Made by a program: the position numbers and the translations under genes. Below are positions 1 through 64,000 of a stretch of DNA of 64,000 bases, in pieces (position 1 is the first letter of the stretch; each line of letters starts with the position of its first letter). The notes under the pieces are model-generated. The model made no database searches. It saw only the letters and a list, made by a program, of their open reading frames with translations, and was not told the origin of the DNA. The stretch covers positions 15,125 to 79,124 of the forward strand of contig CAZEGI010000002.1 of assembly GCA_964512105.1 (NCBI GenBank), given 5' to 3'. Origin of the DNA: an uncultured archaeon (GTDB taxonomy: Archaea > Altiarchaeota > Altiarchaeia > IMC4 > CAZEGI01).

Positions 1-87
1 AAAGAAAGTGTTCTATCCCCAAGAAAGAAGGGACGGAATGGGTCTCACGTTATCTGCATGTCCTGGGTTCAAATCCCAGCGGGGGCT
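1..87 (+). tRNA. 3' portion of a tRNA-like sequence (T-arm ctggg-ttcaaat-cccag, acceptor 3' strand cgggggc, discriminator t). The matching 5' acceptor strand is not found in-window, so this is either a tRNA whose 5' end (possibly with intron) lies upstream of the window, or a tRNA 3' fragment.
   Basis: Canonical T-stem/loop GGGTTCAAATCCC followed by a 7-nt acceptor strand at 62-87. gcccccg is absent from 1-60. Confidence 0.35.
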
Positions 88-134
88 AACCTTTTTCTTT
101 CTTATATACCCTATCAACAGTTTATTTAATCCAG

Positions 135-1151
135 ATGAAAATCAAACAGATTGTAAACAGAAAGTTCGTGGACGAACTCTACAGGGAGGGTTTTTTGTAC
201 TCCGAGTTCGGGCAGTACGAGCGTAAAGTACATAAAACAAAGATATTCAAGGTTCCATTCGACCCGAAATTCACGTGCCCTAATTGGGATGGCCGCTTGG
301 GGGACAACGGATGTGCGTTTTGCCCTGATTCCGCACGGCAGTTCACGTACGAGAGCTTCAGGGGAGTGCGTGACAAGAGCCTGAAAGAACAGCTTAAGCA
401 TCAGATTTCATATTACCAGAAAAAAGGCGCAGGCGAAAAGGCGCTGGTTTACATTGCATTCGGAACGAACACGTACAGGCCGGTAAAGGATTTGAAGAAA
501 ATTTTTGACAGTGCGCTGAAACACAAGGATGTTATTGGTTTGTCAATAGGGACGAGGCCGGATTGTTTACCTGATGAAGTTCTCGATTTGCTTGGGAGTT
601 ATGTAAAGAATGGATACGAAATCTGGCTGGAAATCGGTCAGCAGACCGTGCATTTCCACACGCTCGATGAAGTGGGCAGACGGCACGGTTTTGCTGAAAG
701 CATTCGCGTTGTGGACGAGGTGCATGAGCGCGGGATTTACGTTTTGTTTTTCAACATTCTCGGGCTGCCGAACGAAACGCCAAGCGAGATGGTCGAAACC
801 GCAAGGATTTTGTCCGCGTTGGGCGTCGATGCGGTGAAACTCTATCCGCTGATAGTCATGAAGAAAACACGAATTGCGAATGACTACCTTGGCGGGAAAT
901 ACCGCCCCCTCGGCTTTCGGGAATACACAAACCTCATAGCGGACTTCCTCGAGCACCTGTCACCGTATGTCCTCATCCAAAGGCTTTCAAAGGACTGCGG
1001 CCTTGAAACGAAACTTGCGCCCGGCTGGAACACCTACCGGAACATCGTCACGCCCATGGTCGAGCGCGAACTCAAAAAAAGGAGCAGCAGGCAGGGAAGC
1101 AGATTCAAACTGACACTTACGGCAGAAGAGTTAAAACCACTAAATGGATGA
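135..1151 (+). CDS. Radical SAM protein, TIGR01212/YhcC-like family
   Basis: 338-aa ORF with Cys cluster CPNWDGRLGDNGCAFC near the N-terminus and a TIM-barrel-like rSAM core. Preceded by a short intergenic region after the tRNA-like sequence. Confidence 0.65.
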   Translation: MKIKQIVNRKFVDELYREGFLYSEFGQYERKVHKTKIFKVPFDPKFTCPNWDGRLGDNGCAFCPDSARQFTYESFRGVRDKSLKEQLKHQISYYQKKGAGEKALVYIAFGTNTYRPVKDLKKIFDSALKHKDVIGLSIGTRPDCLPDEVLDLLGSYVKNGYEIWLEIGQQTVHFHTLDEVGRRHGFAESIRVVDEVHERGIYVLFFNILGLPNETPSEMVETARILSALGVDAVKLYPLIVMKKTRIANDYLGGKYRPLGFREYTNLIADFLEHLSPYVLIQRLSKDCGLETKLAPGWNTYRNIVTPMVERELKKRSSRQGSRFKLTLTAEELKPLNG

Positions 1152-1189
1152 ATTATATATTTTTAAATAGAGTAACCTAATACATACTT

Positions 1190-1588
1190 ATGCCAATCAG
1201 CAACAACGGTAGATGTATCTGGAACAAGGCTTCGACTAGCAATACCACAGGTGGTAAGTCATTCCCGAGTAACAGGCCTGGAAGTAAGTCAAATGGCTCC
1301 TCTTTTTTGTCGAGGCTCGCCACTTCCACTGGGGCCATGCAGCGGTCCTACCCATCCACCGGTTCTTCAAAGGAGGCCGCTGAGTGCATCAAGAGGCTGC
1401 AGTGGTTTGAGACTGCGTTCAGGAAGGAAGGTGAACAGATCGCCAAGCAGCAGATAAACCTGACCTCGGTCATGAGGAAGATTTCGAACATGACCCTCGA
1501 CCAGGAGATAAGCGCCTCTGCAAAAAAGCAGCTGATGCAGATAAACCAGGAGCTCGCGGAGATAGACAAGGCACTCAGGGAACACTAG
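1190..1588 (+). CDS. Hypothetical small protein; low-complexity Ser/Thr/Gly-rich N-terminal part and coiled-coil C-terminal part. The true start may be the internal ATG at 1337.
   Basis: Only long ORF in a 450-bp gap. AT-rich TATA-like sequence at ~1155-1170. No recognisable family. Confidence 0.3.
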   Translation: MPISNNGRCIWNKASTSNTTGGKSFPSNRPGSKSNGSSFLSRLATSTGAMQRSYPSTGSSKEAAECIKRLQWFETAFRKEGEQIAKQQINLTSVMRKISNMTLDQEISASAKKQLMQINQELAEIDKALREH

Positions 1589-1857
1589 TTATGCAGTTTT
1601 TTGTAGAATCTGGGAAGACATTTTTTAAATGTCTTATCCAGATCCCTATCCTCCATGAGCATTAACTCGAGGCACAGAACAACTAAATCTGCGGTTTCGA
1701 CAGCCCAGTGCTCGTCTTTGCTTTCATAAAGATGCTCAATCTCCTCGGCATGTTTTTTGATAAAGTCGAGGATTATCTTTTTATCTTTATTTTTCTTTAT
1801 TGACAGTTCCGTTATAGTCCGAACTTCGTTCAAAAAATCATCTGTGAGGACTTTCAT
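1585..1857 (-). CDS. MazG-like nucleotide pyrophosphohydrolase (small all-alpha NTP-PPase)
   Basis: 90 aa with an EExxE...E...ADLVVLCLEL motif pattern typical of MazG/HisE-like NTP pyrophosphatases. Confidence 0.45.
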   Translation of the reverse strand: MKVLTDDFLNEVRTITELSIKKNKDKKIILDFIKKHAEEIEHLYESKDEHWAVETADLVVLCLELMLMEDRDLDKTFKKCLPRFYKKLHN

Positions 1858-2263
1858 GTTTCTTGTTGTTGGAATTCCTTATCTCCGAACATATCTGGCA
1901 CGGAAGCGGCCCCTTTATGTGTTCGTCGTAAGACCACTTCTTTCCCCACTCCCGCATGCAGTCTATCAGTTTTTCCAGTTCCTTGCCCTTCTTCGTTATC
2001 GTGTATTCGACCCTCACTGGAACTTCATCCGAGTAAACCTTACGGTTCAGGAGGCCCTCGGCGACCATCTCCTGCAATCTGGCAGAGAGCACCTTCGGCG
2101 TTATCTCGTACAATGATTTCAAAATTTCGTTGTATCTGTGCGTCCTGCCCCTGCATTGAAATTCCCGGAGTATCAGGAGGGTCCATTTCTTACCTACAAT
2201 CTCAAGAGTCCTGTGGACGGGACAGTAGTTCTCCAGCTCCGCCTTGCTTATGTTGCTTTCCAT
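1838..2263 (-). CDS. HxlR-family winged-helix transcriptional regulator
   Basis: CPVHRTLEIVGKKWTLLILREF signature of HxlR/MarR-like HTH. 141 aa. Confidence 0.75.
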   Translation of the reverse strand: MESNISKAELENYCPVHRTLEIVGKKWTLLILREFQCRGRTHRYNEILKSLYEITPKVLSARLQEMVAEGLLNRKVYSDEVPVRVEYTITKKGKELEKLIDCMREWGKKWSYDEHIKGPLPCQICSEIRNSNNKKHESPHR

Positions 2264-2330
2264 GCTATCTGATTGGAAACCAGTATATTTATATAAGTAA
2301 CTATCCTATTTATAGTTTACAGGTGAAAAA

Positions 2331-2579
2331 ATGCGCGGATTGAAGTGCGGAGAATGCGGCAAGAAAATTACTGGGGGTTTTTTGGAGTCGAATATTGACA
2401 AAACCGTTGTGTGTTCAAGGAAATGTGCGGACAAATACAGCGAGAAGTTGCCGTACAAAGGTAAGCCGATTGACCATTATTCGAGGATAACCGGTTACTA
2501 CCAGAACATCAGCGGCTGGAACAAGGGCAAGCTTGCGGAGCTGAGGGACAGGAAGAGGTACAACCTCAAGGACGAATAA
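2331..2579 (+). CDS. Small zinc-ribbon protein carrying an NrdD-type glycyl-radical C-terminal motif (stand-alone class III RNR C-terminal module)
   Basis: CGECG...CSRKC zinc ribbon followed by SRITGYYQNISGWNKGKLAELRDRKRY, which matches the RxxGY...N.GK..E...R glycyl-radical tail of anaerobic ribonucleotide reductases. TATA-like tttatata at ~2298. Confidence 0.55.
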   Translation: MRGLKCGECGKKITGGFLESNIDKTVVCSRKCADKYSEKLPYKGKPIDHYSRITGYYQNISGWNKGKLAELRDRKRYNLKDE

Positions 2580-2821
2580 TGGCCTCAAAAAAACCGCTTG
2601 GCGTTGACGGATGCCCCGGCGCGGACGATATCAAAAGACCAAAACCCGAGCTAAGAACATGCCCGGGATGCGGTTCCGAAATCGAAATATGGAGTGACGA
2701 GGAAAACGCAAATTGCGGAAAATGCGGAAAAACAGTATACAACGACAGGAATCTATGCGTTCAGTGGTGCGAGCATGTGGAAAAATGCATCGGGAACACA
2801 AAAAACAGCAAAAAACCGTAA
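2579..2821 (+). CDS. Small Cys-rich zinc-ribbon protein, hypothetical
   Basis: 80 aa with CPGCG...CGKCG plus CVQWCEHVEKC. The start overlaps the stop of the preceding ORF (ATGGCC after TAA), which suggests co-transcription. Confidence 0.4.
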   Translation: MASKKPLGVDGCPGADDIKRPKPELRTCPGCGSEIEIWSDEENANCGKCGKTVYNDRNLCVQWCEHVEKCIGNTKNSKKP

Positions 2822-2883
2822 AGTAGCCATTTTTAAAGGGTGCCGCCTTATATTTAAGTCCTCGTTCTTTTATGGTGGTTGGA

Positions 2884-3036
2884 ATGGGAAAATTTAAGGT
2901 TGTTGACGGTAACAAGGTCGTTACCTTTGAGACAGGGTCTCACTCGGAGGACGTGGAGTTAATGCGCAAACTCCTGGGTGAGGGTAAAAAATTCACTTAC
3001 GAGAAGTTCGGTAAAACGATGGCTTATGGGGGCTAA
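2884..3036 (+). CDS. 50-aa hypothetical protein (MGKFKVVDGNKVVTFETGSHSEDVELMRKLLGEGKKFTYEKFGKTMAYGG), below the ORF-track size cutoff
   Basis: Clean ATG..TAA ORF in an otherwise empty 245-bp gap. No homology recognised. Confidence 0.25.
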   Translation: MGKFKVVDGNKVVTFETGSHSEDVELMRKLLGEGKKFTYEKFGKTMAYGG

Positions 3037-3066
3037 GTATTTTTACCCCCTCTTGTAATTTCTATC

Positions 3067-3840
3067 ATGGCAGATTTGCTTCAGGCATTGCTTCTCGGCG
3101 TAGTGCAGGGCATTACCGAGTGGCTGCCGGTTTCGAGTTCCGGGCATCTCGTTATCGCACAACAGGTTTTTGGAATAAACGTGCCGCTGCTCTTCGACAT
3201 AGCGCTCCATGTCGGGACTTTGCTCGCGGTGGTGCTGTTTTTCCACGATGAGGTAAAAAAACTGCTGGGTTCTCTTCTGAAACTCGATTTCAGGAGCGAG
3301 TACGGGAGATTATTATTCTTTATAATACTCGCGAGCATTCCAACAGCACTTATCGGCTTTGCATTTCATGATTTATTTGAGAGTTTCTTCTCAAGTTTGC
3401 TTGCGGTCGGAATTGCGCTCGTCATTACGGGATTCATTTTGTTCATCAGTGAGAAAAAATCGGGAAACCGCGAAATCACGTTTCTGGATTCACTACTCAT
3501 CGGAATCTCCCAGGGAATCACAATAATTCCCGGAATATCGAGAAGCGGCATCACCATAAGCACGGGACTCCTGAGGGGCATCGACAGGACAAAGGCCGCG
3601 AAGTTTTCCTTCCTGCTTTCGATTCCGGCAATCATCGGGGCTGCTTTGCTGGAATACAACTGGACGGGATTCACGGGTGTTGATACTGCTGCACTTCTTG
3701 TAGGTACGGCGTCGGCTTTTGTTTCCGGTTACTTTTCAATAAAATTCCTGTTAAATCTCATCGTGCGTAAGAAATTCCACGACTTTGCGTATTACTGCTG
3801 GCTTCTCGGTTTTATCGTAGTGGTGCTTGCACTCAGATAA
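3067..3840 (+). CDS. uppP: Undecaprenyl-diphosphatase (BacA/UppP family; in archaea, dolichyl/undecaprenyl pyrophosphate phosphatase)
   Basis: GITEWLPVSSSGHL N-terminal motif and 8-TM hydrophobic profile. 257 aa. Confidence 0.9.
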   Translation: MADLLQALLLGVVQGITEWLPVSSSGHLVIAQQVFGINVPLLFDIALHVGTLLAVVLFFHDEVKKLLGSLLKLDFRSEYGRLLFFIILASIPTALIGFAFHDLFESFFSSLLAVGIALVITGFILFISEKKSGNREITFLDSLLIGISQGITIIPGISRSGITISTGLLRGIDRTKAAKFSFLLSIPAIIGAALLEYNWTGFTGVDTAALLVGTASAFVSGYFSIKFLLNLIVRKKFHDFAYYCWLLGFIVVVLALR

Positions 3841-3923
3841 TTTTTAATACAATATAAATTTGCCGGGTGAGTTACCTTTTGGAAACCTGCATGCTTTTAA
3901 GGTTTTCCTCCAATTTTTGAAAG

Positions 3924-4424
3924 ATGAAAATCACGGACATACTAAAAACCGCCATGGTTCTGGAAGAGGACGGCAGGGCGTTCTACCTGAAATGCGCTGA
4001 AAAAACTGAAAACCCGAAAGGTAAAGAGATGTTCTTGTATCTCGCGGGCGAGGAGGAGAGGCACTACAAAAAACTGGGAGGAAAATACAAGGAGCACGCG
4101 GGCAGGGCAGCGAAAATAACAGACAGCGACAGGAAAAATGTGGCGAAAAAAGAGCATGTGCATATACTGAAGAGCGTTTTTGACAGGAAGAAAATAAAGA
4201 TAAAGTCAGATATTCTCGACGCGTTGAACAAGGGCTCAGAGGCTGAACGCAAAAGTATCGAGGTTTACGGAAAATTTGAAAAATCTTCAGACGACGATGC
4301 CCTGAAGAAACTTTTCAGGTGGCTCATAAAGGAGGAGGAAAACCACCTTGCGATTCTCGAAATGGAATATGAGTTCGTTACCGAGACGGGTGAATGGCAC
4401 GATTTCGGTGTTGTAACATCATGA
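3924..4424 (+). CDS. Rubrerythrin/ferritin-like di-iron protein
   Basis: Two ExxH-type motifs (LAGEEERHY ... IKEEENHLAILE) typical of ferritin-like four-helix-bundle proteins. Confidence 0.55.
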   Translation: MKITDILKTAMVLEEDGRAFYLKCAEKTENPKGKEMFLYLAGEEERHYKKLGGKYKEHAGRAAKITDSDRKNVAKKEHVHILKSVFDRKKIKIKSDILDALNKGSEAERKSIEVYGKFEKSSDDDALKKLFRWLIKEEENHLAILEMEYEFVTETGEWHDFGVVTS

Positions 4425-4489
4425 GGTGCAAAAATGGGATGCGGCGGATGCTGCGGACCTGCTAAAAAGAAAAAGAAAAAAGCCTAAGA

Positions 4490-5065
4490 ATGTACTCAAA
4501 GAAGGTGATGGAGCACTTCCAGAATCCAAAGAATAAGGGCAGACTGGAGGATGCAGATGCTATGGGTAAGGTCGGAAACCCAGTGTGCGGCGACATAATG
4601 TACATCTACATAAAGGTCAAAGATGACAGAATCGCTGATATAAGTTTTGAGACTATGGGCTGCGCTGCTGCGATAGCCACAAGCAGCATGATAACGGAAC
4701 TTGCCAAGGGCAAGACGCTGGACGAGGCAATGAAAATCACACGCAATGACGTTGCCGACGCTCTTGATGGTCTGCCGCCCATAAAGATGCACTGCAGCAA
4801 TCTTGCGGCAGACGGGCTGCACAAGGCGATTGAAAACTACCGCTCTGGAATCAAGGAAGGTCCATCAAAGGAAGATGTGTTGAAGGAATTCCAAAAAATT
4901 CCTGGTGTGGACAAAAAAATCGCCAATCTGCTGTGGGACGCAGGTTTTATCGGCATGGACGAAGTCAGGAGAACCAGCAGCATTGAGCTGATGGGCGTGA
5001 AGGGCCTGAATGCAGAACTGATAAAAAAAATCAAGGATTATGTTGGTGGTTCCCATGACCACTGA
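4490..5065 (+). CDS. iscU: IscU/NifU-like Fe-S cluster scaffold fused to a C-terminal helix-hairpin-helix domain
   Basis: N-terminal GNPVCGD ... MGCAAAIATSS ... MHCSNLA IscU motifs. C-terminal KIPGVDKKIANLL / GVKGLNAELIKKI HhH-like repeats. Confidence 0.85.
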   Translation: MYSKKVMEHFQNPKNKGRLEDADAMGKVGNPVCGDIMYIYIKVKDDRIADISFETMGCAAAIATSSMITELAKGKTLDEAMKITRNDVADALDGLPPIKMHCSNLAADGLHKAIENYRSGIKEGPSKEDVLKEFQKIPGVDKKIANLLWDAGFIGMDEVRRTSSIELMGVKGLNAELIKKIKDYVGGSHDH

Positions 5066-6224
5066 AAGGCAGGTATATCTGGACCATGGGGCTACAACTC
5101 CCGTAGACCTCGAAGTTGTAAAGGCGATGTTACCTTATTTTACCGAAAGATTCGGCAATGCGTCAAGTTTGCATACTCCAGGAACTATCGCGAGGGAAGC
5201 GATAGAGAACGCAAGAGGCATTCTCTCAAAGTTCCTTAATTCCAAAGAGGACGAAATCATATTCACATCCAGCGGTACAGAATCCGACAACCTTGCAATA
5301 AAGGGCGCAGCGTTCAAAAACCAGGACAAGGGCAGGCACATAATAACCTCAAGCATAGAGCATCCCGCAGTATTGAAAACATGCGAATTTCTGGAGAAAC
5401 ACGGGTTTGAGGTTACATATCTACCTGTAAGCAGAGACGGTTTCGTTAGCGTTGATGACGTAAAAAAAGCAATAAGGAAAGACACCATACTCATCTCGAT
5501 AATGTACGCAAACAACGAGATAGGAACAATCCAGCCGATAGCAGAAATAGGAAAACTTGCGAGGGAAAAAGGAATCATATTCCACACGGATGCCGTGCAG
5601 GCAGTGGGCAAATTAAAGATTGACGTTGAAAAGGACAATATCGATTTACTTTCACTGTCCGGCCACAAGATTCATGGTCCAAAGGGCGTTGGTGCGTTGT
5701 ACAAAAGAAAGGAAATACAGCTGGAGCCGCTGATGCACGGTGGCGGCCACGAGTTCGGCCTGAGGTCATCAACGGAAAACGTCCCCGGAATTGTCGGTCT
5801 TGGAAAGGCCATAGAGATATGCGGCAAGAACATGAATTCGGAAATCCAGAGAATGACAAAACTGAGGGACAAGCTGATTGACGGCATACTCAGAAATATT
5901 CCTGACACGAGACTTAACGGTTCACGTAAAAATAGGCTTCCAAACAACGCGAACATAACCTTCAGCCATATCGAGGGCGAGTCAATCCTCCTGAGCCTTG
6001 ATGCAAAAGGAATTTCAGTCTCCACAGGATCTGCATGTTCGTCCAAATCGCTGAAGCCATCGCATGTCCTGCTCGCCTTGGGTCTGAAGCCAGAAGAATC
6101 CCACGGGTCGATACGCTTTACACTCGGTCGGTTTACCACTGCAGAAGACATAGACTATGTCCTTGAGACATTGCCAGAAATAGTCAAAAAACTCCGCGAC
6201 CTAAGCCCCTTTGGAAAAAAGTAA
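5055..6224 (+). CDS. iscS: Cysteine desulfurase (IscS/NifS, class V aminotransferase). The alternative ATG at 5040 overlaps iscU.
   Basis: SSLHTPG, SGHKIHGPKGVGALY (PLP-lysine) and the C-terminal active-site STGSACSS motif. Overlaps the iscU stop, consistent with translational coupling. Confidence 0.9.
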   Translation: MTTERQVYLDHGATTPVDLEVVKAMLPYFTERFGNASSLHTPGTIAREAIENARGILSKFLNSKEDEIIFTSSGTESDNLAIKGAAFKNQDKGRHIITSSIEHPAVLKTCEFLEKHGFEVTYLPVSRDGFVSVDDVKKAIRKDTILISIMYANNEIGTIQPIAEIGKLAREKGIIFHTDAVQAVGKLKIDVEKDNIDLLSLSGHKIHGPKGVGALYKRKEIQLEPLMHGGGHEFGLRSSTENVPGIVGLGKAIEICGKNMNSEIQRMTKLRDKLIDGILRNIPDTRLNGSRKNRLPNNANITFSHIEGESILLSLDAKGISVSTGSACSSKSLKPSHVLLALGLKPEESHGSIRFTLGRFTTAEDIDYVLETLPEIVKKLRDLSPFGKK

Positions 6225-8603
6225 ATTGCAGGATTCAACGTTCGATTCCCCTATCCGAAGGTTCTTTACCTTTCCCGTACCCTTGATGTCGTCCTTGACT
6301 TTTTCAACGGTCTTCTTCAATTTTGGATTTACCTGCAATGTCAGATTCTCAAGTTCACTTCCAAGTGAAAGGTTGTTCTCGGATTTGTGTTTTCTTATTT
6401 TCACTATGACGTCCCTTGCGAGTTCTCCTGCCGATTCCGCATCTTTGTTTATCATTTTTTCGTCATATTCCGGCCACTCGGAAGTTGTTGCAAGCCCGTC
6501 CTTAAACGTCTCGCCCCATATCTCATCGCATATGTGCGGCGTTATGGGTGCAAGCAGGCCGAGAATCGTCCTGAGTGTTGTGTGAAGCGTGTATTGCGCT
6601 CCCTTTCGTGAGTTTTCCCCGTAAATCTCGGGCTTGTAGAGGCGGTGTTTCACCATCTCCAGATAATCGTCAGCAAGTTCGTGCCATACAAAACTCCGGA
6701 TCTGCATTAAAGGCGTGTTGAAGACATATCTGTCAAGGTCCTCTGTGCATGTCTTTACCAGTCTCTGCAACTTCGATAAAATCCATCTGTCAGTTTCAGT
6801 TAGTTCGCCCTTCTCACCTTTGTAGTCCTCCAGATGCATGCCCATGAACCTTGATATGTTCCAAAGTTTTGTCAGGAATCTTTGCGAGTGTTCGCATTCC
6901 TCCCAGCTGAACGGATAATCATCACCCAGAGTTCCGGCAGCAGCCCACTGCCGCAGGGCGTCTGCAGAATACTTCATCAGCGGCTCTTCAGGTGAAATCA
7001 CATTGCCCAGGCTTTTGCTCATCTTTCTGCCGTCAGGGCCCGCAATCATACCATTAATCATAAGATCTTCAAAGCATCCTCTGCCTGTCAGTATTAGGTT
7101 TCTGAATATCGTGTAAAACGTCCATGTTCGTATTATTTCGTAACCCTGCGGCCTGAGCGTTGCGGGATACGTTTTCTTGAAGAAGTTTTCATCAACGCCC
7201 CAGTTCGCAATCCTCAGCGGGGTTACGGACGAATCAACCCAGCAGTCGCAGACGTCCTTTTCGCCTATTCCGTTTTTGCCGCATTTTGAGCACTTGCGTG
7301 TCGTGCCGCGCGGGTCCACAGGAAGTTCGCTCTCCTTTGCAGGCATGACATTTCCGCATCCGCATACCCAGAACGGTATCGGCGTTCCGAACACGCGCTG
7401 CCTCGAAATTATCCAGTCCCAGTTCATGGATTCTGTCCAGTCCACAAGGCGCTGGAGCATGTAGCTTGGGTACCAGTTCATGTTTCTTGAGGTTTCAACA
7501 ATCTCGTCCAAAAATTCCCGCACCTTTATGAACCACTGCTCCATCGGCAGAAGTTCTATCGGGTTCTTGCACGATTCGCGTTCCGTGTGGCATACAACGT
7601 TGTGTTTCAGCGGCTCGATTTTTCTTATCACGCCTGAATTTTCGAGGTCCTCCACAAGTTTTTTCCGCGCCTCCTCGATCTTCATCCCCTTGTACTTTCC
7701 GCACACATCCGTCATCCTTCCGTTCCCGTCTATGGCGACCACCACCGGAAGTTCGTACTTCTTCTGCCACTCGATGTCCTGCTCGTCACCGAAGGTGCAG
7801 AGATACACGACACCGGTGCCGAATTCCATGTCCACCGCGCTATCTTCAAGAATCGGAACCTCGCGGTTGAATATAGGCAGCTTCGCTTTCCTGCCTACAA
7901 ATTTTTTGTAACGAGCGTCATCGGGATGCACGAAAACCGCGACGCACGCGGGCATCATCTCCGGGCGCGTTGTGGCTATGGTGAGTTTTTTGCCGTCAGA
8001 TTCAAGGTCAAGGTGATACAGCTTACCGTCCTTTTCAACGTAACCGACCTCGGCCTTCGCAAGCGCGGTGCCGCATCTTGTGCACCACAGCACGGGGTGT
8101 TTCTCCCTGTAAAGCAGACCCTTCCCGTAAAAAATCAGCAGCGTTTTCTGGACTAGTTTCTTGTAGCTATCGTCCATCGTGCGGTAGCTGTAATCCCAGT
8201 CCGTGGAATAACCAATGGATTGAAACTGGCTCTTCATCCGCTTTATCGCGTTCTCGGTCCATTCAATGCACTTTGCCAGAAATTCCTCCCTGTTGTCCTT
8301 GCTTATCCTGAAGCCCTTTTCGACGTTCAGTTCCGTGGGCAGGCCGTGACAGTCAAAACCCTGCGGCAGGTAAACGTTAAAGCCGCGCATTCTCTTGTAC
8401 CTTGCAACGATGTCAATCCAGACGTGGTTGTAGATGTGACCCATGTGCAGCGTCCCGGACGTGAACGGCGGCGGCGTGTCTATGGAATAAACCTTCTTCG
8501 CATTCCTTACATCGAACCTGTGCGTTCCGCGTTTTTCCCATTCGTGCTGCCACTTCCCCTCGACTTCCTTTGCGTTGTAGTTTTTTGCTAAGATATCAAT
8601 CAC
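6201..8603 (-). CDS. valS: Valyl-tRNA synthetase (archaeal type). Probable GTG start at 8603; the ORF-track ATG at 8747 would overlap the divergent gene.
   Basis: PPPFTSGTLHMGH (HIGH region) and KMSKSLGNVI. N-terminal AKEVEGKWQHEWEK is typical of ValRS. Length ~800 aa. Confidence 0.9.
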   Translation of the reverse strand: MIDILAKNYNAKEVEGKWQHEWEKRGTHRFDVRNAKKVYSIDTPPPFTSGTLHMGHIYNHVWIDIVARYKRMRGFNVYLPQGFDCHGLPTELNVEKGFRISKDNREEFLAKCIEWTENAIKRMKSQFQSIGYSTDWDYSYRTMDDSYKKLVQKTLLIFYGKGLLYREKHPVLWCTRCGTALAKAEVGYVEKDGKLYHLDLESDGKKLTIATTRPEMMPACVAVFVHPDDARYKKFVGRKAKLPIFNREVPILEDSAVDMEFGTGVVYLCTFGDEQDIEWQKKYELPVVVAIDGNGRMTDVCGKYKGMKIEEARKKLVEDLENSGVIRKIEPLKHNVVCHTERESCKNPIELLPMEQWFIKVREFLDEIVETSRNMNWYPSYMLQRLVDWTESMNWDWIISRQRVFGTPIPFWVCGCGNVMPAKESELPVDPRGTTRKCSKCGKNGIGEKDVCDCWVDSSVTPLRIANWGVDENFFKKTYPATLRPQGYEIIRTWTFYTIFRNLILTGRGCFEDLMINGMIAGPDGRKMSKSLGNVISPEEPLMKYSADALRQWAAAGTLGDDYPFSWEECEHSQRFLTKLWNISRFMGMHLEDYKGEKGELTETDRWILSKLQRLVKTCTEDLDRYVFNTPLMQIRSFVWHELADDYLEMVKHRLYKPEIYGENSRKGAQYTLHTTLRTILGLLAPITPHICDEIWGETFKDGLATTSEWPEYDEKMINKDAESAGELARDVIVKIRKHKSENNLSLGSELENLTLQVNPKLKKTVEKVKDDIKGTGKVKNLRIGESNVESCNLLFSKGA

Positions 8604-8652
8604 CGGAATATCTTTATTATAGTAACGGTTTAAATAAAATACTTGAACTAAA

Positions 8653-9342
8653 ATGCGGTGTTGTGCGTTATTCTCCGGCGGGAAGGACAGCGTCATGGCG
8701 TTGTACAAGTCCATGAAGCAAAACGAAATCAGCGTTTTGCTATCCATAATTCCAGAACGCGACGACAGCTACATGTATCATGTCCCCAACATAACACTCA
8801 CAAAACATTCCGCGGAGGCAATCGGAATTCCGATTGTCATGGAAAAAACCTCCGGAAAACCACCAGAAGAAAACCTTGACCTGAAAAAAGCGCTGGAAAA
8901 AATAAAGAAAAAATACAAAATTGATGCCGTGGTTGCCGGTGCCGTGGGGTCGAATTATCAGTACAATATTGTGAAAAAAATCTGCGATAAGTTGGGATTG
9001 AAAGTTATCACTCCTTACTGGCAGAAAAGTCACGAGGAACTTATAAAGGAAGCCATAACTGCGGGATTCGAAATAATCATCGTCGGGGTTTATGCCCACG
9101 GCTTGGATGATTCGTGGCTTGGAAGAAAACTTGACCTTGATGCACTGGCTGAACTGAAAAACCTAAACCGGAAGTTCGGGATAAACATCGGCGGCGAGGG
9201 CGGTGAATACGAAACTCTCGTTCTGGATGGTCCGATATTCAAAAAACGCATGGAAATAGTTGAGAGCAGCAGGAGGTGGGACGGCGTGCGCGGGGAATTG
9301 ATTATCAAAAATATAAAATTAATTAACAAAAATAAATTATAA
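8653..9342 (+). CDS. PP-loop ATPase of the MJ0570/diphthine-ammonia ligase (Dph6) family
   Basis: ALFSGGKDS PP-loop and GGEGGEYETLVLD motif. Confidence 0.75.
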   Translation: MRCCALFSGGKDSVMALYKSMKQNEISVLLSIIPERDDSYMYHVPNITLTKHSAEAIGIPIVMEKTSGKPPEENLDLKKALEKIKKKYKIDAVVAGAVGSNYQYNIVKKICDKLGLKVITPYWQKSHEELIKEAITAGFEIIIVGVYAHGLDDSWLGRKLDLDALAELKNLNRKFGINIGGEGGEYETLVLDGPIFKKRMEIVESSRRWDGVRGELIIKNIKLINKNKL

Positions 9343-9644
9343 TGAATATGAAAATAAAATTTTTTTTGTTGCTGGTAGTGTTATTCGTGAGCGGATGCCT
9401 GACGTGCGTCCCAAAGATAGATTTTTCAACGTGCGAGAACGCCACAACCGATATCGCCAAGTCGAACTGCTACGCCGCAGGCATGGATAAGGTCGAATGC
9501 ATGTCCACATGCGACGGGATTCCGGACGAATATTGGCGGGACAGATGCTACCTGAATCTTGCGAAGAACCAGAAAAGCGTGAAAATCTGCGAGAACATAC
9601 AGAACAAAAACATACTGAAGGAATGCGTTGAAGAGGTTTATTGA
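9342..9644 (+). CDS. Secreted/lipoprotein-like Cys-rich small protein, hypothetical
   Basis: N-terminal signal peptide MKIKFFLLLVVLFVSGC (lipobox-like). 10 Cys in the mature part. Confidence 0.45.
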   Translation: MNMKIKFFLLLVVLFVSGCLTCVPKIDFSTCENATTDIAKSNCYAAGMDKVECMSTCDGIPDEYWRDRCYLNLAKNQKSVKICENIQNKNILKECVEEVY

Positions 9645-9865
9645 GCTACTACTACTGCGGCCTCTTTTTTCCTTTCCCTCTCCTGGATTTTCATGACCCT
9701 CGTGATGTAACCCGCGATTTTGTTCCGGATAGGCTTGCTTCTAACGTCGCAGAGCTCGTCAACCTGTTTTTTGTTCTTGTCGAAATCCGTGCCGAACTCC
9801 TTTCCGTAGTCCTCCACGAGTTTTTCAGCAATCCTCTTGATGTACGTTTGTTTTATCCTTCCCAT
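9638..9865 (-). CDS. rps17e: Ribosomal protein S17e (eS17)
   Basis: MGRIKQTYIKRIAEKLVE N-terminus is characteristic of S17e. Confidence 0.85.
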   Translation of the reverse strand: MGRIKQTYIKRIAEKLVEDYGKEFGTDFDKNKKQVDELCDVRSKPIRNKIAGYITRVMKIQERERKKEAAVVVAQ

Positions 9866-9897
9866 CTTGAATGAGTTTAGTATTTACACACATAGAT

Positions 9898-10788
9898 TTA
9901 AAAATACTCCCCGTGCAACAGCGAACGTGCTATGTCGTTTCCTACGCCCGCGGAAAAACCGGAAAGTATCTCCTCAAGGGATTTTTTGAGTTTTATCTCC
10001 TTCAGTTTAGGTTCGCCCTCGACACCGCCAAGCTCCGCAGCGATCTTGATTGCATCCTCTCTCGTCCCAAGATAATCCACGAGCCCCAAGCTGAACGCCT
10101 TAGCCCCGATGTATATGCTGCCGTCCGAAATGTTTCTCACGTACCTCACGGATAAATTGCGGTTGACTGCTATATCTGTTACAAGGTCGTTATAGACGGA
10201 ATCCACCATCTCCTGCAATTCGGTTTTTTCCTCGTCGGTTGCTGGTCTGTACGGGCTTCCAATATCCTTGCTCTTTCCGGCCTTTATGACAGTCATGTTT
10301 ATCCCGATTTTTTCCATAAGACCATAGTAGTGCTGCATCGTCATAATTACCCCGATGCTACCCATAATCGAGTTCCTGTCAGCAACTATCCGGTCCGCAC
10401 CAGTCGCGGCGTAGTAAGCGCCGGAAGCTCCGGTTTCACCTATCCATGCGACCACGGGTTTTTTGCAGTTTCGTATGGAATCCATCAGCTCCCTGCTCGC
10501 AACGACAGAACCGCCACCGCTGCTTATCTCAAGCACGATTGCCTTTATCGCGTCGTCCTCAACCGCGAGGTCGAGTTTCTTTTTTATGTCTCCAACATCC
10601 GCACAGCTCGGACTTTCAAACAAACCGGCCGGACAACCCTCAAGCGTTATCTCCCCGTAAACGGGAATTATCGCGATATTTGCTCCAAATTCGGGCAGCC
10701 TGAACGAGAGTAGAGCGAGCGCTATAATCGCCAAGGCCAAAATTGCGAATATCCCTGAAACTATTAAAATTTTGTGTTTGGTTTTCAT
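9898..10788 (-). CDS. sppA: Signal peptide peptidase SppA (S49 family). The start was moved to the internal Met MKTKHKILIV because the longer ORF runs into the tRNA fragment and hairpin.
   Basis: N-terminal TM helix, then the crotonase/ClpP-like peptidase core (VLEISSGGGSVVAS, GASGAYYAATGADRIVA). Confidence 0.85.
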   Translation of the reverse strand: MKTKHKILIVSGIFAILALAIIALALLSFRLPEFGANIAIIPVYGEITLEGCPAGLFESPSCADVGDIKKKLDLAVEDDAIKAIVLEISSGGGSVVASRELMDSIRNCKKPVVAWIGETGASGAYYAATGADRIVADRNSIMGSIGVIMTMQHYYGLMEKIGINMTVIKAGKSKDIGSPYRPATDEEKTELQEMVDSVYNDLVTDIAVNRNLSVRYVRNISDGSIYIGAKAFSLGLVDYLGTREDAIKIAAELGGVEGEPKLKEIKLKKSLEEILSGFSAGVGNDIARSLLHGEYF

Positions 10789-10808
10789 TTTCTTTCTTTT
10801 CGTAAACG

Positions 10809-10837
10809 TTTTCTTTCTTTTTCTAAAAGAAAGAAAA
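10809..10837. repeat. Perfect 13-bp-stem hairpin ttttctttctttt-tct-aaaagaaagaaaa, directly abutting a tRNA-Gly 3' fragment
   Basis: Inverted repeat read directly from the sequence. Confidence 0.8.
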
Positions 10838-10840
10838 GGT

Positions 10841-10861
10841 TTGCGGCTGCCGGGATCCGAA
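10841..10861 (-). other. 21-nt fragment identical or near-identical to the 3' end of tRNA-Gly (ttgcggctgccgggatCcgaa versus ttgcggctgccgggatTcgaa in the intact gene). Pseudo-tRNA or att-like remnant.
   Basis: Direct comparison with the intact tRNA at 11019-11093. The T-arm cannot close, so it is not a functional tRNA. Confidence 0.6.
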
Positions 10862-10988
10862 ATAAGGGACTTGCAGTCCCTAATTACGACCAACGGTCGT
10901 AATTTGTCACGAATCTTCGATTCGATAACATATCAACCCTAGGCCACGTCAAGGTCATCGAGCAAACGAAGTTTGCGAAGATGGCCTA

Positions 10989-11018
10989 TGTTTTGATAAA
11001 ACTTTTGTTAAAAGTTTT
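10989..11018. repeat. Palindromic element, copy 1 (tgttttgataaaacttttgttaaaagtttt; 9-bp stem, loop gtt), directly abutting the 3' end of tRNA-Gly. Possible terminator.
   Basis: Perfect inverted repeat aaaactttt/aaaagtttt. Related copies at 11291-11320 and 47918-47945. Confidence 0.7.
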
Positions 11019-11093
11019 TGCGGCTGCCGGGATTCGAACCCGGGTCGCAAGATTGGCAATCTCGAGTGATAGACCAGACTACACTACAGCCGC
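11019..11093 (-). tRNA. tRNA-Gly (anticodon GCC)
   Basis: Reverse complement GCGGCTGTAGTGTAGTCTGGTCTATCACTCGAGATTGCCAATCTTGCGACCCGGGTTCGAATCCCGGCAGCCGCA folds as a cloverleaf. 7-bp acceptor stem, GTTCGAATC T-loop, anticodon loop TTGCCAA. Confidence 0.85.
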
Positions 11094-11164
11094 TTCAACT
11101 TTTTTCATCCACTCCTGCAGCGGAGTTTCACAAGTTTTTGTTTTTTTCTTTTTAGGGTGAAACA

Positions 11165-11227
11165 CTTTTTCTTTTTTTAAAAGAAAAAGGGCTCCTTGAG
11201 TGATAGACCAGACTACACTACAGCCGC
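11165..11227. repeat. Hairpin ctttttctttt-ttt-aaaagaaaaag (11165-11189), followed at 11198-11227 by a 30-nt exact copy of the tRNA-Gly 5' half (gagtgatagaccagactacactacagccgc)
   Basis: Exact 30/30 match to 11064-11093. Confidence 0.75.
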
Positions 11228-11290
11228 ATTTGTCTTTCCCGTTGTATCTGCCGTAGTTGAGGTGCATTAAGCCATTAGCTTAATGCGCCG

Positions 11291-11335
11291 TGTTTTGATC
11301 AACCTTTTGTTAAAAGGTTGCTACACTACAGCCGC
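11291..11335. repeat. Palindromic element, copy 2 (tgttttgatcaaccttttgttaaaaggttg), followed by a 15-nt copy of the tRNA-Gly 5' end (ctacactacagccgc)
   Basis: Inverted repeat caacctttt/aaaaggttg. 15/15 match to 11079-11093 and the same following ttc. Confidence 0.7.
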
Positions 11336-11416
11336 TTCCTTATCCTCGCTGAAGAGAATATATTTTTGTTACTTAACTTAAATATTCAATACAAGAATAC
11401 ATATAGGAAATAAAAA

Positions 11417-12385
11417 ATGTACCCCCTGCTATTTATATTCGCGGTTTCGTTCATGACCACTTTTTTGACCATGCTTTGGCTCATCCCAAAACTTGAGAGG
11501 GCAGGGATAGTGGGCAGGGACGTGAATAAACCAAACCAACCAGAAGTTCCGGAGATGGGTGGGTTCGGCATTATAGGCGGGCTTTGCATAGGCGTGTTGG
11601 TCGCTATTGGTATGCATACGCTTCTCGGCTGGTTTGAGGACATACACCTGACCTACCTGCTTGCGGCCCTGGTAACGATACTTCTCATGTCGCTCATCGG
11701 AATTTTCGACGACCTGTTTGCAATGCATCAGGCTGTTAAGGCGACACTGCCGTTGCTTGCCGCACTCCCGCTCATGGCGGTAAACGTTGGCGTGAAGAGC
11801 ATGGGCATACCATTCGTCGGCGAGGTTTATCTTGGCATTCTCTATCCTCTGATCCTGATACCGTTGGGCATCGCGGGCGCATCGAATGTAACGAACATGC
11901 TTGCAGGGTTCAACGGACTTGAGGCGGGAATGGGTCTCGTTGCGTGTTCCACGCTTAGTATCATAGCGTTCAAGATTGGGCGTACTGATGCACTGGTGAT
12001 ACTAATCCCCATGGTTGCGGCATTACTCGCTTTTCTTTTTTACAACAGGTATCCATCAAAGGTTCTCATCGGGGACATAGGGACATTGAGTATAGGGGCA
12101 GTTATTGCATCATCCGTAATCATAGGAAACTTCGAGTTTGCGGGAATAATCCTGATAATCCCGTACGCATTCGATTTCGTGATAAAGGCAGTTAACGGGT
12201 TCCCGAGCAAGGGTTGGTGGGGGCGCTACGAGAATGGAAAACTTTACCCGCTCGGCAAAAAACCCGTGGGTCTGTGCCAAACCGTAATGTATCTGTTCGG
12301 GGGCGTAAGTGAGCGGAAGCTGGTGCTGACACTCATGGGTCTTGAGGTTCTGTTCGGCGTTCTTGCGCTTCTTATATTTATGTAA
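11417..12385 (+). CDS. UDP-GlcNAc:dolichyl-phosphate GlcNAc-1-phosphate transferase (AglH/GPT; MraY/WecA GT4 superfamily)
   Basis: Multi-TM protein with DDxxD-like FDDLFAMHQ and NVTNMLAGFNGLEAG motifs typical of the polyprenyl-phosphate HexNAc-1-P transferase family. Confidence 0.85.
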   Translation: MYPLLFIFAVSFMTTFLTMLWLIPKLERAGIVGRDVNKPNQPEVPEMGGFGIIGGLCIGVLVAIGMHTLLGWFEDIHLTYLLAALVTILLMSLIGIFDDLFAMHQAVKATLPLLAALPLMAVNVGVKSMGIPFVGEVYLGILYPLILIPLGIAGASNVTNMLAGFNGLEAGMGLVACSTLSIIAFKIGRTDALVILIPMVAALLAFLFYNRYPSKVLIGDIGTLSIGAVIASSVIIGNFEFAGIILIIPYAFDFVIKAVNGFPSKGWWGRYENGKLYPLGKKPVGLCQTVMYLFGGVSERKLVLTLMGLEVLFGVLALLIFM

Positions 12386-12400
12386 AACCCATTATGAAGT

Positions 12401-13531
12401 ATGGATTTAGCGGTAGTGCATCCCTTCCTTTATGTTCGTGGCGGGGCAGAGAAGGTTGTATTGAAAGTTGCGCAGCACTTTGATGCGAAGGTGTATTGCG
12501 TTGTTTACGAACCGGACAACACGTTTCCTGAATTCAAGGACGTGGATGTGCAGGTTTTGAGAACAAAGGTTTTACGCATGGTCCCAGGTTTTTTTGAGCG
12601 CAGATTAAGGGAAGCCATAATATCTGCCTATACGTTCTACAACGCAAAACTCGGCGATTATGATGTCATAAACGCGCAGGGAACGCCATCCGAGTGGATA
12701 AGAAACAAAAACAGCCCGGTCGTGTGGTATGTGCATTCCCCCAACAGAGAGGCGTTCGATTTGTACGATTACAGGATGAGACAGAAAAACATGGTGCAGA
12801 GGATGCTGTATTGGGCATCCATAAAACCGTACCGCACCATAGAACCGAAAATCGTTCCGAGGATAGAGCACATATTCGCAAACAGCAGGAACACGCAGGG
12901 AAGGCTGAAGCGATATCTTGGTGTGGACTCGGAAGTTTTGAACCCATGCGTGGATTATGAAAGGTTTTACTGTGGCGATTACCAGAAATATTTCCTCTAC
13001 CCCTCGAGGATAATCCCCGAGAAGAGATTTGAGTTTGCCATAAAAGCGTTCAAGGAGTTCAAGAAGAAAAATCCTGGCTGGAAACTCGTGATAACAGGTT
13101 CCTTGATAAGGAGCAGGAAAAACCACGTGGAATACTACCAAAGGATAAAGGAGATGCTCGGGGATGATGGGGACATCCTCCTTGACGTAAGTGATGAAAA
13201 ATTAAGGGAACTCTACTCAAATTGTTATTCCGTGCTGTATACGCCAATAGACGAGGACTTCGGCATTGTTCCGCTGGAAGGATTTGCAAGCTACAAGCCG
13301 TGCATTGCTGTGAACGAGGGCGGTCCAAGGGAAGTGGTTGTTGATGGTAAAACAGGTTACCTTGTTAACTCTGAGGATGAGATGACAAGGAGGATGAATA
13401 CACTCGCAGGCGACAGAAATCTCACGGAAAAAATGGGCAGGGACGCGAGGAGGCATGTGGAGAAGAATTATTCATGGAACAGGTTCATGGAGAAATTTGA
13501 GGATGTTTGCAGTAAGTTAAAGTCGAATTGA
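12401..13531 (+). CDS. Glycosyltransferase, GT-B fold, GT4 family
   Basis: C-terminal EDFGIVPLEGFASYKPCIAVNEGGPREVV (EX7E-like) motif. Confidence 0.85.
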   Translation: MDLAVVHPFLYVRGGAEKVVLKVAQHFDAKVYCVVYEPDNTFPEFKDVDVQVLRTKVLRMVPGFFERRLREAIISAYTFYNAKLGDYDVINAQGTPSEWIRNKNSPVVWYVHSPNREAFDLYDYRMRQKNMVQRMLYWASIKPYRTIEPKIVPRIEHIFANSRNTQGRLKRYLGVDSEVLNPCVDYERFYCGDYQKYFLYPSRIIPEKRFEFAIKAFKEFKKKNPGWKLVITGSLIRSRKNHVEYYQRIKEMLGDDGDILLDVSDEKLRELYSNCYSVLYTPIDEDFGIVPLEGFASYKPCIAVNEGGPREVVVDGKTGYLVNSEDEMTRRMNTLAGDRNLTEKMGRDARRHVEKNYSWNRFMEKFEDVCSKLKSN

Positions 13532-14650
13532 ATCGAACACACGCAACGTATCGCTAACAACCCTATCCCATGAGTGGTTCTCAGCAGTTTTTCTTGCGTT
13601 TTTACCCATCGCCCTCATGAGTTCCTTATCGCTCAAAAGTGTTTCGATTTTTTCCCTTAGCTCTTCAATATCGTCCGGATTTTTCAGAAGCAAGCAGTCC
13701 TCCCTGCCCTGCATTATCTCGGCAGCACCTGCGATTCTGCTTGTAATTACCGGCATGCCTGTTGCCATTGCCTCCAGTATCACCAGACCGAAGGGTTCGT
13801 AAACGGTCGGAAAAACAAAGATATCGGATGCCGCATAAAATTCCCTAACACTTCTTGAGTGTCCGGAAAATATCACCCTATTTCCCACACCTAGTTCATT
13901 TGCAATTTTTTTGTACGGTTCTGGATTGTCATTACCGACAACAAGAACATTGACGTTTTTTGGCAGATCTCTAGTCGCCCGTATTACGTACTCAAGACCC
14001 TTCCTTCTGAATTCGTTGGCCACAAAGAGTAGGACTGTATCATCTTCGTTTAAACCGTAGTATTGCCTAATCTTTTTTCTGAACTTGATTTTGTTTGAAG
14101 GGTTGAACTCATCCAAATTCACCCCGTTATAAACAACAGCTATCCTGTCCTCGGGGACGTTATAACAACCAAGAATCTCTTTTTTTACAACTTCCGAAAT
14201 CGCTATTATCCTCCTGCTACCCCTCTCCAAAACATATCTTTCTATAAGAAAGACTATGTTGCTCGTTGGTTCAAAGGTTTTAAGCAATCTGTATCCCCAA
14301 CCTCGCTCACGCTTAAATTGCTTCACGACGGCCTTATGACAGCTGTGCATAACCACGACATCCGCCGTAAATGACTCGGAACCCTGGCTGTAGGTCACGT
14401 CGAACTTGTACTTGCCTTTCAACCATTTCACGGCTAGCGTGTTTTTTATTGCGTTCAAAAATATTTGGACAAAAAAAGGCCATCTTGGGAGGGGAAATTT
14501 ATGCACGTTCACTCCATCAATCTTGTAATCATACCACGTGGTTATAAGATGCACCTCGTGCTTCCTCACAAATCGTTCGGTCACTTCCGAAACGTAGCGT
14601 TCGATTCCACCAACCCGGTTGAACCTCCTGAGGACTACCGCAATTTTCAT
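13517..14650 (-). CDS. Glycosyltransferase, GT4 family
   Basis: EPFGLVILEAMATGMPVITSRIAGAAEIM motif. Confidence 0.85.
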   Translation of the reverse strand: MKIAVVLRRFNRVGGIERYVSEVTERFVRKHEVHLITTWYDYKIDGVNVHKFPLPRWPFFVQIFLNAIKNTLAVKWLKGKYKFDVTYSQGSESFTADVVVMHSCHKAVVKQFKRERGWGYRLLKTFEPTSNIVFLIERYVLERGSRRIIAISEVVKKEILGCYNVPEDRIAVVYNGVNLDEFNPSNKIKFRKKIRQYYGLNEDDTVLLFVANEFRRKGLEYVIRATRDLPKNVNVLVVGNDNPEPYKKIANELGVGNRVIFSGHSRSVREFYAASDIFVFPTVYEPFGLVILEAMATGMPVITSRIAGAAEIMQGREDCLLLKNPDDIEELREKIETLLSDKELMRAMGKNARKTAENHSWDRVVSDTLRVFDSIRL

Positions 14651-15552
14651 GGTTTACTAACGGTTTGTTTTTTGTGTGTCGCTCTACTAAAAAATCTTTT
14701 CAGGAACCAAATCTTAGCTTTCAATATACCCCTTATTTCGTAGGGTCTTCCCTTCGCCAAACACAGAACCGAAAGTCTCATGGTGTGCAGAAAATCCAGA
14801 AACAGATACGCCAACATATTGAACTTATGCTTTTCCGCAACGAGCAGTATGTTCCTCTCCCCGAGAAATCGCCCCCTTTCGGACATCTTGTCCATGGTCA
14901 CGTGACACTTGTGCCACATCACCGCTTTTGGTGCATAAATCACGCGATATCCTGCCTCTCTGGCACGAAGAGAAAGGTCCAGGTCCTCGTAATAGATGAA
15001 GAAAAAAGGGTCGAACAATCCGATTTTTTTTGCCATGCTTTTCCTTATCATCAGTGCGCATCCCGTAACAAAGTCGACATCCCTGATTTTGTCGTGCTGT
15101 CCGACATCCTTCTCGTTAAAACCGTAATGCGTTGTTCCATACGTTTTGAGTTTTCCGCCGGCAAACCATATCACATTCCGCCGGTCATAGAAGTATATCT
15201 TCGGGCCGAGAATGGCAATTTTATCGTCAGACTCCGCTACTTTAACCAGTTCGTTTATCATGTTCTCATCCACAACTGTGTCGTTGTTGAGGAACAGCAG
15301 ATAATCACCGGTTGCATGTCTTGCCCCGATGTTGTTTCCTTCCGCAAATCCAAGATTTTCTTTGTTCTGGATGAGCTTCAATTCGGGAAATTTCTCTTTG
15401 ATGATTTTTTGCGTCCCGTCAGTTGAGCCGTTATCCACGACAATTATCTCAAGGTTCGGGTATTCAAGCCTCCTCAGCGAATCAAGACATTCGAGCACAT
15501 GTCTCTTCTCGTTCCATGTAAGCACGATTATCGAAACCCTCGGTTTATCCAT
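14647..15552 (-). CDS. Glycosyltransferase, GT2 family (GT-A fold)
   Basis: N-terminal SIIVLTWNE ... VVDNGSTDGT. DxD in YYEDLDLS. Confidence 0.85.
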   Translation of the reverse strand: MDKPRVSIIVLTWNEKRHVLECLDSLRRLEYPNLEIIVVDNGSTDGTQKIIKEKFPELKLIQNKENLGFAEGNNIGARHATGDYLLFLNNDTVVDENMINELVKVAESDDKIAILGPKIYFYDRRNVIWFAGGKLKTYGTTHYGFNEKDVGQHDKIRDVDFVTGCALMIRKSMAKKIGLFDPFFFIYYEDLDLSLRAREAGYRVIYAPKAVMWHKCHVTMDKMSERGRFLGERNILLVAEKHKFNMLAYLFLDFLHTMRLSVLCLAKGRPYEIRGILKAKIWFLKRFFSRATHKKQTVSKP

Positions 15553-16600
15553 TCTTCACTTCCAAAAATTTTGCAAGCCTGTTTGACAAAACATTCCAGT
15601 CGTACTCTCTCACGACTTTTTCCCTCGCACGCTTCGCCTTTCTCTGAGCGTCATCCGGATTTTCCATTATCCTGTTTATGCACTCCGCAATCCTTTCCGG
15701 CTCAGGCGAAACAATATAACCCGCAAGCCCGCCATCCAGAATCTCTTTGATTTCGCCGGTGTCAGTCGCTATGATGGGCTTTTCCATCGCCATGTATTCA
15801 AATACCTTCATGTTGCTCGCGTACTCCAGACTTTCGAGTTTCGGGAAAGTGGCTATCAATGCATCCGCCCCCGACATCACCTCCGGCATTTTCTCATGCC
15901 CGACAGGACCGTAAAATTTGACGTTCTTGGGAGCTGTTTTTTTGAGTTCATCCGTGTTGCCCGGACCGACGACAATAAGTTCTGCCTCGTTCACGTGCCT
16001 CATCGCTTCGATTACCGGTTTGACCTGCTCCCGCTTGTACAGCGTCCCGGCATACATCACAGTGAAAATTCCGGAAGTTTTTTTTGCACTGGGTCTGAAA
16101 AAATCCGTATCCGCCCCATTAGGGATGTAAACAATTTTCTTTTTGTGGTTTTCCGGCACGAATTTCAGTATTTTTTTGTTTGAAATTATAACCGCACTGG
16201 AAACTGAAATCGCGATTCTCGATAAAATTCTTGATACAATAACATGGTAAAACGGGGCGTTGTTGTCCCTCAGCGTTGCGGGGTCCCATTCGTCGCAGTC
16301 GAAAACCAGGCCGCATCTGTGCAGGATTCTGTACACTAGCGCGGGTAGCATCGAATACGGATTCGGCTTCAGGAAATATACCATGTCCGGTTTTATCTCT
16401 CTCAGCCTGTTGTAAACCTCAACAAAATACAGCGGATTTTTCTTTCCGCGTTTTACGGTTATCACATCCACATTCTCGGTTCTGCCATAGCGGTCCGTGT
16501 ACGGCATCACGTATCCTCTCTCCTTAAATCTTTTGCCGAGCATGTAGGCACGCCTCGAGCTTGCCGCGGGCAGTGAGAAAGGTGAAATAAACAGAATCAT
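15545..16600 (-). CDS. Glycosyltransferase, GT4 family
   Basis: GT-B architecture. C-terminal ESLEYASNMKVFEYMAMEKPIIATDTGEIKEIL. Confidence 0.8.
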   Translation of the reverse strand: MILFISPFSLPAASSRRAYMLGKRFKERGYVMPYTDRYGRTENVDVITVKRGKKNPLYFVEVYNRLREIKPDMVYFLKPNPYSMLPALVYRILHRCGLVFDCDEWDPATLRDNNAPFYHVIVSRILSRIAISVSSAVIISNKKILKFVPENHKKKIVYIPNGADTDFFRPSAKKTSGIFTVMYAGTLYKREQVKPVIEAMRHVNEAELIVVGPGNTDELKKTAPKNVKFYGPVGHEKMPEVMSGADALIATFPKLESLEYASNMKVFEYMAMEKPIIATDTGEIKEILDGGLAGYIVSPEPERIAECINRIMENPDDAQRKAKRAREKVVREYDWNVLSNRLAKFLEVKNG

Positions 16601-16617
16601 ACAATTTTATTAACCGG

Positions 16618-18129
16618 ATGGGACATAAATATACGGTTAAAATGAGAGTGCTTCTTTTGAACGCGCCATGCAGGTTCCCGATAGACGAGAAGACAGAAAG
16701 GTTCGTGGTCAGGGGCGGCATTCGCTGGCCGTTCTCAATCGTGAAGCCGAAGGACCGGGTGCAGGTTTCGATGTTTCCCTTTTATCTCGGCTATAGCGCG
16801 ACCCTGCTCGAGAAGGAAAATTTTGACGTGAGGGTTATAGATGCGATACCCTTGAATATGTCCTACGGGGACTTCTACAAGGAAGTCGGGAAGCGTTCGC
16901 CGGATCTTGTCGTGAGCGAATGTTCAACCATAAGCATATACAACGACCTAGAGATTGCTCGCAGGATTAAGGAACTGACGAACTCGAGGATATGTCTTGT
17001 GGGGCTTCACGTCTCCTCACTTCCGGAAGAAATCCTGAAGGAAAACGATTTTGTGGACTACATCTGCACGGGGGAATACGAACTGACCGTTCTCGAACTC
17101 TGCAAAAAACTCCGAGACAAAAAACCGCTGGATGATGTTTTGGGCCTTGCCTACAGAGAAGGCAAAAAAATCAGAATAAATCCAAGGAGACCGCCTATCG
17201 AACCTCTGGATCGGTTGCCGTTTCCCGCAAGGCACTTGTTCCCGATAGACACCAAGTGCGACATGGACGCGTACTTCGACCTGTGGTGCGAGAAGCGCCC
17301 CGCACTGCAGATGCACACCTCGAGGGGATGCCCGTACGGATGCAACTTCTGTGCATGGACGCAGGTGATGTACGGTGGCAGGGGCTACAGAATGTTCAGC
17401 CCGGATTACGTAATCCGCGAGATGAAGCACCTTATCAGCGAATACGGGGCAAAGGAGATTTACTTCGACGACGACGATTTCACGATAAACAAACAGCACG
17501 TCATGCAAATCTGCGACAGGATAAAAAACGAGGGCATAAGGATACCGTGGAGTTGCATGGGCGATGTGATAGCTACGGATGAGGAAATGATAAGGGCGAT
17601 GGCATCCGCAGGTTGCATAGGCTTGAAGTTCGGCGTCGAATCTGCAGATGAAGCGCTCATACGCAAAATCGGAAAACCAATCTCCCTGGAAAAGGTCGTG
17701 AAGGTCGCGGAATGGTGCAAGAAATACAAGCTCCGAACTCATGCCACCTTTACCTTCGGGCTTCTCGGCGAAACCAAGGCATCAATAGAAAAGACAATAA
17801 AGTTCGCGATGAACCTCGATGTTGACAGCGTCCAGTTCTCAATCACGACGCCTTTTCCAGGAACGAGGTTTTACGACGACGCGAAGCAGTACATCTCCGA
17901 GAAGGACTGGTCGAAGTACGACGGCTGCCAGCGTTCCGTGGTAAGTTACCCGAACCTCAGCGCCGGTGAGATCGAGGAGGCCTTCCATAGGGCGTGCCTC
18001 ATGTGGTCCAAGAAATGCCTGAAAAACCCGTCGTGGGTGAAGAAAAACGTGCTTCTGGCTTACAGATCGAACGGTCTGAAGGGCGTTTTAAGCGGCGCGC
18101 GTAAAGCAGCAAAAATACTCAGAAAATGA
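16618..18129 (+). CDS. B12-binding radical SAM enzyme (class B radical SAM; likely methyltransferase-type)
   Basis: N-terminal cobalamin-binding Rossmann-like region followed by CPYGCNFCA (CxxxCxxC). 503 aa. Confidence 0.8.
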   Translation: MGHKYTVKMRVLLLNAPCRFPIDEKTERFVVRGGIRWPFSIVKPKDRVQVSMFPFYLGYSATLLEKENFDVRVIDAIPLNMSYGDFYKEVGKRSPDLVVSECSTISIYNDLEIARRIKELTNSRICLVGLHVSSLPEEILKENDFVDYICTGEYELTVLELCKKLRDKKPLDDVLGLAYREGKKIRINPRRPPIEPLDRLPFPARHLFPIDTKCDMDAYFDLWCEKRPALQMHTSRGCPYGCNFCAWTQVMYGGRGYRMFSPDYVIREMKHLISEYGAKEIYFDDDDFTINKQHVMQICDRIKNEGIRIPWSCMGDVIATDEEMIRAMASAGCIGLKFGVESADEALIRKIGKPISLEKVVKVAEWCKKYKLRTHATFTFGLLGETKASIEKTIKFAMNLDVDSVQFSITTPFPGTRFYDDAKQYISEKDWSKYDGCQRSVVSYPNLSAGEIEEAFHRACLMWSKKCLKNPSWVKKNVLLAYRSNGLKGVLSGARKAAKILRK

Positions 18130-19064
18130 AACCGCTTGTTTCCGTCGTGATACCAGCGAAAAACGAGGAAAAATTCCTGCCGAAACTGCTCGGCACCCTG
18201 ATGAACCAAACCTACGACAACCTCGAGATAATTGTTGTTGATGACGGTTCCACAGACAGGACACCAGAAATCGCAATAGAGTTCAAAAAGAAAAGCCGGT
18301 TTCCTATAAAACTCGTAAAACATGAAAAAACAAAGGGCCTTACAGTAACGCGGAACGACGGCGTCAGAAATTCCAAGGGCGAAGTGATAGTGATGTTCGA
18401 TGCCGACAATGAGGTCAATCCGGAATACGTGTCAAAGGCGCTCGGGACTTTCACGGAGAATACCATTGGTGTCATACCCGTATACAAAAACACAAAGGAC
18501 ACGTTTGTCGAGAGGTGCATCGTCTCCATATTAAACAAGAAACCGCTCGAAATGCCGCTGTTCTGGAACAGGAAGGAGCTGGACAAACTCGGCTACTGGG
18601 ACGAGTCGCTCGGCTTCGGCGGCGACAGGGACATGTACTGGCGGCTGAACGAATACCGCAAAAAAACAGGGAAGGACATTCTCGTGAGCAATGGTTCAAT
18701 TCTGTACGTTCACCATCCGCACACGCTGAAGGAACTGTTCAGGCAGCAGCAGTATTACGGCAGGGGGCTTTACATCTTCATGAAGAAGAATCCGAACACC
18801 GACAATTTCAAAACGCTTTTCAGGATTGGATTCCCGCTTTTTTATATCGGTCCGGCAGCAGCCCTGCTGGGTGTGAGGTTCGGATGGCTTCTCCTCTTGC
18901 TCTCGTTGCCTTACATACTCATCGAACTTAAGCGCACAATTAACGGCCTCAGGAACAAGGAGGTTTACGCATTGCTGATGTTCCTGATAGATACCGTGAA
19001 ATGGCTGGGTCTTGTGGTTGGAATATCCGATTTCATACTCAAAGGGAAGAAATACAGAGAATGA
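18126..19064 (+). CDS. Glycosyltransferase, GT2 family with a C-terminal membrane segment
   Basis: VSVVIPAKNEE ... IIVVDDGSTDRT. Start overlaps the upstream stop (ATGA). Confidence 0.8.
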   Translation: MKPLVSVVIPAKNEEKFLPKLLGTLMNQTYDNLEIIVVDDGSTDRTPEIAIEFKKKSRFPIKLVKHEKTKGLTVTRNDGVRNSKGEVIVMFDADNEVNPEYVSKALGTFTENTIGVIPVYKNTKDTFVERCIVSILNKKPLEMPLFWNRKELDKLGYWDESLGFGGDRDMYWRLNEYRKKTGKDILVSNGSILYVHHPHTLKELFRQQQYYGRGLYIFMKKNPNTDNFKTLFRIGFPLFYIGPAAALLGVRFGWLLLLLSLPYILIELKRTINGLRNKEVYALLMFLIDTVKWLGLVVGISDFILKGKKYRE

Positions 19065-20104
19065 AAGTTGCTATTGTGAGGGGGCCGTTCCTGAACCCGT
19101 GGGAGATGCAGAACTACGATTTTGACGGCATCACTTACATCGGTAGCACTCCGCATTTTTACGAATTCAGCGACAAGAGAGCGGTGTTCCCCCGGATGTA
19201 TCACAACCCGCTCATCAGGGCAGCCGGTCTGGGCTACTTCATGCCCTCACTGAAAAAAATCCTCCGGGATTTTGATGTTGTTCATTCCGTGGAGGCGTAT
19301 CACTCCATGTCCCTGATGGCTGCACGTACATCAGGGAAGTTCGTTTTCACGCAATGGGAAACCCTGCCGGATTTTGGTTCTTACCTGTATCCGCCAAAAA
19401 AACTCATCTCAAAGCACGTGATAAAAAAAGCGGATTTGATACATGCGGTGACGCGGAGGGCCGCTGACTGCGTGATAAAACTTGGCGCAACTCCGAGTAA
19501 GGTTTTTGTCAAGCCGTACGGCGTTGACCCGAAAAAATTCAGGCCGGATGCGGAACCAAAATACAGAAGGAGATTTTTATCCGGTGGTGGCGGGGCCGTG
19601 ATACTTTTCATCGGCAGGATTGTCGAAGAGAAAGGAGTGCCGGTTCTCCTGGACGCATACAAAAATCTGAAGAGCAAGGCCCGGCTTGTTTTATGCGGCA
19701 GCGGTCCGGTAAAAACCCCCAACGACGTTATCCGGATTGACACCCTTCCCTACCATGAAGTCCCGTTTCTGCATGCAAGCGCGGACGTACTTTGTTTGCC
19801 GAGCGTTCCGCACAAAAAATGGGAAGAGCAGTTCGGCTTCGTCCTGGTCGAGGCGATGGCGTCAGGAAAGCCGGTTGTCGCTACGAATTCGGGAGCAATC
19901 CCCGAGATTGTGGAAGACCAGAAGAACGGATTCCTGGTTCCGCCGGGAAATTCCAAAAAACTAAGGGATGCGCTTGAGCATCTGATTGAAAATGAGTCTG
20001 AAAGAAAAAAAATCGGGATTAGAAACCGGAAAAAAGCGCTGGAGAGATTCAACGCAAAGAATTTTTCTGCGGAAATCCGCAAGAAGTACGAATCAATCTT
20101 GTGA
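19061..20104 (+). CDS. Glycosyltransferase, GT4 family
   Basis: ATGA overlap with the upstream gene. C-terminal EQFGFVLVEAMASGKPVVATNSGAIPEIV. Confidence 0.8.
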   Translation: MKVAIVRGPFLNPWEMQNYDFDGITYIGSTPHFYEFSDKRAVFPRMYHNPLIRAAGLGYFMPSLKKILRDFDVVHSVEAYHSMSLMAARTSGKFVFTQWETLPDFGSYLYPPKKLISKHVIKKADLIHAVTRRAADCVIKLGATPSKVFVKPYGVDPKKFRPDAEPKYRRRFLSGGGGAVILFIGRIVEEKGVPVLLDAYKNLKSKARLVLCGSGPVKTPNDVIRIDTLPYHEVPFLHASADVLCLPSVPHKKWEEQFGFVLVEAMASGKPVVATNSGAIPEIVEDQKNGFLVPPGNSKKLRDALEHLIENESERKKIGIRNRKKALERFNAKNFSAEIRKKYESIL

Positions 20105-21691
20105 TTTCAGTATGTAAATCGTTCCCGCATTCCTGCCAAGTATGTCCTCATAACCGAAAGACTTTATGGCTGAATAATTTCCGTAAACCTTCTCCCTGCA
20201 CGACGTTTTGTATGTCACTTCCCCGTTGAAACTGTCCGAATTCATCGAGATGAGGTAGGTCCGGTTTACCGCGCACCCGAAAGATATGTCCGAGAAGTGG
20301 AGCATGTTGTACTCCAAACCACCGTCTATTTCGTCAATAGGAACGTTCTGCTGCAGCAGGTAATTTATCGCGTCCCATCGCGCCGTGTTCCATGACAGGT
20401 AATCATAAGTGCCGTAGAGCGACCACACGCCGAACACGACAAGCATCAGAATCAGGCCTTCCATTCCGAACCGCATGTCCTTTACGGAATAAATCACTAT
20501 CGGCGCAACCAGCGGTATCAGCGGTATGTAGTATCTGTCGAAGTGGTATATCTGAAAGCCGAGAACCGCATACGGAACAATCATGCACAGAAGTAGCAGG
20601 TGTTTTTTGTCCTTCGGAAGCTTCATGGCGTAAAGCGCTATGCAAAACAGGGCCGCAAACGAGAGCACGGTTATCGGCACCCACCAGAAATCCGGAAAGA
20701 GTTCGGGCTTCACGCCCGCGACATACGCAGGCCCAAGCCATTCCGGTTCAATAATGTTCGCAGCGAACGGCATTATGAATCTTTTGTTTGCGACGAATTT
20801 GTATACCGGCACAAGCACTGCCAGAAGGGTTATAAAAACCGGCACGGTTTTTGCTCTGCCCAGCCCCATAAAATCCCTCATCACGTGCCTCCAGTTCAGC
20901 ATGTACACGAGAGCAACCGGGAAGAAGAAGAACCCGACATAAGTGAATATCTTGAAAAGAACATACGGCACGTTGATGAGGTGCTCCGAAAGGTATGCCG
21001 TCTTTTCCGTTATCTTTGGCGAAGGTCCGTATATCTCGTAATACCAGTAGAACCATCCTGTAACTACAATTAGCGGCAGCAGCCCCAGAACCGCAAGGTT
21101 TTTTGCGTTCAATTTTTTCTCGAGCAGGAGGTAGAGCGCAACACCGGCAAGCGGTATTATCGCTGTTTGCTTTACCAGAAAACTCATCACGCCGAATACG
21201 GAAACTACAATCAGATACCTGCTGTCCTTCCCGAGCACAACCTTGAACGCGGCGAGAACCGTAAGCATCGTGAACGCGAGAGCAGGAACGTCGGTCATGA
21301 ACGAGTGGCTCAGGTTGTAGAATATCGGATTCGTGAGCAGAATAGCGGCTCCGATAAAAGCCATTTTCTCGGAAAAAAACTCTTTAAGGAACAGATACGT
21401 CGCTATTACGGCGATGCCAGCGACAAGCATCGTGCCAACCATCAGAACCTCATGGCTGAAACCGAAAATTTTCACGAGGAGTATGCTGTACAGGTATTGG
21501 AGTATGAAGGTGGGCGTCACGTACTTGTGGATTTCCAGGGCGCCCCTCTCCACGTAGTTCTTCACGGACATGTAGAATATCGGGTCGTCGTTCAGCGGAA
21601 CGTTCCTCGGCAGCACCAAAAACAAAAAAACGTACGTAATCGCCGCAACAGCCAACACATCAAGCTTTCTCATCTTGTCAATAACAATCAC
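20093..21691 (-). CDS. Large polytopic membrane protein, GT-C-like (ArnT/PMT/GT39-83-like dolichyl-P-sugar-dependent glycosyltransferase candidate)
   Basis: ~12 predicted TM helices (very hydrophobic N-terminal 400 aa) plus a ~100-aa C-terminal soluble domain. Cluster context. Confidence 0.5.
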   Translation of the reverse strand: MIVIDKMRKLDVLAVAAITYVFLFLVLPRNVPLNDDPIFYMSVKNYVERGALEIHKYVTPTFILQYLYSILLVKIFGFSHEVLMVGTMLVAGIAVIATYLFLKEFFSEKMAFIGAAILLTNPIFYNLSHSFMTDVPALAFTMLTVLAAFKVVLGKDSRYLIVVSVFGVMSFLVKQTAIIPLAGVALYLLLEKKLNAKNLAVLGLLPLIVVTGWFYWYYEIYGPSPKITEKTAYLSEHLINVPYVLFKIFTYVGFFFFPVALVYMLNWRHVMRDFMGLGRAKTVPVFITLLAVLVPVYKFVANKRFIMPFAANIIEPEWLGPAYVAGVKPELFPDFWWVPITVLSFAALFCIALYAMKLPKDKKHLLLLCMIVPYAVLGFQIYHFDRYYIPLIPLVAPIVIYSVKDMRFGMEGLILMLVVFGVWSLYGTYDYLSWNTARWDAINYLLQQNVPIDEIDGGLEYNMLHFSDISFGCAVNRTYLISMNSDSFNGEVTYKTSCREKVYGNYSAIKSFGYEDILGRNAGTIYILKSQD

Positions 21692-21700
21692 CTTTGTCCC

Positions 21701-22618
21701 TTAAATCCGATGTTTTTCCGCAAGCTCCCGCATGGTCACGATTTTCCTGCCGCTGTCCAGTATCGTCTCGATTGCCTTCCTGAGGATTTCGGTTTTTTTT
21801 CCAAGTGGCGTATCCAATCGTTCCAGGAAAATCCTTCTCTTCGGGTCGAGGTCGTTTCTGTCCATAAGGTCCGCGGGGTGAACCGTATAGTAAAACGCGT
21901 CTGTCTCGCGCAGGCACGAGTCGAGGATTTTCTTGTGCAGCCCCCATCCCAAAACAAAGGCCATGGTGTGCCAGCATGCCACCCTCAAATGGTTCGTGGG
22001 CATGGGCATCACGGTGATGCCTCCGCCTTTTTTTGCATCCCCGCCGAACAAATCGCCGTTGCTGCGGTAGACGCCCCGCGGTCCGAAGAGATTCAGAAGA
22101 AAATCCCTGCGCCTTAGTATCCTGAAGATTTTTTCGCTGCCGATGTGGTTGTACATGTATTTGAGCATGACAGGAAATATAACCCATGAAGGGAACGAGG
22201 ACGCATCGTAGCTGTAGCCCAGTTCCATTAAAACCCTTATAAGTTCCGGCGATGTGGACCAAGCCGGTGATATAAAACCATCAGGTTTGTGTCCGGTGGT
22301 TTCCTCGATAATCTTATGTGACAGTTCGACTTCGCCGCGTATCCCGCTCTTGCTCATTACTCCTATGTTTATCGGGTGGGACCATGAGTGGTTTCCAATC
22401 TCATGACCCTGCGATGACCACTCCCCGACACGCTCGCGGTTTTCGGTTTTTTCGAGGTCCCTCCCTATTACGTAAATGCTGTACCTGAAATCGTACTCGT
22501 CAGCTATCCTGAAAAATCTCTCTGAAATTTCAAAGAAGGTTGGGTCACGGTAGTTTTGGGGGAAACCGTACGCCTCGCCTAGGGAATCCAGATGTAAACT
22601 AATCGCCGCATACTTCAT
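21701..22618 (-). CDS. Polysaccharide deacetylase (CE4/NodB homology domain)
   Basis: HEIGNHSWSHP motif and DASSFPS block. Confidence 0.8.
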   Translation of the reverse strand: MKYAAISLHLDSLGEAYGFPQNYRDPTFFEISERFFRIADEYDFRYSIYVIGRDLEKTENRERVGEWSSQGHEIGNHSWSHPINIGVMSKSGIRGEVELSHKIIEETTGHKPDGFISPAWSTSPELIRVLMELGYSYDASSFPSWVIFPVMLKYMYNHIGSEKIFRILRRRDFLLNLFGPRGVYRSNGDLFGGDAKKGGGITVMPMPTNHLRVACWHTMAFVLGWGLHKKILDSCLRETDAFYYTVHPADLMDRNDLDPKRRIFLERLDTPLGKKTEILRKAIETILDSGRKIVTMRELAEKHRI

Positions 22619-22685
22619 TCCATATCACGTATGACGTATTATCCCCAAGGATTTATATACAGCGAATAGCATATATGAGGAGAAA

Positions 22686-23750
22686 ATGATATCCATCGTG
22701 CTGGGCACAAGACCGGAAATCATCAAGATGTCGCCTGTAATCAGGGCTCTTGACAGGAAACGTGCGAAATACTTCATACTACACACGGGCCAGCATTACT
22801 CCAAGGAGCTCGATGAGGTGTTCTTCCGTGATTTGAATCTACAGCAGCCGAAGTATAACCTCGGCGTTGGTTCGGGTTCGCATGCACACGAGATAGGCAA
22901 GATGCTTGTCGGGATAGAAACTGTTCTCAACAAAGAGAAGCCAGATATTGTCCTTGTAGAAGGCGACACAAACACCGTTCTGGCCGGAGCGCTTGCGGCG
23001 TCCAAACTTGGAATAAAGGTGGGGCATGTGGAAGCGGGTCTGCGCTCGTATGACAGGCAAATGCCCGAAGAGCTTAACAGGATTCTTGCGGACCACTGCT
23101 CCGACCTGCTTTTTTCACCGACAAAAAATTCCAGAAAAATACTGCTTGGCGAAGGAATCCCCAGAGAGAAAATATTCGTCACAGGAAACACCATCGTTGA
23201 TGCCGTAAAACAAAACCTTAACCGGATAAAAAACTCAAGCGTTTTGAGCAAATTGAATTTAAACAGGAAATCCTACTTCCTTACAACGGCCCACCGGGCC
23301 GAAAACGTCGATGACATAAAAAGATTCAAAAACATACTTGATGGTTTGCATCTGATACGGAAGGAATTTAACCTGCCCGTGATATACCCGATACACCCGA
23401 GGTCAAGAAAGATGTTCCGCTCATTCAGGCTGAAGTGCGACGGCATAACCTTCGTTGACCCGGTCGGGTTTATAGATTTTTTGAACCTGTTAAGCAACGC
23501 ACGTCTCGTTCTCACGGATTCCGGCGGGGTGCAGGAAGAGTCATGCGTTCTCGGGGTTCCGTGCGTGACCATGAGGGACAACACCGAGCGGCCCGAAACG
23601 CTGGAAGTCGGAAGCAACGCGCTCGCGGGTGCTGACAGCACATCTATACTCAAAAAAACAAAATACATGCTGTCCAAAAAAGCGGGGTGGAAAAACCCGT
23701 TTGGCGATGGCAGGGCAGGGGGGCGCATCGCGTCGATAATCACAAAATGA
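22686..23750 (+). CDS. wecB: UDP-N-acetylglucosamine 2-epimerase (non-hydrolysing)
   Basis: IVLGTRPEIIKMSPV ... HVEAGLRSYDRQMPEE ... DSGGVQEE motifs. Confidence 0.9.
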   Translation: MISIVLGTRPEIIKMSPVIRALDRKRAKYFILHTGQHYSKELDEVFFRDLNLQQPKYNLGVGSGSHAHEIGKMLVGIETVLNKEKPDIVLVEGDTNTVLAGALAASKLGIKVGHVEAGLRSYDRQMPEELNRILADHCSDLLFSPTKNSRKILLGEGIPREKIFVTGNTIVDAVKQNLNRIKNSSVLSKLNLNRKSYFLTTAHRAENVDDIKRFKNILDGLHLIRKEFNLPVIYPIHPRSRKMFRSFRLKCDGITFVDPVGFIDFLNLLSNARLVLTDSGGVQEESCVLGVPCVTMRDNTERPETLEVGSNALAGADSTSILKKTKYMLSKKAGWKNPFGDGRAGGRIASIITK

Positions 23751-24448
23751 ATGCCGTTGTAATACCCATGTTCAACGAGGAGGACAATGTCGTTCCGCTT
23801 ACCGAGAGGATAGAGGGCGTATTTGCCAAGAACAACATACGATGTGACATCGTTCTGCTTAACGACGGAAGCAGGGACAAAACCCTGGAGAAGATGCGCG
23901 AGGTTTCCAAAAGGTACGACAACGTAAAAATAGTTTCAAGCGACGTCAATATCGGATTCGGAAAAATCGTGAAGAAGGGCATACGATACTGCATCGATTC
24001 CGGATACGACATCCTGATATTCATGGACGGCGATTTAACGCACGACCCCGCGGAAATACCGCAATTTCTCAGGGCGATGGACGGAGTGGACATGGTGATA
24101 GGTTCAAGATACGTGAACGGCGGCGGGATGAAGAACGTTCCTCTCAAGAGGGTTTTGGTAAGCCATCTCGGAAATCTGTTCCTCAAGATATTCTTCCGTC
24201 TGCCTGTAAAGGACGCAACCGGCGGTTACCGCGCGGTAAGAACCGGCGTGTTCAAAAAAATAAAACTGAAGGAAGAAGGGTTTGTCCTGCAGCTTGAAGA
24301 GGTTGCCGAGGCGAGCAAGAAGGGCTTCGTGATAAGGGAAGTTCCAATCGTGGTGTCAAACAGGGTTTATGGGACATCGAAATTCAACCTGTCGCCGAGA
24401 CACATCCTGACCTACCTCACGTTCTCAATAAAAAATCGTTTCAGGTAA
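23747..24448 (+). CDS. Glycosyltransferase, GT2 family (dolichyl-phosphate sugar synthase-like)
   Basis: MNAVVIPMFNEEDN ... LLNDGSRDKT. ATGA overlap with wecB. Confidence 0.8.
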   Translation: MNAVVIPMFNEEDNVVPLTERIEGVFAKNNIRCDIVLLNDGSRDKTLEKMREVSKRYDNVKIVSSDVNIGFGKIVKKGIRYCIDSGYDILIFMDGDLTHDPAEIPQFLRAMDGVDMVIGSRYVNGGGMKNVPLKRVLVSHLGNLFLKIFFRLPVKDATGGYRAVRTGVFKKIKLKEEGFVLQLEEVAEASKKGFVIREVPIVVSNRVYGTSKFNLSPRHILTYLTFSIKNRFR

Positions 24449-24449
24449 C

Positions 24450-25148
24450 ATGACAGACAATCCATGGGATTCCTACTTCGCATCAAAAGGGGTTTCCGAG
24501 TACGACTTGAGATACTGGAAGTTCATGGAGAAATTTGCCGCACCCCTCGGTGACAACGCGCTCGTACTTGAGGCAGGATGCGGTTCGGGCCGCGCTCTCC
24601 TCCAGTTCAAAAAAAGTTTCAATGTTGGCCTTGACAACTCGAAGAAGGCGCTTACAATAGCAAAACAAAACCTTGCAGGAACAAAACACGCCCTTGTCAT
24701 GGCAGATATAAGAAAACTGCCTTTCAGGGACAACGCTTTTGGTCTGGTGTACAACTCCGGCGTGCTGGAGCACTTTCCAAAGCCCGATGACCTTGAGGTG
24801 ATGTCCGAGCTTGCGAGAGTTGCAAGGAAGGGCGGCAGGGTCGTTGTCATAGTTCCGAACACCCTCTGCCTGTGGTATGTGCTGGGGAAAAACCTCGCAC
24901 GTCTGCTCGGGAGATGGAGATTCAGTTACGAGGGTTCGTACACCCTGTGGGGCCTGAAAAAACTTTTCAGCAGTGCCGGCTTGAGGGTGGAGTCGTCCAG
25001 CGGGTTTCAGTTGTTCCCGCCATCGCATGATGGATTTCGCAGATTGTATCCTCATGTTTTTTACATGCTGTTCTCCGGCATAGAAAAAAGAATAAAAAAC
25101 CTAAACAAATATATTGCATACGTTGTTGCTATCGTTGGTGCAAAATGA
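24450..25148 (+). CDS. Class I SAM-dependent methyltransferase
   Basis: VLEAGCGSGRA motif I. Acidic motif II MADIRKLPF. Confidence 0.8.
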   Translation: MTDNPWDSYFASKGVSEYDLRYWKFMEKFAAPLGDNALVLEAGCGSGRALLQFKKSFNVGLDNSKKALTIAKQNLAGTKHALVMADIRKLPFRDNAFGLVYNSGVLEHFPKPDDLEVMSELARVARKGGRVVVIVPNTLCLWYVLGKNLARLLGRWRFSYEGSYTLWGLKKLFSSAGLRVESSSGFQLFPPSHDGFRRLYPHVFYMLFSGIEKRIKNLNKYIAYVVAIVGAK

Positions 25149-26605
25149 AATGGTACTCCAAGCTGCTCAGTGAGAACATCTACGGCGTGGGCGTGAACAT
25201 CTCCATGCTGATTGGCGGCATAGGCTCGGTGATCATATTCCCCAAGCTTTTGGGTCCAGAACAGTTCGGCTATTTCTCGATAGCATTCGCTATTGTGAAT
25301 TTCTGCCTTTTCTTTGCAAACGTTGGAATGGATACCGCCGTTCTGAAATTCATATCCTCAAGCACGGTCTGGGGAAACACCAAGGAATACCTGCGCATAT
25401 TCTCAAAGTGGCGATACATCCTCACGCTTGCAACTTTTGTTTCAATCTTTCTGCTTTCGGATGCGATTGCGGAGTACATATTCAAAAACCCGGCTCTTGG
25501 CACCGGTATCAGAATCGGCTCGTTTTACCTACTCTTCTATTCACTATACACCTACTACGGCTCGATACTGACTGGGCTGATGAAAAACCGGTCGTTTTTC
25601 ATATCGTCCGTGATTTACGACTTTTCGAGGGTCGTGATGCCTGTACTGCTTTTTTCGTTTTTTTTGGGTTACGGAAGCATTATCTGGGGCATCGTTGCGG
25701 CAGCAATCGTTGCGTTCCTAATAGTCCGCAAGGAAGTCGCTCGTACAATCATGCCCGACACATCCAAATGGATTGATACATCAAACCTGAAAAGTTTCAT
25801 CCGTTACGGCATGATAGGTTACTTCGGGACGCTTCTGATACAGTGGATGGACTCGATGATACTCGGCATATTCCAAAGTTCGTCCGAGGTTGGATTTTAC
25901 AGATTAGGCGTAATGCTCGTTAGTTCTGTCGGCCTCATGATACCGTTTTCGCAAAAGATACTGTTTCCATTTTATTCCGAAAAGCACGAATCCCAAAGAA
26001 AAAGCGAGATAGACAGCATATTCAAGCACACGTTCAAATATGGCATAATATTCGCACTGCTGTTTGTGCTCGGTTTCGTTCTGGTTTCCGACTACTTCAT
26101 AAAGTTTGTATACGGTGATGTGTATTCTGCGTCATATCCCATTATCGTGATACTCTCGATACTGAACCTCGAGGTCGTCCTGAATTCAGTGACGCGCCCG
26201 TTGCTGCTGGGCATAGGCAGGATAGACATCACAACAAAATACGTTTTGATTGTGGGCACGGTAGCCACAGTGCTGAATTTTATCGTTGCTCCGGTCCATG
26301 GGATGTACGGTGTCGCGTTTGTTACAATGCTCGTAAGGTTACTCTCGATACTTGTGCTTACGCATTACACGCTGAGGGTGTCGTCCATACGGGTTCCGTG
26401 GGCGATGTATTCAAAACCCATTCTGTGCTTTCTTATAACGCTGGTTTTGTTCTATCCGTTAAGGCCGATGGTAAACTCGCTGGCTATGGGAATCATATTC
26501 TCGGGTTTGATAACCATCGCGTACGCTTCGTTGTTGTTCGTAACAAAAAGCGTAACGACAGATGAGTTTATGAAGCTTATCCCTCGGGGACACGATACAA
26601 AATGA
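25145..26605 (+). CDS. Polysaccharide/oligosaccharide flippase (Wzx-like, MOP superfamily)
   Basis: 486 aa, ~12-14 TM, typical polysaccharide biosynthesis protein profile. Overlaps the upstream stop. Confidence 0.7.
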   Translation: MKWYSKLLSENIYGVGVNISMLIGGIGSVIIFPKLLGPEQFGYFSIAFAIVNFCLFFANVGMDTAVLKFISSSTVWGNTKEYLRIFSKWRYILTLATFVSIFLLSDAIAEYIFKNPALGTGIRIGSFYLLFYSLYTYYGSILTGLMKNRSFFISSVIYDFSRVVMPVLLFSFFLGYGSIIWGIVAAAIVAFLIVRKEVARTIMPDTSKWIDTSNLKSFIRYGMIGYFGTLLIQWMDSMILGIFQSSSEVGFYRLGVMLVSSVGLMIPFSQKILFPFYSEKHESQRKSEIDSIFKHTFKYGIIFALLFVLGFVLVSDYFIKFVYGDVYSASYPIIVILSILNLEVVLNSVTRPLLLGIGRIDITTKYVLIVGTVATVLNFIVAPVHGMYGVAFVTMLVRLLSILVLTHYTLRVSSIRVPWAMYSKPILCFLITLVLFYPLRPMVNSLAMGIIFSGLITIAYASLLFVTKSVTTDEFMKLIPRGHDTK

Positions 26606-28335
26606 TAGAACTACTTGCGCTTTTTTTTATGTTTTTTTTGCCAGGCTACCTAATCTTGGGGAACAGATTTAGTGATGATGAGCGTTTTGCACTTAGTTTT
26701 TTATTTTCCGTATTTGTGTACGCTGCCTTTGCATTTTTATTACATCTGTCCAAAATTTTCATTTCATACGCACTCATAGCCCTTCCGATAATCTTGATAA
26801 CCTTCCGCAAAAAACTCACCTTTAATCTATCAAAGACAGCACTGGCAATATTCTTCGCGACACTTTTTGCCGGATTCGTTGTTCAGTCCTTTTCAGAAAC
26901 CCTCAGCGCCGATGGATATGACCATTATCTGTATGCAAGAAGTTTTCTATCTCAACACTGGGCAAGTCATAATTTCATAGACAACTACTGGATACCCGTA
27001 ACCTTTCCACAACCCGCAGATTACCGGCCCCCATTGTACAATCTCACACTCGGTTTCATATTCTCGATTTTCGGAGATTCTCTCGCGTCGGGTAAACTAT
27101 TAAGTGTTTTGATAGTGGCCTTTGTTTCCGTGATTTTATATCTGAACACGAAGGACATGTTTGACGAAAAAACAGCGATATACGCAACGTTGTCCCTCGT
27201 AACTTTAAATTCAGTGATATTGCATTTTTGTTTTGAAACTTTGGTCTATCCCCTTATTTTGTACTCCGGCCTGTGCATCTTCCATGTGTACAGGAAAGGC
27301 ATTCCGTTTTGGAAATATTCCTCGTTGACTTTTGGCTTGGCGTATCTCATACACTCATCGTTAATCATCTTCATGCTCTCGCTCGTCGCCTTCGATTTTT
27401 TCAAGGCTAAAAATCTTTCCGTAATATATCTGAAAAACATACTGCTTCGAAGGGAAGTTGTCTATTCATCGCTCGTGTTCCTGTTCGTGATTTCCCCATG
27501 GTTAGCAAGAAATCTCATGTTTTTTGGTGATCCGCTGTATACATCCTCAAAATACACACCTTTACTTACTGACTGGGAGGAGCACTTTAGTTTAGAAAAA
27601 CCTACCCTCTCCACATACCTCTCTTTCATAACGTCCCCCCGTAATTTTATTTCAACCAAACTTGGAAGCATACTAAAATCAACCGCCCCGACGATATACT
27701 CCATGACTTTTAACAAATGGGATTTATTTGCATGGGCAGACCCGGTAGCGTTGAAATACACCTTGGCTGGGATCTTAACCTATCCGCTCCTGCTGGTGTG
27801 TGTATACGTGCTTTTCAAAAATCGTGGTGAAAAGATACCCTCCGTCTTCTGGCTAAGTTTGTTCCTTTCGCTTATACTGTGGGGCTTCAGATGCTCATTT
27901 GCGTGGTCATCACTGCTAACGCCGACAATACTGCTAGGAACTCTTGGTATCTACAAAATAAGGTCTAGGGGTTATGTGATTGCTTTGATACTAATCGTAT
28001 CCATTCTCCAGTTAATTGCACTCATCGCTATACAGTCCGATAAGAGAATCGATGATAATTTCTACGGTTGGATTGTTGAAAATACCGATACGAATGATAT
28101 ACTGATGTCCCGGGATGCAGTATCAATAACCTACTTCACCAATCGGAAGACAATGACTACCCCCTATGCCGACACGGATGACATCATAGAAATAATTCGT
28201 AAATACGACGTTAGTTACCTCATGGTCAGCAAGAACGATTTAATCAGGCGTGACCTAAACTTCACTAAGTTGGACAGTGCTTTCAAATTGGAAAAGAAGG
28301 ATAAAGACTACAGCATATACAAAACCAGAACATGA
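26602..28335 (+). CDS. Large polytopic membrane protein with a C-terminal soluble domain (candidate GT-C-type or polymerase-like protein)
   Basis: 577 aa, ~14 TM, then a ~130-aa hydrophilic tail. The tail resembles that of 30539-32335. Confidence 0.45.
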   Translation: MIELLALFFMFFLPGYLILGNRFSDDERFALSFLFSVFVYAAFAFLLHLSKIFISYALIALPIILITFRKKLTFNLSKTALAIFFATLFAGFVVQSFSETLSADGYDHYLYARSFLSQHWASHNFIDNYWIPVTFPQPADYRPPLYNLTLGFIFSIFGDSLASGKLLSVLIVAFVSVILYLNTKDMFDEKTAIYATLSLVTLNSVILHFCFETLVYPLILYSGLCIFHVYRKGIPFWKYSSLTFGLAYLIHSSLIIFMLSLVAFDFFKAKNLSVIYLKNILLRREVVYSSLVFLFVISPWLARNLMFFGDPLYTSSKYTPLLTDWEEHFSLEKPTLSTYLSFITSPRNFISTKLGSILKSTAPTIYSMTFNKWDLFAWADPVALKYTLAGILTYPLLLVCVYVLFKNRGEKIPSVFWLSLFLSLILWGFRCSFAWSSLLTPTILLGTLGIYKIRSRGYVIALILIVSILQLIALIAIQSDKRIDDNFYGWIVENTDTNDILMSRDAVSITYFTNRKTMTTPYADTDDIIEIIRKYDVSYLMVSKNDLIRRDLNFTKLDSAFKLEKKDKDYSIYKTRT

Positions 28336-28359
28336 GGTATGATGTTTGGTACGTGGACG

Positions 28360-29859
28360 CTACACTCTTCTGTAAATCCACTCCGTCTCGAGGTTTTTGA
28401 ATCTGAATACCTTTACCAACTCATAATTCTCCACCACCCTAACCCTGTCCGGGTTTTGAATCCTGTTGGTCAAATCAAGAACCACGAATTCACTATCATT
28501 GATGTCATCCGGATATCTCTTTCCGGTATGAAGCTCTTCAACATCTTTGTAAACGTCGTTAAAGAAGTACACGCTGTCCAACTCCTTCAGGTAAGCCGAG
28601 AGTTCCGTATCGTGTTGCCCCCACAAAACCCCCGGACCAGAGATGCCTACGCCATACTCGTAACCATAGAGTAGGTAATTCGGATGGAAATCGTAGAGTA
28701 CAGAAGTAGTGTGTATCAATACTAACAGCAGTACAAGACTCACGATTCTCTTGTACCCCACATTCAGTATCCCATAGGCCGCCACAACGTAAATGAAGGG
28801 CAATACCGGTGTGATGTATCTGTCATACTTTACTGACTGTAGCGATAATAAGACCAACGGGATAACGATAAGGAACAACAGAATCTTGTCCACACTCCTA
28901 ACCAGCGCAATTAGAATTCCAAAAATTAGAACCAACGACAGCCAAATGGGATTTTTCACGAACAGGATGAACAGGTAATACCAACACGGAAGACTGTTGT
29001 AGTAGTCACCCATGAAGTATACTCCATTTTCCGTTATAGACGAAAATCCAACCATCGAGTAACCTACGTTGTAGGCCCATACCCTCGCAATTACGGGTAT
29101 CCGAACATCCGATTTTGCTATTTCCTGGATTACTAACGGGAGATGCTTCACCGTTGTCCCCGTGTACGTCAATTGAGTGGTGTGAATGACGGCACCGATG
29201 TTTGGGATTATATAAAAAACCAACATCAGCGTGAGCGATTCCCACAGGCCTCCGCTAAAAAAAGGTTTTCTGAATCCAACTTTAAACTCTCCGATGTAAA
29301 TCTTGTACAAAACAAATGCGATGATGAATGACAAAGCCGTGTGCTTTGCTGCAAGTGCCAATCCGAGGCACATCCATGTCAACCTTCCCCTTTTTGTAAC
29401 AAAAAAATATGCTGCCAACACCACCAGAAACGTCAGCAAGGAATCCTGATTTCCAATCCTGGAATACGTCACGTGCATCATCGATGTTGCCAAAAAAGCC
29501 GCAGACAACAAGGCGATTTTTTCATTGTAAACCCGTCTTGCAAAAAAGAAAACCAGGACTATAGTCGCTATTCCGAAAATGGCCGGCATAATTCTTGCGG
29601 AACTCTCGCTCAATCCGAATACCTTCAGTATGGGGTATTGTATGTAAAAATTCAAGTAGGGTTGGACTATCTGCGGGAGTTCATTACTCGGCATTCTCAC
29701 AAGAAGTAAATCCCTACTCAGCGTTAATGCGAACCGGGAATATCCGAGTTCATCAACCGAAAACAACGGTCGGTCAAGCTCGTACAGCCTAAAAAAACCG
29801 CCAACCAACAACACGATTGCAAACAACAACCATAACCTAAAATCCTTGACCGGCATCAT
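28360..29859 (-). CDS. GT-C glycosyltransferase, family 39/83-like (ArnT/PMT-type dolichyl-phosphate-sugar-dependent transferase)
   Basis: N-terminal pattern FFRLYELDRPLFSVDELGYSRFA ... SRIGNQDS is typical of the ArnT/PMT family first loop with a conserved D-E motif. Confidence 0.65.
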   Translation of the reverse strand: MMPVKDFRLWLLFAIVLLVGGFFRLYELDRPLFSVDELGYSRFALTLSRDLLLVRMPSNELPQIVQPYLNFYIQYPILKVFGLSESSARIMPAIFGIATIVLVFFFARRVYNEKIALLSAAFLATSMMHVTYSRIGNQDSLLTFLVVLAAYFFVTKRGRLTWMCLGLALAAKHTALSFIIAFVLYKIYIGEFKVGFRKPFFSGGLWESLTLMLVFYIIPNIGAVIHTTQLTYTGTTVKHLPLVIQEIAKSDVRIPVIARVWAYNVGYSMVGFSSITENGVYFMGDYYNSLPCWYYLFILFVKNPIWLSLVLIFGILIALVRSVDKILLFLIVIPLVLLSLQSVKYDRYITPVLPFIYVVAAYGILNVGYKRIVSLVLLLVLIHTTSVLYDFHPNYLLYGYEYGVGISGPGVLWGQHDTELSAYLKELDSVYFFNDVYKDVEELHTGKRYPDDINDSEFVVLDLTNRIQNPDRVRVVENYELVKVFRFKNLETEWIYRRV

Positions 29860-30521
29860 TAACCATGAACCCTCAATAATACTAACCCATAAATCATCCT
29901 TACTATCGATTTAACCGAAATTTTGGAGTGTCCGTATCTCCTTGGATTGTGGGAAACCGGGACCTCTACGTATGCATAACCTTTCCTTCGCGCTCTCCAT
30001 ACAAGCTCTAGGTCCATTAACCATCCATTAGCTCGTGTTTCAATTTTTGTGACATCCCTCCTAAAACCCTTCAAACTGCAGAGTGCGTCGGTTATCCTCA
30101 TTCCAAGCAAAATCCGAACCATGTTGTTAAAAACTTTGCTCAGAATCTTTCTTAAAATCGGGTCGTTTCTGTCTACCCTAAAACCACATACGACATCAAA
30201 CGCTTTAAGTTTTTCATAGAGTTTTGGTATATCCTCGGGATTCATTTGTCCGTCGCTGTCAATCATCACTATCGCATCGCCCGTTGCGTATCCAAAACCG
30301 TCAATCAGCGCACGGCCCTTACCTAGATTAATCTCATGCGTTAATACACGTATGTCTTTATACCCGTCCAACACCCTCTTTGTGCCATCGATAGAACCAT
30401 CGTCTATCACAACAACTTCTGTTTTACACCCCAGGTCTCTTGCGACATTCAGAACACTGTCTACGACCTCACCTATGGTCTTCTCTTCATTGTAAACCGG
30501 TATAATCACGCTCAAGTCCAC
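29859..30521 (-). CDS. Glycosyltransferase, GT2 family (dolichyl-phosphate hexose synthase-like)
   Basis: LSVIIPVYNEEKTI ... VVIDDGSIDGT ... DSDGQ. Confidence 0.85.
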   Translation of the reverse strand: MDLSVIIPVYNEEKTIGEVVDSVLNVARDLGCKTEVVVIDDGSIDGTKRVLDGYKDIRVLTHEINLGKGRALIDGFGYATGDAIVMIDSDGQMNPEDIPKLYEKLKAFDVVCGFRVDRNDPILRKILSKVFNNMVRILLGMRITDALCSLKGFRRDVTKIETRANGWLMDLELVWRARRKGYAYVEVPVSHNPRRYGHSKISVKSIVRMIYGLVLLRVHG

Positions 30522-30538
30522 GTTTCCAGTGGTTATAA

Positions 30539-32335
30539 CTATGCGACCTTAAATATAATGGCAAAGACCTTTCCGTTGATGGTAAACGTTTTCGCAGGTG
30601 TAATGTGTTTTGAGAACGCATCACTCCATGGTTGTGTCAAATCGTCCTTAGCAGGGAACACGGCGAGCATGTCGTACTTTGGATTTTCTGGGCTGTACGC
30701 CGGATTCAAATAGGCATTCACTTTTTGGAATTTCACACCGTTCTCTGTAAGTTGATGTTCGTATTCCGGGACCGTCATTGGTGGTTCATTTTTCGCGAAA
30801 TACGGCCAATTCACATCCCAGTAAAGGTATGAGATGTTGTACTGTCTAATCAACTCCTCAATCTTATACTCGTTGTCACCATAAAGGACAACAACAGCAT
30901 CTGCAATCCTCTTGTTGATGTCCAGGTATGGACTGAAATGGGTTCTTCTTGACGTTACCACCTTCCTAGCCGTCAAACCGTTCACAAGAAATGAAAGTTC
31001 TTCATGCGATATGAAAACAGCATTTTTGTCGGTATTCCCGTCTATCCATTCCGCTATCTCCGTTATTGCAGGATTTGCTTCACTTCTGGCCATCGTCTCC
31101 CACCTGCCGTAGTACCTTGCGTTCAGGCTGATCATGAGGACCAGCAGCATGAAAATGACAGACAATGCTACTATAATGCTTCCAAATTGCGGTTTCTTAC
31201 CCATCAAAAACGCCACAGCAGATACGAACAACAAGGGAGTAGATGTCCGCATTATCTGCGCAAAAAGGTACGTTGGAATCACAGTGCTACCAATCACCGG
31301 CTCCGTCACAAAATAGTGAAGGCCTCCGACAAATGCCGACAACACCAACACGAATATAAAACATTCGACGTCGTTTTTTCTATTTTTGATTACCACATAC
31401 AAACCTATCAACGTCATAATCGAGATGACAAATTTGAAAATATCTCCGTTCATGAGGGCAGGTACATCCAAAAAACTACCCTCAATCAATGCGATTGCAA
31501 CGTCCGTGCCGTATTTCGAAAAGTCCGGGAGCGTGTACTCGTTGACGGGGTTTGGTATGTGCGCCTTATAAACAAACAGCACTGGCCCAAAAAGCAGCAT
31601 AGAGATGGCAAGACCTATCAGTCCTATGGGGAACAATATAGCGAAATTCTCTTTGACGTCCCGCACTATCTCCTTATCCTCGTCCCTCAAAAGGGATATT
31701 CTCATATCCGATGCGTTTAAATTGACCTTTAGATGCTTTATCACGGACATGTAAGCAAAGAGTACCGCCATCACCACGACCAGAGATGGGAAAGCGGAAA
31801 CATAGGATATCCCTGACAACCCGCAAAATATTCCTGCCACAATTCTGTCCTTAATCTTTTTTGTCCGCATGGCTAAAAACACAAACAGCAATGCCAGTGG
31901 CGTGAGCACATCGCTTGCCAGCCCGGATATGCCCTTTGGTTCAAGAAACATGAGGGACATAAGTAACGCAAATCTGTAGTCCCTAAACAACAGTAACCCG
32001 AACACGTACCATGTAATCACCGATGGTATCGCCATAATCACCGGTAGGTAGTTATAAGACGTGAGCAGATCAATACCGAACACCTTTGCAATAGTTGCGA
32101 TGATGAGATGATGCAACCAACCGAAGTATTCGTATTCCCCACTAACCTGTGGATTCTCCCATGGATATGCACCATTGTAGATATTCAGTGATCTGCCGTA
32201 ATGCCAGTAAACGTCGCCACCGTACATCGGTCCAGGCAACTGTTTGAATTCGGATATTATGTATCCATGGACAAGTACGGAAAAAATCAAGATGGGTAAC
32301 ACATACCTCAGTCCCTTTACCGTTTCTGTGTCCAT
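30539..32335 (-). CDS. Large polytopic membrane protein with a C-terminal soluble domain; paralogous architecture to 26602-28335. No AglB WWDYG motif found.
   Basis: 598 aa, ~13 TM plus a ~190-aa tail (WIDGNTDKNAVFISHEELS...). Confidence 0.4.
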   Translation of the reverse strand: MDTETVKGLRYVLPILIFSVLVHGYIISEFKQLPGPMYGGDVYWHYGRSLNIYNGAYPWENPQVSGEYEYFGWLHHLIIATIAKVFGIDLLTSYNYLPVIMAIPSVITWYVFGLLLFRDYRFALLMSLMFLEPKGISGLASDVLTPLALLFVFLAMRTKKIKDRIVAGIFCGLSGISYVSAFPSLVVVMAVLFAYMSVIKHLKVNLNASDMRISLLRDEDKEIVRDVKENFAILFPIGLIGLAISMLLFGPVLFVYKAHIPNPVNEYTLPDFSKYGTDVAIALIEGSFLDVPALMNGDIFKFVISIMTLIGLYVVIKNRKNDVECFIFVLVLSAFVGGLHYFVTEPVIGSTVIPTYLFAQIMRTSTPLLFVSAVAFLMGKKPQFGSIIVALSVIFMLLVLMISLNARYYGRWETMARSEANPAITEIAEWIDGNTDKNAVFISHEELSFLVNGLTARKVVTSRRTHFSPYLDINKRIADAVVVLYGDNEYKIEELIRQYNISYLYWDVNWPYFAKNEPPMTVPEYEHQLTENGVKFQKVNAYLNPAYSPENPKYDMLAVFPAKDDLTQPWSDAFSKHITPAKTFTINGKVFAIIFKVA

Positions 32336-32340
32336 CTTCT

Positions 32341-33039
32341 TTATCTATTGAACCTGTATTTAAACAAACCAGCATACCTCAAACCCATCCTGAACATGTT
32401 GAACTTCGTCTTGCCGATTTTTCTGTTGGAGTACGTTGTGGCAACCTCTCCTATCCTGAAACCATTCATGTGTGCCTTTATCGAAAATTCCGGCGAAATC
32501 GCAAAATCACCCGCTTCAAGCACGAGTGAATCGAAAGCCTTCTTCCTGAAGGCCCTGAACGCGTTTGTAATATCGTGCGCGGGTATCCCGAAAATCATGC
32601 GCGCCAGAAAGCTGTAACCCGCGCTGAAAAATGCCTTGTCAATTCCCAAGTCGCCGCGCGACCCACCCTCTATGTATCTCGAGCCGAGAACCATGTCGTA
32701 TCCGTCATCGAGTTTTTCAATCATCTTCGGGATCGTTTCCATGTCGTCGGAACGGTCGCCCATTATCCACAGTATGTACTCGCCCTTGGCGTTTTTTGTA
32801 CCCTCCTTCAGCGCAAACCCCATGCCGTTGTTCCCCTTCTTCCTGTGAATGACAGAAACGTTGTCGAATTTTTTCGAGTAGTCGTCAGCAATTTTGCCGG
32901 TGTTGTCAGAACTGTTGTCATCCACAATTACGATTTCGCAGTCCCAACCCTTTCCCTTCTGCAGTTCCAGCAGGTCGTTTACCAACCCTTCAAGATTACC
33001 CTCTTCGTTGTGCGCCGGTATCACAATGCTAAGATTCAT
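32341..33039 (-). CDS. Glycosyltransferase, GT2 family
   Basis: MNLSIVIPAHNEEGNL ... IVIVDDNSSDNT. Confidence 0.85.
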   Translation of the reverse strand: MNLSIVIPAHNEEGNLEGLVNDLLELQKGKGWDCEIVIVDDNSSDNTGKIADDYSKKFDNVSVIHRKKGNNGMGFALKEGTKNAKGEYILWIMGDRSDDMETIPKMIEKLDDGYDMVLGSRYIEGGSRGDLGIDKAFFSAGYSFLARMIFGIPAHDITNAFRAFRKKAFDSLVLEAGDFAISPEFSIKAHMNGFRIGEVATTYSNRKIGKTKFNMFRMGLRYAGLFKYRFNR

Positions 33040-33044
33040 CCCAG

Positions 33045-33392
33045 TCAGCTCCCCATACCTATGAAACTCACGCCTATGACGATCAGCAGGATGCCCAGCC
33101 ATTTCCACCAGTTCATTTTCTCCTTAAGAAACTTCACCGAAAACAGACAGGTCCAGATGTAGCTTGTTGCGACCAGCGGGTAAAGAACCGAAAGTTCGCC
33201 ACCCGTGAGTGCGAAAACGAATATTATCGCGGACACACCATAAACTATGACTCCGGCAATGAGCACATAATTTGTCAGCAGCTTCCTTAAGTTCAAAGTT
33301 AATCTTTCACTCCCAAGCTTGAAAAGCAAGGAACCTGTTGCACCGAGCAGGGTTGCGAACACGACCGTTGCCATGGCCCACACTTCGGTCAT
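33045..33392 (-). CDS. Small 4-TM SMR/DMT-like membrane protein (ArnE/ArnF-like flippase subunit candidate)
   Basis: 115 aa, four hydrophobic helices, paired with an adjacent paralogue. Confidence 0.5.
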   Translation of the reverse strand: MTEVWAMATVVFATLLGATGSLLFKLGSERLTLNLRKLLTNYVLIAGVIVYGVSAIIFVFALTGGELSVLYPLVATSYIWTCLFSVKFLKEKMNWWKWLGILLIVIGVSFIGMGS

Positions 33393-33742
33393 TCTCTGCT
33401 ACCCCTCCCTATCGATGCGACCCCCAGAAGTATAAACGCAATCCCAATCCACTTCAGCATGTTCATCGAATCATTGAAGAAGTGCGGCGAGAGCAGACTC
33501 ACCCAGATGTACGTTGCCCCGTATATCGGATACAGAACTGAAAGGTCGCCGTACTTGAGCGCGACAATCAGCATTCCCGCGCCGACACCGTAAAGCACCA
33601 ACCCGAGAATCAGCGGATAATTGAACAGCAGTGAAATCCCGATTGAAAAATCCATGGAGCCGAACTTGAACAGAATCTGCCCGAACGAAACTACAAAGGT
33701 GCTCAGAAAAACCAGCCCGATGGCCCACGGTTTTGTCGCCAT
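33389..33742 (-). CDS. Small 4-TM SMR/DMT-like membrane protein, second subunit of the pair. Start set at the internal Met MATKPWAIG.
   Basis: ~117 aa, four hydrophobic helices. Overlaps neighbours by 4 nt. Confidence 0.5.
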   Translation of the reverse strand: MATKPWAIGLVFLSTFVVSFGQILFKFGSMDFSIGISLLFNYPLILGLVLYGVGAGMLIVALKYGDLSVLYPIYGATYIWVSLLSPHFFNDSMNMLKWIGIAFILLGVASIGRGSRE

Positions 33743-33743
33743 T

Positions 33744-34751
33744 TTATTTGAAGAGTTTCCTGTTCTGGTTCGTCCACTCGACGATTTTTTTGACTCCCTC
33801 TTTTGCACTTACCTTAGGCTTCCAACCAACCTCTTTCCGTATCTTGCTTATGTCCGAGATGTAAACCTTCTGGTCGCCCATCCTCCAGTCGGCTTTCGTG
33901 TATTCTGCCCTTTTACCCGTCAGTTCCTCGATTGTGTCCAACAATTCGAATAATGAAATCGTATTCTCCGGACCGCCGCCGAGGTTATAAGCTTTGCCCT
34001 TAGTTTTGTTTATTTTTTTCGCAAGCAGTTCAAACGCTGCGTTTTGGTCCGTTATGTAGAGAACGTCCCTGACCTGCTTCCCGTCGCCGTAGATGGTGAT
34101 TTTCTTGTCCAGTAAAGTAGCAATGGTAAACCACGCAACCCATCCCTGGTCCTCGTTGCCGAACTGTCTCGTGCCGTAGATGCACGACATGCGCGGCTTA
34201 ACTACCGGAATCCCAAAAGAGTGGAAATACGTGTCAAGAATAAATTCCGCAACTATCTTTGACCCGCCGTACGGGCAGTTTGTTTCCAGAGGGTATGACT
34301 CATCAATCCCTGTGATGTCACGATACTCGTAACGCTGTTTTTTTTCAATAACCGGCAGAGTTAAATCACCGTAAACCTTGTTCGTTGAGCAGAAAATTAT
34401 CGGCGCATTGGACTTTGATTTTCTTAATGCTTCGCAGAGATTGAAGGTTCCATCCGCATTCGTTTCGTAGTCCAACCGCGGGTTTTGCAGTGACGTCGTG
34501 ACAGCAACCTGCGCTGCGCAGTGATAAACGAGGTCAACATCATTCATAAGATTATCAAAAATCCTGGGATTGCTAATGTCGCCTTTAATGAACCTTATTT
34601 TTTTATAATTTTTTTTCAGGTAATCAATGTTGTACTCTGTTCTGCTCAAATTATCAATGACAACAACCTCTCTACCTTGCTTCAGAGAATTTTCAGCCAA
34701 GTGGGAGCCAATAAAACCTGCTCCACCGGTTATCAAAACACGATCGAACAT
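33744..34751 (-). CDS. NAD-dependent sugar epimerase/dehydratase (UDP-glucose 4-epimerase / extended SDR family)
   Basis: VLITGGAGFIGSHL Rossmann motif and a YxxxK catalytic dyad region. Confidence 0.85.
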   Translation of the reverse strand: MFDRVLITGGAGFIGSHLAENSLKQGREVVVIDNLSRTEYNIDYLKKNYKKIRFIKGDISNPRIFDNLMNDVDLVYHCAAQVAVTTSLQNPRLDYETNADGTFNLCEALRKSKSNAPIIFCSTNKVYGDLTLPVIEKKQRYEYRDITGIDESYPLETNCPYGGSKIVAEFILDTYFHSFGIPVVKPRMSCIYGTRQFGNEDQGWVAWFTIATLLDKKITIYGDGKQVRDVLYITDQNAAFELLAKKINKTKGKAYNLGGGPENTISLFELLDTIEELTGKRAEYTKADWRMGDQKVYISDISKIRKEVGWKPKVSAKEGVKKIVEWTNQNRKLFK

Positions 34752-34752
34752 T

Positions 34753-35436
34753 TTACAAATGCCTCAGCTCATACGCGTAAAGACTAATTAAATGTGACAG
34801 GTAATTTAAATACTCTTTCGCATTCAGCTTGCTTCTGCCGCTCGTTCTGTCCACAAAGGTATATGGAACCTCAACAACCTTTCTGTAATCCCCCTTGACC
34901 AGAATGTCCAGACCTATCTTGAATCCTCTAGGGTTTAATTTTTTGTTTTTGATGACATCCCTTCTCAAAAAAAAGAACCCAGACACGGAATCCCTGACGC
35001 CGGTCAAAGGTCTTGCGAGAATTATCGCAGCCATGGACGTGATTTTCCTCAGGAGCGGCCATTTTTTGATTCCGCCTTCCTTCACGTACCTGCTTCCAAA
35101 AACAACGTCCGCCTCGCCGTTTTCAATCACCCCCAGCATCTTGGGTATGAGTTCCGGCGGGTGACTAAGGTCAGCATCCATGACACCAATAATCTTCGTA
35201 TCGCAAGCGCCAAAACCATCAATGACCGCAGACGACAAACCCAATTTTCCTTTTCGATGTATGACCTTTATATTATACTCTCTACTCAACTGCTCGGCGA
35301 TTTTTCCAGTACCATCAGAAGAATCGTCATCAACTATGACAACGCGGATGTCCGGCACCGCTCGGAATATCCTGCCGATAAGCTCCTCAAGATTCCTGGC
35401 TTCGTTGTAGGTTGGTATGACAACAGTCGCATTCAT
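34753..35436 (-). CDS. Glycosyltransferase, GT2 family (dolichol-phosphate mannosyltransferase Dpm1-like)
   Basis: ATVVIPTYNEARNL ... VVIVDDDSSDGT ... DADLSH. Confidence 0.85.
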   Translation of the reverse strand: MNATVVIPTYNEARNLEELIGRIFRAVPDIRVVIVDDDSSDGTGKIAEQLSREYNIKVIHRKGKLGLSSAVIDGFGACDTKIIGVMDADLSHPPELIPKMLGVIENGEADVVFGSRYVKEGGIKKWPLLRKITSMAAIILARPLTGVRDSVSGFFFLRRDVIKNKKLNPRGFKIGLDILVKGDYRKVVEVPYTFVDRTSGRSKLNAKEYLNYLSHLISLYAYELRHL

Positions 35437-35462
35437 ATTTATTTATCACAATAATTATAGAA

Positions 35463-36815
35463 ATGGAAACGAAAAAACACCTGTTTTTTTTATGTGCCGT
35501 GCCTTTTCTGGCGTATTTAGTGCTGATGCTCCTGTACGACAGCATCCTCCTCTTTGACGAGGTGCATTACCTCTGGGGCGGCGAAAACATCATGAACGGA
35601 AATCTTCCAGATGCGTTTTATCCGCACCGCCCGGTTCACCAGTACACCATCGCGGTGATCTACAAAATTTTCGGAATCAGCGAAACCGCCGTGCGGTTGT
35701 ACGTCCTGCTCGCTTCGGTCGCGACTGTTGTCCTCATGTACCTGCTGCTGAAGCTGAGGCACGATGCGGAAAAATCGTTTCTCGTTTCGATGCTCTTCGC
35801 GAGCACCATAGTTTTCGTGAGTTTGAGTCCGACCATTATGACAGACAACCTCATGGTTTTTTACTACGTGCTCGCGATGTACGCCTACATGCGGTTTCTG
35901 GACTCGAATGATTTCCGGAAACTGGTTTTTTCTGGTTTTATTTTCGGCGTATGCTTCCTCACGCGGGAAACCGGCATATTCCTAGTTTTACCTGTTCTCA
36001 TGCACCTTCTCCTGAAAAAAAACCGCATCACGGTGGTGCTGTTCGTTGTTGCCTTCTCCATCCTGCCGGTTGTTTACACAATCTTCACGTTCTCAAACAA
36101 CCAGGAGTTTCCATGGCTGGTTTTTTACAGGCTTAACCAGGCTTCCGGACTCGGGTTCACGCTGCCCTACCGGATTTTTGTTTTCATGAAACTGATGTTG
36201 ATGTCTCTCGGAATCACAGCTGTTCCGGCGTTGTATGCAATCTACAAGGAGTTCAGAAATCCGAAGCGCATGGATAACGTCACTGCGATTTTCGCATCCC
36301 AGTTTTTGCTCCTCGCTGCAACCATCTTCCTCTGGTCCGAAGACGTAAGGCCGAGGTTTTTTGTCGCACTTCTACCCGGGTTGTGTTACCTCATTACGAA
36401 TTCAAAACTTCCCGGAATGTTTGCAAAATTTGAAAAGAAGATTTTCATGCTGCTCATTGCAGTGAACTTTATTGTCGGCATTCCTGTTTCTTACATCTAC
36501 CTCACGCCGCACGGGGTTGTGAATGATGCCCTCCAATGGATTTACCAGAACATCCCGAAAGACGCAAAGATACTTTCTTACGACCACAGGGCGACGTACT
36601 TCCTGAGGCACGAGGGTTACACGGTTTATGAAAATCCTGCGCCCGGTATCCGGTACGTTCTCGGCTCGTCGCTAAATCAGGAGGAAGACCGGTTCCCAGA
36701 AATAAAGAAAACGAAGGTAAAATCCTTCAGCAGGACATTCCCACTGGGCTTCATAGCGCACAAAACTGAAATGACCCAGTTCTATTTTACCGTGTACCGG
36801 GTTGATGTGGTCTAA
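35463..36815 (+). CDS. GT-C-like polytopic membrane protein (GT39/ArnT-like)
   Basis: 450 aa, ~11 TM. The first-loop acidic motif FDEVHY is typical of ArnT/PMT-type enzymes. Confidence 0.55.
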   Translation: METKKHLFFLCAVPFLAYLVLMLLYDSILLFDEVHYLWGGENIMNGNLPDAFYPHRPVHQYTIAVIYKIFGISETAVRLYVLLASVATVVLMYLLLKLRHDAEKSFLVSMLFASTIVFVSLSPTIMTDNLMVFYYVLAMYAYMRFLDSNDFRKLVFSGFIFGVCFLTRETGIFLVLPVLMHLLLKKNRITVVLFVVAFSILPVVYTIFTFSNNQEFPWLVFYRLNQASGLGFTLPYRIFVFMKLMLMSLGITAVPALYAIYKEFRNPKRMDNVTAIFASQFLLLAATIFLWSEDVRPRFFVALLPGLCYLITNSKLPGMFAKFEKKIFMLLIAVNFIVGIPVSYIYLTPHGVVNDALQWIYQNIPKDAKILSYDHRATYFLRHEGYTVYENPAPGIRYVLGSSLNQEEDRFPEIKKTKVKSFSRTFPLGFIAHKTEMTQFYFTVYRVDVV

Positions 36816-38227
36816 CCTGTTTTTTGCTCTTCGTGGTATTCCTGCTCCGTATTGACTGTCCAGAGGTCATGCGTTTTTCCAGACAGGTTCTCGACTGCCA
36901 GCAGCGCGGTCAGCATCGAGTGGTCCATGTTGTTGTACCTGTGCATCCCGTTCCTGCCAATAGTTTGCAGATTCTCGAATCCGTTTATGTACGACTTTAT
37001 GGTTTCTATGTTCCTAACGTAATTGTCATCGTAAACCGGATACGCTTTCTCGGTTCTGACAACGACGCCTTCCTCCACATATTTCGATTCCGCAAGGCCG
37101 ACAGTTTCAATCTCATTCCTTGCAAGTTCCACCAGTTCTTCATCCCTGCTGTTCCAAACGTTGTCACCTTCCGAGCAGAAGTACTCCATGCCTATGCACG
37201 TTTTGTTCTTGTCAGGCACCATGTACGGGCTCCAGTTCTTAAAATTCTGTATCCTGCCAACCTCAACGTCCGGCGAGTGTATGTAAATCCAGTTGTCCGG
37301 AAAAATATCCTTCTTATCAATGATCAACGCTACTGTGAGGAAATCCCTATAGGAAAGGGCGTTTGCAGCATCCAGTATTCTTTTCGGTGGTTCCGGTTTG
37401 ATGGAGTTCACCAGCTCGCGCAACGGCATGCTCGAAATAAAATCTGTGCCGTAAACATCAAGCTCTTTTTTGCCATTCTCAACAGTTACGCTCAGGGCAC
37501 GATTTCCCTCAACCCTTATTTTCGTCACGGGGGAGTTCAGCATGACTTTGTTCTGGTTGCTGATGTATTCGCGCATTTTTTCCCACATCATGCCTGGACC
37601 ATGTTTCGGATATTCGAATTCGTCTATCAGCGTCCTTATCGTTTTGCCTTTCGGCTTGTATATCGCGTTCATTACTGCCGAAGTGAGCGAAAGCCCCTTA
37701 ATCCTCTGTGCGGCCCACTCTGCCTTTATCTCCGTGCATGGAATGCCCCAAACCTTTTCCGTGTATGTCTTGAAAAATATCTCATACAGGCGCTTTCCGA
37801 ACCGGTTCGAAATCCACTGTTCGAAGTTGTCCTCCACGGGATACGGAAAAAACCTCGCTTTTACGTAACTTGCAAGAATCCTCGCACTTTCGACCGGGCC
37901 CAAACCCGTGAGCGCGTTCAGCGGTTTTATCGGGTAGTCGAAAAACTTGCGGTTGTAGTAAATCCTCGAAAGACGCGGCCGCTTCATGAAGTCGCTTCCA
38001 AGAACTTCGTGCCACAGCTTGTTCACCTTAGCAACCTTCGTGAAGAACCGGTGCCCCCCAAGGTCGAAGTAATATCCTTTGTGCTGGACGGTTTTTGATA
38101 TTCCGCCTACGAGCTGTCCCTTTTCGATAACCGTGCACCTCACGCCTTCCTTGGTGAGTTTGTACCCCGCGGCCAGCCCGGAAGGGCCCGCCCCGATAAC
38201 CACCACGTTCCTGTTTTTCTGCACCAT
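36812..38227 (-). CDS. FAD-dependent oxidoreductase (amine-oxidase / UDP-galactopyranose-mutase-like superfamily)
   Basis: VVVIGAGPSGLAAGYKL dinucleotide-binding motif. 471 aa. Confidence 0.6.
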   Translation of the reverse strand: MVQKNRNVVVIGAGPSGLAAGYKLTKEGVRCTVIEKGQLVGGISKTVQHKGYYFDLGGHRFFTKVAKVNKLWHEVLGSDFMKRPRLSRIYYNRKFFDYPIKPLNALTGLGPVESARILASYVKARFFPYPVEDNFEQWISNRFGKRLYEIFFKTYTEKVWGIPCTEIKAEWAAQRIKGLSLTSAVMNAIYKPKGKTIRTLIDEFEYPKHGPGMMWEKMREYISNQNKVMLNSPVTKIRVEGNRALSVTVENGKKELDVYGTDFISSMPLRELVNSIKPEPPKRILDAANALSYRDFLTVALIIDKKDIFPDNWIYIHSPDVEVGRIQNFKNWSPYMVPDKNKTCIGMEYFCSEGDNVWNSRDEELVELARNEIETVGLAESKYVEEGVVVRTEKAYPVYDDNYVRNIETIKSYINGFENLQTIGRNGMHRYNNMDHSMLTALLAVENLSGKTHDLWTVNTEQEYHEEQKTG

Positions 38228-38263
38228 CGTATCTTATTTAGTTATATTCCATCTTAATAACAT

Positions 38264-39658
38264 ATGCCACCGATAAAAATCTGGAAGCGAGAAAAACCAA
38301 AGCCGCTTGATGAAATCGAAACAACCGCGGACATAAAGATTCCGGCGGATCTGCTCGACCAGGTCATCGGCCAGGACAATGCGGTTCACAAGGTCGAGCT
38401 AGCAATCCAGCAAAAAAGAAATCTTCTTCTGGTCGGGCCTCCAGGAATCGGAAAATCCATGCTCGCACAGGCGTTGGCCATGCACCTACCGAAACCGACC
38501 GAAGAGATAAACGTTGTGAACAATCCTGCAAATCCGCAGCGTCCGTTGATTGAAGTGGTGAAACACATAACTCAGGAAAGGATTCTTACACCGCAGGAGA
38601 TTCCAACCTTCGTTGCAGAGCAGCTCGGGTTCAAATGCTCGAAGTGCGCGGCGTTCAGCGATGTTAAGGAACACACATGCCCGACATGCGGCAAGAACAA
38701 GTACGAAAAAATCACCCCAAAGCCGGAGGTAAAAACAACCAAGTTCGGAAGCGACGGCAGGGAGGTCGGCGTTATTTATCAGCGCGTAAAGGACAAGGTC
38801 AAGGTTATTGGTCATGAGCCGGAAAGACCGGTAAAGTTCGGGAGAAAGGACATGATCACGTTAGTGCCTCTGGGCAGGAAGACGTTTATCCATGCAACAG
38901 GCGCATCCGAAACCGAACTTCTGGGTGATGTCAGGCATGACCCGTACGGAAGCCATCCCGAAATCGGGACACCGCCGTACACGCGTGTCGTTGCAGGCGC
39001 AATCCACGAAGCGCATGAAGGCGTTCTTTTTATAGATGAATTACCGCATCTGAAGTTCCTGCAGAATTTCATCCTCACCGCGATGCAGGAAAAAAAATTC
39101 CCCATCGTCGGAAGGAATCCCCAGTCAGCCGGCGCGTCCGTGAAGGTTGACGACGTTCCGTGCGATTTCACTTTCGTGGGCGCATGCAACATAAAGGACG
39201 TGCAGGACATCCTTCCGCCTCTGCGGTCAAGAATCCTTGGAAACGGTTACGAAATCCTGCTGAACACGACCATGCCGGACACGGAAGAAAACGAAGCATA
39301 TCTGACACAGTTCGTTGCCCAAGAAATCGTAAAGGACAAGCGGATTCCGCACGCAACAAAAGATGCGGTTGAAGAACTCCTTGAGGAAGCCAGAAAGCGC
39401 GCATCCGTTCTTGACGACGCCCGGAATTCCCTTACGCTGAGGCTGAGGGACCTCGGAGGAGTCGTGCGCATGGCCGGCGACCTCGCGACAACTGAAAACG
39501 CGAAGTTCATCGAGAAAAAACACATAAAGGAAGCAATCGAGGAAGCGAAACCCATCGAGTTCCAGCTGCAGGAGCGATACGGTTCCGTGTGGAAGGGCAT
39601 CGAGAAGGACGAAATCATAAGCCCGGAATACGGAAAGATGGGCAGGAGTTATGCATAA
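38264..39658 (+). CDS. LonB-like AAA+ ATPase lacking a protease domain and membrane anchor, with a CxxC...CxxC zinc-ribbon insertion
   Basis: The N-terminus LLDQVIGQDNAVHKVELAIQQKRNLLLVGPPGIGKSMLAQALA matches the archaeal LonB ATPase N-terminus (Walker A). The protein ends at 464 aa without the Ser-Lys protease domain. Zinc ribbon CSKCAAF...CPTCG. Confidence 0.6.
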   Translation: MPPIKIWKREKPKPLDEIETTADIKIPADLLDQVIGQDNAVHKVELAIQQKRNLLLVGPPGIGKSMLAQALAMHLPKPTEEINVVNNPANPQRPLIEVVKHITQERILTPQEIPTFVAEQLGFKCSKCAAFSDVKEHTCPTCGKNKYEKITPKPEVKTTKFGSDGREVGVIYQRVKDKVKVIGHEPERPVKFGRKDMITLVPLGRKTFIHATGASETELLGDVRHDPYGSHPEIGTPPYTRVVAGAIHEAHEGVLFIDELPHLKFLQNFILTAMQEKKFPIVGRNPQSAGASVKVDDVPCDFTFVGACNIKDVQDILPPLRSRILGNGYEILLNTTMPDTEENEAYLTQFVAQEIVKDKRIPHATKDAVEELLEEARKRASVLDDARNSLTLRLRDLGGVVRMAGDLATTENAKFIEKKHIKEAIEEAKPIEFQLQERYGSVWKGIEKDEIISPEYGKMGRSYA

Positions 39659-40374
39659 ACCTGTTCAAAAATTTTTTTATAGCTCTGAGGGTTATTCAAA
39701 AAATCCAGTTTTTCTAGATTGCCGACAAGTCCATACATGTTTTTATTCTTCAAAAGTCCGAACTCCGGAACTTCAGCAGGTTTGATTTTTCTCAATTCCG
39801 GAATTTTTTTATAAGCCGTATTCTTCACAAATTTTCCATTCGTCAATTCAAAGTAAGCCCCACCGTGCATTTTTTCTATGGGTTCGTAAACCGATTCAAA
39901 CGCATCGGAAATCCAGTTCGCCATTTTTAGCGTTTCGTTTGACGGGTTTATCGTGATGTGCCCGTAGTCCGGCGGAATCAGAACCTTGTCGCGTTTTTTC
40001 GCATCTATCAAAACCACGTCCAAAACCCTATTACCTTCGACCTTTTGCAACAGATAATGCGCTCTGCCATCCAAAACCTCATAGACTTCCGGATAACTCA
40101 GTTTCGTTCCGGGAACAAGCGGGTGATAGTGCCCTGCGGTCTTTACGAATTCTTTTCCTAAATTGAGTGGAGGAATCACCGTGATGTCATACCTGAGGTT
40201 TTTTTCTTTCATTGCGTTTCTGTCGTTGTCGGTGAGGGCAAGGTCGCGGTACATGTAGTACAACTCAATGTTCGAGGTTTTTTTCAGCCATTCCCTATCG
40301 TAGATAACTTCACGCATCCCGCTAAGTTTCCGCACGTTTGGTTTAATCGCTCTCAAATCAAACAAATCCCTCAT
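39649..40374 (-). CDS. Cupin-fold protein, archaeal cupin-type phosphoglucose isomerase (cPGI)-like
   Basis: TAGHYHP...EVYEVLDGRAHY and PPDYGHITINP resemble the two cupin metal-binding motifs of cPGI. Confidence 0.45.
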   Translation of the reverse strand: MRDLFDLRAIKPNVRKLSGMREVIYDREWLKKTSNIELYYMYRDLALTDNDRNAMKEKNLRYDITVIPPLNLGKEFVKTAGHYHPLVPGTKLSYPEVYEVLDGRAHYLLQKVEGNRVLDVVLIDAKKRDKVLIPPDYGHITINPSNETLKMANWISDAFESVYEPIEKMHGGAYFELTNGKFVKNTAYKKIPELRKIKPAEVPEFGLLKNKNMYGLVGNLEKLDFLNNPQSYKKIFEQVYA

Positions 40375-40421
40375 GAATCAATATTTTTAATCAGGATAAA
40401 TAAAAGGATAACGAAAACAAA

Positions 40422-40931
40422 ATGGTGACCTATGCGGATTTACAGACCATAGCCCGGAACGAGAAAAACTTCCCTACGCTTCAGCACGTTGGTAAGGACT
40501 TCTATACAGACGCGTCAAAATTGCTGACCGAGGTTGAGGAAAAATACCGCGAGCACGTTGCAAAACTTATTGATGACATCTACGAGCGCAGGCAGAACAA
40601 GATTGTGCTTCATGCGCTGAGAACCAAGGACACGGACGCGCCCCCCGCGAACATAACTTCCGTTGAAAAAAAATTCTACATCCTGCTCATTGAAATCCTG
40701 AAAAAATCCCGGGACGATGTTTTCGAAAAGACGGAGGAGCAGAAACCGGCGGAGAAGGTTGAAGAATCTATCCCCGATGGATACGAAAAAGTGAGGGTGC
40801 TGCACGAACTTCCCGCGATAATCGGTGTTGATTCAAAGCACTACGGACCTTTCAAGGAGGGCGATGTTGTTTTGCTACTTGAAGTAAACGCAAAGATACT
40901 CGTCGAGAAGGGCATGGCCGAAGAAATTTGA
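40422..40931 (+). CDS. Putative GINS subunit (Gins51/Gins15-like; alpha-helical A domain plus C-terminal B domain)
   Basis: 169 aa. C-terminal ELPAIIGVDSKHYGPFKEGDVVLL..ILVEKGMAEEI resembles the GINS B-domain. Replication-gene-rich neighbourhood. Confidence 0.45.
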   Translation: MVTYADLQTIARNEKNFPTLQHVGKDFYTDASKLLTEVEEKYREHVAKLIDDIYERRQNKIVLHALRTKDTDAPPANITSVEKKFYILLIEILKKSRDDVFEKTEEQKPAEKVEESIPDGYEKVRVLHELPAIIGVDSKHYGPFKEGDVVLLLEVNAKILVEKGMAEEI

Positions 40932-40962
40932 TTTTTATTGCTTAAAGCTCATACATAAAACC

Positions 40963-41247
40963 ATGAAACTTCCGGAAGTCATGAGGACGTACTGTCCGCA
41001 CTGCAACAAGCACACGGAGCACGACCTCAGGTTGGGGAAGAAGGGGAAGGAGCGCACCATGACTATGGGCCGGAGAAAGTACATCGAGGTCAAGAAGGGT
41101 TACGGCGGCTCCCCGAGAACACCGAAGAAGGAAGTTTACAAGATAGGCAAGCGGCCCCTTATAATACTCACGTGCAAGGAGTGCAAGAAAAAACATCAGC
41201 GCGTTTACAGCGCGAGGACTAAAAAAACCGTTGAAATCAAGAGCTAA
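40963..41247 (+). CDS. rpl44e: Ribosomal protein L44e (eL42)
   Basis: [20 protein letters not shown] ... CKECKKKH zinc-ribbon pattern. Confidence 0.9.
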
Positions 41248-41437
41248 AATGAAAAAGGAAACAAGGAGCAGATTCCTAAGAGTAAAGTGCAACGACTGCG
41301 GGAACGAACAGGTAATCTTCGGCTGTGCCGCGACCAATATCAAGTGCCTGGTGTGTAACAAACTTCTGGCAGAGCCGACAGGCGGCAAGGTTTCCGTAAA
41401 AACCAAGATTCTCGACGTTCTTGACACCGACATCTAA
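41231..41437 (+). CDS. rps27e: Ribosomal protein S27e
   Basis: [40 protein letters not shown]4 zinc finger typical of S27e. Overlaps the L44e stop. Confidence 0.9.
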
Positions 41438-41439
41438 AA

Positions 41440-41871
41440 GTGAAAAAAGGCCTCGGTTTCGAATACCTCGAACACACAGCTGACCTGAAATTCGTTGCGA
41501 GGGGTAAAACGCTTGAGGAATGTTTCGAGAATTCCGCGTATGCGGTTTTCAGCGCGATTCTTAACCTGGATACTGTCGGTACGGAGCTGAAGACTCACGT
41601 AAAACTTGAAGCAAAGAATCTGGAAAATCTGCTCCACGATTTTTTAAGTGAATTACTGTTCCGGTTCTACACCAAAAAATTCATCCCCAAAAAATTCAAG
41701 ATAAAAATCAAGAAGCAGGGCGGCCTGTACCTGTTAAATTCCGAAATCCTCGGCGAAACCGTAAAAAAGAAACACAAACCCGAGCTCGAGGTTAAAGCCG
41801 TAACCTATCATGAGTTTTTTGTTGAAAAACGAAACGGTTTCTGGATTGCGCAGGTAGTTTGCGATACCTGA
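41440..41871 (+). CDS. Archease (RtcB tRNA-ligase cofactor)
   Basis: FEYLEHTADLKFVARGKTLEE N-terminal signature. Confidence 0.85.
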   Translation: MKKGLGFEYLEHTADLKFVARGKTLEECFENSAYAVFSAILNLDTVGTELKTHVKLEAKNLENLLHDFLSELLFRFYTKKFIPKKFKIKIKKQGGLYLLNSEILGETVKKKHKPELEVKAVTYHEFFVEKRNGFWIAQVVCDT

Positions 41872-41932
41872 AAAACGGGCAATTATTTTTATAGTCCCAG
41901 GTGAAATATCTAAACTTATTCTTGGTGCCAAG

Positions 41933-43917
41933 ATGGAAAAAAAGACCATTCACTCTCTCATGGATGAGCGGCGCAAATTCACGCCGAAGGACTACGTTTT
42001 TAAGCACTCTGAACTGAAAAGCCCGAAAGACTACGACAGAATCTACGAGAAATCCGTAAAAGACCCGGAGGGTTTCTGGGCAAAGCAGGCAGAGCAGCTG
42101 CACTGGTTCAGTAAGTGGGACGAGGTTTATTCGTTTGACGAGAAAATTCGTTTGACGAGAAAACAGCAGGGTGCAACTGGTTTAAAGGCGGCAAGATTAA
42201 CGTTTCGTACAACTGTCTGGACCGACACCTTACAACCTGGAGGAAAAACAAGGCAGCGATAATATGGGAAGGCGAACCCTACGGAGATTCAAAAACTTAC
42301 ACGTATCAGGAATTGCATCATGAGGTGTGCAGGTTCGCAAACGTTCTAAAGAAAAAAGGAATAAAGAAAGGAGACAGGATTTGCATTTACCTACCGATGA
42401 TTCCAGAACTGCCAATCGCGATGCTCGCATGCACGAGAATCGGTGCCATACACTCCGTTGTTTTTGGCGGCTTCAGTGCCGAGGCGCTCGGTGACAGAAT
42501 CATTGACTCCGGCTCATGCATGCTCATAACATCCGACGGAAGCATAAGGAAAGGTAAAGCCATCCACCTAAAACAAAATGCGGATGAGGCGTTGAAGAGA
42601 TGCCCCACCATCAAACACGTCATTGTCGTAAGACGGGCGCACACACCTGATGTGCACATAAAGGAAGGCCGAGACACGTGGTGGCATGAGGAAATCAACG
42701 CGGAAGACATCAAGAACTACTGCGAGCCCGAACATATGGATGCCGAAGATCCTTTATTCATTCTCTACACAAGCGGAACCACAGGGAAACCAAAGGGCGT
42801 TATGCACACGACCGGTGGTTACCTGCTGTTCGTTTACCAAACGTTCAAATGGATTTTCGACCCGCGTGATGAAGACACCTACTGGTGCACCGCTGACATC
42901 GGCTGGATCACCGGCCACAGCTACATCGTTTACGGTCCGCTTGCGGCAGGTGCAACGAGCCTTATGTACGAAGGTGTTCCGAATCACCCGAAACCGGACC
43001 GCTTCTGGGAGATTGTTGAGAAATATAAGGTTGACATATTCTACACCGCACCGACAGCCATACGTGCAATCGCAAAGGACGGCGACCACTGGCCGAAGGG
43101 TAGGGATTTAACAAGTTTGCGTTTGCTTGGAACTGTTGGCGAGCCGATAAACCCCGAGGCATGGATGTGGTACTACAACGTTATCGGGGACAATAAATGT
43201 CCGATCGTTGACACGTGGTGGCAGACTGAAACCGGAGGAATTTTAATAACGCCATTACCCGGCATAATGACCATAAAACCCGGCTCCGCAAGCAAGCCGT
43301 TCCCGGGCGTTGTTCCGAAAGTTCTACGTGAGGATGGAAAGCCGGCAGCCGTCAACGAGGGCGGTTACCTTGTTATAGAAAAACCATGGCCTGGAATGAT
43401 GCGCGGCGTTTACGGTGAGCCCATGAGGTTCAAAGAAACATATTTCACAAGATTTCCGCCGTATTATTCTACAGGGGATGGTGCCCGTGTTGATGAAGAC
43501 GGCGATTTCTGGCTTATGGGCCGCATAGATGACGTTGTCAACGTTTCTGGTCACAGAATCGGGACCGCTGAAGTGGAATCCGCTCTTGTCAGCCACAAGA
43601 AAGTCGCGGAATCAGCGATAGTGCCGTTTCCACATGAGATAAAGGGAAGCGGTTTGTATGCGTTCGTGATAGTGAAGGAAGGCGTGCACAAATCCGACGA
43701 GCTCAAGAAGGAACTCATAGACCAAGTAACCAAGGAGATCGGACCGATAGCACGACCCGATAAAATACAGTTCGTGGATGCCTTGCCGAAAACCCGAAGC
43801 GGAAAAATCATGCGACGAATCCTGAAGGCCGTGGCCGAGGGCAAGGAGGATGTCGGAGATACGACAACGCTGGCAGAGCCGTCGGTTGTTGATGCGATTG
43901 TAAAGGAAAGACTGTAA
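41933..43917 (+). pseudogene. acs: Acetyl-CoA synthetase (AMP-forming) interrupted by a frameshift caused by a 17-bp tandem duplication at 42130-42163. The N-terminal 70 aa are in one frame (ORF 41933-42262) and the rest in another (ORF 42313-43917).
   Basis: Frame-1 N-terminus [29 protein letters not shown]. Deleting one 17-nt copy gives ...[27 protein letters not shown]..., which continues in-frame into the large ORF ([21 protein letters not shown], acyl-adenylate motifs). Confidence 0.8.
42130..42163. repeat. Perfect tandem duplication, 2 x 17 bp (ttcgtttgacgagaaaa), inside acs
   Basis: Read directly from the sequence. Confidence 0.9.
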
Positions 43918-43918
43918 A

Positions 43919-45112
43919 ATGAATCGCTGGTCTGTGGTGATTGGTGCGTTAATAGTGCAGTTGTGCTTAGGCGCGATTTATTCATGGAGCGTTTTTGTAA
44001 ATCCACTCATGAACGCATACCAATTCACGACCACGCAGACACAGGTGATTTTCTCCGCAGCGCTTGCGACCTTCGCTCTTGTGATGATTCTCGCGGGAAG
44101 ATGGCAGGATAAAAAAGGACCGCGCATTGTCGCAACCGTTGGCGGAATCGTTCTCGGACTTGGATACATACTTGCGAGTTTTACGGGTGGTTCGTTTGTC
44201 GGGTTGTGTTTGACCATAGGGTTAATCGGCGGCGCAGGCATCGGTCTTGGTTATGTGTGCCCGATAGCCGCATGCGTAAAATGGTTCCCTGACAAACGCG
44301 GTTTAGTAACCGGATTAGCAGTTGCGGGCTTTGGTGCGGGTGCATGGGTATTCGGAAAACTCGGCTCATCATTCACGGAAACATACGGCGTTCTTCAGGC
44401 ATTCATGTATCTTGGGATAACATTCCTGGTTGCGGTCGTTTTCGGAGCACAGCTTTTGAAAAATCCACCAGCCGGCTGGAAACCCGAGGGATGGGTTCCG
44501 CCGCAGGTTGCCAGCAAATCCAAGGAAGACTTCGAATGGAAGGAAATGCTGAAAACAAGACAGTTCTGGCTTCTCTGGCTGATGTTCATATTCGGAGCAT
44601 CTGCGGGTTTGATGGTCATCGGAATTCTAAAACCCTTCGGGATTCATTCCGGACTGACAGCAGCCGCAGCCGGGAATGCAGTCGGAATTCTTGCGCTTTT
44701 CAATGGAGCCGGAAGAATCACATGGGGCGTGGCATCAGACAAACTCGGAAGGACAAGGGCAATGCTCCTGATGTTCATTCTCCAGGGCGTCATGATGCTC
44801 GCGCTGATGCAGATGGGCTCGCAGGAATGGACATTAACAATCGCAGCCGCATGGGTCGGCTTCAACTTCGGAGGAAACTTCGCGCTGTTCCCGTCTGCAA
44901 CCGCAGATTACTTCGGCACTAAAAACGTCGGGATAAACTACGGCTTCGTTTTCACCGCATACGGGGTTGCAGGAATTATTGGGCCAATACTTGGAGGCCA
45001 GGTTTTCGACCTCACCGGAAGCTACCTGTGGGCATTCATTCCATCCGGGATTTTGTGCATACTGGCAGCAATACTATCCATGTTCACGAAATCCCCACAC
45101 CAATCAAAGTAA
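43919..45112 (+). CDS. MFS transporter, oxalate/formate antiporter (OFA)-like
   Basis: 12-TM MFS profile. GR(W/L)xDKxG-type loop motif AGRWQDKKGPR. Confidence 0.8.
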   Translation: MNRWSVVIGALIVQLCLGAIYSWSVFVNPLMNAYQFTTTQTQVIFSAALATFALVMILAGRWQDKKGPRIVATVGGIVLGLGYILASFTGGSFVGLCLTIGLIGGAGIGLGYVCPIAACVKWFPDKRGLVTGLAVAGFGAGAWVFGKLGSSFTETYGVLQAFMYLGITFLVAVVFGAQLLKNPPAGWKPEGWVPPQVASKSKEDFEWKEMLKTRQFWLLWLMFIFGASAGLMVIGILKPFGIHSGLTAAAAGNAVGILALFNGAGRITWGVASDKLGRTRAMLLMFILQGVMMLALMQMGSQEWTLTIAAAWVGFNFGGNFALFPSATADYFGTKNVGINYGFVFTAYGVAGIIGPILGGQVFDLTGSYLWAFIPSGILCILAAILSMFTKSPHQSK

Positions 45113-45113
45113 T

Positions 45114-45617
45114 ATGGCAGAATTCCTGGGCGTTGTTGACGATGATGACAACGTTATCGGTAAAGCCACGCGTGATGAGTGTCATGCAAAAAAACTCATC
45201 CACCGCAGCGTGATTTTCTTCGTCTTCGACAAACAAAACAGAGTCCATGTGAACAAGCGCAGCGACAAAAAAGAGTTCTTCAGGGGATATTGGAGCATCG
45301 CCTTTGGCGGGCACATCCCCGCAGGCGAAGGTTATGACGAAGCCGTAAAGCGTGAGGTTGTGGAGGAAACCGGTTTAGTTGCAAAACCATTCTTCATAGC
45401 ATCTTTTGATAAAAGAATCCCTGAGGAAAAAGAAAATATCCGCGTTTACGGCGTGATTGCAGACAAACCGATAAAACTCCCGAAGGACGAAATCGTTTAC
45501 GGGGAGTTTATGGATTTTAAGGAATTAACAAAAGAACTCAAAAAGGAAAAGTTCGTCCCGGAAACGGAAGAACTTTACAAAATCCTAAAAAATTTTCTGA
45601 AGAACAAGAAAAAATAA
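45114..45617 (+). CDS. Nudix hydrolase (isopentenyl-diphosphate isomerase type 1-like / Nudix)
   Basis: GGHIPAGEGYDEAVKREVVEETGL Nudix box. The internal Met MAEFLGVV was chosen as the start, right after the MFS stop. Confidence 0.75.
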   Translation: MAEFLGVVDDDDNVIGKATRDECHAKKLIHRSVIFFVFDKQNRVHVNKRSDKKEFFRGYWSIAFGGHIPAGEGYDEAVKREVVEETGLVAKPFFIASFDKRIPEEKENIRVYGVIADKPIKLPKDEIVYGEFMDFKELTKELKKEKFVPETEELYKILKNFLKNKKK

Positions 45618-45618
45618 T

Positions 45619-46896
45619 TCACTTTCGTGCTTTTCCAATCCATTCCCTACCTTCCCCGACAAGCTCATCCAGCGCGTTTCTGTCAACGCCCTCCGCTGTG
45701 ATTCTGACATACGGTTCTGTTCCGCTCGGGCGTATGAGAATCCATCCCTCATCCGTTGAAATTCGTATACCGTCGGTATCATCGTAATCTTCCTTGATAA
45801 TCTTCTTCAAATTATCCATAATAATCCCCTTTTCATCCTCCCCGCATGGAATCTTCACGCGCTCCATCGGGTAGCTTTTTATCTCCTCAAGCCTTTCGTA
45901 AAAAAATCCGTCAGCAACCATGCTCACGGTTTTTGCAACCGTTGCTATCCCATCCGGAAATATGTGGATGTCCGGGAATATGTACGCCCCGGAAGGTTCG
46001 CCGCCGAAGTCCGCGTTATTTTTTCTTATTCCTTCCGCGACAAAAACGTCCCCAACCTTCGTTCTGATAACCTCGTTGCACACGTCCTCAATCCGCATGG
46101 ATGCGTCAACCGTCGTCACAACCCTGTCAAGGTCGTATGCAAGAACCGAGAGGAACGAATCCCACTCGATGAGTTTTCCGTCTTTTCCAATCGCTGCTGT
46201 TCTATCCGCATCGCCGTCGTGCGCGAATGCGATGTCAACCTTTTTTTTCTTCACGAGTTTGCACGTTTCCGCAAGGTTTTCTGCAGTCGGTTCCAGTTCA
46301 TGCGGAAAATTTCCGTCCTGGTTCGTGTTTATCGCTATCACGTCGCAGCCCATTTTTTCCAAGAGTTTTGGCGTGATGACGGAACCTGCACCACCGGCGC
46401 AGTCCACGAGAACTCTCACATCGTTGACTGTTCCTATTTTTTTTAGAATAAGGTTGATGTGTTTTTCAACGTAGTTGCGCTTCTCAACAACCCCGCACCG
46501 TTTTCCCTTTTTGAATTTTTTCGAGAAGAAGATTTTTTCGACTGCGTTTTCCTGCTCCGGGTTGTATGCCCCGCTCGTGTTCCAGAACTTGAAGCCATTG
46601 TATTCCGGCGGGTTGTGCGATGCCGTAACCATAACCCCGGTTCCGTGCTCCGCGGTTGCGACTCCAACGGTAGGCGTCGGTACCAAGCATATGTCGATCA
46701 CGTTTTTTCCCGATGAAATCAATCCCGAAATGAACGCGCTCTCAAGCAACGGTCCGGATTTGCGGGTGTCGCGTCCTATGACGATTTTTTCGTCGGGTGT
46801 ATAGGTAGCCAGCGCCCTTGCCAGAGCGATCACAAATTCCGGAGGAAGTTCGGAAACACGTCTCCTGACACCGGAAGTCCCGAAAAGTTTTCCCAT
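45619..46896 (-). CDS. glmM: Phosphoglucosamine mutase / phosphomannomutase (alpha-D-phosphohexomutase family)
   Basis: GTSGVRR near the N-terminus, TASHNPPEYNGFKF active-site Ser loop, and the GEPSG sugar-binding loop. Confidence 0.85.
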   Translation of the reverse strand: MGKLFGTSGVRRRVSELPPEFVIALARALATYTPDEKIVIGRDTRKSGPLLESAFISGLISSGKNVIDICLVPTPTVGVATAEHGTGVMVTASHNPPEYNGFKFWNTSGAYNPEQENAVEKIFFSKKFKKGKRCGVVEKRNYVEKHINLILKKIGTVNDVRVLVDCAGGAGSVITPKLLEKMGCDVIAINTNQDGNFPHELEPTAENLAETCKLVKKKKVDIAFAHDGDADRTAAIGKDGKLIEWDSFLSVLAYDLDRVVTTVDASMRIEDVCNEVIRTKVGDVFVAEGIRKNNADFGGEPSGAYIFPDIHIFPDGIATVAKTVSMVADGFFYERLEEIKSYPMERVKIPCGEDEKGIIMDNLKKIIKEDYDDTDGIRISTDEGWILIRPSGTEPYVRITAEGVDRNALDELVGEGREWIGKARK

Positions 46897-46897
46897 T

Positions 46898-47839
46898 CTA
46901 CTTCCCAACAGAAGCGAGACGCGCGAGAAGTGCCTCCAGTTGAATGCGTTCGTTCGCGCCTTCAACAAGAGTGAAGTTCGTTTCACCCACCAAATCAACA
47001 ATGTGGACTTTTTTTTCGTCCGGCAATTCCAAATTCATTGCCTCGGAGTTCATCTGCAGAAGTATGTCCTCCCCCGATAAGCCCTGGGCCAGCATGAGGC
47101 TATCCAGCAGGTTTCGTGCGTCAAGAAACTTACCTTTGAGCGCGAGCCCCATCATGTTTTTTATGTCCTCCGGCCTCGCGCGCGATGCGATTGAGAAAAC
47201 GGATTTCTCATCCACATGTCCGAGGGCGGCCGCAGTCTGTGCGACGTTTATCGCCTTTCTTAAATCACCTTCGGATATGTAAACTATGGCGTCTATCCCG
47301 TCCTTCGTGTGCTTCACCTTTTCTTCCTTGAGTATGTGCTCCACCATCCTTGCGATGTCCTCTTTTTTCAGGCGTTTGAACCTGAAGATTGCGCACCGGC
47401 TCTGTATGGGTTCAATAATTTTTGAGCTGTAATTGCACGAAAGGATGAAGCGGCACGTTTCCGTGTAACTCTCCATGGTTCTTCTGAGCGCGTTCTGCGC
47501 TTCCGGAGTGAGTGCATCTGCTTCGTCAAGGAATATTATCTTAAACTCGCTCCCTATGGGTCGCGTTCGTGCGAAATCCTTGATCTTTGTTCTCACGACG
47601 TCGATACCGCGCTCGTCAGATGCGTTCAGCTCGAGGAAACCCTGGTGGATATCGCCGAAAAGTTCCCTGGCAATGCACAGCGCAGCTGTTGTTTTTCCGC
47701 ATCCCGCAGGGCCCGCAAAAAGCAGATGCGGCATGGACTTTACCTTCACGTACGCTTCTAAACGGTCGGTTATGTGCTCCTGCCCGACCATGTCTTTGAG
47801 TTTTTTCGGCCTGTATTTCTCAGTCCAGGGTAATTCCAT
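46898..47839 (-). CDS. rfcS: Replication factor C small subunit
   Basis: WTEKYRPKKLKDMVGQEHI ... LLFAGPAGCGKTT ... DEAD box IIFLDEADALT ... SRC motif CNYSSKIIEPIQSRC. No intein. Confidence 0.9.
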   Translation of the reverse strand: MELPWTEKYRPKKLKDMVGQEHITDRLEAYVKVKSMPHLLFAGPAGCGKTTAALCIARELFGDIHQGFLELNASDERGIDVVRTKIKDFARTRPIGSEFKIIFLDEADALTPEAQNALRRTMESYTETCRFILSCNYSSKIIEPIQSRCAIFRFKRLKKEDIARMVEHILKEEKVKHTKDGIDAIVYISEGDLRKAINVAQTAAALGHVDEKSVFSIASRARPEDIKNMMGLALKGKFLDARNLLDSLMLAQGLSGEDILLQMNSEAMNLELPDEKKVHIVDLVGETNFTLVEGANERIQLEALLARLASVGK

Positions 47840-47892
47840 CTTACGTCTATAGTTTTGTACGGCTGTGTGAACTACTTATCTTGATCTAAGGT

Positions 47893-47945
47893 GTATTCGC
47901 CAGAGCGAATACGCCACTTTTGATAAACCTTTTGGAAAAAGGTTT
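47893..47945. repeat. Two adjacent perfect hairpins in the rfcS-ileS divergent intergenic region: gtattcgc-caga-gcgaatac (47893-47912) and palindromic element copy 3, cttttgataaaccttttggaaaaaggttt (47918-47945)
   Basis: Inverted repeats read directly. The second shares ttttgataaaCCTTTTg..AAAAGGttt with the tRNA-Gly-associated copies. Confidence 0.7.
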
Positions 47946-47982
47946 GGGGAGTTCCATCTTGCGTAGTTATTATCCAAAAATC

Positions 47983-47990
47983 CTTATAAA
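47983..47990 (+). promoter_or_regulatory. TATA-box-like element (cttataaa), ~30 nt upstream of the conserved ileS leader block
   Basis: The AT-rich octamer is at the expected distance from the inferred leader 5' end (~48015). Confidence 0.4.
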
Positions 47991-48015
47991 CTGAGAATAC
48001 ACTTAATTTAACTTT

Positions 48016-48123
48016 AAAATCAGATACTCCACCCTAGTTGCGGAGTATTACTTCCAAACACGCAAATGGGTATCGGAGGTGTAAACGCGAGGTAGATACA
48101 ATTCATATCCTCGCGTGTTTGTA
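48016..48123 (+). promoter_or_regulatory. Conserved structured 5' leader, copy A (upstream of ileS). Hairpin 1 is atactccac...gcggagtat (48024-48048). Hairpin 2 is acgcgagg-16 nt-cctcgcgt (48085-48116). Then gtttgta before the ATG.
   Basis: Near-identical blocks and spacing to 51267-51384. Stems are conserved while loops differ. Confidence 0.6.
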
Positions 48124-51100
48124 ATGAGACCCGCAGGCGAGTACAAACCCAGGGGAATGGAGGAGGGAATCCTCAAATTCTGGAAGGAAAAGGGCATTCC
48201 GGAAAGGACACTGACTGACGGCAAAAAACGCTTCTCCTTTCTGGAGGGGCCGCCAACGCCGAATGCGCCACCTGCACTTCACCATGTTGAAGTCCGCGCC
48301 TTCAAGGACCTTGTGAACCGGTTTAAATTCATGCAGGGTTTCAGTGTTCCGAGAAAGGCAGGATGGGACTGCCACGGGTTGCCTGTGGAAGTGCAGATAG
48401 AGAAGAAACTGAAGCTGAACTCGAAGAAGGAGATTGTAAGTTACGGGATTGACAGGTTCGTGGAGGAGTGCAGAAAAAGCGTCTTCAGCAACATCGAGGA
48501 CTGGAACAAACTCACTGAGAGAATGGCGTACTGGATTGATATGGAAAATCCCTATGTCACCATGCGCAACGAATACATCGAGAGCGTCTGGTGGTCGCTG
48601 AAGGAGATCTGGAAGAAAGGTTTGCTTTACCTGGATCACAAAGTCGTTCCCTACTGCCCGAGATGCGGAACGCCGCTTTCGAGCCACGAGGTTGCACTCG
48701 GATATCAGGAAATTAAAGAAGAAACCGTCATAGTGCGGTTTCAGGCGAAGGATAAGGACTTTTATTTTTTGGCATGGACCACGACGCCGTGGACGTTACT
48801 CTCGAACCTCGCGCTTGCGGTAAACCCGAAGTTGGAATATGCGAAGATAAGGTACAAGGGCGAGAACTACGTGCTCGCAAAGGAGCTTGCTGAAAAGCGA
48901 TTTCCTGATTCGGAAGTTCTCGAAACCTTCATGGGCAGCGAGCTTTTGGGTATCGAGTATCAGCCGTTATTCAGCCATTTTGTAGGAAAACTGGACAAGA
49001 AGGCATGGTTCGTTATAGGAGGCGATTTTGTAACAATCGAGGAGGGGACAGGAATCGTTCACATCGCGCCGGCATTCGGCGAGGACGACTTCAACGCAGG
49101 GAAGAAGAACAACCTGCCCCTAGTCAATCCCATAAGCGAGGACGGCAAGTTTACGGAGCAGATACCGGAACTGAAAGGCATGTTTGCAAAGGATGCGGAC
49201 TCAAGGATTGTGAGCATTCTCGAGGAGCAGGACGCGCTGATAGCGAAGTATCCTTACAAGCACGACTACCCATTCTGCTGGCGCTGTTCATCACCGCTTT
49301 TGTATTATGCAATGAAATCCTGGTTCATAGCCATGGAGAAGCTGAAAAAAAACCTCATCAGCAACAACAACAGGGTCAAGTGGTTCCCGGAGCACATGAA
49401 GAGCGGCAGGTTTGGAGACTGGCTCGAGAACGTCAAGGACTGGTCGCTTTCAAGAAACAGGTTCTGGGGAACGCCGCTTCCGATTTGGATTTGTGAATGT
49501 GGAAACAAGGAAGTTATCGGGTCAAGAAAGGAGCTGACTGAAAAATCCGCGAGTAAGATTGATGCAAACATTGATTTGCACCGACCATATGTGGACAAGG
49601 TAAAGCTCAAATGCAGGTGCGGAAAACTTATGAGCCGGGTGGATTACGTGATTGACTGCTGGTACGATTCCGGTGCAGCAACCTTCGCGCAGTACCATTA
49701 TCCGTTTGAAAATAAGGAATTGTTTGAGAGGAGTTTTCCGTACGATTTCATCTGCGAGGCAACGGACCAGACAAGAGGATGGTTCTACACACTGCTTGCA
49801 ATCTCAACCGTGATTTTCAACAAACCGGCTTACAAGAGCGTTGTTGTTGGCGGTTTGCTGTTGGATGACAAAGGCGAAAAAATGTCCTCAAGCAAGGACA
49901 ACATAATACATCCATGGGATCTTTTCAACACCGTCGGTGCGGACGCCGTGAGGTTGCAGATGTTCGCAACAGCGCCCTGGAACGCAAAGCGATTCGGGAA
50001 GGAAACTTTGGATGAAACAGCAATACCAATGCTGAGAACGCTGTGGAGCTGCTATGAGTTCACGACGCGATACATGCTGCTGGACAGGTTCGAGCCGAGC
50101 AAACACCAACTGGGAGACGCAAAACTCAGGATTGAGGACGAGTGGATTCTGTCAGCTGTTGACGCGCTTGCGGAAAACGTAAACAGGAATCTTGAAAACA
50201 ACGATTACCACCACCTCGTTGCGAACATGAACAATTTCGTCACCGAAGACCTGTCAAGGGGTTACATAAAACTCATACGTGACAGGTTATGGCTCGAGGA
50301 CAAGGGCAGTAAGATGGATGAATCAAAGTTTGCGGCGTATGTAACGCTGTCCGAAGTTTTCAGGAGGTTGTGTACTATTCTTGCACCGGCAGCGCCCTTC
50401 ATTGCAGAAGAGATCTACCAGAATCTGGTTAAAGGCAGGGAGGAGAGCGTGCATTTCCTGAAGTGGCCGAAGCCCGAGCACATCAACCCTGAACTTGGAT
50501 TCCAGATGAACCTTGCAAAAAAGATTTTCGAGGCAGGGAGCAACTGCAGGCAGAACGCTGGAATAAAACTCAGGCACCCTATAAAATCCGTAACCGTGGT
50601 TGGCGACTCGAAAGTCAGAAAAACCGTTGATACTCTCGGAGAAGTGATAAAGAAGCAACTGAACGCCAAGGATGTGAAATTTGTGGATGAGATTCCTGGC
50701 ACAAAGTATATCGGAGTTCCGAATTTCAAGATTCTTGGACCGAAATTCGGTAAGGATGCTGTCCGGGTTGCGGAACTCATACGTGAAAACGGAAAGAAAC
50801 TAAGGGAGCGTAAAAAAATAAATCTGGACGGTTACGAGATAACTCCCGAGATGGTTTCCGATGTGAGGGTTGAAACTCCCGAGGGATATATATCGGCTGC
50901 GTTCGCCCTTGAAAATACCAGCGGAATCGTGTACATAGATGCAGAGCGCGACCCAAGTTTACTGCACGAGGCGCTTGCCCGTGATGTCATAAGAAACGTC
51001 CAGGAGCTCAGGAAAAAATCAAATCTTGAGGAACTTGAGCGCATACACGTCTTTATAACCGATACCGCAATGGTGAGGGAAATGCTGAAGGGCTTCGAGC

Positions 51101-51216
51101 GTGTTGTCCTTGACGAGGTCAGGGCGGACAAAATCGTGCTGGAAAAAAGCGTTAAGGGTGCGGAATTCGAATTCGACGAGGAAACAATAAGCGTCGGCAT
51201 AAAAACCGGTTTTTAA
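48124..51216 (+). CDS. ileS: Isoleucyl-tRNA synthetase (archaeal/eukaryotic type). ATG at 48124; the ORF-track start at 48115 is a GTG inside the leader hairpin.
   Basis: HVEVRAFKDLVNRF-type N-terminus, editing domain, KMSSSKDN (KMSKS-like). 1030 aa. Confidence 0.95.
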   Translation: MRPAGEYKPRGMEEGILKFWKEKGIPERTLTDGKKRFSFLEGPPTPNAPPALHHVEVRAFKDLVNRFKFMQGFSVPRKAGWDCHGLPVEVQIEKKLKLNSKKEIVSYGIDRFVEECRKSVFSNIEDWNKLTERMAYWIDMENPYVTMRNEYIESVWWSLKEIWKKGLLYLDHKVVPYCPRCGTPLSSHEVALGYQEIKEETVIVRFQAKDKDFYFLAWTTTPWTLLSNLALAVNPKLEYAKIRYKGENYVLAKELAEKRFPDSEVLETFMGSELLGIEYQPLFSHFVGKLDKKAWFVIGGDFVTIEEGTGIVHIAPAFGEDDFNAGKKNNLPLVNPISEDGKFTEQIPELKGMFAKDADSRIVSILEEQDALIAKYPYKHDYPFCWRCSSPLLYYAMKSWFIAMEKLKKNLISNNNRVKWFPEHMKSGRFGDWLENVKDWSLSRNRFWGTPLPIWICECGNKEVIGSRKELTEKSASKIDANIDLHRPYVDKVKLKCRCGKLMSRVDYVIDCWYDSGAATFAQYHYPFENKELFERSFPYDFICEATDQTRGWFYTLLAISTVIFNKPAYKSVVVGGLLLDDKGEKMSSSKDNIIHPWDLFNTVGADAVRLQMFATAPWNAKRFGKETLDETAIPMLRTLWSCYEFTTRYMLLDRFEPSKHQLGDAKLRIEDEWILSAVDALAENVNRNLENNDYHHLVANMNNFVTEDLSRGYIKLIRDRLWLEDKGSKMDESKFAAYVTLSEVFRRLCTILAPAAPFIAEEIYQNLVKGREESVHFLKWPKPEHINPELGFQMNLAKKIFEAGSNCRQNAGIKLRHPIKSVTVVGDSKVRKTVDTLGEVIKKQLNAKDVKFVDEIPGTKYIGVPNFKILGPKFGKDAVRVAELIRENGKKLRERKKINLDGYEITPEMVSDVRVETPEGYISAAFALENTSGIVYIDAERDPSLLHEALARDVIRNVQELRKKSNLEELERIHVFITDTAMVREMLKGFERVVLDEVRADKIVLEKSVKGAEFEFDEETISVGIKTGF

Positions 51217-51227
51217 CCCCCAAAACA

Positions 51228-51236
51228 TTTTTATAT
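51228..51236 (+). promoter_or_regulatory. TATA-box-like element (tttttatat), ~30 nt upstream of the rpl21e leader
   Basis: AT-rich box with an upstream A-rich BRE-like caaaaca. Confidence 0.4.
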
Positions 51237-51266
51237 CCTAATACTTAAAGATATTACCTTTGGTTC

Positions 51267-51384
51267 AAAATCAAATACTCCACCCTAAAGGGCGGAGTAT
51301 GACTTACAAACACTAGAATGTACAAAAACCAAAAACAGGGGGGTGGAAACGCGAGGTAGAGGAATGTATCCTCGCGTGTTTGTA
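51267..51384 (+). promoter_or_regulatory. Conserved structured 5' leader, copy B (upstream of the rpl21e-rpoF operon). Hairpin 1 is atactccaccc...gggcggagtat (51275-51300). Hairpin 2 is acgcgagg-13 nt-cctcgcgt (51349-51377). Then gtttgta before the ATG.
   Basis: See copy A. Identical 8-bp stem 2 and identical 7-nt spacer to the start codon. Confidence 0.6.
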
Positions 51385-51666
51385 ATGAAGGGCTCAAAGG
51401 GTTACCGGCGTGGAACGCGGAAACTAATCGTTAAACCGAGGGCGAGAGGCAAGTTCAGCATACGGAAGGAACTGCAAACGTTCGAAGACAACGACAAGGT
51501 TGCGGTAACCATAAACCCCCACTACCAGGCCATCCCAAACCCACGCCTCAGGGGCAAATGTGGCAGGGTGGTCGGTAGGCAGGGTAGGGCATATTTCGTG
51601 GAACTAAAGGACGGCAACAAGCTAAAAAAAGTTCTGATAACACCGGAACATTTAACTTCAGTATAA
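51385..51666 (+). CDS. rpl21e: Ribosomal protein L21e. Start set at MKGSKGYRRGTRKL; the ORF-track upstream extension lies inside the conserved leader.
   Basis: The GYRRGTRKL N-terminal motif is characteristic of L21e. Leader conservation places the start at 51385. Confidence 0.85.
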   Translation: MKGSKGYRRGTRKLIVKPRARGKFSIRKELQTFEDNDKVAVTINPHYQAIPNPRLRGKCGRVVGRQGRAYFVELKDGNKLKKVLITPEHLTSV

Positions 51667-51672
51667 ATCAAA

Positions 51673-52017
51673 ATGGAATCTCTGGGCGGCGGGCCGATAC
51701 CGATGGCCGAGGTCAGGAACATCCTGAACGAAACGAAGAGAAGATACAAGGATGAGGATAAGGAGCCGTTGTACGAACAGAAGCGGGCTCTGGAACACGT
51801 CCAGAAGTTTGTGAGATTAACGGCGGCAGACACAAAAAAGCTGTTCGCCCAACTGAAGGAACTGCCACTGCAGCTTACGGACGAGCAGGCAGTGAAGATT
51901 GCGGACCTTCTGCCGGAAACGGTCGACGACGTGAGGGCGATATTCGCGAAGGAACGCTTTAAATACAAAGAAGACGAAATCAAACAGATAACGGATCTGG
52001 TTGACCAATACCGTTGA
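51673..52017 (+). CDS. rpoF: DNA-directed RNA polymerase subunit Rpo4/F
   Basis: ~110-aa helical (HRDC-like) protein in the conserved rpl21e-rpoF-DUF655 gene order. Confidence 0.6.
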   Translation: MESLGGGPIPMAEVRNILNETKRRYKDEDKEPLYEQKRALEHVQKFVRLTAADTKKLFAQLKELPLQLTDEQAVKIADLLPETVDDVRAIFAKERFKYKEDEIKQITDLVDQYR

Positions 52018-52058
52018 TGCTGAAAAACAAGAGGTTCTAAAAAATTCACGAGGTTAAA

Positions 52059-52634
52059 ATGGAAAAGGATGAATACGTCCAAATACTGGACTTCCTGCCG
52101 AGGGGGAAATCCGAAATGCCGCCGCACAAGCGCAAGCCGATAGCGCAGGCCGTGGGTGAGAAGTACTTTTCCCTGCTCGAGATAGTGCCGCGGGCGGGGA
52201 TATCCTTCAACCAGGGGGAGCGGGTTTACATCGGTGAGGGGGTCAGGGACAAGGTTGACCACATAGAGCGCAGGATAAAGTTCGACTGGCTCACGCCGAC
52301 TGCCAAAACCGAGCTGCCGTTAATCCTGGAGAAAATCATACGGGAAAACGAGGGCAGTTTCATAAACTTTTACAATACCGCGGGCATAATAAGCACGCGC
52401 CAGCACAAACTCGAGATACTGCCGAGAATCGGGAAGCGGCACAGGCAGGAAATACTTGACGAGAGGGGGAGGGAGCCATTCAAGAGCTTCGAGGACATGC
52501 AAAAGCGTATTAAGAACATTCCCGATCCTGTGCGAATCCTGGCGGACAAGATTGTGGAGGAACTGCAGGGTAAAAGCAAATACCTCCTTTTCGTGCCTCT
52601 GGTTAGGGACACAAGGCCTGGGACGCATTTTTAA
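52059..52634 (+). CDS. DUF655/COG1491-family archaeal nucleic-acid-binding protein (OB-fold plus HhH)
   Basis: 191 aa, HhH-like LEILPRIGKRHRQEI. Conserved position after rpoF. Confidence 0.6.
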   Translation: MEKDEYVQILDFLPRGKSEMPPHKRKPIAQAVGEKYFSLLEIVPRAGISFNQGERVYIGEGVRDKVDHIERRIKFDWLTPTAKTELPLILEKIIRENEGSFINFYNTAGIISTRQHKLEILPRIGKRHRQEILDERGREPFKSFEDMQKRIKNIPDPVRILADKIVEELQGKSKYLLFVPLVRDTRPGTHF

Positions 52635-52667
52635 ATTCTCAATAGAATGTTATAAACCAGTTCGAGG

Positions 52668-52865
52668 GTGATAGAGATGGTGAAGATTAAAATAGATGCG
52701 GAAAAGTGCATCGGCTGCGGTGCATGCGTGAATGCATGTCCAGTGAACATGTACGAGATAGTGGATGAGAAGTCGAAGATAACCGGAGATCTGAACAGTT
52801 GTGTGCTTTGCAGGGCGTGCGAAACTGGTTGTCCTTCAGGAGCAATAAAAGTAAGTGAGAAGTGA
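52668..52865 (+). CDS. 2x[4Fe-4S] ferredoxin
   Basis: [12 protein letters not shown] and [12 protein letters not shown] cluster motifs. 65 aa. Confidence 0.8.
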
Positions 52866-52875
52866 GGTGGTAGAT

Positions 52876-53175
52876 ATGGCTGGAATGGCTGAAGAAAAAA
52901 AGAGAGCGGACGACAACGTCGTCTTTATAGGGAAAAAGGGGATAATGAGTTACGTGTTGGCTGTCATTACACAGTTCAACAACGGCGAATCGGAAGTTAT
53001 AGTGAAGGCGAGAGGCAGGGCAATAAGCAGAGCGGTTGATGTGGCCGAAATAGTGAGGCAGAGGTTCGTGCAGAACCTCCAGACAAGAAACATAGAGATT
53101 TCGACAGAGGAAATCAATGGTGAGGAAGGTCCAATAAAGGTTTCGGCTATTGAAATTACGCTGGCTAAAGCTTAA
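52876..53175 (+). CDS. albA: Alba (Sso10b) DNA/RNA-binding protein
   Basis: [51 protein letters not shown] closely matches the Alba fold consensus. Confidence 0.85.
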
Positions 53176-53241
53176 CCCGCCGGAATCCCCAAGCGACGGG
53201 CGTTCTTTACCATTTGTTTTATTTTACCCGATTGAACAACA

Positions 53242-53730
53242 ATGGCACTACCGATATGCAACATTTGCGCAAAAACAGGAGTTTTGTGTTCGTCATGCGA
53301 GTCAAAACTGAAGGAGGGCAGAATTTCAGAACTTGACGTAGAGTTATCCAAAATCCTATACAAAATCGGAAAGGGCGAGATAGGTTTTGAGAAATCTCTT
53401 GACACAAAGGATTTCGTGATAATACTGGCAAAAAAAGAGGACATAGGCAAGATCATCGGCAAGAACGGCGTGAACATACGTCAGTTGTCAAGCAAACTCA
53501 ACAAGCAGGTTAGGGTTATCGGGACAGGAAACCTTGAAGATACAATCTACGATTTTGTCGCGCCCGCGCGGATTCTCGGGATAAACACGGTTTACCGACC
53601 GGACAACACGACCATAAAGCGCGTCAGGATAAACAAAAAAGACAAGAAAAAACTCCGCATGAAAATCGAGGAAATCCAGAAGCTGATTTCCTCGCTGACG
53701 GACAGCGTGATTGAGATAAGTTTCGACTAA
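53242..53730 (+). CDS. KH-domain RNA-binding protein with an N-terminal zinc ribbon (archaeal NusA-like/KH protein)
   Basis: CNIC...CSSC, then GKIIGKNGVNIRQL (KH GxxG loop) and a second KH-like segment. Confidence 0.45.
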   Translation: MALPICNICAKTGVLCSSCESKLKEGRISELDVELSKILYKIGKGEIGFEKSLDTKDFVIILAKKEDIGKIIGKNGVNIRQLSSKLNKQVRVIGTGNLEDTIYDFVAPARILGINTVYRPDNTTIKRVRINKKDKKKLRMKIEEIQKLISSLTDSVIEISFD

Positions 53731-53762
53731 ACATTTATATCCACACATTCAGAATTCTTTAC

Positions 53763-54761
53763 ATGTGGTTTGTAATTTATATACTCGCTTTTTTGGTTTC
53801 CGTCTATCTCATACTCCGCGGCTCGGACTGGATTACGGACTCGTCGGTTCATGTCGCACGCAGGCTCGGGACCAGCAACCTAGCTGTCGGCCTGATTGTG
53901 ATATCGTTCCTTCTGAGCCTGCCTGAGCTTGTTATTGCCATTTCGTCAATACTCAAGGGCCGTCCCGCGTTGGGTTTTGGCGCGAACATAGGTTCTGTAA
54001 TCGTGAACATCGGGCTGATCGTCGGTATATCCGCCCTCATAAGACCGATGCGCGTGCCCCGCATCATGGTGACGCGGGACATGATTTTCATGGTTGTTGT
54101 TTCCATCGTTGTGGTTGCGATGGCCATAGAGGATCGCTCGCTTTCGAGAACTGATGGTTTTGTATTCGTGCTGCTGTTTATACCCTACGTTATAAACGTC
54201 TACGAGCAGGAGCGTAACCTAACTTACCACGAGCGGAGGGTCAAGAGCGAGAAGCTGACCGAAGCCCTTGAAACCTATGGTGAATATGTGCCGGACCACA
54301 AGCCAAGATTTGGCCTGAACTACTTCATTCTTGGAATTTTTACACTGATTGTGGGTTCTGAAATTTTCATAAGGATATTGCTCAGTGTGGCATCGCTCAT
54401 GAATCTCCCAGACCTCCTTGTCGGTGTAACTCTGGGCGCACTTGGCCCTAGCATTCCGAATCTCGCGGCTGCCTTAGGTGCGGCAAGAAAGGGCGTCGAG
54501 GAGCTTGTTGTTTCAGAAACCCTGGGCTCGAACATCTTCACCCTGCTGATAACGCTCGGCATAATAGCCATACTCAGCCCCATGACGATAGACGATGCAA
54601 CTGTTATGATTACCGCGCCAACACTCCTGCTCGTAACCTTTGTCCTGCTTATCGCGATGTTGAAAGGCCATATACGGAGAAGGGACGGCATGCTTCTGGT
54701 CCTAATCTACGTTTGTGCGCTTATAGTTGAATTCGTCTTCAGGAGAAACGGCTTAATCTAA
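53763..54761 (+). CDS. Sodium/calcium exchanger family membrane protein (CaCA)
   Basis: Two alpha-repeat motifs (GSDWITDSS ... GANIGS and GALGPSIPNL ... GSNIFTLL). Confidence 0.8.
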   Translation: MWFVIYILAFLVSVYLILRGSDWITDSSVHVARRLGTSNLAVGLIVISFLLSLPELVIAISSILKGRPALGFGANIGSVIVNIGLIVGISALIRPMRVPRIMVTRDMIFMVVVSIVVVAMAIEDRSLSRTDGFVFVLLFIPYVINVYEQERNLTYHERRVKSEKLTEALETYGEYVPDHKPRFGLNYFILGIFTLIVGSEIFIRILLSVASLMNLPDLLVGVTLGALGPSIPNLAAALGAARKGVEELVVSETLGSNIFTLLITLGIIAILSPMTIDDATVMITAPTLLLVTFVLLIAMLKGHIRRRDGMLLVLIYVCALIVEFVFRRNGLI

Positions 54762-54762
54762 T

Positions 54763-55824
54763 CTAAACAAGATTTCTAACAACCCTCAACATCGTTCCGC
54801 AGTCTAGCAGCATGTTGGTGTATGACGCATTCGCTAATGGACAGAAGCATTCCCCACGTTTGATTTTTTCACGTTCCCGATTTGCGGCTTCACCAAACCA
54901 CAGGCGTCTGAAATCGTATCCGTTTTCCCTCAAATTTCCGAGTTTCTGCCCCTTAACGCAGCAAAACCACACGTCTCCGCTTGCAGAAATTTGTGCAGAC
55001 GCAAAGCCCGCATAGCATGGAATGACCTGCCACCCCTCTAACAGGATTTTTTTCACAATTTCGTAATACTCAAGGCGGAACGCTTCCGTTATCCGGGATA
55101 ATCCGCCAAATTTTTTATTTTTTATCCATTCTGAAAGAAAATCTACTGTTTTTTCGTAATCCTCTGGGTTCGGGGTGATGTCAGATTCCATAGTGCCTAA
55201 CTCAACCCGTTTCTCTGCAATCTCCGTTATGTACGAATCCGGATTCAGTTTTTCAAGATATTCATAAATTTCGGGAATGCGCGAAACATTGAATTTTGAT
55301 ATGACGGTGTGGATACCAAGGGTAAAATTTTTACCCCTTATTTTTTTCAATTCCTTGTACGTTTTTATCGCGTTTTCAAAACTTCCCTTCACGCCCCGAA
55401 TCTCATCGTGTTTCTCATCAATCCCGTCAATCGAGACGTTCACAACGAGCTGCGCTTCCGGGCATTTTTTGAGAATGTTCCTCGCAATCTCGGCAGTATC
55501 CTTTACAGAACCGTTGGTCGGTATGTTCACGATTTTTGGCCTGCAGGTTTCGTATAAATCCAAACAAATTTCCACAAGGTCTTTCCTCAGGAAGGGCTCT
55601 CCGCCACTGAGCGTGACCCAGTACGGCTGTCCGATGTTTTTGAATATCCTCTTGAACTCTTCAAGGGTGAGGTCGTTTTTTTCCGATTTCCAGATGTTGC
55701 AGGTTCTGCATCTCGAGTTGCATTTCGATGTGACGCTTACCGTTAAATTCAACGGCAGCAGTTTTGGATAACCGAACTTCCTGAACGTTTTGTAAAGCGG
55801 AATTCGTGGTAGCAGTTCAAACAT
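54763..55824 (-). CDS. Radical SAM protein with a C-terminal Cys-rich (SPASM/twitch-like) extension
   Basis: CNSRCRTCNIW (CxxxCxxC) plus C-terminal CYAG...FCCVKG...CFCP cysteines. Confidence 0.7.
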   Translation of the reverse strand: MFELLPRIPLYKTFRKFGYPKLLPLNLTVSVTSKCNSRCRTCNIWKSEKNDLTLEEFKRIFKNIGQPYWVTLSGGEPFLRKDLVEICLDLYETCRPKIVNIPTNGSVKDTAEIARNILKKCPEAQLVVNVSIDGIDEKHDEIRGVKGSFENAIKTYKELKKIRGKNFTLGIHTVISKFNVSRIPEIYEYLEKLNPDSYITEIAEKRVELGTMESDITPNPEDYEKTVDFLSEWIKNKKFGGLSRITEAFRLEYYEIVKKILLEGWQVIPCYAGFASAQISASGDVWFCCVKGQKLGNLRENGYDFRRLWFGEAANREREKIKRGECFCPLANASYTNMLLDCGTMLRVVRNLV

Positions 55825-56701
55825 TTTTCAGATTTTTCGTCGTTTTTGCGATTTCCCATCTGTACGGGTTTCTACCCAGAACGTAAAAATCCACGATTGC
55901 CGATGCTCTTGAATACGCCTCCAGCAGAACTGCCATGACAAGAAATAGCAACCTCGTAGGGTTTAGCTCGACATGCTTGAGTACCACCTTCAACACAGCC
56001 AACGCATCCATGGTCAGTGGCGCGTAATCCTGGTTTTTTTTCAGATGCAGATGGCCGATGTAAATCCGTTTCCTCTGTCTTATCAAATCCAAAACGGTTT
56101 CAGGACCCTTGTTCTTCACGATTGCGTCCGGTGCATAGGCCAGGATATACCCTTTTTTTGTAACCATCGACTCAATCCATGCCTCGTCCGCAGCAGTGTT
56201 TTTGGGTATCTGTTTTATAATGTTCCTGAACGCCACCAACTCACCGGCCTTCGGTTTGATTCTTGATATTTCGTGGTGAAGTCTCCATATCAGTTGTACT
56301 GAAAATCCGAGCAGCGTGTTCGGGCCATCAACCGGAACCGGATGTCCGCCGACCATGCCAACCCTCTCATCCGCAAAGGGCTTTACAAGGTTTTCTATTG
56401 CGTTTTCAGCCGGCAGCGTGTCCGCGCTCTCCAGAACAACAATATCTCCCTTAACGTTCTTCAGGTAGAGGTTGACCGCAGATGCCTTCCCCTCGCGTTC
56501 ACGCTGCGTTATCAGTTGCACCCTCGAATCCTGGTTGGAAAATCTTTTTACTATGCCTTCCGTGTCGTCCGTGCATCCGCTTGCAACGACAACTACTTGC
56601 ACTATCCTGCCGGATGAAATTTTTTGCGACAGCAAACTCTCGAGAAGTTTCTTTATGTTCCCCCCTTCGTTGTACGCCATTATGCCGATGCTTATGTCCA
56701 T
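55817..56701 (-). CDS. Glycosyltransferase, GT2 family
   Basis: ISIGIMAYNEGGNI ... VVVASGCTDDT. DxD-like ESAD. Confidence 0.75.
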   Translation of the reverse strand: MDISIGIMAYNEGGNIKKLLESLLSQKISSGRIVQVVVVASGCTDDTEGIVKRFSNQDSRVQLITQREREGKASAVNLYLKNVKGDIVVLESADTLPAENAIENLVKPFADERVGMVGGHPVPVDGPNTLLGFSVQLIWRLHHEISRIKPKAGELVAFRNIIKQIPKNTAADEAWIESMVTKKGYILAYAPDAIVKNKGPETVLDLIRQRKRIYIGHLHLKKNQDYAPLTMDALAVLKVVLKHVELNPTRLLFLVMAVLLEAYSRASAIVDFYVLGRNPYRWEIAKTTKNLKNV

Positions 56702-56702
56702 C

Positions 56703-59700
56703 CTACATGAAATCCGATAAACTTTGCTGTTCCGAAAGCTGGTTTGTAAACACTGATTTTATTTCCCTGTCTAGGAGCATCAACCTCTGTTTAATGTACT
56801 CTGAAAGACCGTATTCATTTGCAAGTTTTGTCGAAACGCCCAGGTATTTCCTTATGGTTCCCTCGGAAACCGTCAGCAATATGCGGCCGCCGCACTTCGT
56901 GCACTTTCCAATCAGTGGAACCCTCCTGTAGTTGGCGTTGCACTTCACGCATCTGAAGTGCTGCCTGCTGTACGCCCTCAGGTTACCGTACGTGTCCCGC
57001 AGAAAATGCGAATTTATCAGCAGTTCCGCAACCTTCCTTTCGTCTATCGCGCGGATTTTTTTCGCTATCCCCAATTGCGAATCGACCTTTTCCTCCATCG
57101 TCTTCAATTTAACGTACGTACTTTCCTTCACCGGCCCCGAAACGTCCGCGGTATCGTTCGTAAACCTCAGGCCCGAATACGGGTCTGTATCCAGAACATT
57201 CCGCACTATGTTGACGCCTGCGCTTCCGGGTTCAACACCCTTCCATGCGCTTTCGTAGAACTCTGCAGGATAGTGGTCCACAATCTCCATCTTGTGTGCC
57301 TCGTCATCTATCTCCTTCGGGTTCAGGATCGTGGTTATGACCAGCGGGGCGTCCATGTAACCGCCGCGTTTTTCCGGCAGATACTTCCGTGAAAAGTTTA
57401 CGAGCGCGTCCAGCAGCAGCATGAACGCATCCTCGTCGCCATCGCAGTTCCTTCTCTTCGCGGCGTGCCAGTACGGATGCGCGTAACACACGTTTGCGGT
57501 CGTGAATCCTGCAATCCTCCCTATGATGCCGGCGGACGTGTGCGGTGCAAGCCCCACCACGAGATGTCCGAGCAAATCGTTGATGTTTCCCGCTTTGTAA
57601 AACGGCTCGAGCCCGTAAAACCGGGTTAGGAGTTCGTCAATAAACTTTGAAGTTTTCAGCAGGTATTCCGCTCCGCTCCTCGGTATTATGACATCCTGCA
57701 CCTTAAGCTCAAGAATCTGGTTTTCATCTTTAAGTTCATTACCAAGATAATCCTTACCGTATCCCAGCCCCCCCAGTTTCTCAACACTTACGTCAACTTC
57801 GCGCGGTTTGAAGTGCGTCAGGGGAGCATCGGTCGCATCAAAGCGCACGGTCCCATCCTTGAATACCGTTATGCTGTTCCTTGCCCTCAGAATCCCCTTT
57901 TCCAGTGGCTCGGGAACCTTGCATTCGGATATCATCCCCTTGACCCCCTTCACGAGATTCGCGTGTCCGACCTTCTCCGTTGCGTTCTGCCACAGGTCCT
58001 TTATGCGCACTTCCCTGAACTCATACAACAGCGTCCTGTTTCTGCACCTCGGGCAAAGTTCCTCATTACCAGTACGTTTGCACGACGGGCATATCCTTCT
58101 TGAAATTGTTGGTTCTCCGCATTCCGGACAGATTGAATAAATCGTGTTCAACCTGCACTTTGGGCATTCGCGTCTTGTTATCTCGACCCGGATGGTTTCT
58201 CTGTCAACGGCAGCGTTTATGCTCCGCTCCTTGCCGCCTGCGTTTCCAACCGGAAACAGCGAATGGACAGGGGGCTGCATCTTCCTCTCCTTGGCCTTTT
58301 CCGGGCGGCCCATCCTGCAGCCGATGTATGTTCCGGATTTGGGTTTCAAAGTCAGCAATGAGCATGCGCCGACTACATCAAAACCGGTTCCGCCTTTTTT
58401 TTCTTCAAAAATCAAATCGAATTTTTTTCTGTCTATCAAATGTCCGTCAAAAATACCAAGCTGGTAGAGTAATGGCAGATACTCTTCCACCACAACGGAA
58501 CCGTCATTCACAAGATGCGGCACACCAACCAGTTCCAAAATCTTTTTTGCGTCTTTATTATCCGTAAGGATTAAACCGTCAGCAGAAATCCTACCCGCAA
58601 CTAGCCACTCAACCAGAATCCTCAAATCCTCCCCGCTCACATCCTCCCAGCGATACGTGTATTTTGGATGTAATGGAACCTTATTCCCCAAGGAAAATTT
58701 AACCGCCTCGTTCGCGGTCATTCTTACATCCGGTTTTCTGCCGGTCTTATCCTCAACATCCGTTGCCCACCATTCCTCACAGTAACCTGCGGGCAGAAGT
58801 GCCGTATTCGTCTGCAGGAAATCACCGTACGACACAAGAATGTCACCCAAGAAAAGTATCTCTGACACGTCGTTCTTGATTTTCTTTGCCTGCTCTTCAG
58901 TTTCAACCCTCACAACGCTGCCGTCTTTCAACCTGACAATCGGGCCCTCAACCGTATCGCACGGCGTGACAATGCCGCCCTTTCCGGGGCGTTCAACCTT
59001 TATCTGCGTTCCGGTTGCAAGGAATCCATCCAGGAGTATGAAGGTTGCTGGGTGCATGGATTTCGCTGCTATTCCCGAAACCCTCGACCTGCCGTAACGC
59101 AGCCTGAAGCCGCCCTTCGCGGATGCTGCCGCAAACACCGGTCGGCCGCCGACGAGATCCTCCATAAACGCCGCATCCTTGTCTTTTTTTTCGTCGGATT
59201 TTTTCTTGCCCGTTTCTTTCAGCCAGTTCCAGTCCAGTCCGAATTTTGCGGAATGCTTTATCAACCCCCTGGATTTTTGCGCTATTCCTTCGGCAATGAC
59301 CAGGCACGCGCCTCCGCGAATCCTGTTGGTCTCAACCCTTGCCAAGTCCCTATGAATCGAAACCTCGCGCTCTTCGGTGGGGTCGCCATCCACGCATACT
59401 GCAAGGTTTTTCACTATGTAACGCACATCGTCGTCGCTCGGCGTGTACTGCAGTCTCGCGATTCTCTCGTCGTAAATCTTTATCTCCTCTACATACCTCT
59501 CAACTTCGTCGTTGGTCGGCCTGTATCCCTGCAGGTCGAATTTACCCCTTATGTAATCTCCGAGCAAGACGGCCATTCCCTGCGCGGTTCCGCCCGCGCT
59601 TCTTATCGGGCCCGCAAAGTATATCGCAAGGTACTCGGAACCGTCTGGATTACTTTTTATCTTGACCTTGGATATACCTTCGATAGGTGCCGCAACAACG

Positions 59701-60011
59701 CCTTCGGTTAATATCGCAAGGCCGGTTCTCAGCGCTTGCTCCATCTGCGTCTCCTTTGCGGACTTTGTCATTGACGGCCCGGGTTGAAGTATGGTGTCTA
59801 TTATCTCGGATATGTTGTGCCTTCCCCTACTCCTTATCCTCTCGGCAATTCCTTTCGGGCCGACGAGACCCTCAACCCGCGCTGCAAGGTCGCCGGCGGG
59901 CGTTGCCTCAACTTCCGTTTCCGGGTCAAAGCCTTTTTTCCTGGCACGGTTCGCCAGTTCGTAACCCTGCTCTATCTTGGCCCTTATCTCGTTTTCGTAT
60001 TCGTGCTCCAT
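56703..60011 (-). CDS. DNA polymerase II (PolD) large catalytic subunit DP2. No intein.
   Basis: 1102 aa. Conserved DP2 blocks and C-terminal zinc fingers (CPKCRLNTIYSICPECG, CPSCKRTGNEELCPRC). Confidence 0.95.
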   Translation of the reverse strand: MEHEYENEIRAKIEQGYELANRARKKGFDPETEVEATPAGDLAARVEGLVGPKGIAERIRSRGRHNISEIIDTILQPGPSMTKSAKETQMEQALRTGLAILTEGVVAAPIEGISKVKIKSNPDGSEYLAIYFAGPIRSAGGTAQGMAVLLGDYIRGKFDLQGYRPTNDEVERYVEEIKIYDERIARLQYTPSDDDVRYIVKNLAVCVDGDPTEEREVSIHRDLARVETNRIRGGACLVIAEGIAQKSRGLIKHSAKFGLDWNWLKETGKKKSDEKKDKDAAFMEDLVGGRPVFAAASAKGGFRLRYGRSRVSGIAAKSMHPATFILLDGFLATGTQIKVERPGKGGIVTPCDTVEGPIVRLKDGSVVRVETEEQAKKIKNDVSEILFLGDILVSYGDFLQTNTALLPAGYCEEWWATDVEDKTGRKPDVRMTANEAVKFSLGNKVPLHPKYTYRWEDVSGEDLRILVEWLVAGRISADGLILTDNKDAKKILELVGVPHLVNDGSVVVEEYLPLLYQLGIFDGHLIDRKKFDLIFEEKKGGTGFDVVGACSLLTLKPKSGTYIGCRMGRPEKAKERKMQPPVHSLFPVGNAGGKERSINAAVDRETIRVEITRRECPKCRLNTIYSICPECGEPTISRRICPSCKRTGNEELCPRCRNRTLLYEFREVRIKDLWQNATEKVGHANLVKGVKGMISECKVPEPLEKGILRARNSITVFKDGTVRFDATDAPLTHFKPREVDVSVEKLGGLGYGKDYLGNELKDENQILELKVQDVIIPRSGAEYLLKTSKFIDELLTRFYGLEPFYKAGNINDLLGHLVVGLAPHTSAGIIGRIAGFTTANVCYAHPYWHAAKRRNCDGDEDAFMLLLDALVNFSRKYLPEKRGGYMDAPLVITTILNPKEIDDEAHKMEIVDHYPAEFYESAWKGVEPGSAGVNIVRNVLDTDPYSGLRFTNDTADVSGPVKESTYVKLKTMEEKVDSQLGIAKKIRAIDERKVAELLINSHFLRDTYGNLRAYSRQHFRCVKCNANYRRVPLIGKCTKCGGRILLTVSEGTIRKYLGVSTKLANEYGLSEYIKQRLMLLDREIKSVFTNQLSEQQSLSDFM

Positions 60012-60012
60012 C

Positions 60013-61476
60013 CTAAAAGTACAACATCGAAACCTCGTGATTCTGAAGATTCATCACCGGCAGTCTTGCAGGCGTTGGCTGGTGGCCCAGCTGTTCCTGG
60101 TATTTCGTCTTGCCCTGCCACGTTCCAGAATTCACCACACTGACGCCGCGGTATGTTGCATAACCGTTGGTGTGAACGTGACCGCAGTGCAGTATGTCCG
60201 GAATCTTGTCTATGACCATGTAATCCCTGTCCTCCGGCATAATCCCATCTTCACCGTAAACGGGACAGAGGTGCCGTTTTTTGAGATACTCTATCATGGC
60301 CCTCTCAGGGGTTGCATAGGTGCATTCCGCGAGGTTGCCTATCATGGTATCAAGACTAGTGCCATGATACATGAGTGTCTTGACGCCGTGCGTTGAAACC
60401 ATCACAGGATTACCAACAATGTGCACATTGGACAGCTCATACAACCTTCCGCCTATGTCCCTGTCCAGTTTTGGCTGCGGCTCCGCCCTTCTCACGGCGT
60501 CATGGTTGCCCATGCACATAACTATCTCTATGTAATCCGGCACCCTTTCCAATAAACCTGCAAGAAAGTCGTACTGTTTATGTATATCCGGAATTGACAG
60601 CTCCTCCTCCTGTTTCGGATAAATGCCTACACCGTCAACAAGGTCTCCGGCCACAAAAAGGTACTTGACCCTTTCCGACACGTCCCTTCTGTTGCCCTTG
60701 AGGTTCAGCCAGTCCAGGAAATTGTTGAATTCCTTCTCCAGAAACAAATAACTGCCGATATGCAGGTCGGATATGAACGCCACGCACACCGGTACATCAG
60801 CCATGTTCCTGATGTGGTCCAAGGGCAGGTCGGGCTCTGAAATCTCCGAGGCAACCAGAAGTTCGTTGTACATTTTTCCGCTGACGCCAATAACCTCGTC
60901 CAGCAGTATTGTTTCGTACTGCCTCAACAGTGCGGGTTTGTCCAGCGGCACCATAACGGTGATGCTTCCGGTCGGGTCTTCAACCTCAAGAAATCTGTAC
61001 CCCTTTTCGCTTTTGCGCTTGTCCGTGACTATGCCTATGATTGTTGCATCCTCGTTTTTTTTGACATCCTTTATCTGCTCCGCCGAACGCAGATTAACCC
61101 GCTCCCTAAGGATTCTTGCTATCTTGCTGTATCTCTGGTTGAAATGCTTTACAAAGTCGTCCACCGTTCCCTCGCAACTCGATTTGTCCGACACGTCGCT
61201 CTGCTCGTATATCACCAACTCCGGCTCAATATCCTTCGCGAGTATGTGTTTTGTTTTTACAACCTCAACCTTGGGTTCTAACGTTTCCTTCGCCTTTATG
61301 AACTCCATGATGAATTCATCCGTTATAAGCCAAACGTTCCTCTCTTTCGCAATCTTTATCATCCCATCCACATCAATGCCGTTCTCCACCAGGTCCTCAA
61401 ATCCGTGCGAACTTACCAGTAAACCGTTCTCTGCAAGTTTTGATGTTACTGTTTTGATGTCCATATCGCCAGCCAA
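60013..61476 (-). CDS. DNA polymerase II (PolD) small subunit DP1 (Mre11-like calcineurin-fold exonuclease)
   Basis: OB-fold N-region, then phosphoesterase motifs (GDLVDGVG, GNHD, HVH). 2 nt upstream of DP2. Confidence 0.9.
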   Translation of the reverse strand: MAGDMDIKTVTSKLAENGLLVSSHGFEDLVENGIDVDGMIKIAKERNVWLITDEFIMEFIKAKETLEPKVEVVKTKHILAKDIEPELVIYEQSDVSDKSSCEGTVDDFVKHFNQRYSKIARILRERVNLRSAEQIKDVKKNEDATIIGIVTDKRKSEKGYRFLEVEDPTGSITVMVPLDKPALLRQYETILLDEVIGVSGKMYNELLVASEISEPDLPLDHIRNMADVPVCVAFISDLHIGSYLFLEKEFNNFLDWLNLKGNRRDVSERVKYLFVAGDLVDGVGIYPKQEEELSIPDIHKQYDFLAGLLERVPDYIEIVMCMGNHDAVRRAEPQPKLDRDIGGRLYELSNVHIVGNPVMVSTHGVKTLMYHGTSLDTMIGNLAECTYATPERAMIEYLKKRHLCPVYGEDGIMPEDRDYMVIDKIPDILHCGHVHTNGYATYRGVSVVNSGTWQGKTKYQEQLGHQPTPARLPVMNLQNHEVSMLYF

Positions 61477-61542
61477 AGAAATAGTGTGTTATAGATTCTT
61501 CAGACGGAAATATAACTAAAGAAAAAAAAAAGAACCAAGTTC

Positions 61543-62508
61543 TTATTGCGTTGCACTCGATTTGAACCAGTGGAGCTTGTGTTCCTCCCCCGGAGGTTTC
61601 TGCTCGAAAAACTTCCCTACCTTCTCGACAACCACAGTTCCCGCGCTCTTCTGCGCCTCGCTGGTTCCTGATGCGAGATGCGGGGTTAAAACGATATTCT
61701 CGAGCTGCATCAACGGGCTGTCCACGGGCGGCTCCTTTGCGTAAACATCCAAACCAGCGGCCTTTATCGTTCCGTTCTTCAGCGCGTCGTACAGCGCGGC
61801 TTCGTCAATCACAACGCCCCTCGCGGTGTTTATTACGACTGCAGTCGGTTTCATCAGCTTAAGGCGCTCGGCATTCATCATTCCTCTGGTTGCGTCCGTT
61901 GCAGGAACATGCAGTGAAACAACGTCCGATCTCCTTAACAGTTCCTCAAGAGCAACAAATTCCGCACCGAACTCTTTCGCGTCCTCGGACGTGATTGCCG
62001 GGTCGGATGCTAAAATTTTCATTCCGAACGCCTTTGCCCTCAATGCGACTTCCCTACCAATCCTCCCAAAGCCTATAAGTCCAAGGATTTTTCCATACAA
62101 CTCGTTCCCTGAAAATTTCTTCCTGTCCCACTGTCCCGCCCTCATGCTCTTGTCAGCCTGTGGAACATTCCTCAGTGTAGCAATCATCAAACCAATCGCA
62201 TGTTCTGCCACAGACACGGTTGACGATTCCGGTGAATTCACAATTTCGATACCCCTTGCCCGTGCGGCCGTTACGTCCACGTTGTCAAGCCCGACCCCAG
62301 CCCTTCCAATGATCTTCAGCGTGCTGGCATCTATAACCTCCTTCGTAACCTTCGTGCTGCTTCTCACTATAATCGCATCGTAACCCTTAATCTTCTGAAT
62401 CAGCATTTCCGGCGTCAGACCAATCTCAACATCAACATCAGCGAATTCTCTTGCCAGGGCAACCGCATCTTCATGCAGTTTATCCGAAATCAGGATACGT
62501 GGTTTCAT
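61543..62508 (-). CDS. D-isomer-specific 2-hydroxyacid dehydrogenase (SerA/GyaR-like). Start set at MKPRILISD.
   Basis: GLIGFGRIGREVALRA NAD-binding motif. Catalytic R...E...H pattern. Confidence 0.8.
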   Translation of the reverse strand: MKPRILISDKLHEDAVALAREFADVDVEIGLTPEMLIQKIKGYDAIIVRSSTKVTKEVIDASTLKIIGRAGVGLDNVDVTAARARGIEIVNSPESSTVSVAEHAIGLMIATLRNVPQADKSMRAGQWDRKKFSGNELYGKILGLIGFGRIGREVALRAKAFGMKILASDPAITSEDAKEFGAEFVALEELLRRSDVVSLHVPATDATRGMMNAERLKLMKPTAVVINTARGVVIDEAALYDALKNGTIKAAGLDVYAKEPPVDSPLMQLENIVLTPHLASGTSEAQKSAGTVVVEKVGKFFEQKPPGEEHKLHWFKSSATQ

Positions 62509-62585
62509 TGTGTTATGTATTCGGTAATTAAATAAAAAAATGTTGGGTTTTATTATAAAAAACCCATATAGTATAGGTGGCATAA

Positions 62586-63506
62586 ATGGTGGACATCTCA
62601 ACAAATGTTGGAAAACTAAAGCTGAAAAATCCGACAATACTTGCCTCCGGTTTTCTCGGGGTTTCCGCCTCCATGTTGCAACGCGTTGCCAACAACGGCG
62701 CAGGCGCTGTGACAACTAAATCCATTGGTCTTGAAAAACGCAAGGGTCACCACAACCCCACTGTTGTCGAGGTTACAGCCGGTCTGCTGAATGCGGTTGG
62801 TCTTTCAACTCCAGGAATTAACGAATCCCTGGATGAACTGAAAATTTTGCTTAAAAAAATACGTGTCCCAGTGATCGTCAGCATTTACGGAAAAACCGTG
62901 AAGGAATACGGCATTATAGCTGAACGCGTGTCCGAAATCAAGCCGAGCATGCTCGAGGTAAATATCTCATGCCCGAACGTAGAGGATGAATTCGGAAGGC
63001 CGTTCGGCACGGATGCGAAAACTTCTGCTCACGTTACCAAAATCGTAAAGAACAACACAAAACTACCGGTAGCAGTAAAACTCACGCCAAACGTCACGGA
63101 CATAAAACCAATCGCAAAGTCCGTGGAAGAAGCCGGAGCGGACGCCATAACTGCAATCAATACACTCGGTCCGGGAATGCTCATAAACATCGAAACAAAA
63201 AAACCGGTGCTTGCCAACCGAACTGGTGGTTTGTCCGGGCCCGCAATAAAACCCATAGCAGTAAGGTGCGTTTATGACATCTACGAAACCGTGGACATCC
63301 CGATAATCGGAATGGGCGGCATCATGAACGGAAAAGACGCAGTCGAGTTCGTGCTGGCAGGCGCGTCCGCAGTCGGCATAGGTACTGGAATATTATATCG
63401 AGGGATAGACATTTTCGACAAGGTCAACAAGGAAATCAAAACATACATGAAGGAAAATCACCACAAAAACCTCAAGCAGCTAATCGGCAAAGCGCACGAA
63501 GAATGA
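62586..63506 (+). CDS. pyrD: Dihydroorotate dehydrogenase, class 1B catalytic subunit
   Basis: LKNPTILASGF ... NISCPN ... GGIMNGKDAVEF motifs. Confidence 0.9.
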   Translation: MVDISTNVGKLKLKNPTILASGFLGVSASMLQRVANNGAGAVTTKSIGLEKRKGHHNPTVVEVTAGLLNAVGLSTPGINESLDELKILLKKIRVPVIVSIYGKTVKEYGIIAERVSEIKPSMLEVNISCPNVEDEFGRPFGTDAKTSAHVTKIVKNNTKLPVAVKLTPNVTDIKPIAKSVEEAGADAITAINTLGPGMLINIETKKPVLANRTGGLSGPAIKPIAVRCVYDIYETVDIPIIGMGGIMNGKDAVEFVLAGASAVGIGTGILYRGIDIFDKVNKEIKTYMKENHHKNLKQLIGKAHEE

Positions 63507-64000
63507 AATTCGGAACAGGCGGAAACAGACTCTGGAACCCTAGCAACGTTCCGGAGATGGCAAAAATCTTAAAGGTAAAAAAAGAAACGCCCACTATAAA
63601 GAGTTTTGTTCTCGACAGGGAATTCGATGTTAAGCCCGGACAGTTTTTCATGTTATGGCTTCCAGGCATTGATGAAAAGCCGTTCAGCTTCAGCAGCAAA
63701 AAACCGTTTTGCATAACGGTGAAAAAAGTTGGCGAATTCACTGGGAAAATGCATGCGTTGAAAAAAGGCAAGATTGGGATTCGAGGCCCGTACGGCAATG
63801 GTTTTAGCATAAAGGGCAATGAAATTTGCATTATTGCCGGCGGCGTTGGCATTGCGCCGCTAATGCCCGTTCTTAAGGAGTGCACTAAAAAAAGGAAAAA
63901 AACAACAGTAATCCTCGGGGCAAAAACAAAAAACGAATTGTTGTTTGTTGACAGGATAAAAAAGACGAACGCAGAGTTGATCATCACAACGGATGACGGA
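63503..64000 (+). CDS. pyrK: Dihydroorotate dehydrogenase electron-transfer subunit PyrK (partial; continues beyond the window)
   Basis: FAD/NAD-binding ferredoxin-reductase fold (GQFFMLWLPG ... IAGGVGIAPL). ATGA overlap with pyrD. Confidence 0.85.
   Translation, partial: MKFGTGGNRLWNPSNVPEMAKILKVKKETPTIKSFVLDREFDVKPGQFFMLWLPGIDEKPFSFSSKKPFCITVKKVGEFTGKMHALKKGKIGIRGPYGNGFSIKGNEICIIAGGVGIAPLMPVLKECTKKRKKTTVILGAKTKNELLFVDRIKKTNAELIITTDDG

Follow-up and report, generated by a model that had tools for sequence, protein, structure and literature searches.

The 82-aa protein described here, referred to as mini-NrdD, is encoded in the window, by which the whole 64-kb stretch of DNA that was analysed is meant, and matches the glycyl-radical tail of the class III anaerobic ribonucleotide reductase (RNR) NrdD in the form of a stand-alone gene product. 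It is read here, by analogy, as a trans-acting glycyl-radical domain for class III RNR, which in this genome would serve as a spare or alternative radical cofactor comparable to GrcA/YfiD and would probably be controlled by an HxlR-type regulator; a rough probability of 0.6 is given to this reading. An earlier note on this DNA had proposed an RNR spare part or an autonomous glycyl-radical cofactor, and that proposal is supported by the present analysis, with the spare-part function argued from the likeness to GrcA. The findings that the note had named as refuting it were looked for, and none of them was obtained. The gene and the parts of its product are as follows.

2331..2579 (end includes the stop codon), + strand: mini-NrdD gene, 82-aa stand-alone NrdD-type glycyl-radical protein, ATG start, from the list of open reading frames.
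2346..2426, + strand: N-terminal metal finger, TRASH-like C-x2-C-x18-C-x3-C (Cys6, Cys9, Cys28, Cys32), with the four cysteines invariant in 18 members.
2475..2561, + strand: glycyl-radical tail, His49-Tyr77, with the SRITG55Y loop and GWNKGK..E..DR.RY, from the family alignment and the NrdD profiles.
2493-2495, + strand: predicted radical glycine codon GGT (Gly55), from its position in the motif.

The stand-alone open reading frame is present on the + strand with exactly the sequence that had been quoted in the earlier note, and its product reads MRGLKCGECGKKITGGFLESNIDKTVVCSRKCADKYSEKLPYKGKPIDHYSRITGYYQNISGWNKGKLAELRDRKRYNLKDE, in which Cys6-x2-Cys9 and Cys28-x3-Cys32 are followed by SRITGYYQNISGWNKGKLAELRDRKRY. 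Pfam NRDD (PF13597, gathering cut-off 26.2 bits) matched residues 6-77 on profile positions 511-562 of 562 (38.9 bits, E 5.9e-10). TIGR02487 (NrdD) matched residues 32-77 on positions 535-581 of 581 with 35.3 bits, far under its whole-protein cut-off of 326, as is usual with a fragment-sized protein. The profile of the mini family in turn matched the C-terminal end of the Prevotella copri NrdD of known structure (8p23 residues 685-735, E 2e-4), in which the partner of the mini tail in the alignment is RITGY...WNSGKLAELHDR. Judged from these profile matches, which bear out the earlier assignment of the motif to the extreme C-terminus of NrdD, the likeness of mini-NrdD to the glycyl-radical tail of NrdD is genuine and far exceeds what chance would give. 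The match is confined to the profile end, and mini-NrdD is devoid of the NrdD catalytic body, that is, of the ten-stranded alpha/beta barrel with the finger-loop cysteine. Homology to the PFL-type Gly_radical domain was not found in a Pfam scan at E<=1, which returned NRDD and a weak TRASH model only.

The tail contains the RxxGY loop followed by the WN.GK..E..R helix motif, as SRITG55YYQNISGWNKGKLAELRDRKRY. In an alignment of 18 members, sixteen tail residues are invariant (S51, R52, I53, T54, G55, Y56, Q58, G62, W63, N64, G66, K67, E70, D73, R74, and R76), and the residues outside these positions and the four cysteines are variable. The tails of the minis and those of the resident full-length NrdDs have a mean identity of 78%, and no co-variation of a mini tail with the tail of the resident NrdD was detected (0.778 vs 0.778, permutation p 0.5). 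The AlphaFold model of mini-NrdD has a mean pLDDT of 63.5, with 76-80 for residues 1-40 and values below 60 in the tail, where a hairpin (49-51/56-58) with Gly55 at its tip and a helix (65-73) are predicted at low confidence. An ill-defined tail of this kind would be expected if the loop normally lies buried within a partner. A Foldseek search of the model against the PDB gave no significant match.

The zinc ribbon of NrdD has the form CxxC...CxxC and lies 10-20 residues before the radical glycine. In the resident NrdDs the ribbon is C-x2-C-x10-12-C-x2-C, and it is absent from mini-NrdD, in which the finger ends 23 residues before Gly55 and carries a V-C-S-x2-C signature. The earlier note had described an NrdD-like zinc ribbon; the four-cysteine CxxC...CxxxC pattern stands, but the spacing is TRASH-like and not that of the NrdD CxxC...CxxC type. 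The N-terminal half of mini-NrdD thus appears, from its cysteine pattern, to be a TRASH-like finger and not the NrdD ribbon, with TRASH as a tentative label. Pfam TRASH_HVO_1752_C matched weakly (E 0.1, 13.2 bits vs a cut-off of 27), and the best local Foldseek match of the finger, a non-significant one, was the TRASH domain 2das (prob 0.93, TM 0.52, E 0.21). The TRASH domain shares the cysteine pattern and the CS..C signature with the mini-NrdD finger, whereas its spacing is C-x2-C-x19-22-C-x3-C and the middle spacing of the finger is 18 here and 26-29 in the relatives. Fingers of the TRASH pattern also occur in MYM fingers and in ribosomal protein L24e, and TRASH-type fingers elsewhere are tied to metal sensing and trafficking. 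We know of no TRASH fusion to a glycyl-radical tail.

Mini-NrdD belongs to a family of similar proteins. A search of 5.8 billion proteins yielded 15 stand-alone homologues of 77-94 aa with 51-63% identity, several of them from Candidatus Altiarchaeales MAGs, and among 1.84 billion cluster representatives searched with a profile, about 12 clusters (50% identity) showed the whole mini architecture, mostly from Altiarchaeota. For unsaturated pairs of the family, the Nei-Gojobori dN/dS is 0.12-0.19 over the whole gene and 0.03-0.06 over the tail. A decaying remnant is excluded by the conserved architecture together with this purifying selection, and by these comparisons of sequences mini-NrdD is a genuine selected gene. 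Two tandem minis are present on some contigs. One candidate, P0019 (L013-L015), which looked like a stand-alone tail with a canonical ribbon beside a 593-aa NrdD, was rejected and left out of the counts; it is a full-length NrdD that is frameshifted in three assemblies and contiguous in L036.

The absence of an adjacent NrdD body or NrdG, as had been noticed earlier, extends to the whole 64 kb: seven Altiarchaeota NrdDs used in tblastn matched only 2463-2576, and Pfam scans found neither NrdD nor NrdG among the 20 large or NrdG-sized open reading frames of the window. Both enzymes were found when the search was extended to the genome, at the level of the population. The NrdD, P0209, is a protein of 796 aa (TIGR02487, 538 bits) with an intact SRITGY tail, and its gene is neighbored by glutaredoxin, NifU-like, and thioredoxin-like genes. 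The activase, P0354, is an NrdG2 of 247 aa (TIGR02495, 155 bits, cut-off 131). The samples ERZ27245614, 3300010302, 3300010319, and SRR5214703/4 are common to the mini, P0209, and P0354. The tetranucleotide correlation with the window is 0.91 for the P0209 contig and 0.92-0.97 for the P0354 contigs, compared with 0.42-0.69 for other Altiarchaeota and with a baseline of 0.81-0.96 for 8-kb pieces of the window against the remainder. Based on sample co-occurrence and tetranucleotide similarity, P0209 and P0354 are assigned to the population of the window, which is an assignment to a population and not to a closed genome or an assembly. P0354 came from a protein search; a scan of the metagenomes for NrdG gave no contig with the signature of the window, the best one from a shared sample reaching r 0.70. 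In the Altiarchaeota loci, NrdG was not found next to NrdD.

The co-occurrence of mini and NrdD was also scanned with one genome per GTDB species. Seven related genomes were found to contain a mini and a full-length NrdD bearing its own ribbon and a SRITGYYQN..GWNKGK tail.

CAZJVE01: mini L017, NrdD L026
JAHIKS01: mini L021, NrdD L028
NJEG01: mini L018, NrdD L083
JAYEGX01: mini L019, NrdD L042
JAGWDQ01: mini L020, NrdD L050
MTER01: mini L022, NrdD L049
JAKFXM01: mini L024, NrdD L030

Replacement of a tail that is missing from the genome's own NrdD was ruled out as the role of the mini in the population of the window and in these seven relatives, in all of which the NrdD tails are intact. Because the NrdD of this genome keeps its own tail, the mini would be redundant here, and it is most simply taken as a spare or alternative radical cofactor.

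Tail-less NrdDs were found in the Iainarchaeia. NrdD ends right after the zinc ribbon, without an RxxGY, in Candidatus Iainarchaeum (L025/L188; in L188 the body gene lies at 575-2602 and the mini at 2616-2882) and in another species (L187); the two C-terminal ends are '...CKYCGASQTGEWSKVAC' and '...CRYCGTKNIGSWKEISNEVIA', and the two bodies are 71% identical. The sole R[IV]xG[YF] motif in these loci is that of a member of the TRASH-plus-tail family encoded directly 3' of NrdD; in one species a 13-nt gap that contains AGGAGG separates the two genes, and in the other they overlap by 4 nt. The gene 3' of the mini is glutaredoxin/thioredoxin-like, and a gene for an NrdG-type radical SAM activase comes next in L188/L189, the L187 contig ending before that position. 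Four more tail-less NrdDs ending right after the ribbon (P0238, P0242, P0247, and P0261) were identified among the 120 closest NrdD homologues. In one of the four loci, L272, the tail-less NrdD contains an intein and an Altiarchaeales-like mini lies about 900 bp upstream on the same strand. Since tail-less NrdDs have a family member beside or near them in three loci, the mini family probably supplies the glycyl loop in trans, and unless all the tail-less NrdDs are dead it can do so as a separate polypeptide. The name trans-acting radical domain suits the family better, since in some relatives a tail-less NrdD appears to have no glycyl loop other than the mini; 'spare' is the reading for genomes like that of the window.

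The surroundings of mini-NrdD in the window contain a regulator gene, promoter-like elements, and a second small gene.

1838..2263, - strand: HxlR/DUF24-type winged-helix regulator, 141 aa, with an N-terminal Cys-Pro motif (Y-C14-P-V), Pfam HxlR E 3.2e-25.
2288..2296, + strand: TATA-like box TTTATATAA, read from the sequence.
2300..2316, no strand: perfect palindrome ACTAT-N7-ATAGT, putative operator, 3' of the TATA-like box and 5' of the start codon.
2322-2326, + strand: Shine-Dalgarno-like GGTGA, 4 nt before the ATG, read from the sequence.
2579..2821, + strand: cys80, an 80-aa protein with eight conserved cysteines, zinc ribbon plus C-x2-WC-x5-C, from the sequence.

The TATA-like box and the Shine-Dalgarno-like element are presumed to have these roles at the mini gene from general knowledge of archaeal promoters. 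The HxlR gene is transcribed divergently from mini-NrdD, its product has sub-threshold matches to the redox regulators RrpA/RrpB, and a homologue adjoins the mini in 7 of the 12 other mini loci. The palindrome ACTAT-N7-ATAGT occurs once in the 64 kb (0 expected from 100 shuffles), and in two other species (L017 9980-9996 and L019 1287-1303) an identical one is found just 5' of the mini gene; it is a putative operator, probably for the adjoining HxlR-type regulator. A candidate HxlR target sequence at the mini locus is ACTATCCTATTTATAGT. The ATG of cys80 overlaps the stop codon of the mini (TAATG), so the two are probably co-translated, and cys80 homologues are encoded 3' of the mini in five of the 12 other loci. 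Only generic zinc-ribbon matches were obtained for cys80 in Pfam, NCBIfam, and the PDB.

Genes for redox proteins recur around the minis. A rubrerythrin gene is situated 1.3 kb 3' of the mini in the window itself, and the gene order in L016 is HxlR, mini, PAS, cys80, rubrerythrin, and desulfoferrodoxin. The order in L023 is HxlR, mini, and a thioredoxin-like gene. In L021 the mini directly follows a thioredoxin gene, in a same-strand cluster with genes for an AhpD-like protein and an NrdG2 (152.8 bits, cut-off 131), and in L006 a 2x[4Fe-4S] ferredoxin gene is inserted between mini and cys80. In the P0007 loci the place of HxlR is taken by a restriction-modification system and by RNA polymerase subunits, and this variation of the neighborhoods counts against the spare-part explanation.

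Oxygen irreversibly cleaves glycyl radical enzymes at the radical glycine. As a spare or alternative radical cofactor, mini-NrdD would be expected to work in three steps. Radical formation would be carried out by NrdG2, encoded elsewhere in the genome, which would take hydrogen from Gly55 using S-adenosylmethionine. Docking would then bring the activated tail into the barrel of an NrdD in which the tail is absent, oxygen-cleaved, or non-activated, with the radical placed beside the finger-loop cysteine. Rescue would follow when ribonucleotide reduction restarts in this way, without the making of a new enzyme of about 800 residues. Expression of the mini would probably be under the adjoining HxlR-type regulator via ACTAT-N7-ATAGT, with oxidant exposure as a possible signal. 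Several features count against the spare-part explanation in addition to the variable neighborhoods: the NrdD barrel would already be occupied by the intact resident tail, the stretch of the mini that is homologous to NrdD covers only about 30 residues, a different finger is present in place of the NrdD zinc ribbon, the mini tail does not co-vary with the resident one, and the tail is modelled at low confidence.

As a regulator or decoy, the free tail would compete for NrdG or for the NrdD barrel and would throttle or buffer radical formation, for example as a sacrificial radical sink under oxidant exposure, with no return of activity. Such competition is physically plausible, given the strictly conserved activase-recognition motif and a resident NrdD that already has a tail, and the redox-regulator and oxidative-stress neighborhoods would equally fit a stress-time switch. 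In the split loci, however, the mini must act positively since the glycyl loop has no other source, and GrcA, the one characterised analogue, restores activity (PMC8683613); we consider a decoy role unlikely.

It is likewise improbable that this genome has a further NrdD paralogue without a tail and that the mini is an obligate subunit providing the only glycyl loop of that paralogue. P0209, with its intact tail, is the only NrdD with the source and sample profile of the population, and the NrdD detected in each of the seven related genomes is tailed. Split pairs elsewhere are adjacent or within 1 kb, whereas the 64-kb window contains no NrdD body. What speaks for an obligate subunit is the partnership of tail-less NrdDs with family members in three loci, the proportion of the closest NrdD homologues that end right after the ribbon (4/120), and the occurrence of two NrdD genes in some Altiarchaeota (L042).

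The coupling to cys80 raises another explanation, in which the mini is an autonomous radical or metal protein with a role outside ribonucleotide reduction that it would share with its neighbors in the operon, namely cys80 and, in some species, a PAS protein or a small ferredoxin; the tail would then be kept only as an activase handle or for another binding role. The probable translational coupling in the window and the retention of cys80 3' of the mini in five of the 12 other loci, the ferredoxin gene between mini and cys80 in L006, and the general association of TRASH-type fingers with metal sensing and trafficking are in line with this explanation. It is rated as quite improbable: the residues conserved in the mini tail are those conserved in NrdD, the genomic links lead to NrdD, NrdG, and thioredoxin, and cys80 is missing from most mini loci, including the split ones. 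A non-functional leftover, either the 3' remnant of a decayed nrdD that the earlier note had considered or a gene-calling artefact, is scarcely credible, for although many of the short proteins with a PF13597 match that are common in metagenome databases are contig-end fragments and the apparent split NrdD P0019 proved to be a frameshifted full-length gene, the architecture is kept in many species with its own start, Shine-Dalgarno, and promoter-like elements, the purifying selection is strong, synteny and the upstream palindrome are conserved, the upstream frames are without NrdD similarity, and the identical protein was recovered from ten contigs.

The reading of mini-NrdD as a trans-acting radical domain can be joined with the findings in other organisms to a wider picture, the odds of which seem about even. 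Mini-NrdD would then be the first detachable glycyl-radical cofactor beyond PFL, activated by NrdG and plugging into class III RNR in trans. It would be a backup or replacement of the oxygen-sensitive tail under the control of a redox regulator in Altiarchaeota, the only radical loop of a two-piece NrdD in some DPANN and Altiarchaeales, and, in a version with an unrelated finger, a protein of many viruses that presumably sustains host or viral dNTP synthesis. If this is true, the NrdD-type module would carry the spare-part principle over to the enzyme by which anaerobes make their DNA precursors, and the 82-aa protein with NrdG and NrdD would be a small, defined test system. The existence of NrdDs that naturally lack a tail suggests that in class III RNR the radical domain is able to function as a subunit of its own, which bears on the movement of this domain between activase and barrel and on the evolution of RNRs. 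Altiarchaeota move between anoxic subsurface and oxygenated water, and a spare radical domain, if that is what mini-NrdD is, suggests a quick restart of DNA synthesis in such organisms.

Autonomous glycyl radical cofactors are a known concept, and as far as was found the NrdD-derived form, the zinc-finger architecture, and natural two-piece NrdDs are undescribed. According to a 2026 review, the formate lyases alone, among glycyl radical enzyme classes, have identified spare parts (PMC13450708). Andorfer et al. regarded only YfiD and Y06I as validated and speculated on spare parts for other glycyl radical enzymes (PMC8683613). Literature searches found no published description of a stand-alone NrdD radical domain or of a split cellular NrdD, and the earlier remark that such a part had not been described for NrdD agrees with both of these papers (PMC13450708; PMC8683613).

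Mini-NrdD resembles the C-terminal domain of NrdD itself (phage T4, Gly580; P. copri, 8p23), with which it shares the RxxGY loop, the WN.GK..E..R helix, and a metal module directly upstream. Unlike NrdD, it has no catalytic barrel, finger loop, or ATP-cone, and it is without the extension of about 35 residues ending ...DF that follows the tail in the Altiarchaeota NrdDs. Separate C-terminal modules are known from the split class II RNR NrdJa/NrdJb, in which the module is on a second polypeptide (PMC9669993), and split phage nrdD genes were reported only as interruptions by introns, inteins, or endonucleases (PMC3653736). The arrangements in Iainarchaeia and in L272 resemble the split RNRs, with a body gene without a tail beside or near a mini. 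In contrast to a split RNR, the window has no body gene in its 64 kb and the resident NrdD is complete; nor is the mini simply a cut-off C-terminus, since a zinc ribbon is still present in the body and the finger of the mini is of another kind.

Viruses contain stand-alone NrdD-type tails with a non-homologous finger (38 open reading frames of 53-162 aa in IMG/VR). Among 39 viral loci that were screened, an NrdD body was found within about 4 kb only in L226, a locus that on inspection contains a full-length NrdD, and NrdG was found near none of the 39. The viral minis have no dedicated PHROGs family and match weakly to the end of the NrdD family phrog_487. A member of this viral family is AJP62049.1 (144 aa) of the ANMV-1 virus, which likewise consists of a stand-alone four-cysteine finger and an NrdD-type tail (...EMYSRIVGYLRPVNQWNKGKLQEFKMRK). 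It has a tail of the bacterial/phage type and a different N-terminal region (CHDC...KC..CF.KDP.LRN) that cannot be aligned with the mini. This protein of an archaeal virus, annotated as 'anaerobic ribonucleoside triphosphate reductase', was read as an oxygen-sensitive RNR, and its tail-only nature was not remarked upon (PMC4372165). Given this viral family of stand-alone tails, some viral nrdD annotations do not denote reductases.

GrcA/YfiD of E. coli and Y06I of phage T4 are the characterised counterparts, which rescue oxygen-cleaved PFL (PMC8683613). Each is likewise a small stand-alone copy of a C-terminal glycyl-radical domain that is encoded away from the enzyme gene. Mini-NrdD resembles them in its size of 82 aa and in the lack of NrdD and NrdG within 64 kb, and, at the level of the population, in the co-occurrence of a complete NrdD (P0209) and NrdG2 (P0354) with the mini. 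It differs in its origin, as mini-NrdD derives from NrdD (Pfam NRDD) and GrcA from PFL, and in the length of the homologous stretch, which is about 30 residues in mini-NrdD and about 60 between GrcA and PFL. The N-terminal half is a folded four-cysteine finger in the mini and a disordered region in GrcA. To serve as the only glycyl loop of an enzyme without a tail, as some relatives of the mini appear to do, is to our knowledge not known for GrcA. By analogy, the expected logic would be common to both: the activase would install the radical, and the module would replace the damaged domain.

Loci of relatives contain NrdDs, the catalytic subunits of class III anaerobic ribonucleotide reductase (RNR), that naturally lack the glycyl-radical tail and are paired with a mini, the small stand-alone protein joining a TRASH-like four-Cys finger to an NrdD-type tail:

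L025/L188 572-2882, tail-less NrdD paired with a TRASH-plus-tail mini
L187 2-2352, tail-less NrdD paired with a TRASH-plus-tail mini
L272 3830-8513, tail-less NrdD paired with a TRASH-plus-tail mini

In these NrdDs the ribbon is kept, the stop codon lies directly behind it, and the radical-glycine motif RxxGY is absent. Judged from the sequences, the tail-less NrdD and its paired mini apparently constitute a class III RNR of two polypeptides, and no published description of such an enzyme was found.

An 81-aa gene seen next to a 593-aa one in three JGI assemblies (L013 110-2243, L014 and L015) was rejected as a stand-alone tail. Both are pieces of one Altiarchaeales NrdD gene, broken in these assemblies by a pair of frameshifts separated by about 20 codons but uninterrupted in L036. 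The break probably reflects an error of sequencing or assembly, or else a pseudogene, and represents a pitfall for counts of 'stand-alone' tails.

Two different mini genes with overlapping stop and start codons were detected in tandem at L190 5754-6282, and likewise on the contig encoding protein P0044. They represent two tail subtypes, YSRVTGYYTPVKSWNKGK and YSRITGYVQKVSGWNKGK, which may serve two different NrdDs, and no NrdD body was found near either pair.

In the window, the mini gene is directly followed by its partner gene:

2579-2821, + strand, cys80, 80 aa, eight conserved cysteines, uncharacterised

The TAATG junction probably couples translation of cys80 to that of the mini gene, and five other mini loci also keep cys80 3' of the mini. 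Its cysteine pattern is C-P-G ... CPxCG...CxxC ... C-x2-WC-x5-C-x-G-E-E-R-Y, in which the four extra cysteines could form a second metal or Fe-S site. Comparison with Pfam, NCBIfam and PDB returned generic zinc ribbons only and no specific family. Two further ORFs, gene-called in all assemblies of the window's population, occupy the interval that separates the HxlR regulator gene from the MnmL/YtqA-type radical SAM gene:

1190-1588, + strand, 132-aa ORF
1585-1857, - strand, 90-aa ORF

Neither matched a Pfam or NCBIfam family. In two genomes (L017 10771-11463; L024 3987-4673), genes for a NifU-like (Nfu) protein and for DUF166 flank the mini in place of HxlR; we know of no established function for DUF166. 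Farther along the window, a long run of glycosylation genes (11400-36000) includes Glycos_transf_4, several Glycos_transf_2, three PMT_2-type and one Dpy19-like membrane glycosyltransferase. A B12-binding radical SAM protein is encoded there too, as is a polysaccharide flippase, and the gene content suggests a cell-surface glycan locus.

Altiarchaeota NrdDs, including P0209 (L097 3446-5836), the full-length tailed NrdD assigned to the window's population, and those at L026, L028, L030, L083 and L049-L051, append about 35 residues beyond the tail, whose conserved aromatic/acidic end reads ...(W/Y)(D/N)S(D/E).DF or ...YDTSLDF. The minis are without this extension. One possible role for it is that of docking peptide, with either the reductant or the activase as the partner. 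Variants were also observed among the loci L042 2180-7023, L050 3812-10219, L043 and L030: one Altiarchaeota MAG encodes tandem NrdD paralogues of 767 and 795 aa, and several Altarchaeum NrdDs span 1,500-2,100 aa, with intein and LAGLIDADG domains present in homologues.

Small stand-alone proteins of 53-162 aa also form a large viral family (IMG/VR contigs L191-L235; archaeal virus ANMV-1) with the pattern CHDCG...KC..CF.KDP.LRN...CEVYSRVVGYLRPV.QWN.GK.EF..R. Within about 4 kb, NrdG, the NrdD activase, is absent from all 39 viral loci, and an NrdD body from all save L226, where a full-length NrdD is present. The ANMV-1 member is:

L271 4854-5288, AJP62049.1, virus record KP703175.1

This protein carries a full anaerobic RNR annotation and served as evidence for an oxygen-sensitive reductase encoded by ANMV-1 (PMC4372165).

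Follow-up and report, generated by a model that had tools for sequence, protein, structure and literature searches.

Partial tRNA-Gly copies beside palindromic hairpins in an Altiarchaeota archaeon, possibly direct repeats left by the insertion of small cassettes

The tRNA-Thr-F/tRNA-Thr-II locus of Caldiarchaeum subterraneum carries an insertion of 1.87 kb which encodes a putative recombinase, has been linked to tRNA intron gain, and is known from an uncultured population of archaea as well (Sugahara et al. 2012, PMC3293823). The tRNA-Gly(GCC) locus of an Altiarchaeota archaeon analyzed here resembles it in carrying a gene-identical 5' fragment upstream of the intact gene and a direct repeat around the insert (PMC3293823). 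In contrast to Caldiarchaeum, the inserts are gene-less hairpins of 90-160 bp, stubs occur at both ends of the tRNA gene, and a protein gene is affected as well.

Partial tRNA copies are usually taken as the footprints of viruses or plasmids that carry an integrase. With tRNA-targeting integrative elements of the SSV1 and pNOB8 types the locus shares partial tRNA direct repeats on either side of the gene, but it has neither an integrase among the 26 ORFs scanned nor a common att core, and its related cassettes are flanked by unrelated repeats. Serial events reportedly yield arrays of partial tRNA copies in CIME remnants and in the islands of Prochlorococcus. As in descriptions of bacterial REP/BIME elements, small intergenic palindromes, and MITEs, the palindromes are clustered in the few intergenic regions that a compact genome has, form families with variable stems, and are terminator-like. 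REPs make no target duplication, and the duplications of MITEs are short, of fixed length, and accompanied by terminal inverted repeats. The duplications here are of variable length and long (15-33 bp), and neither a RAYT nor a transposase was seen. The split and multi-intron tRNAs of Nanoarchaeum, Caldivirga, and Thermoproteales likewise have tRNA in pieces amid hairpin-rich flank or intron sequence, with fragments ending in the D-arm, the anticodon stem, and the T-loop. Unlike in these systems, no BHB motif or complementary leader/trailer pair is present, and the pieces are redundant.

The window, i.e., the whole stretch of 64,000 nucleotides (64 kb) that was analyzed, contains a single tRNA gene according to both ARAGORN and Rfam, and ARAGORN with introns permitted returned the same tRNA-Gly(GCC) and nothing more. 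This confirms the intact gene and single functional tRNA of the original prediction. The partial copies of 21, 30, and 15 nt that it described are real, with all three (F1-F3) being slightly longer. The spacer of 628 bp was identical in six of six metagenome contigs from different samples and assemblers, and the assembly artefact that the prediction had named as a possible refutation is therefore excluded. The start codon of the SppA gene lies at 10788, just beyond hairpin B; in two public assemblies, an over-long SppA gene call engulfs one stub and its hairpin. Hereafter, W denotes the locus and lineage of the window and L-numbers the related loci compared with it. The features of the array are, in minus-strand order:

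11357-11367, minus strand: candidate promoter P0, a TATA-like box (AAAAATATATT) read from the sequence, centred about 27 nt upstream of F1
11321-11338, minus strand: F1, a 5' stub of GAA plus tRNA positions 1-15, identical to the gene at 18/18 nt
11300-11320, no strand assigned: hairpin A' (H-type), CAACCTTTT-AAC-AAAAGGTTG, 9 bp, -8.7 kcal/mol, z = -4.1
11291-11299, minus strand: ATCAAAACA signature after hairpin A', giving the H + ATCAAAA pattern
11261-11289, no strand assigned: hairpin C, the second stem-loop of cassette 1, -16.5 kcal/mol, z = -6.7
11195-11227, minus strand: F2, a 5' stub of tRNA positions 1-33 with G28 changed to A, 32/33 identical
11140-11194, minus strand: B' module, consisting of GAGCC, an 11-bp T/A-rich hairpin (11165-11189), and TGTTTCACCCTAAAAAGAAAAAAAC, homologous to trailers in L011, L087, and L007
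11019-11093, minus strand: intact tRNA-Gly(GCC) (ARAGORN; Rfam RF00005 at 63.9 bits, threshold 29), a canonical cloverleaf with anticodon
10989-11018, minus strand: hairpin A (AAAACTTTT-AAC-AAAAGTTTT, 9-bp stem at 10998-11018) and ATCAAAACA, flush to the tRNA 3' end
10941-10987, minus strand: element E, a stem around a conserved TTCGC...GCTCGA, with copies beside tRNA-Gly in relatives
10865-10924, no strand assigned: three perfect hairpins with 3-nt loops (10865-10881, 10882-10904, 10910-10924), -30.4 kcal/mol and z = -5.5 for the block
10840-10861, minus strand: F3, a 3' stub that begins in the T-loop and runs through A73 (TTCGGATCCCGGCAGCCGCA + AA), 19/20 to 21/22 identical
10801-10845, no strand assigned: hairpin B, shortly before the SppA start, with a T/A-rich stem of 13 bp (10809-10837) that can be extended to 21 nt

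Summed over the three stubs, 71 of 73 nt are identical to the intact tRNA, and none of 2000 shuffles reached the alignment score of F1, F2, or F3. The GAA of F1 corresponds to the 3 nt upstream of the tRNA gene, which were likewise copied, and F3 begins at T54 and ends with A73 followed by AA. In the manner of att scars, tRNA segments form direct repeats that bracket inserted DNA (18/18 nt for F1, 32/33 for F2, 19/20 for F3), and insertion scars at a tRNA gene are thus the right general explanation. At four sites in the window, repeats lie flush to a cassette as expected of target-site duplications. Direct abutment of every copy to a hairpin, as first described, holds for F1 and the intact tRNA (0 nt), whereas F3 and F2 stand off by 3 and 5 nt (GAGCC), respectively. 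No convincing microhomology was found at the stub/cassette junctions.

Perfect palindromes with a stem of at least 8 bp number 14 in the whole window, six of them within these 530 bp, compared to 2-5 in total in whole-window shuffles. Fold z-scores of the hairpins range from -3 to -6.7. The T/A-rich stems had both been given as 13 bp, which is true of 10809-10837 but not of 11165-11189 with its 11 bp; the two 9-bp stems were found as predicted, and the strong hairpin placed at 11258-11285 exists, with corrected coordinates (hairpin C) and one mismatch. This hairpin has 12 bp and a 5-nt loop, and its mismatch reads as C-A on the minus or G-T on the plus strand, where GTGTTTTGAT directly follows it. 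Together with TTTT, it appears terminator-like on the plus strand in a bacterial-type promoter/terminator scan, which is of little relevance to an archaeon. Hairpin C and element E could not be aligned, and one further perfect hairpin lies inside 10941-10987. Hairpins A and A' share 26 of 29 nt, and two base-pair changes between them preserve the pairing.

The H + ATCAAAA pattern occurs three times in the window, compared to 0.01 expected. Of these three A cassette copies in 64 kb, two belong to the tRNA-Gly locus, and others were found in relatives and in two viral contigs. Their right ends are unrelated, with no terminal inverted repeats, and the duplications of 15-18, 19, 20, and 33 bp have no fixed length. 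The right arm of hairpin H may be a copy of the local target, an idea that fits the 3' cases (W and the tRNA-Met of L063), in which the left arm seems to be part of the repeat, but not F1 or the RFC gene described below. Element E matched no K-turn, C/D-box, or H/ACA reading by eye, and a search of Rfam at a permissive E-value returned only the tRNA and noise.

The ancestral arrangement can be read from the relatives, comparison with which had been proposed with the original prediction. The tRNA-Gly(GCC) is linked to the GT4 gene in 13 Altiarchaeota loci, in the nearest nine of which the tRNA 5' end lies 50-100 nt from GT4, and the loci closest to W (L009, L010, L011, L102) are free of stubs. 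In W, both the ancestral tRNA position and the only canonical -27 TATA box belong to F1, which starts 81 nt from the start codon of the divergent GT4 gene, and the intact tRNA lies 242 bp beyond F1. The P0 box stands where the tRNA of relatives has its upstream TATA box, and judged from its sequence P0 may act as a promoter. Neither F2 nor the intact tRNA has a comparable box at this distance of 27 nt.

The modules of the array recur across the phylum, normally behind tRNA genes. Copies of the B trailer stand after the intact tRNA-Gly of L011, after each of the two tRNA-Pro genes of L087, and after the F15 stub of L007, and hairpin B has a near-identical counterpart after tRNA-Pro(TGG) in L087. 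The B' module is common to W and L007, the GT4 genes of which are 66% identical. H + ATCAAAA was found after tRNA-Met (L063), upstream of SppA (L100), and after gene ends in two IMG/VR viral contigs. In W, L011, L026, L063, L066, L087, and L097, the 3' end of a tRNA gene directly abuts a hairpin, and in L109 hairpins follow stop codons, so that stable palindromic hairpins with T-runs mark gene ends in the manner of terminators or REPs. The terminator idea of the original prediction is borne out to the extent that the hairpins do resemble gene-end or terminator elements. Copies of element E lie beside tRNA-Gly in L034 (twice), L026, L066, L065, and L090, and in reverse in L009. When six copies (two from L034 and one each from W, L066, L026, and L009) were aligned and trimmed by hand, six of eight stem pairs proved to change on both sides, a score reached by none of 500 shuffles.

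Stubs recur as well. The 5' stubs of L034 (20 and 26 nt) are flush to a hairpin, those of L065, L090, and L007 measure 15 nt and are followed by module sequence, and 3' stubs occur beyond a cassette in L063 (Gly and Met), L065, L066, and L034. Repeats flush to hairpins are enriched across loci compared with offset controls. Stubs match the acceptor-stem sequence of their own lineage, and the break after G15 is shared by four distant lineages (W, L007, L090, L065). Spacers between repeats measure 66-160 bp across lineages except for one of about 630 bp in L034, and none of at least 10 repeat pairs encloses an integrase or other mobile-element gene. L034 carries a module of H and E on both stubs, which is missing from its intact tRNA. 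Similar hairpins open tRNA introns of related archaea (L089, L092, L094, L095, L098, L012), located in the D-loop, at 37/38, and in the T-loop. A metagenome scan with a D-arm 22-mer, run on a collection without the contigs of W itself, yielded intron-bearing relatives, L087, and L090.

A parallel case was found at 47.9 kb, where the start of the RFC small-subunit gene is duplicated around an A cassette (47828-47990, minus strand). Its parts are, in minus-strand order:

47982-47990, minus strand: TATA box
47946-47964, minus strand: stub ACGCAAG-ATGGAACTCCCC, a 19-nt duplicate of the gene start
47925-47945, minus strand: hairpin H, followed by ATCAAAAGT
47890-47915, minus strand: stem-loop, followed by a 43-nt tail
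47828-47846, minus strand: real RFC start ACGTAAG-ATGGAATTACCC, after the 43-nt tail

The two starts agree at 16 of 19 positions, a score reached by 3 of 2000 shuffles (P about 0.0015). The canonical TATA box and the ancestral leucine codon (CTN) have both remained with the stub, which starts a 23-codon ORF running through the cassette (47886-47957). The gene itself has no obvious TATA box at -27. Four relatives with 74-77% identity have no cassette at RFC, the gene simply following a plain promoter, and the RFC region of the window is identical in four further contigs. No A cassette lies downstream of the RFC gene, which overlaps the next gene. Since the stub architecture is also found at a protein-coding gene, the scarring is not specific to tRNA; it is apparently a general and little-described form of genome scarring and not a tRNA-specific device.

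Our favored reading, to which we give an even chance, is that the stubs are direct repeats from the duplicative insertion of small palindromic cassettes, not classic att scars or pieces of a split tRNA. Short non-coding hairpin cassettes would enter both ends of the tRNA transcription unit, some of an A family (the H hairpin, ATCAAAA, and a second stem-loop) and others of a B family (a T/A-rich hairpin with a GTGTTTCACCC..AAAGAAA trailer). Each insertion would duplicate 15-33 bp of target, and the duplicates would be tRNA stubs because the targets were the first or last nucleotides of the tRNA gene. The outermost stub would keep its place at the ancestral flank. F1 would thus still sit on the old promoter, F3 would still lie beside SppA and hairpin B, which was the old trailer, and the regenerated complete copy would continue as the gene. 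The three partial copies would then be by-products of DNA rearrangement, not genes, and presumably have no function of their own. The cassettes are ordinary gene-end hairpins of the lineage, and with T-runs on both strands they probably serve as termination or punctuation signals, i.e., they would end transcription.

The near-identity of the stubs to the gene, in contrast to the divergence of the adjoining cassettes, favors insertion. The lack of a transposase, of terminal inverted repeats, and of a fixed duplication length (15, 19, 20, 33 bp) means that the process fits no known transposition chemistry. Several further observations speak against insertion. Each 5' stub precedes a normal tRNA trailer, which fits a tandem duplication of tRNA and trailer with internal deletion, and the recurrent G15 break in four lineages looks more site-specific than random insertion would. 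If both the match of stubs to their own tRNA and the sharing of B' date far back, selection or gene conversion may be acting on the stubs, which is not predicted for a dead scar. The intact tRNA and RFC genes lack an obvious -27 TATA box and would have to be transcribed past T-rich hairpins. Finally, the insertions are present in all 6 + 12 contigs from different samples, and these 18 contigs are identical, with no polymorphism of occupied and empty sites.

Tandem duplication of the tRNA and its trailer hairpins to three or four copies, followed by loss of all but one through internal or terminal deletions that palindromes possibly promoted, is an unlikely origin of the array. It accounts for the paralogy of A' after F1 with A after the tRNA (AAC loop and ATCAAAACA in common) and for that of B' after F2 with B after F3, B' being an orthologue of the L011 trailer; the F1 junction can also be read as G15, CA (positions 72-73), and trailer. 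However, several deletions would be needed, each flush at the tRNA/trailer boundary and independently in several lineages. The explanation fails for RFC, which has no A cassette after the gene. Identity between stubs and gene is about 97%, but modules that should be of the same age are partly unalignable, and the intact tRNA of L034 lacks the module that both of its stubs carry. On the favored reading, insertion with target duplication, not duplication followed by deletion, would have made the stubs.

Serial site-specific integration at the 5' and 3' ends of tRNA-Gly by integrase-encoding viruses or plasmids appears similarly improbable. Interiors would have been deleted later, leaving attL/attR and about 100 bp of element ends as in CIME-type or accretion arrays. 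The 15-33 bp direct repeats at the tRNA ends are consistent with this, as is the common 15-nt boundary in W, L007, L090, and L065, which a fixed att core would give. The 5' tRNA-Thr fragment and recombinase-bearing insertion of Caldiarchaeum (PMC3293823) are a precedent, and the H + ATCAAAA motif occurs in two viral contigs. Yet the search for an integrase suggested with the original prediction found no recombinase or integrase domain in the 26 ORFs scanned, which are part of the ORFs of the window, and none in the 90-160 bp of DNA between repeats. The W spacers of 93, 101, and 157 bp contain no ORFs, and no element genes lie between the repeat pairs of L034, L063, L065, L066, and L090. Independent decay of at least 10 repeat pairs to such uniform lengths (66-160 bp, one about 630 bp) is unlikely. 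Instead of a shared att core, the repeats around the three related A cassettes are unrelated to one another, one being the tRNA 5' end, another the tRNA 3' end, and the third the start of RFC, which a site-specific attP/attB system does not predict, and a normal trailer of the lineage's tRNAs follows each stub. Two tRNA-fragment patterns searched against IMG/VR gave no match, and no attP-like junction was found there. A stub + hairpin pattern had 27 matches there, all attributed to chance as none has an acceptor stem. Of the predicted scars of integration and excision, the general idea of insertion scars is supported, and their classic site-specific form is not supported as stated.

That the stub and hairpin units are functional, either as small-RNA genes expressed from P0 or as a promoter-proximal terminator/attenuator leader for the gene behind them, is considered quite unlikely, and the family of small RNAs from tRNA halves suggested in the original prediction finds no support. 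F1 and the RFC stub each have a canonical TATA box exactly upstream, T-rich hairpins stand at the stub ends, the stubs agree with the tRNA sequence of their own lineage, the A/A' and E stems vary but keep their pairing, and the arrangement is fixed in all populations sampled; the 23-codon ORF from the RFC stub through the cassette would also fit. Against function, close relatives manage without the arrangement (L009, L010, L011, L102, L114-L117), and stubs can be as short as 15 nt or as long as 33 nt. Their sequence is that of the gene and not its complement, which leaves no obvious pairing switch, and DNA-level processes can keep palindromes perfect without selection on RNA.

That the fragments are exons which the archaeal splicing endonuclease would join into a tRNA-Gly of the split, permuted, or multi-intron type is very improbable despite the hairpin-led tRNA introns of related archaea described above, the stub ends near known intron positions, and the archease gene in the window, as none of 68 in-register joins has a BHB-like motif (a flanking helix and a central helix with three or more Watson-Crick pairs), the stubs begin again at position 1 and do not continue the tRNA, positions 34-53 with any alternative anticodon occur nowhere else in the window, ARAGORN with introns adds nothing, and the pieces are redundant beside an intact gene. 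The split or intron reading is thus largely refuted for this window; the mis-parse of intron-containing genes that had been named as a refutation was not found, yet relatives do bear similar hairpins in real tRNA introns. A first BHB pass with G-U pairs allowed returned only self-pairing artefacts of the repeats. A hidden second tRNA-Gly isoacceptor was likewise rejected; when anticodon loops were read by eye, the CCC that follows F2 had neither U33 nor a purine at 37.

In a wider and more tentative proposal, which we regard as doubtful in its full extent, the Altiarchaeota would carry an undescribed class of tiny, gene-less palindromic cassettes that target and duplicate the first 12-33 nt or the last ~20 nt of tRNA and mRNA units. 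A stub of the gene start, fused to a terminator-like hairpin, would be left on the old promoter, and the real gene would be moved by about 100-250 bp. The same family would supply the hairpin-led non-canonical tRNA introns of related archaea, and the loci would be snapshots of how disrupted tRNA genes, i.e., introns and split genes, arise.

The W locus shows the footprint usually ascribed to integrase-carrying elements apparently arising from a much smaller agent without genes, with recurrence across the phylum and at an essential protein gene as well. If the cassettes are not mobile, the finding is relevant for annotation, since the stubs mimic att sites and tRNA halves. If they are mobile, they would represent a new kind of archaeal repeat element and offer a concrete path from insertion and duplication to a tRNA intron or split tRNA, the origin of which is a long-standing question.

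The 629-bp spacer between the divergent genes SppA (S49 peptidase, start codon at 10788) and GT4 (glycosyltransferase family 4, start at 11417) holds an intact tRNA-Gly(GCC) and three stubs, F1 and F2 from its 5' end and F3 from its 3' end. Read on the minus strand, its parts follow one another as listed:

11357-11367, minus strand: TATA-like box
11338-11321, minus strand: F1 (GAA and tRNA positions 1-15), then hairpin A', ATCAAAACA, hairpin C and a 33-nt tail
11227-11195, minus strand: F2 (tRNA positions 1-33), then GAGCC, hairpin B' and a conserved trailer
11093-11019, minus strand: intact tRNA-Gly(GCC), then hairpin A, ATCAAAACA, element E and three further hairpins
10861-10841, minus strand: F3 (tRNA positions 54-73), then hairpin B and the SppA start codon

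The longest SppA ORF (9898-10893, minus strand) begins at a TTG within the stub and hairpin region and spans F3 and hairpin B. Public calls give a 331-aa version in two assemblies (L004, L006) and a 296-aa version from the ATG at 10788 in four; the longer call is likely an annotation artefact.

The original prediction of a tRNA-Gly(GCC) surrounded by hairpin-linked partial copies stands with small coordinate corrections, and ARAGORN and Rfam identified a single tRNA in the window. F1, F2, and F3 match the intact gene at 18/18, 32/33, and 19/20 positions, respectively, and their repeat scores were reached by none of 2000 shuffles. The 64-kb window has 14 perfect palindromes with stems of 8 bp or more, six of which fall within the spacer; all palindromes of the locus fold far better than shuffled sequence, and the spacer is identical in six assemblies from different samples. 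The locus is real and unusual.

Matches to the flanking proteins (50-60% identity for SppA, up to 66% for GT4) place the window in the Altiarchaeota. Linkage of tRNA-Gly(GCC) to GT4 is conserved in 13 loci, and in the nearest nine a TATA box separates the GT4 start from the tRNA 5' end, 50-100 nt away. In the window it is F1, not the intact tRNA, that stands 81 nt from GT4 with a TATA box centred at about -27; by inspection, such a box is missing at that distance from both F2 and the intact tRNA. Because this distance and box match those of the relatives' tRNA, F1 marks the old gene start, with the working gene displaced by 242 bp. We read the stubs as direct repeats on either side of small cassettes that were inserted here.

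These cassettes belong to recurrent families. The A cassette consists of an H-type hairpin, ATCAAAA, and a second stem-loop; H with ATCAAAA occurs in three copies in the window against 0.01 expected. Among the compared contigs (L-numbers, mostly related archaea), A-family modules were found 3' of tRNA-Met in L063, repeated in L007, ahead of tRNA-Pro in L087, and within a run of four H hairpins upstream of SppA in L100, the nearest SppA relative; in two IMG/VR contigs they follow gene ends directly. These four occupy positions 1-160, and the contig terminates inside the array, which suggests that hairpin repeats break assemblies. The B module (RRCC, a T/A-rich palindrome, and GTGYTA..CCCAAAGAAA) lies 3' of the intact tRNA-Gly in L011 and of both tRNA-Pro genes in L087, and the copy behind F2 is orthologous to these trailers. 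Element E, in which covarying pairs form a stem that encloses the invariant TTCGC..GCTCGA, occurs beside tRNA-Gly in at least seven lineages (window 10941-10987; L034 3120-3145 and 3245-3270; L066 3826-3860; L026, L065, L090, and L009). In Altiarchaeota it always adjoins tRNA-Gly(GCC), either downstream or between 5' stub and gene, and once inverted; across six copies, in an alignment trimmed by hand, six of eight stem pairs changed on both sides, and none of 500 shuffles reached the covariation score. From these usual contexts, what normally trails a complete tRNA also follows every stub.

Further arrays were observed in two relatives. In L087, a close relative (5800-6430, minus strand), the two tRNA-Pro genes, each with a B-type trailer, lie upstream of prolyl-tRNA synthetase and are preceded by two tandem units of H and GATCAAAA, each flanked by a repeat of about 16 nt, GGAAAAGGTATC.GA.C. 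The contig ends of L007, the nearest GT4 relative (4450-5410 and 1-200), carry dense arrays of distinct palindromes with common flanks, CCCGAAAAA..NNNN-CAAAG-NNNN..TTTTTGGG, as well as three copies of a unit of H, ATCATCATGACGG, and a hairpin.

A parallel case was found at the RFC small-subunit gene (47828-47990):

47886-47945, minus strand: third A cassette, upstream of RFC
46898-47839, minus strand: RFC small-subunit gene

On the minus strand, a canonical TATA box is followed by the stub ACGCAAG-ATGGAACTCCCC flush to hairpin H, then ATCAAAAGT, a stem-loop, a 43-nt tail, and the true start of RFC, ACGTAAG-ATGGAATTACCC. The two copies of the 19-nt repeat agree at 16 positions (score reached by 3 of 2000 shuffles), and four further contigs carry this region without change. 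In four relatives (74-77% identical), a plain promoter leads into ATGGA(A/G)CTTCC with no cassette, and their CTN leucine codon is retained in the stub. Given the flanking repeat and these cassette-free relatives, a cassette would have entered an essential protein gene at its start in the window's lineage, duplicating that start just as at F1. The stub also begins a 23-codon ORF (MELPKPFSKRFIKSGVFALANTP*; 47886-47957, minus strand) running through both cassette hairpins, which could be a leader peptide or mere chance. Two leaders of about 110 nt (47990-48114 and 51245-51375, plus strand; 82% identical), each with the hairpins ATACTCC..GGAGTAT and AAACGCGAGG..CCTCGCGTGTTT, run directly up to a start codon, the first to that of a 1033-aa class I tRNA synthetase and the second to that of an L21e-like ribosomal protein gene; neither had an Rfam match.

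Stubs recur in other lineages and agree with each lineage's own tRNA. In L034, 5' stubs of 20 and 26 nt are flush to the hairpin in two tandem H-E units, and 15-nt 5' stubs precede module sequence in L065, L090, and L007, the break after G15 being recurrent. Stubs of the 3' end lie beyond the cassette in L063 (tRNA-Gly, 16/16; tRNA-Met, 23 nt), L065, L066, and L034 (twice). The distribution is patchy, since the stub-free lineages include the window's closest relatives (L009, L010, L011, and L102). Both 3' stubs of L034 (2340-2960, minus strand) follow CACGAAACCGTCGGGGTG and an A/T-rich hairpin, and ACCGTCGGG pairs with stub CCCGACGGT into a minihelix-like fold of acceptor and T-arm; L063 and L065 carry orthologous units, whose inner hairpin shows compensatory changes.

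At about even confidence, we favour duplicative insertion, in which palindromic gene-end cassettes would have been inserted at gene ends, because the other readings each fall short. Against it count a duplication length that varies among cassette sites, the lack of terminal inverted repeats at the cassettes, the recurrent break after G15, stubs that match each lineage's own tRNA, and displaced genes with no obvious TATA box at -27. Tandem duplication followed by deletion accounts for A and A' being paralogues, as B and B' are, but it is improbable, as it explains neither the RFC case, nor the flush junctions, nor near-perfect stubs beside diverged modules. The proposal of classic scars of site-specific integration and excision is unlikely: none of 26 ORFs checked has an integrase domain, the spacers between repeats lack any ORF, at least ten repeat pairs enclose only 66-160 bp (one exception, about 630 bp), the repeat cores of related cassettes are unrelated, one being a protein-gene start, and IMG/VR yielded nothing that resembles an attP. 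A split-tRNA or intron reading, with the fragments as parts of intron-containing tRNA genes, was rejected: none of 68 possible joins has a BHB motif, no piece supplies the missing middle, and the intact gene makes the pieces redundant.

Similar-style hairpins open real tRNA introns (D-loop, 37/38, and T-loop) in related archaea, and the orthologous tRNA-Gly of L012 has a 37/38 intron. Introns at these three positions were observed in tRNA-Gly and tRNA-Pro genes of L092, L094, L095/L096, L098, L089/L091, and L012, related uncultured archaea in which ARAGORN missed most intron-bearing genes; in several of the introns an H-like hairpin comes first and (A)GCGAA(A)AGG next. An archease gene, encoding a cofactor of the RtcB tRNA-splicing ligase (41440-41871, plus strand), indicates that the organism probably splices some tRNAs, though its tRNA-Gly locus has no splice motif.

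The nearest published case is that of Caldiarchaeum, where a tRNA-Thr fragment adjoins an insertion that bears a recombinase and brought in an intron as well (PMC3293823). In contrast, the window's insertions are gene-less and miniature, its tRNA gene is hit at both ends, and a protein gene is affected too. The locus is best filed as a form of insertion scarring, with a minority possibility that it exposes a new class of repeat element tied to the origin of tRNA introns.

Follow-up and report, generated by a model that had tools for sequence, protein, structure and literature searches.

Structured repeats abutting start codons in Altiarchaeota and related archaea: a probable family of non-autonomous mobile elements

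Two Related Probable Leaders Upstream of ileS and rpl21e

The window (the whole stretch of DNA analyzed, 64,000 nt) encodes IleRS at 48124–51216 and, downstream of it, L21e at 51385–51666, the latter followed by genes for RpoF/Rpb4, a DUF655 protein, a ferredoxin, Alba, and a KH protein. Directly in front of both ileS and rpl21e lies one copy of the repeat described here, each preceded in turn by a TATA-like box:

47984–47990, + strand: TATA-like box of ileS (TTATAAA), as read from the sequence, 29 nt 5′ of the left junction of copy A
48020–48124, + strand: copy A of the repeat, running from TCAG to GTAA, its last base being the A of the ileS ATG (48124–48126)
51228–51236, + strand: TATA-like box of rpl21e (TTTTTATAT), 34 nt 5′ of the left junction of copy B
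51271–51385, + strand: copy B of the repeat, running from TCAA to GTAA, its last base being the A of the rpl21e ATG (51385–51387)

An earlier, sequence-only reading had described two look-alike leaders at these positions, and they are real: the copies, approximately 105–115 nt each and abutting the ATG of ileS and rpl21e, share five blocks in the same order and reach 80% mean column identity in a pairwise alignment. Block 1 (20 nt) and block 5 (17 nt) each occur exactly twice in the window, versus 0.00 and 0.15 occurrences, respectively, expected from shuffles. A third copy was found nowhere in the 64-kb window by blastn-short, a fuzzy regular expression, or an unfiltered covariance model. Scored with the covariance model, copy A reached 59.6 bits and copy B 72.1 bits, and the two align with one another and with 15 copies from relatives. 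Both fold more stably than shuffled sequences (z = −2.85 for copy A and −3.51 for copy B).

We infer that TTATAAA at 47984–47990 is the promoter box of ileS, on the basis of the distance at which such boxes usually precede transcription starts in archaea. The stretch that follows the rpl21e box (51228–51236) is collinear with the promoter of an element-free orthologue (L058/L059). A distance of about 25–30 nt between box and element had been proposed for both genes, and the measured distances are 29 nt for ileS and 34 nt for rpl21e; across copies, TATA-like boxes lie 21–34 nt 5′ of the left junction. This spacing fits, as a compatibility and not a proof, a transcription start just 5′ of the first hairpin of the element. 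Because the element lies between a TATA-like box and a start codon, it is very likely transcribed as a 5′ leader, as had been supposed, judged by the box-to-junction spacing.

Architecture of the Element

From 5′ to 3′, the element consists of a left junction, (A)AA|TCAAC, a hairpin (P1), a GAC linker, a long-range helix (P2), and a right junction that usually reads GTAA|TG. Of this architecture, two hairpins had been recognized from the letters, and both (P1 and a third helix, P3) are present; the main helix, P2, had been missed. In the two window copies the helices are placed as follows:

48024–48048, + strand: P1 hairpin of copy A, ATACTCC-A-C ... G-C-GGAGTAT (folds, pair counts across copies, and RNAalifold)
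51275–51300, + strand: P1 hairpin of copy B (fold, pair counts, and RNAalifold)
48052–48063, + strand: 5′ strand of P2 in copy A (TTCCAAACACGC), pairing with 48113–48124
48113–48124, + strand: 3′ strand of P2 in copy A (GCGTGTTTGTAA), with the A of the ileS ATG as its last base (RNAalifold and pair counts)
51304–51313, + strand: 5′ strand of P2 in copy B (TTACAAACAC), pairing with 51376–51385 (fold and pair counts)
51376–51385, + strand: 3′ strand of P2 in copy B (GTGTTTGTAA) (fold and pair counts across copies)
48086–48115, + strand: P3 hairpin of copy A (CGCGAGG/CCTCGCG), 48086–48092 pairing with 48109–48115
51350–51376, + strand: P3 hairpin of copy B, 51350–51356 pairing with 51370–51376

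P1 is located 5′ of P2 and outside it, and in copy A its stem contains an A·C mismatch at position 8. The main helix is formed by block 3 (TTACAAACACGC), which has the composition TTCC/TTAC-AAACAC-GC and is complementary to the 12 nt that run up to and include the A of the ATG, the complement making up the final 10–12 nt before the coding sequence. Across the copies P2 is a closing helix of 10–14 bp with a conserved base (TTAC...GTAA) and a variable interior, and it encloses a short upstream ORF, a Shine-Dalgarno (SD)-like motif, and P3, which overlaps P2 by 1–3 nt on the 3′ strand. The heptamer GTTTGTA, previously taken for a constant spacer between the last hairpin and the start codon, is itself paired in P2, which ends on the A of the ATG.

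A cmscan of the whole window against Rfam 15 at the gathering threshold returned only a tRNA, and there was no match at E ≤ 5 between 47950 and 51450, which bears out the view that the element stands outside known families. Several known RNA classes were considered and rejected: a K-turn or L7Ae site (no G·A tandem in the required register), an H/ACA or C/D small RNA (neither ACA nor box motifs, and a continuous 3′ strand), a BHB intron (P2 has no bulges), and tRNA-like punctuation or processing (ARAGORN reported nothing in 47900–51500, and Rfam gave no tRNA match there).

Copies in Related Archaea

A scan of a genome collection for P1 matched one contig, L004, from a Candidatus Altiarchaeota MAG. 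A relaxed P1 pattern run over metagenome contigs returned 43 loci, eight of which carry the whole architecture (L011, L015, L018, L027, L031, L038, L045, and L046). Around 34 of the 43 were unrelated, including about 20 soil contigs with the palindrome inside a conserved coding region and others with chance terminator-like hairpins. Profile and covariance-model searches then added the diverged copies L011b, L011c, L031b, L031c, L031d, and L004b. Altogether 17 copies of 60–201 nt were recovered, two in the window and 15 in relatives, the latter on nine contigs from Altiarchaeota or related DPANN archaea (L004, L011, L015, L018, L027, L031, L038, L045, and L046). In a scan of viral sequences, four loci had a P1-like palindrome only, with neither flanks nor P2, and were set aside as unrelated; blastn found no match in phage and plasmid collections, and the covariance model none in 97 kb of other related loci. 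The repeat family thus comes from a subgroup of Altiarchaeota or related DPANN archaea.

Contigs with an identical L21e belong to the same strain as the window, and the closest other L21e proteins are at most 69% identical, those with a name coming from Candidatus Altiarchaeales. Given that no sister-species L21e was found between 69 and 100% identity, the rpl21e leader offers no covariation among orthologues, and the comparisons below are between dispersed copies.

Conservation of Base Pairing

Most copies were retrieved with a pattern that fixes the stem sequence of P1 and thus form a biased sample; for P2, retrieval by P1 alone introduces no bias. Because a full-length MAFFT alignment misaligned the variable interior, pairs were counted on a core alignment (14 copies) with GAAA in place of the P2 interior. 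In this core alignment 88.3% of helix cells were paired, versus 76.3% in shuffles, and 13 pairs were changed on both sides, a number reached by none of 500 shuffles. When the 3′ partners were slid by 1–3 columns, only 33–46% paired.

Compensatory changes affect 10 of the 14 P2 pairs. The variants include CAGACAC/GTGTCTG in L045 and L046, CAAAAATGC/GCATTTTTG in L015, CAAACTCGC/GCGAGTTTG in L027, and another compensated pair of strands, CCAAGTCGGCA/TGCCGACTTGG; in L038 and L004a the sequence of P2 is quite different and the pairing is kept. Fully compensated variants of P1 occur as well (ATACTGCGGCC/GGCCGCAGTAT, ATAATGCAGGC/GCCCGCATTAT, and ACCCCC/GGGGGT, among L004b, L011c, and L031c). Covariation in P3 is modest, with one compensated position (GCGAGG/CCTCGC changed to GCAAGG/CCTTGC in L027 and L031). 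RNAalifold predicted P1 and P2 on the natural, unspliced sequences also.

These results support a structured element that is selected for pairing. Selection on RNA structure had been proposed on the strength of the two window copies, and it holds through compensatory changes across the copies of relatives, although not through the evidence originally offered: the stems of copies A and B are identical in sequence, and covariation appears only when relatives are included. The mismatches that do occur in the helices of the core alignment are mostly A·C on the sense strand, equivalent to G·U on the antisense strand. This excess hints that pairing is perhaps selected on the other strand or in single-stranded DNA, and not in the mRNA.

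Upstream ORF, SD-Like Motif, and Predicted Masking of the Start Codon

The interior of both window copies contains a short ORF:

48066–48095, + strand: upstream ORF of copy A (MGIGGVNAR*), with its stop codon, TAG, in the P3 loop
51318–51359, + strand: upstream ORF of copy B (MYKNQKQGGGNAR*), with the SD-like motif GGGGGTG at 51339–51345

The SD-like motif of copy A, GGAGGTG at 48075–48081, is likewise inside the upstream ORF. Nine copies have an SD-like motif, and all nine have an upstream ORF, 9–32 codons long and starting at the 5′ strand of P2 or 2–5 nt past it. The stop codon is a TAG in the P3 loop in six of them and the TAA of a TAATG at the main start in the remaining three. The encoded peptides show no conservation at the protein level, and no SD serves the upstream AUG. 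In primary sequence the SD-like motif is 40–190 nt away from the main AUG; leaving out the looped-out hairpins, the distance is 12–14 nt in all copies. The motif is predicted to be partly open (unpaired probability 0.23–0.68), and in eight of the nine SD-containing copies positions −12 to −1 are predicted to be unpaired with a probability of 0.01–0.16 (0.12 in copy A and 0.01 in copy B).

The size of the interior ranges from a 3-nt loop in L038 to 144 nt in L011a, and in some relatives it contains added P1-like hairpins (ATTCCTC-hairpin-AGTATCC). Minimal copies that lack the SD-like motif exist (L038 and L011b). Two further roles for the interior were discarded. An N-terminal extension of the protein from the SD-like motif onward is interrupted by a stop codon in copy A, and an internal promoter, through which the upstream ORF or the gene would become leaderless, lacks a TATA-like box at a suitable distance.

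By the pattern of their upstream regions, most genes in this organism look leaderless: most genes in the window have no SD and have a TATA-like box about 25–30 nt before the ATG. A few internal genes of the window have GAGGT or AGGTG 4–6 nt before the ATG, from which the anti-SD appears to be in use.

Placement and Insertion

Wherever a downstream or host gene could be identified (16 copies), the copy is in sense orientation to it. Seven copies are exactly flush with the ATG of a real gene, comprising seven of nine SD-containing and none of seven SD-less copies (Fisher p = 0.003). The copies are therefore not randomly placed. Copies with the SD-like motif and upstream ORF stand almost exclusively at start codons, in a genome of mostly leaderless-looking genes; this distribution suggests that the subfamily supplies or gates translation initiation, and the element probably brings its own ribosome-binding signals.

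Orthologous sites without the element were found in relatives. The upstream regions of rpl21e in L052, L055, and L058/59 (27–105 nt) lack it, as does that of ileS in L055, where 71 nt separate RFC from ileS. Up to the point of insertion, the rpl21e promoter of L058/L059 (TAATACCTACTAATTATTCCTTTGCGTTTAGGATTCACC|ATGAAAGG) and that of the window (TAATACTTAAAGATATTACCTTTGGTTCAAAATCAA|element|ATGAAGGG) are collinear. The hisD–hisB junction is element-free in L060 (TAAAATG; GAGAAATAAAATGG) and split by the element in L045, in which the HisD ORF extends 11 codons into P1; in relatives hisD and hisB are 2–12 nt apart with no element between them. In a search of HisD homologues for close filled and empty pairs, the best were only 62–65% identical. 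From these empty sites we place the insertion at ...AA|TG..., the terminal A of the element rebuilding the start codon.

Copies also occur away from promoters. Those in L045 and L031c, the latter between the stop codon of an arsC-like gene and the start of a DedA gene, are at operon junctions. L004b (positions 4986–5100 of L004) lies in frame inside an RsmB/F-type methyltransferase ORF (4212–5234), where it inserts about 39 residues (59 residues where PDB 1ixk has 20); it is the one in-frame intragenic copy among the 17. Tandem (L011b–L011a), truncated (L031d), and nested copies occur.

The left flank is constant, (A)AA|TCAAC, and the right flank reads AA|T(G/C)A. On both sides of nearly all copies there is an AA or AAT, a pattern in which target duplication, a fixed target, and an att-like core read alike, and TCAAC or TCAAG is repeated on the right of three SD-less copies (L011c, L031b, and L004b). 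Terminal inverted repeats are absent, the ends TCAAC-ATAC... and ...TTTGTAA not being mutually inverted, and the inverted repeat P2 is internal. No transposase, recombinase, or full-length parent element was found in approximately 130 kb of element-bearing sequence, and no Y1 transposase, TnpB, RAYT, or integrase was noticed in the loci examined. By eye, the ORFs of L031 and L011 resemble ordinary cellular genes. The interiors encode only the ORF of 9–32 codons and hairpins, with no transposase gene inside.

Interpretation and Alternatives

The best explanation of these observations, with a probability of roughly 0.65, is that the element is a lineage-specific, multi-copy, non-autonomous mobile repeat of 60–200 nt that is co-transcribed as a 5′ leader. 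Insertion polymorphism at orthologous sites, small size, multiple copies, and the lack of a transposase agree with a MITE, whereas the terminal inverted repeats expected of one are missing. The sequence-only reading had allowed that dozens of copies at random sites would point to a MITE and not to a regulatory leader; in substance, many copies at unrelated sites are what we found, but their placement is not random.

In the mechanism that we infer for the transcription start, translation of the upstream ORF, use of the SD-like motif, gating by P2, and mobilization, the host gene’s own promoter would transcribe the element as a 5′ leader or, in operons, as an intercistronic spacer. Insertion in front of a leaderless gene would abolish initiation that depends on the 5′ end, and the element would compensate with its SD-like motif 12–14 nt from the AUG, P3 not counted. 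Motif and upstream ORF may have been acquired by one subfamily or retained in it under selection. P2 pairs the 12 nt before the AUG, and initiation at the main AUG probably needs P2 to open; the likeliest opener would be a ribosome on the upstream ORF, whose predicted stop lies in the P3 loop in some copies and forms TAATG with the main start in others. P1 might serve as a recognition hairpin for the mobilizing enzyme or as a stabilizer of the 5′ end of the RNA.

A purely selfish mobile repeat, whose hairpins are kept for a mobilizing enzyme and possibly act in single-stranded DNA like IS200/IS605 ends or REPs, is unlikely as the full account, and it is nevertheless one to be taken seriously. 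Its SD-like motif, upstream ORF, and start-codon position would then be by-products of target preference and purifying selection, given that the AA|TG target resembles the element’s own AA|TC junction and that insertions elsewhere would have been purged from a compact genome. The empty sites, the in-frame intragenic copy, the tandem and truncated copies, the constant (A)AA|TCAAC on the left, and the TCAAC/TCAAG on the right of three SD-less copies all agree with this account. The excess of A·C over G·U on the sense strand would suit a hairpin formed in DNA or by the bottom strand, and the SD-less L038 and L011b show that P1 and P2 are the core unit. What a purely selfish repeat leaves unexplained is the tie between the SD/upstream-ORF subfamily and a flush ATG (7/9 vs. 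0/7, p = 0.003), together with an SD-to-AUG geometry that stays constant at 12–14 nt despite different interiors. Neither feature would arise easily unless selection acted on translation. In addition, essential genes (ileS and the rpl21e operon) must be expressed through the insert.

Taken a step further than the co-transcribed mobile repeat that we prefer, the element could be a mobile translation-initiation cassette, site-specific to AA|TG, that makes leaderless genes leadered and places them under common post-transcriptional control, exerted by a start-masking helix that opens on translation of the upstream ORF or by a factor binding the invariant base of P1. We regard this as a rather improbable extension. 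If true, it would describe a transposable riboregulator building a regulon in an archaeon.

The sequence-only reading had favored a cis-regulatory leader in front of translation-apparatus genes; as a gene-specific leader that co-regulates these genes, it might be riboswitch-like, T-box-like, or a site for an r-protein or aminoacyl-tRNA synthetase. This was suggested by the genes that follow the two window copies and by the conserved RNA structure, and the presence of the element at ileS, an ALS-like enzyme gene, and hisB recalls bacterial T-box regulons. The link to translation genes dissolves once relatives are included: the same element is associated with genes for an ALS-like TPP enzyme, two GT2 glycosyltransferases, a nitroreductase, a VTT/DedA protein, IGPD (hisB), a DUF5698/DUF2179 protein, an Hsp20-domain protein, a low-molecular-weight phosphatase, and the RsmB/F methyltransferase, a functionally heterogeneous set. 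Nor is it conserved 5′ of orthologues, being absent from the orthologous genes of other Altiarchaeales, and one copy is intragenic, in frame in a coding region. The interior, where a ligand pocket or specifier would be placed, varies more than any other part and shrinks to a 3-nt loop in L038, and no Rfam family matches at E ≤ 5. A riboswitch-like or autoregulatory leader of this kind is already contradicted by the distribution of the copies, and we consider it very unlikely.

Very unlikely, too, is a stand-alone small RNA gene or antisense RNA, or a role of P1 as a palindromic transcription-factor operator in DNA. P1 coincides with the predicted transcription start, a frequent binding site of archaeal repressors, and the A·C mismatches become G·U on the antisense strand. 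Variants of P1, however, keep pairing and not sequence, and its loop varies in length, features that speak against a dimeric operator; upstream, the host gene’s own box is the only TATA-like one, collinear with an element-free orthologue, and no promoter accompanies the operon-internal and intragenic copies. An integron-type attC recombination site between gene cassettes would share the structured site kept by pairing and not by sequence, the position between genes directly 5′ of the next ORF, and the single orientation, but it is barely credible where the flanking genes are core genes in conserved synteny (RFC-ileS-rpl21e-rpoF-DUF655), inspection found no RYYYAAC/GTTRRRY cores, P1 is outside the closing helix, and no integrase was seen in the loci examined.

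Relation to Known Elements and Significance

Among bacterial 5′ UTR repeats, Correia elements and ERIC/RU elements have terminal inverted repeats, duplicate a TA or other target, and occur in both orientations. The archaeal repeat resembles the Neisseria Correia and the ERIC/RU elements as a non-autonomous repeat of 5′ UTRs that forms RNA hairpins, and differs from them in its asymmetric ends, single orientation, and precise start-codon junction. Mycobacterial interspersed repetitive units (MIRUs) are reportedly orientation-specific intercistronic repeats whose small ORFs overlap the flanking stop and start codons, suggesting translational coupling (as described by Supply et al. in 1997). Three copies of the present repeat have an upstream-ORF stop that overlaps the main start (TAATG), and L031c and L045 are at operon junctions, which recalls that arrangement; MIRUs, however, are tandem, minisatellite-like units without the P1/P2 architecture, and most upstream ORFs of the present repeat already stop in the P3 loop.

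For the proposed use of the SD-like motif, phage T4 gene 38, in which a hairpin between SD and AUG shortens the effective spacing, and ermC, with an initiation region controlled by a leader peptide, are the nearest functional parallels. A hairpin-bridged SD and a translated leader ORF that would remodel a start-masking helix are common to these systems and the mechanism outlined above, but T4 gene 38 and ermC are single-gene devices, whereas the present element is a dispersed repeat in a mostly leaderless-looking archaeon. No stalling signal or ligand is evident in the element.

Like the IS200/IS605-derived palindrome-associated elements (PATEs) and REPs, the element lacks terminal inverted repeats, has subterminal hairpins that persist through pairing and a short constant sequence on one flank, and is strand-specific; unlike for them, no Y1 transposase, TnpB, or RAYT partner was noticed at the loci examined. 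We treat this likeness as a lead for the mechanism of mobilization and make no claim of membership.

Rickettsia palindromic elements (RPEs) are small, hairpin-forming, multi-copy repeats that are tolerated in frame in protein genes (PMC10969869). The present repeat works alike, homology not being implied, in being hairpin-forming and multi-copy at a size of ~100–150 bp and in having one copy (L004b) in frame, and is unlike RPEs in its archaeal host, in the position of most copies 5′ of genes and flush with the ATG instead of intragenic, and in the SD-like motif and upstream ORF of one subfamily. Transcribed MITEs are non-autonomous elements that are co-transcribed with their neighbors and whose long RNA hairpins alter expression or stability of the downstream mRNA (PMC10969869). 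For archaea, the same MITE review lists small mobile repeats only in Sulfolobus, Halobacterium, Haloquadratum, Desulfurococcus, and a few others, with no entry of this kind from Altiarchaeota (PMC10969869).

Archaeal small mobile repeats are poorly known, and this repeat family is new to Rfam. It combines an unusual pair of features, a base-exact start-codon junction and a built-in SD-like motif with upstream ORF, in a leaderless-looking genome. If the leader role is true, the filled and empty sites would form a natural experiment in switching between leaderless and SD-led initiation, and would show a selfish element making its own insertion harmless. In practical terms, the repeats will mislead the annotation of Altiarchaeota and DPANN MAGs: GTG starts are called inside P2, and further errors are the spurious C-terminus of HisD and inserted peptides in proteins.

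Structural Variation in Hairpin P1

The stem of P1, the 5′ hairpin of the element, carries a recurrent A·C mismatch at position 8 in copies A and B (upstream of ileS and rpl21e, respectively) and in four copies from other contigs (L015, L004a, L031b, and L011c), and it is found even where the variant stem is otherwise compensated. Position 8 is A-U in seven other copies; read on the opposite strand, it would be a common G·U to A-U alternation. A hairpin-1-like palindrome, ATACTCCNC...GGAGTATCACTTGG, also fit the search pattern in ∼15–20 soil metagenome contigs (loci L005, L006, L010, L012, L013, L016, L017, L022, L024–L026, L029, L030, L041, and L042), yet it lies inside a conserved coding region and was rejected as unrelated to the element.

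Gene Junctions Occupied by Hairpin Repeats

On the related contig L045 (2197–2236, minus strand), where the element splits the hisD-hisB junction, the HisD ORF extends 11 codons into P1, ending …KVRLKSTYSTLKGGV*, and the C-terminus of the protein is altered by the insertion. The same junction in another relative (L062, 11290–11378) holds a different palindromic insert, AAAAGTAAGATTTTCTTACTTTT ... AGTAAGAAAATCTTACTTTTT, and seems to gather small hairpin repeats. Within the window, the rpl21e-rpoF junction (51664–51675) reads TAAATCAAAATG, which resembles the left flank of the element (AAATCAA) with a start codon immediately after it, and has the look of a target-like site left vacant.

Translation Starts

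Because most ORF starts across the window lack a Shine-Dalgarno (SD) motif and have a TATA-like box ∼25–30 nt upstream, the gene upstream regions suggest mostly leaderless mRNAs; GAGGT, AGGTG, or GAGGAG precedes the ATG by 4–6 nt in a few operon-internal genes. Mechanical ORF calling takes GTG codons within the element as starts, at 48115 in copy A (within the 3′ strand of the long-range helix P2) and at 51343 in copy B (within the SD-like motif), from which the frame remains open to the real ATG of rpl21e. Gene callers could therefore produce false N-terminal extensions at such sites.

tRNA-Gly Region

Near-identical tRNA fragments adjoin an intact tRNA-Gly(GCC) at 10840–11340, where both ARAGORN and Rfam call a single tRNA:

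10840–10861, fragment resembling a 3′ end/T-arm piece
11019–11093, minus strand, intact tRNA-Gly(GCC)
11195–11227, fragment resembling a 5′ acceptor/D-arm piece, 97% identical
11321–11338, second fragment resembling a 5′ acceptor/D-arm piece

The fragments may represent either split tRNA genes or duplicates that have decayed. Two copies of a 29-nt self-hairpin motif, TGTTTTGATAAAACTTTTGTTAAAAGTTT, flank the tRNA region (10989–11017 and 11291–11319), and the motif occurs again at 47889–47944 in the RFC-ileS intergenic region, adjoining the GC hairpin GGTGTATTCGCCAGAGCGAATACGCC.
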